A stretch of DNA of 64,000 nucleotides from Perna viridis (Eukaryota), in assembly GCA_037379345.1 (NCBI GenBank), contig CM074511.1, positions 9,052,001 to 9,116,000 of the forward strand, written 5' to 3'. This document shows positions 1-64,000 of this stretch, piece after piece; position 1 is the first letter of the stretch, and every line of letters starts with the position of its first letter. A program made the position numbers and the translations under genes. The notes under the pieces are model-generated. The model had not been told where the DNA came from. It searched no databases and saw only the letters and a list, made by a program, of their open reading frames with translations.

Positions 1-1150
1 CTGGGACATTGCATTATTAGGTAATACTAAGACATTACATTCCATGGTAATACTGGGACATCACAATCCTGAGTAATACTGGGACATCACAATCCAGGGT
101 AATACTGGGACTTCACAATCTAGGGTAATACTGGGACATTACATTCCTGGGTAATACTGGGACATCACATTCCAGGGTAATACTGGGACAATACAATCCT
201 GAGTATTACTGGAACATCACAATCCTGGGTAATACTGGGACATCACAATTCTGGGTAATACTGGGACATCACACTCCAGGGTTATACTGGAACATCACAA
301 TCCTGGGTATTACTGGGACATCACAATCCTGGGTAATACTTGGGCATCATAATCCAGGATAATCCTGGGACATCACAATCCTGGGTAATACTAAGACATC
401 ACAATCCAGGGTAATGCTGGAACATCACAATCGTGGGTAATACTGGGACATCACACTCCAGGGTAATACCGGGACATCACAATCCTGGGTAATACTGGGA
501 CATCACAATTCTGGGTAATACTGGGACATCACAATCCTGGGTAATACTTGGACATTACAATCCTAGGTAATACTGAGACATCATAATTTAGAGTAATACT
601 GGGACATCACAATCCTAGTTAATACTGGGACATCACACTCCAGGGTAATACCGGGACATCACAATCCTGGGTAATACTGGGACATCACAATTTAGGGTAA
701 TACTGGGACATCACAATCCTGGGTAATACTTGGACATTACAATCCTAGGTAATACTGAGACATCATAATTCAGGGTAATACTGGGACATCACAATCCTAG
801 TTAATACTGGGACATCACAATCCTAGTTAATACTGGGACATCACAATCCTAGGTAATACTGAGACATCATAATTCAGGGTAATACTGGGACATCACAATT
901 CTGGGTAATACTGGGACATCACAATCCTGGGTAATACTTGGACATTACAATCCTAGGTAATACTGAGACATCATAATTCAGGGTAATACTGGGACATCAC
1001 AATTCTGGGTAATACTGGGACATCACAATCCTGGGTAATACTTGGACATCACAATCCTAGTTAATACCGGGACATCACAATCCTAGTTAATACCGGGACA
1101 TCACAATACTAGGTAATACTGAGACATCACAATCCAGGGTAATACTTGGC
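1..1150. repeat. 26-bp minisatellite (consensus CTGGGACATCACAATCCTGGGTAATA), about 44 copies, continues off the left edge
   Basis: Direct periodic repetition. Variant blocks recur at 182-bp (7-unit) spacing, e.g. at 443 and 625. Confidence 0.97.
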
Positions 1151-1419
1151 CTTACTGTAGAAGTGTCAAGAAAATGTAGAAGAGTTTTACCTAAATTTCT
1201 GACATTGATATAAGCAATGCAAAGAGCAAGAATCATTTCCCCAATTACTTTGAAAGATGAAATGTAATTTTTTCTTAGTGGATATTTAAGATTGAGAATG
1301 ATTGTGTATAGGAATGAGTAAGAATACAAGTCACAATATACTTTTTATATAATGCAGATTGATAACAAAGCAGTGTACTTATATTGTTGGAGAATTAAAA
1401 GTTATTACAAAAAAAGGAC

Positions 1420-1581
1420 TTGGGATAGTCCCTGGAATGCTGATTGAAGTTTTGAGTCATTGGGATAGTCCCTGGAGTGCTGATTGAAGCTTTGAGTCAT
1501 TGGGATAGTCCCTTGAGTGCTGATTGAAGTTTTGAGTCATTTGGATAGTCCCTGGAGTGCTGATTGAAATTTTGAGTCATT
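1420..1581. repeat. 40-bp tandem repeat, 4 copies (TTGGGATAGTCCCTGGAGTGCTGATTGAAGTTTTGAGTCA)
   Basis: Four near-identical units read directly. Confidence 0.95.
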
Positions 1582-3699
1582 TTGCAGTATTGAAATAACT
1601 TAATGTACTATAATATTTGTACTTTCTGGTTATGTTTATGCTTGTCCGTCATATTTTATTCAATATTAAAAATTGTTTTACCTCTTAGTTCTAGTTCCAG
1701 TGCATTATGGGTACTCATGTTCATGTATTCTTAAATCTTGAAAATTTTCTCATCTTGAAACTGGAAATATCATTAATGATTTCTAAGAGATGTTTTTAAT
1801 GCTTTTAGTGTAAAGGTTTTAGAATGAAAGTTAATTTGGCTTTTAATTAAGTATTTGTCTTTGCACCAGTGCACTAATGTCTATGAAATCATTGTGTGTA
1901 TTCATCTGCAGAGCTTTATGTTGAAAACAATTTAGTTGAATTTCATTAAAGTTTGGAAACCATTCAGTGGAGAAGAGTAATTATACTTGCTTAATGGTTT
2001 AATAGCTACGATTTTGGTGTCTACAAAACAGGTACTAGTCCTTAATCCATAAATGTTGGCTTGACAAATGGAATTGGTATAATCCATCAAAAAACAATAG
2101 TCGTCCACCATTATAGGTCAATTAGTGAAATTACATGTAAATTATTTAGTCTGTAATTGCACTAAATTTCCCTGTTATCTGTTTTATTTTTTATCAAGTT
2201 TTATGTCATCCATACTCCCATCTTGTTTTATGTTCCTTGCTTTAGGCTGTGTGTCTTGGCGCTATATCAGCTTATTAGATATTGTCTAGTGAGGCGGAGG
2301 TTTGTCAACCATAAATATGCTTCTTTTAACATAAGGACCAATAAAAAATTGGCTTTAGTACAGGAAAATAACAACATATAAATTTCGTAGTTGAAAGACC
2401 AGTCCATGAAACATATGAAAAACTGTTGTTTAAAGCAGCTCTATTTGCCTCTGCTCTGTGACAATGAATCTTAGATAGAAACAACAGAATGAAAACTCAC
2501 GAAAAAAAAAATCATTTGAAGACTAAACACAACACAAAAAAAGGTAACCTCTTTTGTAGTGCTTACAATGATGATGTTCAGGGGATAGAATGGAATGTGA
2601 AAGTTATTAAAACAAAACTAGGTAAAAACTGAAGTTAAATGAAATTGTTGTTTGGGTTGTTGTTTCACCACATCTCAATGAAATCTTAAGGCACTTGTTT
2701 CTATTCTTATAAAATTGATGAGAAAAACTTTTTAAATTATTTGATATGTTAGTGATGGGTAAAAGTTACAATGATCTTTAATAGTTGTTGTTATTAGAAT
2801 ATTTTTGGCCAGTCCAAACTTCTTTGTCTGTAATTTTCACAGATACTAGTCCCATACTCTGTATGAAGGTTTATATTCAGCAGAACTTACTTTTTAAGTT
2901 AATTTTCTCACATGTAATGAAGGCAACATGTTTTATGTCTATAAAAATATCAGTTTGTACAGAAAGTTTACTTGGTTAGACTAACATTTAATTTTGAAGA
3001 CCATTATTTTAGCTCCACTTGAAAGCAGTCTTTTTTCATCTCTATGGAACCATTACTTCAAAACTCATTACAAAATTATATGGTAACATACCATGGTCTG
3101 GAACCATTTACAGAAAGTTCTACCTTTGGGAAACCCTGCAAAGAAACATTAATTGACTGAAATAAAATTTATGTGTAAATATTCTGCCATAAATACTGGG
3201 TTGGAGAATAGGCAAGCATACTGATATTGATTGAATTAATTTAAAATATGTACTTATATAATTTTAAATTCTTATCTGATGGCCTTAGGGACTACAGTGT
3301 GTAATTTAGTTCTGAATATTCTATTTAGATTCTTGCGTATCTGTAAATAGATGTCAAACCTGTATTGTTAGAATTGTCATGCTTTCCAATATTTTCATGA
3401 AACTTTTAGATGAAAAATATTTAAAAAAAAATGTAACTATGTAATAATTGATAAATGACTGTCTATGACTTTTTAGTGGTAATTATTTTTCACAGATATT
3501 CATTAGTTTAACACGCATACTTTTTTCTTCCGTCATTACAAATTTAGATATTTCTTGTGAAGTCTGACATAACTGTCATGAATTGAAAACATGAAAATTG
3601 AAGTTTAATTGTTACATGTATAATGATCTCTTTCTCTGTGTTCAACCTTCTGTACCTTAAAAGAATTTTTTCCTCTATCTCCACCAAAATAGTTTAGTA

Positions 3700-3810
3700 G
3701 TAATCAAGGGAACCAAAGTTATACCGGTAATCAAAAGAATGTAATCCAGGGACAAAGACCAGACATACACAACAAAGAACATAGAGTAACTAAAATCATA
3801 CATACAAAGT
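3700..3810. mobile_element. Dispersed repeat family A, partial copy
   Basis: Aligns by eye with 24421-24545 (GTAATCAA.GGAACCAA.GTTATA...CCAGGGACAAAGAC...ACACAACAAAGAACATA.AGTAACTAAAATCATACATACAAAGT). Confidence 0.75.
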
Positions 3811-6800
3811 GAAATTAATTTTGACTAATATATCTACATGCTTCATTGTTGTTGGTCATTCTGAGTTTTCTTAAAGCTTTTTCCTTAGTTATTACCAGTA
3901 CTTATGCTTCATATGATCTGGTTGATTGCAATGACATGTTACAGATAATAACATTGACTTTGGATCCAATTTTTAAAGGTAAAATCATGGAACAACTCAG
4001 CAGGTTTCCTTCTTTGGGTGACTGATTCTGCAGTAGTCATGTTATTGAAGGCTTCTTGTTAGTATAGAAATTCCATCATAGCAACCCATTCAGCATCATT
4101 GATATATGGAATATACAATTCCATCAATTGATTAAAATGCTGTTGACAAGATTTTCTTTTGTATAAGAATTTTATACATGATGTAGCTTTGATAATATAG
4201 ATTCTGTGTCAATTAAGTACAGGTAAATTAACACAGTTTTGGGGGGATGCTTGATACTTTTGTATGGGGGGATGTCATCACTGACTCTGTTTTGTAGAAG
4301 TTGGCTCAGTGATATATAACATACAAATATGGTGAATCAGTTTTTCTCTATTTTTCATATGTAAAATCAGTTCATTCTGCCATTAAATATGGTCAAGATA
4401 TATTTTGATTGGTACCTCTTGATAAATAAAGAATATTCAAGAGACAATCAACGGTGGTCATTTGCATAATATGGTATTCTTTCAACCAGAGTATTTATTA
4501 ATACAAATGAATTCAATCAAGTGACATTTTGATGAGTTATTGGGAATGGACAAAAATTGTGTTTCCTATCAACAACAGCAACTTATTATGGAAACCAAGT
4601 AAATGCCTAATTTCTTGATGAAAGTCTTGATGGACATGTTATTGGCATTTGTCGTTTGGCCTTTTGTTAAACTGGCATGGAGACCATGTTATTTTAAGGT
4701 CATAATATGAGGATTCCAATTTCACGCATGCTTATGGCTGGTTACCAGTTCAAGTACATGCCACTTATATGAATTCCAATTTTGTCTCCTTCACACAGGA
4801 GAGTCAACAGCTCTAATCACTCAATCCAATTAGTATCTTAATGAAATGTGAGATCATGATTTGGACAGTTGTAAGATTTTAGATTGTGCAGGAAGATTTG
4901 AGAATCCTTGTAAACTTCATGAAATATTATCAGGAAAGCTTATTTAGTAATCTGTTTAAAATGAAAATTTGATCAAGCGAAATTAGGAAAAATGTTTCAA
5001 CACCGTTATTGCATTTTCTGCCTCATGAATCTGTGAAGGCAGATCTCTGCAAGTGTTATTTTTATAAATGCGTATTCATTGCTTGGTTGTTACAAATTAT
5101 ATTATAGTTAAAAGGAAATTTGTTTCAGTTCTGCAGTTCTATATTGCTGGTTATTTAAATTAAATAGGGAATGAAAATGAAGTAAAATCAGCTTTTTTTA
5201 TTTGAGAATTTTCTGTCAAACAAGAGCCAGTGACTCAGAAAATATAACTTTTGTCTTAAATTTGTTAATTTGGTTAGAGGTTGAACACGATTATTTGGCC
5301 AGTAACACAATTTACAGCATTGTATTCAACAACCATCTGTTGGATTGTATTTGTCATTCTCGGTTCCAAAGAAGTAAAAATAAAACAAATTGACATTGCT
5401 TTTATGAATAATAGTGAAGAACATGATTTTATGGAAATTTCGATGAGCTTGATACATCTTGAGTGACAAAAGGTTGATTCATTCCATATTCTTCCCAGAA
5501 AATATTATGATATATTGCCTTATATTACTGTGTTGATGAGACTTTTATGCATAGAAGAGTTTTTAGTTCTCATTTATATTTAAATTCTGCTCATATTCAT
5601 TGCATTCTAAGTGAGTTTTATGATGTAAGACAACTGACAGGTAGTATAAAGATTAAAGCTCAGAAAAGTATGCTGCTTCAGTGAGTTACTGAAAGTGCTG
5701 GTATGAGTCAGCAAAAATTCCAATGCTTCCAGGATCAGCAGAATGTTTGGGTTTTATGTTGTCCAATTTTTTTCATTTGTCTGTGATTACATTCCCAGTT
5801 GATTATAATTGCTTTAATTGGACACTAACCTTTTTCTTTGCCAGAAGAAAAATTAAAAAATAATTTGCACATCCAGATTTTGCCAACATTTTTACAGAAA
5901 ATGCCCTTAAATAAGAATCATCACTTGAATTGACTTTCATAATTTATAAAAATTATCTTTTTTTAAATTATTATCTTGAAGAACAACCTGCCATTTTTCA
6001 TGCCATAGCTAGGCAAGTAATTATCCTCCGGCTTCTGCTCTTAAGACTTTATTGTTACATAATTTTTTTTATTGAGAGACAGATATGATAAGAAGAATGT
6101 GATCTATCCCCTGCATTACTGGATCATTGATTTTAAAATGCCTGATTTTCCAGATTTTTATGTAGGAAAACAGGAAAAAGCTGTCTTAAAAACTTGAATT
6201 TAATTTTATTGAGTCGGAAGTCATTTCCCAAAGACTTTTTGTTTATTTCCTATCTTAAATACAAAAAAAGAATTTTCTTAATCTCTCAAACAAAAACGAC
6301 GGAAAATTGGAAACCATTTTTTTTTCTTATGGATTTTTTATAATACAATCTGTTACACATAAAGCCATATCAATCATCTCTGAATGTAACATTCTCTTCA
6401 TAAATCCTCTGATTTAGAACTTATTTTTCTTCAATTATTTCTGTACATCTAATATCTGGGATGACTTCGGAGGAAATTAATACAAAACGTCAAGTATGTT
6501 ATGAAACAAAATTGAAATGAACAAACATGATGTAAAAATGCCCAAATTTGTTGGTTGAATATGATCCAGTCCTTGTGTCTGTTCATGTTATGACATATGC
6601 ATGGATGTACAATTATGATATTCGTGGTATGCAAAAGTGGTGGTTATATTGTTTGAAAACTTGTCTTTCATTATTTTTAATAAGACGTTTTTCTCAGATT
6701 CAACTGTTTATTTAGGTCATGGTACAATGCAGTTACTTTAAAAGTGAAATGTATTGAAATTTTTCATAAATGGACAGTTTATTGAGTACAGAAACAATAC

Positions 6801-7202
6801 ATTTGTAAATCTTTTCCCAATAATTGTGATACATGTACATGTATCTTTTCTGATGACCTATAACTAGCTGCATGTATTAAAAATTGAATTTGGATTTGTT
6901 TGAAATAATTTACCGAATAGTCCATTATTTTCTCATACAGGCCAAGCTATTCTATTGTTAGGACCTTCTTGGAAGTGGTTTGAGATTTTGAATTTAAATC
7001 TAGATTGAAGTTAGCTCAAAATGAGTTAGTATCCATGGTTCTTTTTTGGTTTGATCAAACATGATTTTATGAAGAATGGTCCTTGTTACAGTGAGCTTGC
7101 CATGATTAAAACATTTTACTTTACAGTAATCTGAAAATTGGTGTGTCCCAAGAATCTATGTATCTATGAAACAGTATGGTTTAAATTTTAAATATTTTTC
7201 AG

Positions 7203-7493
7203 GTGATTTGAGAATCAGTGTGTCTTTAATGAATCAGGAGGCCAGACAAGGAGAGAGGGTAAAGTTTTCATGTCAAGTTGTTACACAGGACCATAGTGAT
7301 AGAGACATAGTTCATATTAGATGGAAATTTAAAGATTCTTCATTAAAAGCTCCGTCCTCCAGATTTACCATATTAGACAAAGGACGGACTTTATTGATCA
7401 CTGATGTACAGAAGAATGATGCTGGAGATTATACATGTATAGGCTCATTACGAGGCAAGAAATATAAGTCAACTGCAAATCTTAAAGTTATAA
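7203..7493 (+). CDS. L1-like exon: Ig (I-set) domain
   Basis: TTTTTCAG acceptor and GTAAGT donor, phase 1-1. Motifs FSC...IRWKF...TLLITDVQKNDAGDYTC. Confidence 0.9.
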
Positions 7494-10400
7494 GTAAGTA
7501 TGAAACTCATTTCAAATGCAAGAATTTGAATAAAATTGCCATATTTTTTAATGATAAATATTGATAGTAGTTTGTGAATATAAATTGTCATCATATTAAA
7601 CTACTCTGAAACAAGATGAAGTGATGTTGCTGTTGGTTGATTTTAGATTTACACTTTTATTGTTTTATATAACATTTATAGGATTTGATAATCCTATTTA
7701 TTCTTACAAAATCAGCCTGTCCCTTAAATGTTTTTTTGTACAGTTTGCCATTCCTAAATGTTATATGGACCTCAATAGCTTGACTTTGGTCCAAACAACT
7801 TTTAGAAGGCAACAAACAGGTCCATATACAGTCATATCACCCTTGATTCTGTGAACAGTGAAATTTTTGTTACAGTTTAGTTATCATTATTTCAGTGGAT
7901 ATACCTGTAACAAGAAAATTAAGCAGTCCTGAATATTTTTTAACAATTTTAGGAACATCATGAAAAAAGGAGATAGATCACAGAATTGGCAAAATAAAGA
8001 AGGCATGCTAATTTCTCTGTGTTGGGTCTCAAGAAATATTTGTTCAAATATAGTTTACTTTTGTTGACAATGAACACAGCACTCAATCTGTACCATCTCA
8101 CTCCAAAGATTTCTAATGGCTCAAACAGGGGAGAAATAATTCTGTCTTTTAAAGCATTACAATTGAATCTTGAATTCTTGTTCATACTATGCAGAAATAA
8201 TCCTTTGAAATAATATTTACTTTTAAATAAGAATGTTGAAGGGTTTGTGGGTAGTCGCATGTTAGTATTACCAGTCAGTAATGTTTTACAGACTGTGAAG
8301 TTTCATGCTACGAGGTAAAAACCACAAATTTCCTCTATTTATATGAAAGTCAATGGGAAGACTTACATTGAAAGTTCATTGTGCAGGGCAAATCATTTTC
8401 ATAAAAGATAAAAAAATACATTGCATCTGGCAATAAAGTTTTTGACAGAAACTATTATTTTTACAAAAATAGACCAATGAATGGTCATATCTTGCTTTTA
8501 AGCAGTAAATAAACTGTCCTTGTGTTTACTGCTTTCTCTTAATGGAAACAACTCAGTACTATAGACCATCAAAATTTATTGCTTGGCTTTAAAAGGCCTT
8601 TCTAAAATAGTTTGGCCTTTTTTAATGGTGTAATGATTCTTTTATGTGTCTGAGCAATATTTAACTTGTTTATTTTCTGAACTGGGCAATTCACAAGATT
8701 GATCTTGTTTAAAAGGTTCAGCACAGAGGAAACAATGGACTTACTGATTTTTTGTTAATATTTTATGAACATTATAATGTTTGCCACTTATGTTAAGGCA
8801 GGGTTGGGAGATATATTGTTTAGAGATATTACATTAGAAACAACCTCCTACTTATAGAATGTATTCAATAGTTTAATTAGTGTAAGCAAACAGAATGTTA
8901 CCACCTCAGAGTGTTTGACAGCAGGGCTTCTATCTCAATGTACATTTCTATAACTTCTGGATTATATCTTATTCTAAGTTTCTATAGATTTCTACTATAA
9001 TTGCTAATTCAAAATTGAATCCTTTATAATTTAAAAGAAATAAAATCTATTTTAGATTCATACCGAAGTTGTCATTTATTTTGCATATTTCTTAAAAAGC
9101 TTTCATTCTTTTCCAATTAATTCATACAAATGTCAAATTGGGAAGATGCAAAACAGTTTCAGAATCTTCTAATTTCAATTTCATTGAGTCTAATTTAAAT
9201 TTTGTTGCTTAAAAGCAACAGAAAATTATCTAATTTTCAGGGCTACTACTTGATTCATTGTGAGCTAGGCATGAGTCACCAAGAACAATTTCCTAAATTA
9301 TAGAAATGCCCAACCAGGACATTAAACGTATTATAGTTCACTGCTTCCTTGACATAGCAAGTTTTATGCCATGTAATTATAGCAGAGTTAATTCACTGGT
9401 GTTCCTGACATTCCCATACAAATGATCTTTGTCCTACTGATCAATGCTTTTTTTTATACTTTTTAATTTATTTTTCTAATGACACAACTAGTTAGGCACC
9501 ATTGAATGTTTTGTCTCAGTACTGTTTTATTTTGGTTGTTGTCTGTCATTACATAACCATCACTGTCAACCAGAGCTAGCTCAGGGACATCATTTTATCA
9601 TTTAATTCCATTCCAAGTGAAAGAATAGCTACAAGATCTGTCATGTCTGTTTCTCATCTGTTACCCATGTGGTTAGAAATTCCAACACTATCTTCATATT
9701 TTCTCTTGTTACAGTTACAAATTAAGATAGGCATCAGAATATTGTTAATAAAGACTGAACGGAAAGTTCTTATTCTCCATGTTAGTGGGGTGCCTTTCTT
9801 TTTTAAATATTTTAGCCTATTTGAATCAAATACTATGCAAAAATTTGATTCTCATTTTTCACCATGTAAGGTGAGGATTGCCAGGTCACTATAGGTCACT
9901 ATTATATGTACCATAATCACTAAAAGTTTATACTCTCATTTTGTGGGCAACCAAAATGATAAAAAATTGTATTGGCCTGGAAAAATAATGCAGTTATGGA
10001 AAAAATAATGACTTGTCAATGAAATACATGTTGTATATTTCAGCTGTGCCATCTCCACCATACAATGTGGAATTAGTGACATGTATGGGACATAAGGCTG
10101 ACTTAGATTGGCGGGATGGTAGTGATGGTGGGGATCCAATCAAAGGATATTTAGTGCAATATAACACTTCAGATAACCCAAATTATTGGAACAGTAACTA
10201 TGAGGAAATTCCCATATCAACACCGGTGCCACGAACAATAGATTTATCACCATGGGGGACTTATTCTTTCCGTGTGTTAGCTCGAAACTCTATAGGATAT
10301 AGTGAGCCTAGTTTACCTACAAAAGAACCTTGCCCTGTGCCGCCTGGTCATCCAGATAGAAACCCAGACAAAGTTGGAACTAAGACAGACAGAAAGTATA

Positions 10401-13400
10401 AACTAGTTATCACATGGGAGGTAGGTGTTGCAGATTCAGTAACAACCAAACTGGTTATCACATGGGAGGTAGGTGTTGCAGATTCAGTTACAACCAAACT
10501 AGTTATCACATGGGAGATAGGTATTACAGATTGAGTAACAATCAAACTGGTTATCACATGGGAGGTAGGTATTACAGATTGAGTTACAACCAAACTGGTT
10601 ATCACATGGGAGGTAGGTATTACAGATTCAGTTACAACCAAACTGGTTATCACATGGGAGGTAGGTGTTGCAGATTGAGTTACAACCAAACTGGTTATCA
10701 CATGGGAGGTAGGTGCTGCAGATTGAGTTACAACCAAACTGGTTATCACATGGGAGGTAGGTATTACAGATTGAGTTACAACCAAATTGGTTATCACATG
10801 GGAGGTAGGTGTTGCAGATTGAGTTACAACCAAACTGGTTATCACGTGGGAGGTAGGTGCTGCAGATTCAGTTACAACCAAAATGGTTATCACATGGGAG
10901 GTAGGTATTACAGATTGAGTTACAACCAAACTGGTTATCACATGGGAGGTAGGTGTTGCAGATTCAGTTACAATCAAACTGGACCCCGCTTCCATTTGGA
11001 CTGAGCCATTCATCCTATTTTGAAATGTGTAGTTTAACGAAATTAATTTATATCTTATTTCTAGGTTATGGATTAATTTGCATATCCACCCCATATTGAA
11101 TATTTTCAATTAATGTATGCAACCAAAATTGAAAGGATTCATTAACAAAATAATTTCTATATTTACATATTCCCCATTATTCTGTATCTCCTTGAATCTC
11201 TACATTTACCAGCAGATAAGAGAAGTTAAACCTCACTTGTCTTATTAACATCAGCTTTTATTCTATTTATTTCTAAGTGAGCATGAGGTAGAGACTTGTA
11301 TATAATCATTGACATTCAAGGTTTATCTTTCAGAAAAAAGTGAAATATGTGCTAAGAAATTAATTCATCCATAAGCATTAAACAAGCTGTGGCTGAAGTT
11401 ACTGACAGGCTATTACTTATAATGGCAGGAAATAAGAAAAGGGCTGTAATTTCCTGTCAGACGGGAACAATCACTTGTGAACCGATTGCAATCAAATTGA
11501 TTTTTATGGAGTCTGGGATAACATCTCGATACTAACCTGTTCTCATCCCACTGCTCAATGAGAACAAGAATATTGAATTAGCTTTCAATGTTTGTCCTAT
11601 TTGTTATAGGCAATATCTGGTTTTCATTTGTTTTGATAAATTATATTTCGTGTCATCTTGTATTTAAATTCTACGTTTTTGTCTCTGCTCTGACATTATA
11701 CCAAAGCTTTTTAGGCTTGTAAATTGTTGCTTGAGTTTGTACCTTGTAATTGATGAAAATGATTGACAATTATGTTTCATGCCATATGAATCAATTTTCA
11801 CTGTCAGAAATTATCATTTTTTGCATAAAAAGTTAAGAAAAAAATTGAAAAATTACAGGAAGATGAGAATAATGACTGCTGGAAATCCTTAATACAAATA
11901 ACTACCATAAAACTAGAATGTTCTGAAGTAATTGCAGACCTAATTCCTTTTAACCATAGAATACAACTGAATAGAATGACTGAATTTGATTGTGTGGTAT
12001 GTCCTGTTGTGAGAATTGTAAGGCTGAAAAAAGAAGCTTAGAAAGATAATAGAACATTGTACTTGTTGACTGCTGTGAGAGGAGATCACTTTTAAAGACA
12101 TTTTTTTTTTAAATTTATCATCTTTTAAGTGTTGACTCATTCAGCTTGGTGACAGGTTCCTGTATTGATTGGAAAGTGTGAAAATGTTTTACTGGTTGAA
12201 AATAGAAAACTGTTTCTAAATGGAGTATAAGACACATAACCAATAAATGAACATGTTTTGATATTTAATTAGAACTTAAATCAACATGCCATGGTCTATC
12301 TATGACTTGATGGTACAGACATTTGTATAGTGTTAATTAAAAATCTCATTGCATGCTTTAATTATGGAGAGTTTGTAATTTAATTTTTTGCACGATATCT
12401 GAATTCATAGTACATGTATATGCCATATACTTGTATATATTTTTCCAAAATGGTCATTGTAGTTACTAAATAACTTTTTTAAGTTTACAGAGTGAGTCCA
12501 GTGGTTCTCATACAATTTTTTTATGTTTTTTTTTAAGTTATGATGCAATCACAAAATGGAATGGAAGCACAATACATTCAAATCTAGTCATGTTGGATGC
12601 AAACTAACTGATCAATAAAGTCCTTTTACTCTTGGGTATCAATTTTGATGAAAGGTAAAAACAATTTGAGGATTAAAATAGCCAATTTTATTTTTGTAAT
12701 TAGTGTTCAGAGAAAATAAGAGTGGAATAAAGTTTAACAGACTTTTCACCAAGCTGAATGGCATAGAAGACTTGTACATTTTTGACCAAGTTGCACTCAT
12801 GCAAATGGGCTCATAGAATGGTGATTTTAGGTTGGCCATTGGCAGGTGGGCAGGGAAAATACTTTCACATTTTTTTCAGCCACTGGATATTTGATACACA
12901 ACTTCAGCATCAGGTCCTATGTCGTGTGATGCAATTTCAAGTCTCTCACACTTCTAAGTCCTGTTTATGGCAAACTGGCAATTTCTGTCTTAGACCCATT
13001 TTCTTCATGTCAAATTATAATTATGTGTTGATATGCATAAAAGATACAGTTCCTACAGTGAGTCATATGGCTAACTTCAAGGAATAGGATTTAAATGACC
13101 TTCACCTGATGAACTTCCTTACCTGGACAAAGTCAAAATGTTAATACTTTCTATCAAACTTATTTTGAGGTATATATACATGAAATGATAGAAAGTTTAA
13201 ATCTCCTTCTAAATTGTCCAGTTAACTACCTAAGACACATCATTCAATCAGGGGAAGACCAACCCTATTTCCAGCAGTAAACTATTTTATTCGCTGTAAA
13301 ACAAATCAGCATGCTGAAACCATGCACTGATGTTTTCTTCTTAAAAAAAGACAAAATTTCTTTATTACAGCCAATGCCAAGGTTAGAACATAATGGACCA

Positions 13401-24665: not shown

Positions 24666-27449
24666 TCAAAAAGTTCGATCCAGCTTTTTTAGGATATAAA
24701 CTAGGATGCACTTGATTTTTATGTGATAAAGTTGGATTTTTTTCTGCCCAATGTCTGTTATTTTCAAGGGTGCACTTGATTTGGTAGTGATCAATTGGAC
24801 TTAAATTTAACCAATGTATTTTTTTTCTCTAGCTTGCACCTGACCTTTGCCTTCACATTTTCTGTAATGTGAATTATCAATATTAATGACACATTGCTCC
24901 ATACCCTCTGCAAATGGTATTTTTTTACAGACATTCTGAATTTGTAGAAGTTGCAGTTTGAAAAAGGAAGTAACAAAATAGTTGTTCACAACCCTTAACA
25001 TCTTCCTTCACATTCAAGCTGCAATACTTTACTTCTGTTATCAATATGTACACAATCCTTTTCTTTGTGTTTGAAAGTGTGATTTGAGTAAGTTGAACCA
25101 AAAATAAATGAAGTGAAGCTATTCATAAAAGACAAAAATCAACTTACCTATTGGAAATACGTAAAACAAATAACAATGAGACAATGACTGGACTACAGGT
25201 TCCTGACTATGTTTCGGGGTTAAAAATGTTAATGAGTGCCAAACCCTCCCCAACATGAGACAGTGGTAGGAAAATATAACAAGAAAATAATCTTTGTCAA
25301 CTTTCAAATAAAACTTTATTTGGGACAAAATTAACAATGAACAACAAACTTCTATACAGTAGTATACGACCAATACTTCAAGGCAATATTTTAAATATAT
25401 GAATACCAAAGAGTTGTAGTTTTTGATTATGTCATCGAGCTGTATCCAATAATTATATTTTACATCTTAAATTTCTTTAACTAACATCCATGGATATGAC
25501 GAGCTTTATAAAGAATAGATAGCAGATACTTATTTCATCATCATAGCTAGTTATATAGACAATATGATTTGGAGTTGATAATTACTATGCACCATTTAAT
25601 ATTGAATTAAAAATACGTTTTTATCAAAAAGTGATCAAGATCTTGTTCTGAACTATATATTGCAAGAACTGTATAAAACAAATAAAAACTTACATATTTT
25701 GGAACAAATACAAATTTCATACAATTTAATAAATAATTAATACTTCAGTAAAAAATAATCAATTAAAATTTTTGGAAACAAGAATAAAAAAATTTGTACA
25801 AGAATTTGTACATAAACTGAGTATAAAGTTAATTTGTATCTTGTTCTTAAGATGACTTCCCATAAAAATTATGAAACTATGTATTGAAAAGTCAAATAAA
25901 TATTGCATGTAATTGTATTGTATGAAAATATGACAAGACATATTTGCACCAGGAGTAGAAGGAAGATGCCTTTACTGACACTACTTGGCATGATAATACT
26001 TAAAATTGCAAAGCAGTAATTTTTGAATTTACAGTAATTGCCTTCAACATACCAAGAATCTTAACCAGAAATTTCCACAGTCTTTTTTACAATACTAAAT
26101 CAATTTGTCTGGTAACACAAATATATTAAGTGTAAGTTTTTGTAAGAATCAGGCAAAATGGGAAAAATCAGAAACTTGAATGTCAAAACAATATTTTTTT
26201 GCTCAAGGATGCTTTCTCTATTTGAAAAGGCCATTATTTGATTTCTGCATCATTGAATTTGCTCAAAAATCTTTCAACAGAATGTTTGTAAAATAAATTT
26301 TTGGCAGAGTTATCTGCCCTTAAAATGTTTTCAGTCCATTTCAATGAAATTATAACTCAATTTACCGAAGTGATATGCAAAATCTTGTCTTTTTTTTCCT
26401 TGATTCTGATAGTGCAAATAGACAAATTAAGCTTTCAAAATGGTGGGTTTTTCATAACATGTTTCACCCACCGCCTGATTCTTACAGAAACTGACATTTA
26501 ATAAAAAACTTGAGCAGGAATAAACTTTCATATGACAATCACCACAATAATCCTTGAATCAGCATCTACTCAATAGAGTTATTGTATAGTTATTTTAATT
26601 ACATTGTAATTGACCATTTGATGATAGCAGCACATAATGTTTGTACTAAACATGTCTGATATAAATAATTGACTTCTGAGTACCAAGAATGCATGTACAT
26701 TTGTAAGTGTAGTATGGAGAACATAAAACATCAACTTACATGTAAAGATTTAAATCTGAAGTAGTAAAACAAATTTATAGCATTGGAATGTCAACCAATC
26801 CTGAGAGTAGTAACTTGTATTAAATGTGTAGTGGAGGATATACTACTTTGAGCAAATGGAAATTTCACATTAATTTCACAATATGAATTATTGTCCAGGC
26901 TTCGTAACAGTAATCTTACTTTAGATTGGTTTGTTATAAAAGTAAATAAAGCTGTAAAATACACTGATTATTACTGACACTATATAGACCTTAAAAGCAC
27001 ATATTAAAGTAGGATTTCATCATTCTAATGTCACTTAACTTGTTCAGTAACAAAAGTCTAGAATAAGGGAACAAAACTTTCTGTTAAAGTATAAAATTTT
27101 GCTAAGTTGTTACAGGTATCTGTATATCAAGGAGAGAAACAAACATTGTTTAAGTCAAAATTACACACAACTCACAATTCACAACACATTTCAGGTTAAA
27201 AATATACTAAAAATGTTTGATAAGCAGAATTTTGGCATTTCTCTTAAAAATATAACCCTAATTGCACCCAAATAACATTTATATTGCACCAATATTGTTT
27301 AAAAATCTATAAGCAAACTCCATAAACAGTATCATCTCATTTGATCAATATCAGTACATCAGTCAGTATTTTATAAACCACCATTCCACTTGCTGATACC
27401 ATTCCAGTGTTGAGGTACATATTGTAGTAGCTGCCTTTGTTTATCACAG

Positions 27450-41754
<14,305 letters not shown>

Positions 41755-42739
41755 TTATAGGACATTCTTATTTAATTCATATCGCTTTCTCATTTTAAAC
41801 TTCAAAGCATCAAGAAATCATTTATGACAGTAAGGACACAAAAAGACATTTTTCCAATACTTATGTTTTCTCCTTTTAGGTAGCGATATAGACAATAGCG
41901 TAGCTTGCCACAGAACTTTTAGTGTGTATAGAAGGTTTTTCAATCTAATGTTAACTGTAAGTGTTTCCCTCACTTAATCTATCCTAATATTGGAATATAG
42001 CAATAGATATAACAGGAGTATTATCAGTCTACTTCACAGAGCTGTTTGGGTCAATCACTGATTAATACAACTCTGGAAATAGTGTGACATATAGCGTCAT
42101 TGAATGCTCACCAAAGTTGCAAAAACATTTTATATGTGAAAATACTGTAACGAAATCTCATTATACTACTATAATAAGCTAATCTCCATTTAATGAAGAT
42201 TAAATTCCACAAGAACACTTCAATAAAAGAATTATAGACATCGTCTACAATGAATGAAAAGAACCCTAAGATTTTCTAACTTTTTCAAATAAGCCCCACA
42301 TCCATCAATATTGAAATTTTATAAGCAAATCATTGTTACTGATAATTGGACGCTCTGTCTGGTATATGATCCCACATAAAATCTGATAAAAGTAAATGTA
42401 CCAGTATATAAATGTTATGAAAGAAAAGCATCATGGGAAGTGAAATGACATCTGTGTGGATTACAGAAGGTAGTCTGACAACTGATGAACTTCAATTGTT
42501 TCTCCTCTAGATTCACAACATTTTTTAAAAAATTAATAGCAGCATAAGTTTCAATAGAATGTTCCAAGAATAAGGGTTTTACATCTAATGCACCATAAAT
42601 ACAACATCATGCAGTTCAGTCCCACAATGATCATAACACTATTATACAAAAAATGAAACATGTTTCCTTTCTATCCTTATTACATAATACAACTACAGGA
42701 CTGCTGTGACAATCATGAACAACAAGAAAATAAACTTAC

Positions 42740-42773
42740 TATGTCTTCTGTTCTCTTGCCATATTTGATCCAT
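42740..42773 (-). CDS. Candidate PFKFB alternative first coding exon (MDQIWQENRRH)
   Basis: ATG open to a phase-1 GTAAGT donor. Confidence 0.35.
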
Positions 42774-45335
42774 AAGCACATATATGAAATCAATAGTCTT
42801 ACAATTACATTCTAAATTCCATTAAATGTCAAGGCAGACATGAATCCGGAAAATTCCAGTCATTGACAAACCTCCATGGCCTTCAACTACATTAAACAAT
42901 GTATTTTACGATTTCATACAATGAAAGTTAAATATAGGTTGACCACAACATGCCTTATAAATGTTTTTGATGTATTGTTACAAGAATAAGATTTTAACCA
43001 AGACAACCTAAAGCTATGTACATTCAGGTAGCTTTCAGGTCAAATTCACTGAACTGATTTTATGCCAACACAAAACATTGGTAAATGATTTGATCTAATA
43101 CAGACATATGTGTAGTTTCTGTGTACATACAAACATTTCAAACTCAAACACAATAAGGCCAACAATCAATATACATACATCATGTGGCCTCCAGAATTTT
43201 CTTTTAATTCAATCATGCTTAAAAATTTACCAATAAGTTATTAAATAAAATTTTAAATAAAGCAAGACTACATATCATCTTGTGACAAAAGCAAAATAAA
43301 AGTTCTGTTTTATTCTCCATCCCTTAATCTATTTTGAGAATGAACTGAAAGAAAATATCCTTTAATACTAAAGATTGATTAGAAATATTTTTGTCACATA
43401 TAGACAAGCTAAGCTCTATGCCAAAGACTAAATAAAACTGATGAAAATACTCTTGGTATGTTTATTTGTTACCTAAAGAGTAATGTGACAGACTACCCAT
43501 ATACTAAATTTAGGTTGCAAACAGCTAATTCAACCAATGAGCATTTGGAATGTACATAAAAATAGTCCTACGCAGAAATTACCTCCTGTTTCTAAAAGTG
43601 CAGTGAAAAAAGTTCTCATCTAAATTCAAAAACTGAAACTGTTTCTGAAAGGAAAAACATTTCAGTACATTTTAAAAGTGCATTTTTCTTCTTGTGCAGT
43701 AAAGCCTAATCTCCATAATGACTTCAAAATAAAGCCCTATCTTGTGAAAACACTGGGATTTCCCGTGCCATTTATAGACCCTTCATTTCCTGTGACCAGT
43801 GCTGCACTGCAAGTCTGCTAAACCCACATGCTATTCTGAGGATTGTTAGCTGGCATATGTAGAATCTTGCTGATATATAGTCCTCTGCAGGTTAAATTTA
43901 AGTCAAGAGAAGCCACAGAGTATTGTAAAATTAGCACTGAAGCTTATAGGAATGGGAATTAGTGGTTTCTAGCCTAAACTTAAGCTAAACAAGATTTATA
44001 CAAAACTGATGCACTGTTTTGTACTACATGTACCTGGTTGAAAACATAAAATGGCAGATATTTCCTTTTTTTTTTCAATTGTACAGCATGATGTACAGTG
44101 AAAACAAAATACCACTGTACCGAAGAAACATCCTGTAAAAATGCCTTTGGTCCAACGGAAATTTTTGATTTTTTGGTTGGCTAAATAAGAGAAAAGTACA
44201 AATTTGAGATTCAGTCCGGTATTTTCTGTGTACACTGTGATGTACACGTATGAAGTAAGTATCAACCTTTATCCAACCTGTACCCAGGATTCTGTTAGGA
44301 TGTGTGTTGGGTTAATAAAGCCACAGAAAAAAATTTCTGTTTGACGTTACCCTACTGACCCTATTTTTTCTGCCTAAGCTAGCACTTTTTATTAGAATTG
44401 TCATTAAACTATAATTCTTCAGGTGAGCTTTATTTTAAAACTAAAATTATTTTATCTACCAACCTTAAAAAGACATATGCTGTTTTCTTGGCCTAATCAA
44501 AAAAAATTCAAGATGAAAATCTCTGTCTTTTCTTAAAAAAAAAAAAACAATTTGAAAGTTGATTACCGGTAATTTATGAAAAATAGGTAGTGTGCTTGCA
44601 ACCATCACAACTCCCAAGTGAAGGGACTTTTTCATCTCACTAACTGTGGCATACTATACTGATCGGAAAAGAAAAAACACAAATGCTCCTGACTAAGTTT
44701 AAGATAGCTTCCAATATAAAAGAACTGGTTAAAATTCAAGGCCCAAGGTCCATCAAGCCAACATTTCAAGTCTTTCATAAAATATCTGTATTAATAGTAG
44801 ATGATGTGACCCAAAGTTCTGAGACCTCATTAATTTTAGCATCTAACAAAACAGAAAACTTCAATAAAGTACATAACAAATAATTGAAGTATTGGAGCTG
44901 ATTTTATATGTTAATACCAGATTCAAACAAGGTGAACTTTCTGCTTAGAAAATGAAATGTTAATGATCATCTCTATCATAATAAACAAGAACAAGAACCT
45001 GTTTGAAAAAATTGTGATTAGAAACAAAAAATGTTAACACCCTATCTCAAATGTTTTATTACTAAGTGCCATTTTCTGTCAGAATCATGCAGTTGGTTAA
45101 TCATGATGAGAAAAAAAAAACAAAGCTTTCCATGATATCCTATTTAAAATGGTATCTGAAATGCAGAAATGACATTCATTTCTTGTTTAAGTGTCAGTAA
45201 TTCAAGGTATATATACGATGAAATGCATTCCAATTTCATCCTCGAAGGGAGATAACTCTCTTTTCCTCTGATTATCATTCTATTGTAACTTCAAACCTAC
45301 TTATCTGCATCTTCTGACACTGTTAAAACAACCAG

Positions 45336-45488
45336 CAGGAGTGGATCCAGACACTTGCCAGGGTTTCCTCAGAAAACAAGGGGGTGCTAGGTCATTATTT
45401 AAAATTTTATGTCAATTTTACACATGAAAATGACAAATTTTCCAATAATAAGGAGTGCCAACCCCTGCACCCCCTGGATCTGCCACTG
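45336..45488. mobile_element. About 150-bp MITE with imperfect TIRs
   Basis: CAGGAGTGGATCCAG...CTGGATCTGCCACTG; no clear TSD. Confidence 0.65.
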
Positions 45489-45973
45489 AACAGACTCTTA
45501 ATTCTTCTTCAACAGACATTAAACAATGTGCCCACATTGTCAATTTATGTGTTTTATTCTGAGCATGATTCGTTATTTTTCAATTCTGCCTTATTCTTAC
45601 AAATTCCAGCACTTTTAAAATTGAAAAAAAACCTTCATTATCCATGATGTAATAATAAACAGCTGCTGTTCTATGATTCCAATTAAAATATGCAAAACAC
45701 ATTTATTTAACACGAAATTTATTCTTATATCAGAAAATCAATGATGGTCTGTTCAAAAGTATATTTTAAGGTTTTTTTTAAATTGAAAAATTATTATTCT
45801 CTATTTACGAGATTTTTAATACACAATACTAAAAGTTAAAAAGAAACTTTTGTAAAATACACAATATAAATTGTTATCTATCTTATCTATCTTATATCAA
45901 CTTAAGTATGATTAAACATCCAACCTATCTTAACCAAACCCTACAAACTATACTGTGATGGTTGATGTTTGGT

Positions 45974-46193
45974 TTACACAGGTTAAATTACACTGTCATA
46001 CAGAGAGACTTCAGATATAATTCATTTACACAGGTTAAAATGCACTGCCATAGAGAGTGACTTCAGACATAATTCATTTACACAGGTTAAAATGCACTGT
46101 TATACAGAGAGACTTCAGATATAATTCATTTACACAGGTTAAAATGCACTGTCATACAGAGAGACTTCAGACATAACTCATTTACACAGGTTA
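45974..46193. repeat. 52-bp tandem repeat, about 4 copies
   Basis: TTACACAGGTTAAAATGCACTGTCATACAGAGAGACTTCAGA(C/T)ATAATTCAT units at 45974, 46026, 46078 and 46130. Confidence 0.93.
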
Positions 46194-46423
46194 CACTTTA
46201 AAAGTTTGACTTTTATAAATTAACTGTACATTCACACAATTTTCTCACATATATAGCATACATGTACCAAATGGCAGATTTAAGACAAATGTTTACAAGT
46301 AATACAATGATATAATACAATAATATCTAGAGAAGATGATGTGATGTGAGAAATGTTTTAAGCTGCTTTAAAGAAGGCGCATCACTTAAGATTACAGAGA
46401 ATATGATGTATATGAGATCCTAC

Positions 46424-46466
46424 CTGAACCCCACCAATGAGAACTATGTCCATTTACTGCTGCCAT
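46424..46466 (-). CDS. Candidate PFKFB alternative first coding exon (MAAVNGHSSHWWGS)
   Basis: GTTATGG start context; CAG|GTAGGA phase-1 donor. Confidence 0.4.
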
Positions 46467-47359
46467 AACCTCCAGAACTGCACTATCCTCAGATTGGTGA
46501 CCTAAATATTGACCTTCAACTCTACTATTTGTCAACAGTACGTGAGTTATGTTACACACAAAAGATCTAAAATAAGCTGTTTATCAAATAATCTGCTATA
46601 TCTGACTTAAGTAATTATCACTTTTCTCTTTGTAATGCCAATTATACATGAAGTGGTAAAAAATTGACTTCCTTGCCAAATTACAGGTACAATTCTTCTT
46701 GAAAGGCACATATTCCTCATACAGAAAGATCATAAGGTACATTAGTTACATGGCTTCTCAAGGATCAAACATTATATAGATATCATAAACCTGTTACATA
46801 GTTACTGCATTATTTATAAGTCTCTGAAATCATATACATGTATGTACTTGTATTGATGAGAACTTTATAGTTAACAGATTAATAAGTTCATGATTTAGGG
46901 AAAACTATTCAAGTTCACTGATGCATTCCTGTAATGAATTTCATGCTCTACATGCATGAAGTGTAGGTATCAGCTTGGGTAGACATAATTCTTGACTAAT
47001 CCCACAAAAGTGTTGTCATTTTATAGAACTGTATTACATAAGTTTCCAACCGCATGTAAAGAGCTGAATATGATGACTAAAACATCTCCTTACTGCTTAG
47101 AGTTTGGAAAATATGAAGTTTACATACATATAGGAACTACATGTAGTAGAATTCAGATATCATACAGTCTATTTCAGGAAAAAGGGATTGAGTGAGTGAT
47201 ATCAGTTCAATAACCTTTGTTGAAAATATTTTTGTCACTTGCTATGGGAAATCTATAACACTGACTTAAACATACATGTAATCCATTTACGTTAGTTGTT
47301 TGCATTCCTATTTTGCACACAAAAATTAAACATGTAACTGATATAAGAAAACCTCTTAC

Positions 47360-47384
47360 CTGTATCCATTTTTTTTAGATCCAT
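47360..47384 (-). CDS. Candidate PFKFB alternative first coding exon (MDLKKMDT)
   Basis: AAAATGG start context; CAG|GTAAGA phase-1 donor. Confidence 0.4.
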
Positions 47385-48663
47385 TTTATACCTCTTAGGA
47401 GGAAAACAAAGTAAGCTGTGTGTTACACTCAACTTAGTAGACTGGGGATATTTTAAGTTAAAAGTAGATTGATGATGCAACCCACAACTCCTCAGGCATC
47501 AGATGGCCTTTTATACATCCTCAAAAAACAGGACATGATATTTTTTAAACCAGAAATCCTATTAATTACAATGTTGTGTGGACTTGATCTAAAATCTAGA
47601 CTGGATAAGTTAGAGACAAAGGAATTAAGTAAGTTATTTCTATTAAGATACATTTAGAAGTCTTTTCAATTGTCCTGCAATTTCTAAGGGCATTACTTGG
47701 AAAAATTAAATTGGTTTAAATGAACTACCATATTCATTATACGTTCAATAAACCCAGTACATTTATAATTGCTAAATCGTAAATGATACAAAGAAAACAT
47801 AAGTCTATTGTCCCAGGTAAAAATCAACTATATCGACCAAAATTATAAATAATTCACCAAAAACTTCAAGAGTAACAGTTCTGGAGCAATCAGTACAAAT
47901 TACAGAGAGAAAAAAGCTTGAATAATGGATACTTTTAATACTTTATAAAAATTAATGCCATATGTTATAATTAATACAACAAAATAACCCCATCCCACTC
48001 CCCACCCTAAAGAAATGTCCAAGTGACAAAGATGCTCTCACCTTCCCTAAACAGAACAAGGAACAGGAGATGGATGAATCACTTAGCAAACATCTAATAC
48101 ATAATAAAATCAATCAAGTTGTAGCTTTACTACGATTTCTCACTTCATATTTCAAATCATTCCCATGCAGGGTTGCTGCGATTTTTGAGTCAACAAATTA
48201 CAAACAACAATGAACCATTCAGCATGAAGCTGCGTACCAAGTCTGAAATCACTTCCAAGAAGGGATGCTGATTGGACAAACAATCACTAGGTAAAACTTA
48301 AAGCCCCTCACACTTAAAAGGGGCTTGAAAGTATGTCTGACAAACTAAGAAAAGTATAAAAGAGCATCCTTCATTTGTATCAAAAACTCTTTTCCGTCAA
48401 TTATTATTTTGCATCAATCTATTTTCCTATAAATTACGAAGTTAAATTGCCCTAAAGAATAACGTGCTTATTTGTGCTAATATAAGGGGACAAATAAGTC
48501 TGTCTTATTACAATAATAAAGAGCTTTGTGGAGTGCAGCATGATACAACTGCAGCATGTATAATGCCATTCACTTAAGGCAAAAGTGGACACAATATTAG
48601 TTGTTGACACACACAAGCATAGGGACTTACAATTCATTATAGACCCAACAACTGGTTTGGACC

Positions 48664-48903
48664 ATATACACCTCAATATAGGTGGTACAAAAGACAGGTA
48701 TTGGTTACATATACACCTGAATATAGGTAGTACAAAAGACAGGTTAATGGTATTGGTTATATATACACCTGAATATAGGTAGTACAAAAGACAGGTTACT
48801 GGTATTGGTTATATATACACCTGAATATAGGTAGTACAAATGACAGGTATTGGTTAAATATACATCTCAATATATGTAGTACAAAAAACAGGTACTGGTT
48901 ATA
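48664..48903. repeat. About 45/55-bp tandem repeat, 5 copies (ATATACACCTGAATATAGGTAGTACAAAAGACAGGTATTGGTT)
   Basis: Direct reading; explains ORFs 48452..48787 and 48585..48782. Confidence 0.9.
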
Positions 48904-50893
48904 CTATAAAGCAAAAAGAGATATATAAATCTTATTGAATCTGCAGACGGGGCTTTTCATAAGGAATCCAATCAAGAACCAAAAAAAATTCAAAAAGATC
49001 AGGTAATTTTTACTCAACTTATCATAAATAAACTTAAGTTAACAGACGCCAACAGCAATGCCGCAACCAACAATGTCAACAGGGCGACACTATTATACAA
49101 TCTGAAAAAAAATTTTGTGGTTGTATGAAAAGTAATTTTTTGGGGTATGGACCTTTTGAACCCCTTATAACTCCCAACCCTTAAGAGATATCTGAAATCT
49201 GCTTGAAAAACACATGCAGGGGAAAAAATTTCAGCAGTAGTTTAAAGACTCCCAACATTAAGTGCAGACCTTGGAATTTGAAGTTAAAATATGATAGATA
49301 CATTTTTTCTCCAAAATTCAGAATTTGTGCCCATTAACAACAATAACAGGGTTAGTCCATTCAACTACCTTGGCCACAGAACCTAGTTGCTCTGAGCCGT
49401 GAGCGGCCAGGGTTCTGAGTGTTTTTTAGTCACCTTTTACCACAAGCATAGCACTGCTGCAGGCTTACTTTTTCACACTCACACCTGCATGGGGCAGATC
49501 CATTAGAGCTATGCTTATTCTTGAAACATCTCCCATCCTTTACCTTAGCTATGTCAACAATCTTAAATCTGCAACCAATTATCTAAAATCTTCAGGTTTT
49601 AAAATTCTTTTGGATATTAGCCATTGAATAAACCATAGGTTTGTAGCAATAAAGAAATTAAAGGGCCATTGTCCTAACAACTAAGATCTTGGCATTACCC
49701 ACTATGTTTTTACCATATTTCATTTGAGAAGCTGTATGTAAAACCTAATACTATGTTGTGAACTTGAGTAAATCAAATGCTACTCAAAAATGAAAAAAAA
49801 AACACAATTAGTCATGAAGAGATTAGTTTTGACAGATTTTATAATAGGTTTGTATATTTTCCCTTTTCTACTGTACGTCAATTTTAAGGACCTCTTGATC
49901 ATAATTTTCAAAGCAATAGGATTCTGTTTGTAAAGTAAAGATACTACTGAACTTCTAAATAGACAAAAGGAAAAGAGACAAAAATGAAAACTTACCATAA
50001 ATGAAACAAGGCATTTTCAATTTAAATAAATCACATGTTATAATTGTTAACAAGGTACTTTTACACTATCTAAATCCAAATATATTACATTTTAATACAT
50101 ATTATGCCACTACTTTTTATCAACAACATAAAGTACACTTTAAATATGCTTTGTATATGTTCCACTGACCAAATTAGGCATGTCAAAAATGAATGTCAAT
50201 TGAGTACACATCATAACCATGAAGGTGATTAGAAGGTTACCACTCAGAAAGACAGATGAGTCCTTCTATCAAAGTACTTTAAAAACCTAATGCAAATCAA
50301 TTATTAGATATCAATTTTTCCATCTAAATAGTAATTTACAATTATTTATTTAAAAATTAAACTACCCACAGTTGTTATTTTGCTTTATTATATAACCACT
50401 ACATGTCATTTGTACTACCTATATTCAGGTGTATTAAATAGATGACACAAGGATATTCTCAAGGATAAATTCAAACCATTCCTTTGCATGTGAATAACAC
50501 ACCTTATAACACACATTGACAATGTGATTTACATTTTAAACATGAATATATCCGGTATCAATACATGTAATTATTTAAACTAGAATTTCTGTGAGCAAGC
50601 TCATAATGAGAATACTCCTCACTTCCATGGAGTTTAAAGTTAAACCCTTCTGCTGGATTATCTCCCTTTGGAGTTCTCTGACAATAATCATATTCTTTCA
50701 GACACATGACATCTATATTAATATCCAACATTCCTAAAAAAATTCATTGAGCAGTGTCAAACTATGAAATATACTGAAGTTGATTCATAGTTCACTGTAA
50801 ATGAAATTTCTTTGAAATGTTGGAATATAGATGTGCATGAAAGAAAATAATTGTCACAGGACTCCAAAGGGAGATAATTCAACTTAAGGGTTG

Positions 50894-51354
50894 GGTCTCA
50901 CTAACCACTTCCGGGTCAAATGGCCACCCCCCTATGTAGTACCAAAAACACACTGAACCTAGACATATGCATTGTAAGTGCATTATTTGTGTGTATTATG
51001 ATTAAAAGTAGTCAAAATAAAGCTGAGAATGTGTACTTTAAAATCATATATGTAATTAACTACAAAAGTGTATGAATATTGTTTACATGTGTGTGAGTAA
51101 TTTGCCTCCATGCTGTCAGTTAGCAGACAGGTAAAAATGTGGATTTTCAGTATTATTTATTCAAGTAAATTTTGTGAAGAAGTTCTACTATGATCGTACA
51201 ATTAGCATAATGATTTTGGAAGCCTTATTTTCCAAGCTTCGCAACGGTATGCAGCTTTAAGATGTCATTTGTCCTGGGAATTCACAGTGAGACTTTGAAA
51301 ATTACTTTTTTAACATGTAAAGTAATGGAAACGTTAGAAGTGGTTAGTGAGACC
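50894..51354. mobile_element. 461-bp element with perfect 18-bp terminal inverted repeats, copy 1
   Basis: GGTCTCACTAACCACTTC...GAAGTGGTTAGTGAGACC. Confidence 0.85.
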
Positions 51355-51941
51355 ATAAATTAAATTATGGCATATTTCAGAGAAATGCATAATTTGAGGA
51401 AAATTGCCTTTCCTGGTCATTATTTCCATTTTCCCATAAAATCAGTATAGTGATATTGGTAATCTGACTATATTTTAAGAGGTGCATTGTGCAAGGTATT
51501 TTAAAAAACAACATAGCAACAAGATTTTTATCAGTAACAGTGACTCATAACTTGACGTCATCCATGAAATACACAACGTCACTGCTTGGGATATTCAAAG
51601 TACTCAAATAGTCACACAGCACAGACTAAGAATCACACATTAATGAAATAGGTATGATATAAATTGTTGAAATCTGTTCTTTTTTCATAATGATAAATGA
51701 TATTTACTATTACAACTTCTTGAATTATCATAGGTATCAATTTGGTGTGACAAATTAGTTAAAATTGTAATTTTTTAGTAATTTAAGGAAAATATCACTG
51801 AGGGGCATGATATAAAAATGACCATTTCTTTGTAGTCCTATGTCTGATTTTGGTAGTTTTGGTCTTATTAGACTCACAATACCACAAGCTTTCAAAAAAT
51901 GTAAAAAAAGAAAAACATAAAAACTCATAAAATGTTTTTAA

Positions 51942-52313
51942 GGTCTCACTAACCACTTCCGGGTCAAATGGCCACCCCCCCTATGTAGTACCAAAAACAC
52001 ACTGAACCTAGACATATGCATTGTAAGTGCATTATTTGTGTGTATTATGATTAAAAGTAGTCAAAATAAAGCTGAGAATGTGTACTTTAAAATCATATAT
52101 GTAATTAACTACAAAAGTGTATGAATATTGTTTACATGTGTGTGAGTAATTTGCCTCCATGCTGTCAGTTAGCAGACAGGTAAAAATGTGGATTTTCAGT
52201 ATTATTTATTCAAGTAAATTTTGTGAAGAAGTTCTACTATGATCGTACCATTAGCATAATGATTTTGGAAGCCTTATTTTCCAAGCTTCGCAACGGTATG
52301 CAGCTTTAAGATG
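51942..52313. mobile_element. Same element, copy 2 (direct orientation, 3'-truncated, nearly identical)
   Basis: Only two differences from copy 1 seen over about 370 bp. Confidence 0.9.
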
Positions 52314-52524
52314 ACAGTGATGCCAAACCTACCTATAGAATTTCATCAAAATCCCTTGAGCAGTTTAGAAGTGCTTACAAGGTACAAACATTAAAAAACT
52401 TTTAGTTGCACTATCTTCCTTTAAAGTTCTCCAACAGTTACTTTATTCCTTCATGCACATCTGCATATGTATGTAAACCTTCCTATAAAGTTTCATCAAA
52501 ATTACTTAAGCCGTTTACGAGTTG

Positions 52525-52720
52525 GGTCTCATTAACCACTTCTAAAGTTTCCATTACTTTACATGTTAAAAAAGTAATTTTCAGAGTTTCACTGTGAATT
52601 CCGAGGACAAATGACATCTTAAAGTTGCATACCATTGCGACGCTTGGAAAAAAAGGCTTTCAAAACCATTATGCTAATGGTACAATGATAGAAGAAATTC
52701 TTCACAAAATTTACTTGAAT
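52525..52720. mobile_element. Same element, copy 3 (inverted, more diverged, right end only)
   Basis: Reverse complement of about 51160-51354. Confidence 0.85.
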
Positions 52721-55700
52721 TTTTTTAGGTCTTGTAGAGTAATGAAAAGTCAAATGTAGTTAAACTAAGTTTTTGCAAAAACGATGGTTGTTAGATAAAA
52801 AAATGGTAGTTTTATCGATTATGCAATGACTGCACCAACATAAACCCACTAAATCTAAATTATGATAAAATAAACAAAAATGGATAAACATGTATATAGG
52901 AATATCATGACATAACATCCATGGTACTACATTGGTGCAGACACTTGTAATCCATGCTTAAAGGATAATTTACTGGAACTTCTTAGTTTTGTAAATTTTA
53001 AGAAAACAAGTTGTTTTGACAAATGACTTTGTCCCATATGTCCAGTACAGATAAGTTATAAATGTAAGAATTTAAATTTTAGGCATTAAACTGGTTCTGC
53101 ATAAAAGTTTGTTGTGACTCAAACATCAATTTTCACAAAAAGAAGATGTTAATTTCACCAATAAATATACCTCAACCTTTTTAGCATTCATTCTCTCATA
53201 AAACTTTCAAATGTCTTAATCAGTTCTAAAAAATAAATGACCCAATAACTGCATCCTGCCAAGTTTGGTGGAATTGTGGACATGTCCCAGAGGTAGGGAA
53301 ATCATTTACATGTACAAGCTTAGCATATCCTTAACTGCACTTATCGGTAACTTTCGCCACGGTAGAAACAGATAAAAACTCAATGTCATATACCTGATAC
53401 AAATTCTTCTATTTCAGATTTTAACATGAACAAAAAAATAGTTATATAATATGCATCCATCCAACAGATAACAAGTCTACCTGTACTAATTGTTACAGGA
53501 TTGAACAGTCACAATGTCAGGTGTTACATTTTGAGTTGTCTCTCTTGACACATTACTCTACTTAAGTATGTTCTATAAGAATCAAAACAGCCTTATCAAT
53601 ATGTTTCTGTTTGAGAATTACCTTCTCAATGTAGATGTAGACATATTGTTAAAATGTATAGATACATGTAGTAATAATAGAAAAAAAACCATGTATTTTA
53701 CATCCACTTTTGGACAGCAGGGCACTACGTCTCTATCTATGTACAACTATATCCTAGGTGTTAATCTTCAGAAACTCAAAAGTGGCGAGATCTTCCTCTT
53801 AAAATTTTCCGAAAGAGAAAGATTTGAAGTAGTGTCATTTCATATTTTATTTGTCAATTATTTTTGCGGTATAAAAAAAAACTAGAATTTGTGACAGTTT
53901 ATTTTCATATATTATAAAATTGGATTAGAATTTAAAAAAAAAACAAAAATGAAACAAAACAAAATCATAGTACTGATGTGCTGAATAAATTTATATTGAT
54001 CATTTGAATTTTTACGCTTCAAATAATTGTCAAATTGCAAAAATTGTGGAAAAAAGGAAAGTATGGGGATCGAATTCATACATATCTAAACATAAGCTTA
54101 TGTTGTAAATAGCTAATGTTGAACTCTTTGATTTATTTTTAAATTCACCATTCTGTTTACGAAGGACATAACAAAAACACTTATTTCATAATGCATCATA
54201 GCAGTATGCCAGTTTGCGCAATATTCAAATCAGATGTCGGTTTACATGAAACACCTAGATTATAACAACACAAAACTCTGACATACTGTGTAACTGAGCT
54301 ACAAACTACTAGTTGGTCTTTCAAAATTTTAAAATATTTTCAAGTCGAAATTTAATTTATTGACCTCCAGGTCGAAACTGTCTGTCAAATCAATCGAACT
54401 TAAGCCGCAACAATCATTGAAATAAATCCTTAGATACATGCCCCTCTTAACTAGCTACATTCCTCAGTTGATATATGTTTTATAGCTCAAGTGCTACAAG
54501 TTGTCCTGTAGACACCTATGTGTCATTTAAAGTACTTAGCTTCTTAGGCATATAGTTCCAGACACACACACATGAACACCAAAGTCTTAGAATACAATTT
54601 CAACAATTATGTATGGCGCAGACAACACCAGCGATGCACTTTTAAAGCCCTGAAGCACCTGCAGCTCTATTATCTTTACACATGACCAAAATAGCCCAAT
54701 CGAATGATTATTACAAAAAGCATTATCACCAGACCACAGTGATTCTGATTGGCATCAGACATCAGTCAATGACCTATCGAAATTGTAAATGTGCGGTTGA
54801 ATAAATGACATGGGGGTCCTTGGTCCGATTAAAATTTCTGGCTGTCAAAATTCAGATACGATATTTTTTGTATTCCCCTGCATTATTTTTTAGAATTCAT
54901 GTAACTCAAACCAAATCGTTTATAAAAGAATGTATCTGATTGGTCGAAATCCGATTTCTGATTTATTCAAACCAATCAAATGACTTCTTTCAATCAAGGG
55001 TTTGTTATTGACTTTAACAGAGCTCTTGAAATCAGGAGGAACCAGAAAAGAAGAAAAATATTTTCTACCAAGTAAAAAACACTTTAACAGCCTTAACAGC
55101 CTCTAATTAAGTGGTGTAGACAGATATTTTAAATATGGAAATTGTTGACACACACACACACACAGATACATGTACTTATTCAGTGAAGCTGTTGAAATTT
55201 AGAAGAGAATTAAAATGTTCTATTAAATATCTATTATAATATATAATAACCGATTCCACTTGTTGAAGATCTTGCTGTGACCTCCGAATGATTTTTTTGC
55301 TGCTTAACTGGTTAATTAATTTTGTGTATTTATGGCACTTCCCCATATCCTTGCATATTTCTATAACAATAATTTTTGGTATGGAGTGAATGTGTGTAAG
55401 ATCATATGAAACAGTCTAAGGTTGTTTTTTTTTTGTCTTTCAATCTGACTGGTTTCAGAATTTAAGTCTACTTTATTGAAAGTTCACCTGTCAAATAAAT
55501 AGGCTGACCTGTTGAACATGTATTTATTCATTGAAGTATCAATGTAGTCTTATTGTAGGCAAAATTAGTACTGTATATTTTAAACACCAATTCAAAATGG
55601 ATGTCAATTAGATGGTCATGCAAAAAATGACCAAATATTAATTCAGGCTGTATGGATTGGAATTACATATTCTCAAACTTACACAATTGACACAGTAAAT

Positions 55701-57035
55701 GTCTCACCTGTCAGACAACAAATGAACACAGGGGAATGCCAAATCATCATGTAAATGCAAACCAAATATCATTGACTATAAATGATAGTCACAAAAAGTT
55801 CTCTACCAGAAGTGAACAACAATTTTTTAATATTTTTGCATTTTAAAGAAATATTTTGATACTTATTCAATGCCTAAAAGTGTGTCAGGAGAACCTTCCC
55901 AAGGGGGTTGGAAAATCTTAAATCCATTTTCGGACTAAAGTCCTGAACTAAGATATTTCAAGCTGAATCACTGCAGACCACAGACTGACACCATTCCTGA
56001 GAAATGCATTATCGTAATTCCTATGCCATCGTCTAAGCAAAATTTAATTTTTATTTGCCATCTCCAGACTTCGGATGTCATGAGGCAGTAACCATATTAA
56101 AAATACATGATACTGTGTGAGTGATACACAGAGATTGTTTCAAGGGGTTATTATAACTTATGCTACCCTTTTGTAAAACATTTTGCAAAAAAAAATTAAT
56201 GGCTGATGATAGCATAGAACCTCTTTCTTTACTTAAATTTCTTGATCAGATCCACTACCCCAATTTTTGTAAATATTTGGATCTGCCAGGGTCTGCATGA
56301 AATATCAGAAGATAGCTTTAGCATTCTGACTATGTATAGCCTTGCAGGTTTTCATTTCTATCTATATTATATGTCTAAAAATAAATAGACAACTTGAATA
56401 TATCAACAATGAATGATCGATTGCATGGAAATAAACAGGTGCTGAGCAGAGGTCAACTATTTTTAATTGGATTGTTATTAATATAAATGTTCAATCCTAA
56501 TTTATCAGGTTGATAAACCAATTAACAACTTTTACTTGAACTTAATATGCTGATTCAGCATATCAAGTTCGCAGTAAAAATTGTTTATTGTTTTTGTTTA
56601 TTGGGGAAAATAACAGAATTAAATTTGATATACTAGAAATACCTACAAAAAAGATCTAACTAACTGTATTTGAACCTATATGAGGCATGCCAATGAGACT
56701 ATTTTACTGCTACAGTGTAAGATAATTGCAGATGCTATCAGGCTTTACAAATCTAAAGGCTCTGGTGACTGCTACAAATGTATATCAATTCTGATCTCCG
56801 ATCTAAATTGATAAAAAAAAAACTGTTAGTTTGGTCCAAATTGAAATGTCACTCCTGAGCATCATGAATTCCCTTTTTCTCCCATCATTGTGACTTGTGA
56901 AATACCTGAATACCAAAATTCCAAAAGGGGAAGAAAGCTCCCTCTGAGAGACAATCAAGGCAGCAGGAGACAACAGAATTTATTAAGAAATATCAGAAGG
57001 CTCCTGCAAGAAGCTATGATCTATATTAGAAATAT

Positions 57036-58133
57036 TGTAACGACCAAGGGGTCTTATATTTATAGAAGTGTGACTGTTACTTGCTAAGAAGCAGGTAAAT
57101 TTCAGATAACTTAATAATTTGTTTATGTCGGAAATCGACATTTGTTTACAATGTGATATAGTATGGAATGTCTATAAAATCTTTTAGAATTCCCAGTTGG
57201 TTGACCACATTGAATGAAAGATAGTGCTATTTATTAAACATGTTTACCTCTAATTTATTCCATTTGTGTGTGGATATTTAGAAATGGCTTATAACCATCC
57301 AAATTGGGAATTGGAAGTCCGTTTGTTTACATCAGCAGCAATTGTTTATTTGATGTGTACTTTGTGTACTTGAATTTTGACAGAGTGTGTATGCCATCGA
57401 TTGTTCTCCAAAATACGTGTGCTGATTGGTTAATGAGTTATATAAAAGAGCATTTCTAGTTCCAGCAGACTGTTTGTCTCAGTTCTGCAAGAGCAGAACA
57501 GATCTTGAGATCTGTTTGTATCCAGACTAGAAAATATCAACCTTCCACCATGTCAGAGCCAAGATTATGCTCAGAGTTGAGCCTGGTACGGTCAATGTAT
57601 ATGTAAATTAGCCATCTGGCTGGTTTAGTCAACCTTCATCCGCAAGTCCCAATAGATTTGTTTATGTGTCACTAAGACGCCATTACCTTAGACAGGTTGA
57701 ATATGAATTAATGTCCTTTGAGGAATTATGAGGCATAGTTTAATGTTTTGCTGAATTTACATCTTTAATAAAGTTTAAAGGTTGAAAGATCAACCTTGAT
57801 TTACCCAATAATGATAATAAGAATAAGTGATGTCAACCTTCACCGTCAACCTTTTTTTTTTAATGTCAACCTTCTATGTCAATCTTCGAAAGGCTGAAAG
57901 AGTTCTGTTTTTGGATGGTTATAAGACCCAGGTTGAGAATTTGTTTTGTCATTGTTATGAAACATTGAATATGATATATATAAATTTATGAAATCATTTT
58001 GAATCCTGACTTGAGTATAATTATTTCCACCTAATATCAAAACAAAGACTCACACAAATTCTAAACGTTTCGGTGGAGTCCTTTGTACTTCTATACATGT
58101 ATGCCACTCAGTAGAAAGGGCGAAATCGTTACA
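57036..58133 (+). repeat. 5' LTR (1098 bp)
   Basis: Perfect 8-bp inverted termini TGTAACGA...TCGTTACA, with the right end 1 nt before the PBS. The left boundary is inferred without a second LTR. Confidence 0.8.
57422..57448 (+). promoter_or_regulatory. LTR promoter: inverted CCAAT box plus TATA box
   Basis: CTGATTGGTT at 57422 and TATATAAAAG at 57439; AATAAA at 57767. Confidence 0.55.
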
Positions 58134-58134
58134 C

Positions 58135-58152
58135 TGGTGTCAGAAGTGGGAT
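58135..58152 (+). other. Primer-binding site complementary to the tRNA-Leu 3' end
   Basis: TGGTGTCAGAAGTGGGAT is the reverse complement of AUCCCACUUCUGACACCA, the eukaryotic tRNA-Leu(CAA)-type 3' end. Confidence 0.9.
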
Positions 58153-58276
58153 CCATGTGAATTTGTTCATGGTTGAAATACAGATGGTAAAGAATTTGAG
58201 AAGCCGCTGTTCCCCTTAAAATAGAATAAAACTGAAAAAGAAATTTTCGTGTCATTTTTACTGAATCTGGTATACA

Positions 58277-59480
58277 ATGGATGATTCCCGAGAAGTAACC
58301 CTTAACCTGAACCATTCATTGCAAGATGAAAATAGTGATGATGAAACCCTTCCGTTAGATGAGGCTCCCGAAATAGAGTGGGTTGACTCGACCAGACAGA
58401 TGTCTAATCCAAATAATTCAGATAATGTTGAATTAAATATTGATGTTAAGACCTTGTTGCAAGAGCAAATAAGGAATATGTCACAAGAATTTTTAACCTA
58501 CCAAAAAGAAGTATTTGTGTCTATTTCACAAGTGAAAGAAGGTTTTGATGACGAAATTTTGACTCTTAGAAGTCGCATGCAAACGAGGGAGGAAGAATTA
58601 CAAGAAAAAGATCAAACAATAAAAAGATTGAAATATCTAATTACAGAAAAAAACAATACAAATACAAGTCAAATACTTCTGGATAAAGATGAATTCCCTA
58701 GATTTAACAACATAATTTCACAAAAGCATTTAGGTGTTTCAATGAAACCCCAACTTTTTGATGGTAGCAAAGATCTGGAGGAATATTTGGCTCAGTTTGA
58801 GATTTTAGCAGAAATAAATAATTGGGACTACCCAACAAAATCACAATATTTGGCGGGAAGCTTAAAAGGGGAAGCAAGAGCTCTACTGAATGAATTAAAT
58901 AAGGCAGCCAGGAGGGATTATGATCAAATGGTTTCCACATTAAATGCCAGGTATGGGTCGGCTGAAAGGGCTGAAGTATTTAGGGCGAGATTGCAATCTT
59001 GAGTAAGGGGAAAAGACGAAAGTGCAAGCAATTAAAAAATTGGCAAGGCAAGCATATCCAGGCGCTCAATCTTCATTAACAGCAATCTTAGCCCTTGAAC
59101 ACTTCATAGATGCTATACTCGATGGGGATGGAGTCAAACCCACGAAATACAGGTGAGGCAGAGACTCTAGCCGTGAGGTTTGAAGCGCTGCGCATGTCAG
59201 AGAGACAGAAAGGTCGTATGGTAAGGTAGGCGGAAGTTACCCAAAACCAATTAAAAAAAAACCAAAAGACTGTACCGGGGAGGGCATTAGTGTCCAACTC
59301 TCCGAAATCAGTAGGGAACTGAGCAATCTTACAAAAGAAATAAAAAGATTGGCCCAAAATCAAAGAAATACCCCCACACACAGAACGGCCAGGGAAGGAA
59401 GTTTGGTAACCAAAGTAGAAATTACGGTTATGATAATAGAAATTTCAACCAAAATCAAAGCAGGGTCAGGCACAATTACA
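58277..59480 (+). pseudogene. gag: gag, disrupted (241-codon intact N-terminal part, premature TGA at 59000)
   Basis: Coiled-coil N-terminus, then MKPQLFDGSKDLEEYLAQFEILAEINNW...LKGEA...LNARYG. Continues in broken frames (LARQAYP, LALEHFIDA). Confidence 0.85.
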
Positions 59481-59489
59481 ATAATTTCT

Positions 59490-62400
59490 CTCAAAAGATT
59501 GAGCCAGTGAATGTAAACTTGACAACTGCAACTGGTGAGAGTTCACCGTTTATTGGACAAATTTCAATTTAATTTTGTCTAGGAACCAAAACGTATAATC
59601 ACAATGTATTAGTGGCAGACATACCTAATGAAGGAATTTTGGGTATGGACTTTATGACAGCCTATGAATGTGATGTTTTACTGAGCAAATACAAATTGAT
59701 AATTAAAGGGGAGACAATTCCATGTTTCCATTACACTAGTAATGCTAATTGTTATAAGGTTGTTGTACAAGAGACCCTAGAGGTGCCTCCTAACTCAGAA
59801 ATTATTGTTCCGGGGGAACCAAATGGGCCCATGTTTAGAGGTTCAATAGGATTGATTGAACCTAATGATAATTTTATTCAGAATAAAGGGTTGTTAGTGG
59901 CAAGAGCATTAGTAGACCAAAGGTCGGCAATATTCCACTAAGAATTATAAATATCAATGATGATTCCTGTACACTGTACAAAAGTACTAATGTAGCTACA
60001 TGCTACCAGATAGAAAATAAAGACATAAGAACTTCAAGGGTGGTAAATAAATATCTCGGCGTGTCAAGATGAAGCAGACCAGGAGAGATGTCTACCAGAA
60101 CACTTATATGAAATGTATGAATCTTGCCATGGACAGCTTGATGAGACCCAGAAAAAAAAATTCAAAGAGTTGCTGTTACAGTATAGCAACGTATTTTCAA
60201 AGTCATCGGAAGATATTGGGCTGACAGACTTAGTGCAGCAAACCATCAACACCGGCAACCATCCACCGGTCAGACAGACTAAGAAGAATACCCTTAGCAC
60301 GGATGAAAGATGCAGAATCTGAGATCCAGAAGATGGTAAGTCAAGACATTATAGAACCTTCGACAAGCCCCTGGAACTCTAACATAGAACTGGTGAGGAA
60401 ATCGGACCAGACATGGCATTTTTGTATAGATTATAGAGCCGTTAATGAGTGTGTTATGAAAGATTCACACCCATTGCCCAGAATAGATGATACATTGGAT
60501 GCATTGTCAGGTGCCAAATATTTTTCAAATGTAGATTTGAAGGCAGGATATTATCAAATTCCTGTGGCTGAGGTTGATCGGCCTAAAACAGCCTTTTCAT
60601 TCCCGGGGGGAGGTCTATGGCAATTCAAAAGAATGCCTATGGGACTATGTAATAGTGCTCCTGTTTTTGAGAGATTAATGGAGAGAGTTTTAACGGGGTT
60701 GACCTTTAAGATATATTTAGTATATCTTAACGATATAATTATATTTTCAAAATCACTATCAAGTCATATGTCTGGCTTGAAAGAAGTGTTTCAAAGGTTG
60801 AAAGAAGCCAACCTAAAACTGAGCCCAAAGAAATGTCATTTTCTTAAAAAAGAAATAAAGTTTTTGGGGCATGTTGTAAGTGATAAGGGGGTTACAACTG
60901 ATTCAAGTAAGATTCAAGTGGTTGAAAACTGGCCTATTCCCCGTAGTGTGAAAGAAGTTAGGAGTTTCTTAGGGTTGACATTATATTATAGGAAATTTAT
61001 TTTGAGATATGCTGACAAAACTAAACCTTTGTATAAGGTAACAGAGAAAAATCAAACGTTTAAGTAGACAAATGAGTGTCAGAATGCTTTTGAGGAGCTT
61101 AAGAATAAGAATGCACTCGTGCAAGCACCAATTTTAGTTTACCCTACAGAGGAAAATTTTTTTATTTTGGACTGTGATGCCTCAAATTTAGGGATGGGTT
61201 CTGTATTGTCCCAAGTATAAGATGGAGTGGAAAAGGTTGTTTGCTACTTCAGCAAAACCTTTAACAGAGCAGAGAGACGATATTGTGTAACCAGGCGTGA
61301 ATTATTGGCTGTGGTAGCCTCAATAAAAAAGTTCCATCATTTCCTACACGGTCGACATTTTAGAATAAGAAGTGACCATGGATCACTAAGGTGGTTGTTT
61401 AATTTTAAGAATCCTGAAGGACAGTTGGCAAGGTGGTTTGAGGTATTGGCCTCATACAACTTCAAGATTGAACACAGAGCAGGAAGATCACATGGGAATG
61501 CAGATGCATTAAGTCGGAGGCCATGTTATGACAAAGAATGTCCTCACTGTACTAGAGCCGAAACCAACTACGAACTTAAAGCCGATTATCTCAATGATAA
61601 CCCTGAGAAGGTTGAATGTAGCCATACCTTGGAGGATGAAGTAAAGCTGAAAGATGCAACCATAGAAGCTATACAGAGTTGTTTACAAGATGAACAATGT
61701 TCTTCAAACCAGAAAAATACAGAAAAGTCACAGTCCAATAAAGATGGCTAAGTTTATAAAGAATGGGGAAAACAGGTTTCCCTTGACGCACACCTTGAGA
61801 AATCTGATTTGGTCAGAGTATGTACAAGAAAAAAATAGTCCACTATGGTCCTAATCAGGAAAAACCAAGCCAAGCAGAATGAGACGTTTGATAAAGACAA
61901 TCCAAAACCACAAAAAAAAACAGAAAAACTACCTCAGCTTCAGAGGGAGGATGAGATATTAGGTGTTGTATTAGAATGGAAAAAAGTCAATTGTAAACTG
62001 AAACGGGAAGATATTTCTCAATTAAGTCCAGAATTAAAGTTCTATTGGTCCAGACTGGATTCCATTATTTTTTACCATGAGGTCCTGTATAGAAAATGGG
62101 AGAATAATATGGGGAAGCAATGTGAATTGCATATTATCATACCTAAGAGTATTAGGCGGTTTGTAATGAACCAGATCCATAATACTGTAACGGGAGGTCA
62201 TCTGGGGTTCAAGAAAACCCTATCTAAAATTAATAAAAGATATTGGTGGTACAAAATGAGACAAGAAGTAAAATACTGGTGCATCAAATGTGATGTCTGT
62301 GCTTCAAAGAAAGTACCACAAAGAAAACCGAAGGCTCCAATGCAACAATACCTTGTTGGTGCTCCATGGGAAAGAATGGCATTAGATATACTAGGTCCCT

Positions 62401-63241
62401 TATCTTTAAGTAGAGAAAGTAATAAGCACCTACTTGCTGTACAGGATTATTTTACTAAGTGGGCTGAGGCAATACCAATTAGGAATACAGAGGCAGCTAC
62501 ATTGGCCCAGAAATTTATTGAAAGAATCATTTCAATCTTTGGGGTACCTCTTTCAATTCACTCAGACCAAGGGTCCAACTTTGAGTCAAATGTTTTCAAA
62601 GAGATGTGCAAAATTTTAGGTATCCATAAGACCATTACAACTCCTTTTAGACCAAAATCAGATGGGATGGTTGAAAAGGCAAACTCAACTATAGAGACCA
62701 TGCTTTCAGCATTTGTGAGTGCCCACCAACAAGATTGGGATGAATATATTTATTTTCTAACGTTAGCTTATAGGTCAGCTGAGCATGAAAGCTTAGGGGT
62801 ATCTCCATGTTCTATGTTACTGGGGAGAGAAATAAACCTTCCTGTAGACTTGATATTAGGTAAACCAGAAACTGATAGGTCCCAAACTATTGAAAAAAAA
62901 CGCATATGTGTATGAGCTAGCACAGAAGTTAGAGCAAGTGCACAAGATCGCAAGGCGAAGATTAAAAATTTCTAGCAATAGAATGAAGCATTATTATAAT
63001 GCAAATGCAAAAATGCAGCAGTTAGGAGCGCCAGTGTGGCTACACAACCCAAAGCGTAGAAAAGGCTCATGCCCAAAGTTACAGAGAAACTGGGAGGGCC
63101 CATATGTTGTTATTAGTAAACTTAATGAAGTTATCTACAGAGTTCAAAAAGGTGTACAGGTCAAAGGTTGTTCACCAGGATAGGTTGAAACCATATCTAG
63201 GAGAAAACTCACCACAATGGTTCCAGAAATTAACAAAATGA
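59490..63241 (+). pseudogene. pol: pol, disrupted: protease C-terminal half, RT, RNase H, integrase
   Basis: ILGMDF; SPWNS...FCIDYR...PLPRIDD...DLKAGYYQ...MPMGL...YLNDII (YxDD mutated); LDCDAS, RRELLA, SDHGSL, NADALSR; HHCC, ALDILGP, SDQGSNF, DGMVE; WEGPY. Confidence 0.93.
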
Positions 63242-63375
63242 AGGTCATGTCCAGAACAGATTCATCAATAATTACGTTAAGAAAAAAAAAGTTAGATTAC
63301 TTTTAAATGTATAAAAAGAAATGTATAAATCTCATGAGAGAATTAAAGATTAAGGAAGTTTCCTCTATATTACAG

Positions 63376-64000
63376 ATCACCATATACACTTGCGGTATAT
63401 GCAACGACTTTAGTTTCGACCAAAGCATAACCTGCAAAAGACACATGGAAGAACAACACAGTGGTTTTGGTCTCAGGTGCAGTGATTGTAGAGTGCTTGT
63501 TAGCCGTCACGCAGCACACAAAAATTGTAATGGGCAGTTGAAGAGGGTGAATAGGTCCACCATGACCTTTACTAGAGTAGAGGAGGAGACGTATGTCAAA
63601 TTTTTGAAGAGTAGAGAAAGTCGAATGATAATAGAAAGAGTATCGGTAGAAGAAAAGAACAGAAGAACTAGAAATAACAAAAGGAAGTCACATTCGGTCT
63701 CAAATAGAAAAGAGAGGTCACCGCTGGCAGGGTTGTACCAGGATAACCAAAAAAACTTCACAACAGGCAGTATTGAAAACCAGAAGAAAAGACGTAGAGA
63801 TGATGACAGCCGTGAGAAAAAGAGGGCTATGTCCAACCAGAATGTTAGCAAATCAGGAAAAGAAAAGGAGAATGTCATAGAAAAGAAAAGAAAGGATGGA
63901 AGTGATCAAAAGAGAGTAGTAAAGAACAAGGTTGAGGGCGACATTAGGAAATTGAAAGATCTTGCCGATGAATTAGCAACTTCAGCAGACGAGGTATCTA
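63376..64000 (+). CDS. Third (accessory) ORF of the Gypsy element: C2H2-like zinc finger(s) plus a Lys/Arg/Glu-rich region, 3'-partial
   Basis: Frame is open from ATG 63307 to the window end. Acceptor TTTCCTCTATATTACAG ends at 63375. Translation ITIYTCGICNDFSFDQSITCKRHMEEQHSGFGLRCSDCRVLVSRHAAHKNC...QKKRRRD... Confidence 0.7.
   Translation, partial: MTIYTCGICNDFSFDQSITCKRHMEEQHSGFGLRCSDCRVLVSRHAAHKNCNGQLKRVNRSTMTFTRVEEETYVKFLKSRESRMIIERVSVEEKNRRTRNNKRKSHSVSNRKERSPLAGLYQDNQKNFTTGSIENQKKRRRDDDSREKKRAMSNQNVSKSGKEKENVIEKKRKDGSDQKRVVKNKVEGDIRKLKDLADELATSADEVS

Follow-up and report, generated by a model that had tools for sequence, protein, structure and literature searches.

A mollusc Ty3/Gypsy retrotransposon lineage with a third gene, probably expressed by splicing, that encodes a zinc-finger pair and a KCTD-type BTB domain

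The window, a 64,000-nt stretch of the Perna viridis genome (contig CM074511.1, positions 9,052,001 to 9,116,000 of the forward strand), ends inside an LTR retrotransposon, the features of which are collected in Table 1. Beyond the window edge lie, in order, the remainder of the third open reading frame (ORF3), a polypurine tract (PPT), the 3' LTR and the target-site duplication (TSD), a 4-bp ATAT that flanks both ends of the element in AT-rich DNA. The two TG...CA LTRs with their TSD, the tRNA primer-binding site (PBS) and PPT, and the pol order RT-RNase H-integrase place the element in Ty3/Gypsy (Metaviridae), for which the clades Mag, C-clade and MolGy have been defined in a paper whose main text contains neither 'ORF' nor 'zinc' (PMC6238403). 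Domain scores in pol were 1.6e-34 for RVT_1, 1.2e-24 for RT_RNaseH, 2.4e-18 for Integrase_H2C2 and 3.5e-13 for rve; the protease-like stretch was assigned by position alone, and gag matched Retrotrans_gag at E 0.036 only. Candidate splice donors are visible by eye inside gag. Several stops and frameshifts interrupt pol, and this copy's ORF3 is disrupted by an in-frame stop as well as by a frameshift some 100 nt beyond the window edge. The copy is dead, with stops, frameshifts and LTRs that have diverged to approximately 93-94% identity (92.9% and 94.5%), and it represents an old, broken member of a mollusc lineage with a third gene. We hold the anatomy, the internal position of ORF3, its conservation and its domain content to be practically certain.

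Table 1. Features of the element, in window positions unless another reference is given.
Feature	Position	Strand	Remarks
5' LTR (TGTAAC...GTTACA)	57036..58133	+	1098 bp
TATA box of LTR promoter (inferred)	57439..57448	+	
LTR mini-exon (predicted) MSEPRLCSELSL	57550..57585	+	12 codons; first ATG after TATA (CCACC ATG)
AGGTTGA/TCAACCT motif cluster	57629..57936	.	both orientations; downstream of LTR donor
Primer-binding site	58135..58152	+	complementary to tRNA-Leu(CAG), as called by ARAGORN in a genomic array that bears the complement
gag, broken	58277..59572 (3' end approximate)	+	stop at 59000-59002, frameshifts after
pol, in pieces	59573..63241	+	protease-like stretch, RT, RNase H, integrase with C-terminal SH3-like domain
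Branch-point-like TTAAG, pyrimidine tract, phase-0 acceptor CAG	63350..63375	+	
ORF3 N-terminal domain	63376..63660	+	C2H2 finger, C2HC finger, strand and helix
ORF3 charged linker	63661..64000, continuing past window	+	predicted disordered; NLS-like KKRRR
ORF3 KCTD-type BTB, end	G000:C1, 9116780	+	PPT and 3' LTR follow
3' LTR	L010:9236-9855, beyond window		matched to 5' LTR; carries a deletion of approximately 480 nt

The first-pass annotation of this DNA had described a frame that follows pol and, from 63376 on, meets no stop before the window ends, and this was borne out, the pol stop lying at 63239-63241; from stop to stop the frame opens at 63307, with in-frame ATGs ahead of 63376 at 63307 and 63334. 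The KKRRR motif lies where it had been placed (63784-63798), and the proposed finger spacings, C-x2-C-x13-H-x4-H and C-x2-C-x6-H-x2-H-x2-C, are present in the sequence. For the second finger the spacing held but one of the ligands did not: H45 is not conserved, C35, C38 and C51 are each conserved at 90% or more, and H48 is invariant in a seven-row alignment, so that the motif is read as C-x2-C-x9-H-x2-C. The first finger has the classical C2H2 pattern (C-x2-C-x12/13-H-x3/5-H) with a predicted beta-beta-alpha fold, and its helix residues vary among subfamilies. Structure prediction gave the N-terminal domain as one compact unit of approximately 95 residues (pLDDT 94.8), and the named ESM Atlas neighbours were mostly C2H2 clusters. 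The top structural neighbours of residues 1-54 were mostly DNA-bound tandem C2H2 pairs (HIC2, CTCF and ZBTB38; best Z 4.7), matches that are weak, all falling at Z <=4.7, below the meaningful level of the tool, with none at Foldseek E<=0.001; the whole N-terminal domain gave no clear fold match in structure searches.

Beyond the window the linker, which is of low complexity and reaches approximately 530 residues across ORF3 proteins, leads into a proline-rich stretch and then a C-terminal BTB domain. A lack of signal peptide and transmembrane segments had been noted for the visible part of the protein, and it is supported by a hydropathy scan in which every 19-residue segment stayed below 1.6, both in the two frames of the window and in 18 of the 19 relatives. 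The remaining relative, P0167 (1.76), carries an N-terminal extension that ends in FQ and reads as intron sequence. Hydropathy and domain scans thus found no membrane glycoprotein with signal peptide and transmembrane segment, the product expected of an errantivirus env in third position.

As the protein runs past the window edge, the frame first described lacked this C-terminal part, and the functional reading given then is altered here because the BTB domain had been missed. The C-terminus matches PF02214 (BTB_2) at E 5.9e-12, with 46.2 bits against a cut-off of 21.4. Its best sequence matches in the PDB are KCTD9, KCTD7 and SHKBP1, and its best fold matches KCTD1, KCTD13 and KCTD10; by the PF02214 score and the predicted KCTD fold, the domain is assigned to the KCTD/T1 type.

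Extension to the 3' LTR, proposed in the first-pass annotation as a check, placed ORF3 inside the element, before the PPT and 3' LTR, and the view that this accessory gene belongs to the element and is conserved is supported by its position, selection and recurrence. In 17 of 18 genomic zinc-finger matches an integrase precedes the fingers on the same strand, and the BTB domain lies downstream of them in 15 of the 18. An HMM search returned 212 matches at E<=0.001, of which many are generic proteins with multiple fingers; among 76 relatives scanned from 150 listed matches, a choice made up mostly of single-stretch matches, 25 carried BTB_2 and eight were gene models fused to pol domains. Word-indexed homologue searches returned nothing or the window's own protein alone, and scans of viral and metagenome contigs gave no ORF3 relative. 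Intact ORF3 reading frames recur in mussels, oysters, a scallop, a pearl oyster and a snail (besides the host, Mytilus, Crassostrea/Magallana, Pecten, Pinctada and Gigantopelta), relatives known as database proteins. Comparison with sister copy C7a gave dN/dS values of 0.19 for the zinc fingers, 0.21 for the BTB domain, 0.25 for integrase and 0.46 for the linker; an identity filter pulls dN downward, and comparisons with distant subfamilies are saturated. ORF3 is under purifying selection by this dN/dS comparison, which had been suggested at first pass. Protein identity between subfamilies is 26-60%, yet position and splice signals are common to them; integrase identity and ORF3 identity showed no correlation, a comparison made uninformative by noisy HSPs in broken copies. 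Four further PBS matches showed no ORF3 in the 10 kb scanned.

The acceptor TTTCCTCTATATTACAG ending at 63375 is present as originally described. The CTCAT described as branch-like at 63331 is not kept in C7a; TTAAG, approximately 24 nt before the acceptor AG, is. An in-frame YAG precedes the first finger in 14 of 18 genomic matches and in five further copies from four further subfamilies, and the phase-0 acceptor, for which a search of sister copies had been advised, is kept in nine subfamilies. Among relatives with an N-terminal extension, a redundant set, 23 of 36 have Gln six residues before the first Cys. In subfamilies C2 and C11 the TAG of the acceptor is itself a stop in frame, and the stretch from there to the first finger holds no in-frame ATG; therefore an upstream start exon is required.

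That exon is likely to be the mini-exon in the 5' LTR, which ends in a phase-0 donor, CTG/GTACGG (GT at 57586), scoring 6/9 against the U1 consensus. A TATA box, an ATG and a phase-0 GT occur together in seven of eight subfamily LTRs, with the three later subfamilies each admitted only after the threshold had been relaxed (to an offset of +58, a 5/9 donor, or ATG alone); in seven subfamilies a TATA or TATA-like box is found 58-112 nt ahead of the ATG of the mini-exon or its donor. Shuffled LTR segments satisfy the same rule in 9-15% of cases, as do two PBS-sharing elements without a detected ORF3, and the putative C14b LTR yielded no mini-exon. Sisters C4a and C7a retain both the ATG and GTACGG, with a mini-exon broken by a frameshift or stop. 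A mussel RefSeq model (XP_052068568/XP_052075141; P0169) begins with MSDVMSIK and continues into the finger domain, a start that matches both the LTR exon of the C11 subfamily (MSEVLSESAK) and the C11 acceptor position. From these signals it is likely that ORF3 is expressed by a splice from 57585 to 63376, which would take out PBS, gag and pol as an intron of 5790 nt. None of the 15 joints shown, out of 41 from three runs that are putatively RNA and one that is DNA-like, had GT..AG ends; the interior was covered in scattered fashion at a depth below 6, too thinly to speak for or against splicing.

A phase-0 splice that removes gag and pol, as first proposed, most likely stands, but the leader donor proposed for it is not supported. 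That donor, given as ATG/GTAAGA at 58169-58192, in truth reads ATG/GTAAAG, and the conserved donor lies approximately 600 nt upstream, in the 5' LTR. Splicing from the leader (ATG at 58169, donor at 58187, after the PBS) would also join 63376 in phase 0 from a site that scores 6/9, equal to the LTR donor; its GTAAAG is retained in sister C4a, which keeps TTG/GTAAAG only, and a second TATA-like box at 57977, near the LTR end, could start a shorter RNA. Against this, none of the 10 other leaders inspected has the leader ATG, 20 ATGs would precede it if transcription starts at the LTR TATA box, which makes it the 21st, and the RefSeq model fits the LTR exon and not a leader exon. A leader-derived N-terminus is therefore highly improbable.

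Our preferred explanation, held at somewhat less than an even chance as a whole, is that this third gene, spliced from the LTR mini-exon to the acceptor behind pol, encodes an oligomeric nuclear factor that acts on the element's own LTR and promotes its expression. The basic motifs of the protein and its lack of membrane segments make a nuclear location probable, in keeping with the earlier proposal of a non-membrane, probably nuclear zinc-finger gene in the env position. By analogy with KCTD proteins, the BTB domains would quite likely self-assemble, usually as a pentamer, and each assembly would present several pairs of fingers on flexible arms. The oligomer would then bind LTR sequence; this target, and activation or anti-silencing as the effect, can be put forward only tentatively. 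The DNA-bound C2H2 pairs among the structural neighbours and the variation of the finger-1 helix between subfamilies point to DNA binding. The AGGTTGA/TCAACCT cluster is a possible protein-binding array; a GGTWRA motif cluster does not follow finger-helix similarity, the helices of the window copy and C6 being similar and the window copy alone of these two having the cluster.

Since the proposed splice would remove PBS, gag and pol, unspliced RNA must escape nuclear retention, and it is conceivable, if rather unlikely, that ORF3 is instead a Rev- or CERV-like export factor, a BTB ring whose fingers and basic arms bind unspliced genomic RNA and export it. The motif clusters sit just inside the predicted intron, a region in which four short inverted repeats occur in C4c and folding of the C5b segment reaches z -2.96, and CERV, described as an env-position, spliced, nuclear protein needed for genomic RNA export, offers a precedent (PMC10309623). 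The post-donor segment folds with a z weaker than -2 in six of seven LTRs, however, and the NES-like motifs found by a simple pattern scan share no common position. Classical tandem C2H2 fingers are mostly DNA binders, which also speaks against RNA export.

An unlikely reading is that of a Cullin-3 substrate adaptor in the manner of Vif or Vpx, in which the BTB domain would recruit host Cul3 and the fingers capture a restriction or silencing factor for degradation. Most human KCTD BTB domains bind Cul3 (15-16 members), and the best sequence matches, KCTD9, KCTD7 and SHKBP1, are all treated as Cul3 binders in the same account (PMC10856315). Cul3 is encoded in the host genome, and the long variable linker would give reach. 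Nevertheless, Cul3 binders and non-binders score alike against the ORF3 BTB among sequence and fold neighbours, with KCTD16, KCTD15 and KCTD1, all non-binders, nearly equal; the domain order is the reverse of that in KCTD adaptors, and the N-terminal domain resembles a nucleic-acid-binding finger pair. A complex prediction with two BTB copies (P0152, 340-468) and mollusc Cul3 (P0216, 10-190), run without alignments, scored 0.00 and gave no answer. That a host KCTD BTB domain was captured by a Gypsy lineage widespread in molluscs and made into a spliced accessory protein, for Cul3-driven destruction of a silencing factor or as a CERV-like RNA-export ring, has in our estimate close to an even chance.

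It is very unlikely that ORF3 serves as a targeting factor that tethers integrase or the pre-integration complex to chromatin sites: DNA-binding-like fingers beside an oligomerisation domain, the ATAT TSD in its AT-rich flank and several 3' LTR flanks that start with AT would fit, but integrase alone can cause an AT preference. The idea that ORF3 plays no part in the element, being captured from the host or separately inserted, is suggested by the host-type BTB_2 domain and by copy C14b, in which ORF3 is antisense to the nearest pol, but is largely refuted by the shared position and splice signals, purifying selection and recurrence in five other mollusc genera, and retains almost no probability.

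LTR retrotransposons that lack env are as a rule regarded as consisting of gag and pol only. ZBTB/POK transcription factors combine a BTB domain and C2H2 fingers in one protein; ORF3 has the opposite order, a T1-type rather than a ZBTB dimer-type BTB, and two fingers only. With the human KCTD family, which includes the Cul3 adaptors KCTD5/7/9/10/13 and the non-binders KCTD1/15, ORF3 has in common the T1/KCTD-type BTB, but here the domain is C-terminal, linked to zinc fingers and encoded by a mobile element.

No characterised example of such a gene was known to the first-pass annotation, but an analogue exists in CERV of the C. elegans Ty3/Gypsy element Cer1, described as a nuclear protein, encoded in env position and made by splicing, that carries an NLS and a Cys finger, is predicted to form a ring of five or more subunits and is required for genomic RNA export (PMC10309623). 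ORF3 resembles it in env position, spliced mRNA (predicted here), non-membrane and probably nuclear character, NLS-like motif, Cys finger and a predicted ring-forming domain; peculiar to CERV in that account are its five exons, N-terminal exons in common with Gag, and H, M and G-protein-like domains (PMC10309623). ORF3 differs in its one-intron LTR mini-exon, its tandem C2H2/C2HC pair and its KCTD BTB, a likeness without known homology. Splice-based expression is also described for the env of Drosophila errantiviruses from the subclades ZAM and Beagle, where the cargo is an F-type membrane glycoprotein, whereas ORF3 has no hydrophobic segment and its peptide exon lies inside the LTR, upstream of the PBS (10.1101/2023.08.03.551782). 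Non-env ORF3s of bdelloid LTR elements and additional ORFs of plant elements have been described as GDSL esterases, DEDDy exonucleases, and coiled-coil, TM or antisense ORFs, unlike ORF3, and the words 'BTB' and 'zinc' are absent from the main texts concerned (PMC5408684, PMC7264820). No paper on a zinc-finger–BTB third-gene cargo was found in the literature; spliced env-position expression is already known, and it is the cargo for which we found no published description.

CERV is the one characterised spliced nuclear accessory protein that we found for env-less LTR retrotransposons. If the proposed expression and function of ORF3 are true, it would be a second, unrelated case, selected across mussels, oysters, scallops and a snail, and regulation of the complex-retrovirus kind would have evolved repeatedly; a Cul3 or export role would be a complex-retrovirus accessory function that arose independently in Metaviridae. 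ORF3 also gives a handle on how mollusc elements escape silencing or nuclear retention. Mollusc gene models now annotated as 'potassium channel regulatory protein', as 'trichohyalin-like' or as 'BTB domain-containing protein' would be explained by this gene, as their homology to it makes it likely that they are retrotransposon ORF3s.

The third gene of this Ty3/Gypsy element and its relatives, ORF3, is a conserved gene in the env position that encodes a zinc-finger pair, a linker and a KCTD/T1-type BTB domain (PF02214; score 46 bits, cut-off 21). The first-pass annotation had placed the open frame, its Cys/His spacing, the KKRRR motif and the acceptor correctly; the C-terminal BTB lay beyond its view. 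The stretch next to the window (G000:C1:9052001-9116000) revealed a polypurine tract (PPT), a 3' LTR and an ATAT duplication flanking the element on both sides, so ORF3 is internal to the element, as had been suspected. The LTR halves are 92.9% and 94.5% identical, indicating an old insertion. Stops and frameshifts break gag and pol, and ORF3 of this copy is itself broken by a frameshift approximately 100 nt past the window and by one in-frame stop.

Protein structure was examined using the intact database relative P0152 (468 aa), which has approximately 61% identity to the window copy in the finger domain. Its predicted fold comprises a confident N-terminal domain (approximately residues 8-100) and a confident BTB, joined by a linker mostly below pLDDT 50. 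Among solved structures, KCTD9, KCTD7 and SHKBP1 match it best in sequence, and KCTD1, KCTD13 and KCTD10 in fold. The N-terminal domain of the window ORF3 was modelled at pLDDT 94.8. Its residues 1-54 show a weak structural alignment (Z 3.8-4.2) to the tandem C2H2 pairs found in HIC2, CTCF and ZBTB proteins, and an archaeal-virus finger ranks first (Z 4.7); Foldseek gave no match at E<=0.001. Since NLS-like motifs occur in 18 of 21 ORF3 sequences and no TM segment was found across those checked, the protein is, judging by its sequence, likely nuclear; it is also likely oligomeric via the BTB.

Integrase lies just upstream on the same strand in 17 of 18 genomic zinc-finger matches, the exception being copy C14b, which is antisense to the nearest pol, and a BTB lies downstream in 15 of the 18; further subfamilies came from later genome searches. 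Comparison with the sister copy C7a gave dN/dS values of 0.19 (finger domain, 76 codons), 0.21 (BTB, 38 codons), 0.25 (integrase, 100 codons) and 0.46 (linker, 145 codons). Against the sister C4a, dN/dS was 0.50 for the BTB and 0.39 for integrase; values for distant pairs are saturated. A profile search of protein databases recovered 212 proteins at E<=0.001, and a scan of 76 of these showed BTB_2 in 25 and, in 8, gene models with fused pol domains. Most members are nameless, and the named ones belong to Mytilus, Crassostrea/Magallana, Pecten, Pinctada and Gigantopelta. ORF3 is a real feature, broadly distributed in molluscs.

The acceptor is conserved: 14 of 18 genomic matches have an in-frame YAG 4-5 codons ahead of the first Cys, the YAG being mutated in three C6-type copies and ambiguous in one frameshifted copy. 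It is also present in copies C5b, C1d, C2d, C4c and C5d; four further decayed copies gave no information. Of 36 database proteins with an N-terminal extension, 23 (redundancy not removed) have a Gln at the position six residues ahead of Cys1, as read-through of a CAG acceptor would produce. Subfamilies C2 and C11 use TAG as acceptor, which is an in-frame stop, and the stretch from there to the first finger contains no in-frame ATG; the start codon must therefore derive from upstream. C6, C14b and C4c have an ATG directly after the acceptor or within two codons.

The proposed leader donor, ATG|GTAAGA, was a misreading of ATG|GTAAAG, and the leader ATG put forward as the start is absent from 10 of 10 other leaders inspected; it is the 21st ATG downstream of the TATA box. 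The first ATG, in CCACC context, opens 12 codons ending at CTG|GTACGG. Counterparts of this mini-exon were found in the LTRs of C6 (13 codons, ATG|GTATGA), C2 (12 codons, CTG|GTAATT) and C11 (10 codons, AAA|GTTAGT). The layout arises in 9-15% of shuffled segments of each LTR, and the product, 1.4e-4, overstates the case because the rule was drawn post hoc and the LTRs share ancestry. Under relaxed thresholds, the later-examined C5b (11 codons, ATG|GTAAAT), C1d (5 codons, TTG|GTATAT, 5/9) and C4c (ATG|GTAAAT, the exon being ATG alone) fit as well. The layout was not found in the C14b LTR, whose limits are uncertain, and the rule was also triggered in two elements without detected ORF3. The best independent support for the putative LTR exon appears to be the Mytilus californianus RefSeq model P0169, which starts MSDVMSIK and joins the finger domain at the C11 acceptor position; of the genomic copies, C1c and C11 are most closely related to it, and their LTR exon encodes MSEVLSESAK. 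Database relatives P0055, P0181 and P0184 have similar short MS...K N-terminal peptides. No splice junction was found in the P. viridis runs, whose cover of the element interior is scant.

One LTR transcript would be either spliced to give ORF3 or kept whole for Gag-Pol and packaging. A short upstream peptide is spliced onto the third ORF in ZAM- and Beagle-type env (bioRxiv 10.1101/2023.08.03.551782), and non-env ORF3s are described in rotifers and plants (PMC5408684, PMC7264820). Among the papers listed by full-text searches outside supplements, Repbase, Dfam and subscription journals, none dealt with a BTB-bearing LTR-element gene, so an earlier database note is possible. The expression logic is already known, and the cargo is apparently undescribed.

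Our tentative preference is that the ORF3 protein binds the element's own LTR DNA and promotes its expression, on the thin basis of a classical finger pair and subfamily-specific helix residues; oligomerisation by the BTB would confer multivalent binding. Downstream of the donor, four subfamilies have clusters of GGTWRA half-sites (for each, 0 of 300 shuffles), and C6, C2 and C11 have no such clusters. The clusters do not track finger-helix residues and may be host-factor sites; GTAAACA resembles a forkhead site. RNA export is an unlikely rival, modelled on CERV of C. elegans Cer1, whose env-position gene is spliced and yields a nuclear accessory protein predicted to form rings (PMC10309623). 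A Cul3 adaptor role is slightly less probable again, KCTD-Cul3 binding being documented in PMC10856315. Integration targeting is very improbable.

Positions of features in the window and in other stretches of the P. viridis genome (G000; C1, C4, C8 and C14 are contigs, L-numbers stretches of them)
Feature	Position	Strand	Detail
First ATG after TATA box	57550		
Leader ATG	58169		
TAAACA/TGTTTA words	57036-57585		six, in U3 and exon; reached by 2% of 200 shuffles; forkhead-like
AGGTTGA motifs	57537-57936	both	9 of 22 in the window, within 400 bp of LTR; one pair is GGTTGA-AAGA-TCAACC
Second TATA-like box	57977-57990		about 155 nt ahead of LTR end; also in C7a, C4a, C2 and C1b
Exon-sized frames	7130-20065	+	one exon adjoined by a 48-bp tandem repeat
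Array of PBS-complement matches	G000:C8:24302968-24356679		about 30, spaced about 560 bp
Rearranged ORF3	G000:C14:22890001-22906000 (L060-L061)		finger-BTB ORF3 antisense to nearest gag/pol; second BTB piece on opposite strand
Primer sites of related subfamilies	G000:C1 L109:3143; G000:C4 L141:3231 region		TGGTGGCAGCGG..., TGGTACCTCCGA...

In a related subfamily (C4c, C15), the place equivalent to the AGGTTGA motifs holds tandem repeats of 22-24 bp that include GGTAAA...TTAACC, and ATTTGC occurs seven times in C11. The second TATA-like box could start a shorter gag-pol mRNA, bypassing most of the 22 ATGs before gag on the long RNA. The differing primer sites indicate a change of primer tRNA within the ORF3 lineage. 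In the C8 array, the one stretch examined contains tRNA-Leu(CAG). The C14 arrangement is probably an inversion or nested insertion. The exon-sized frames resemble the Ig and fibronectin type III repeats of what is presumably a neuroglian/L1-type host gene.
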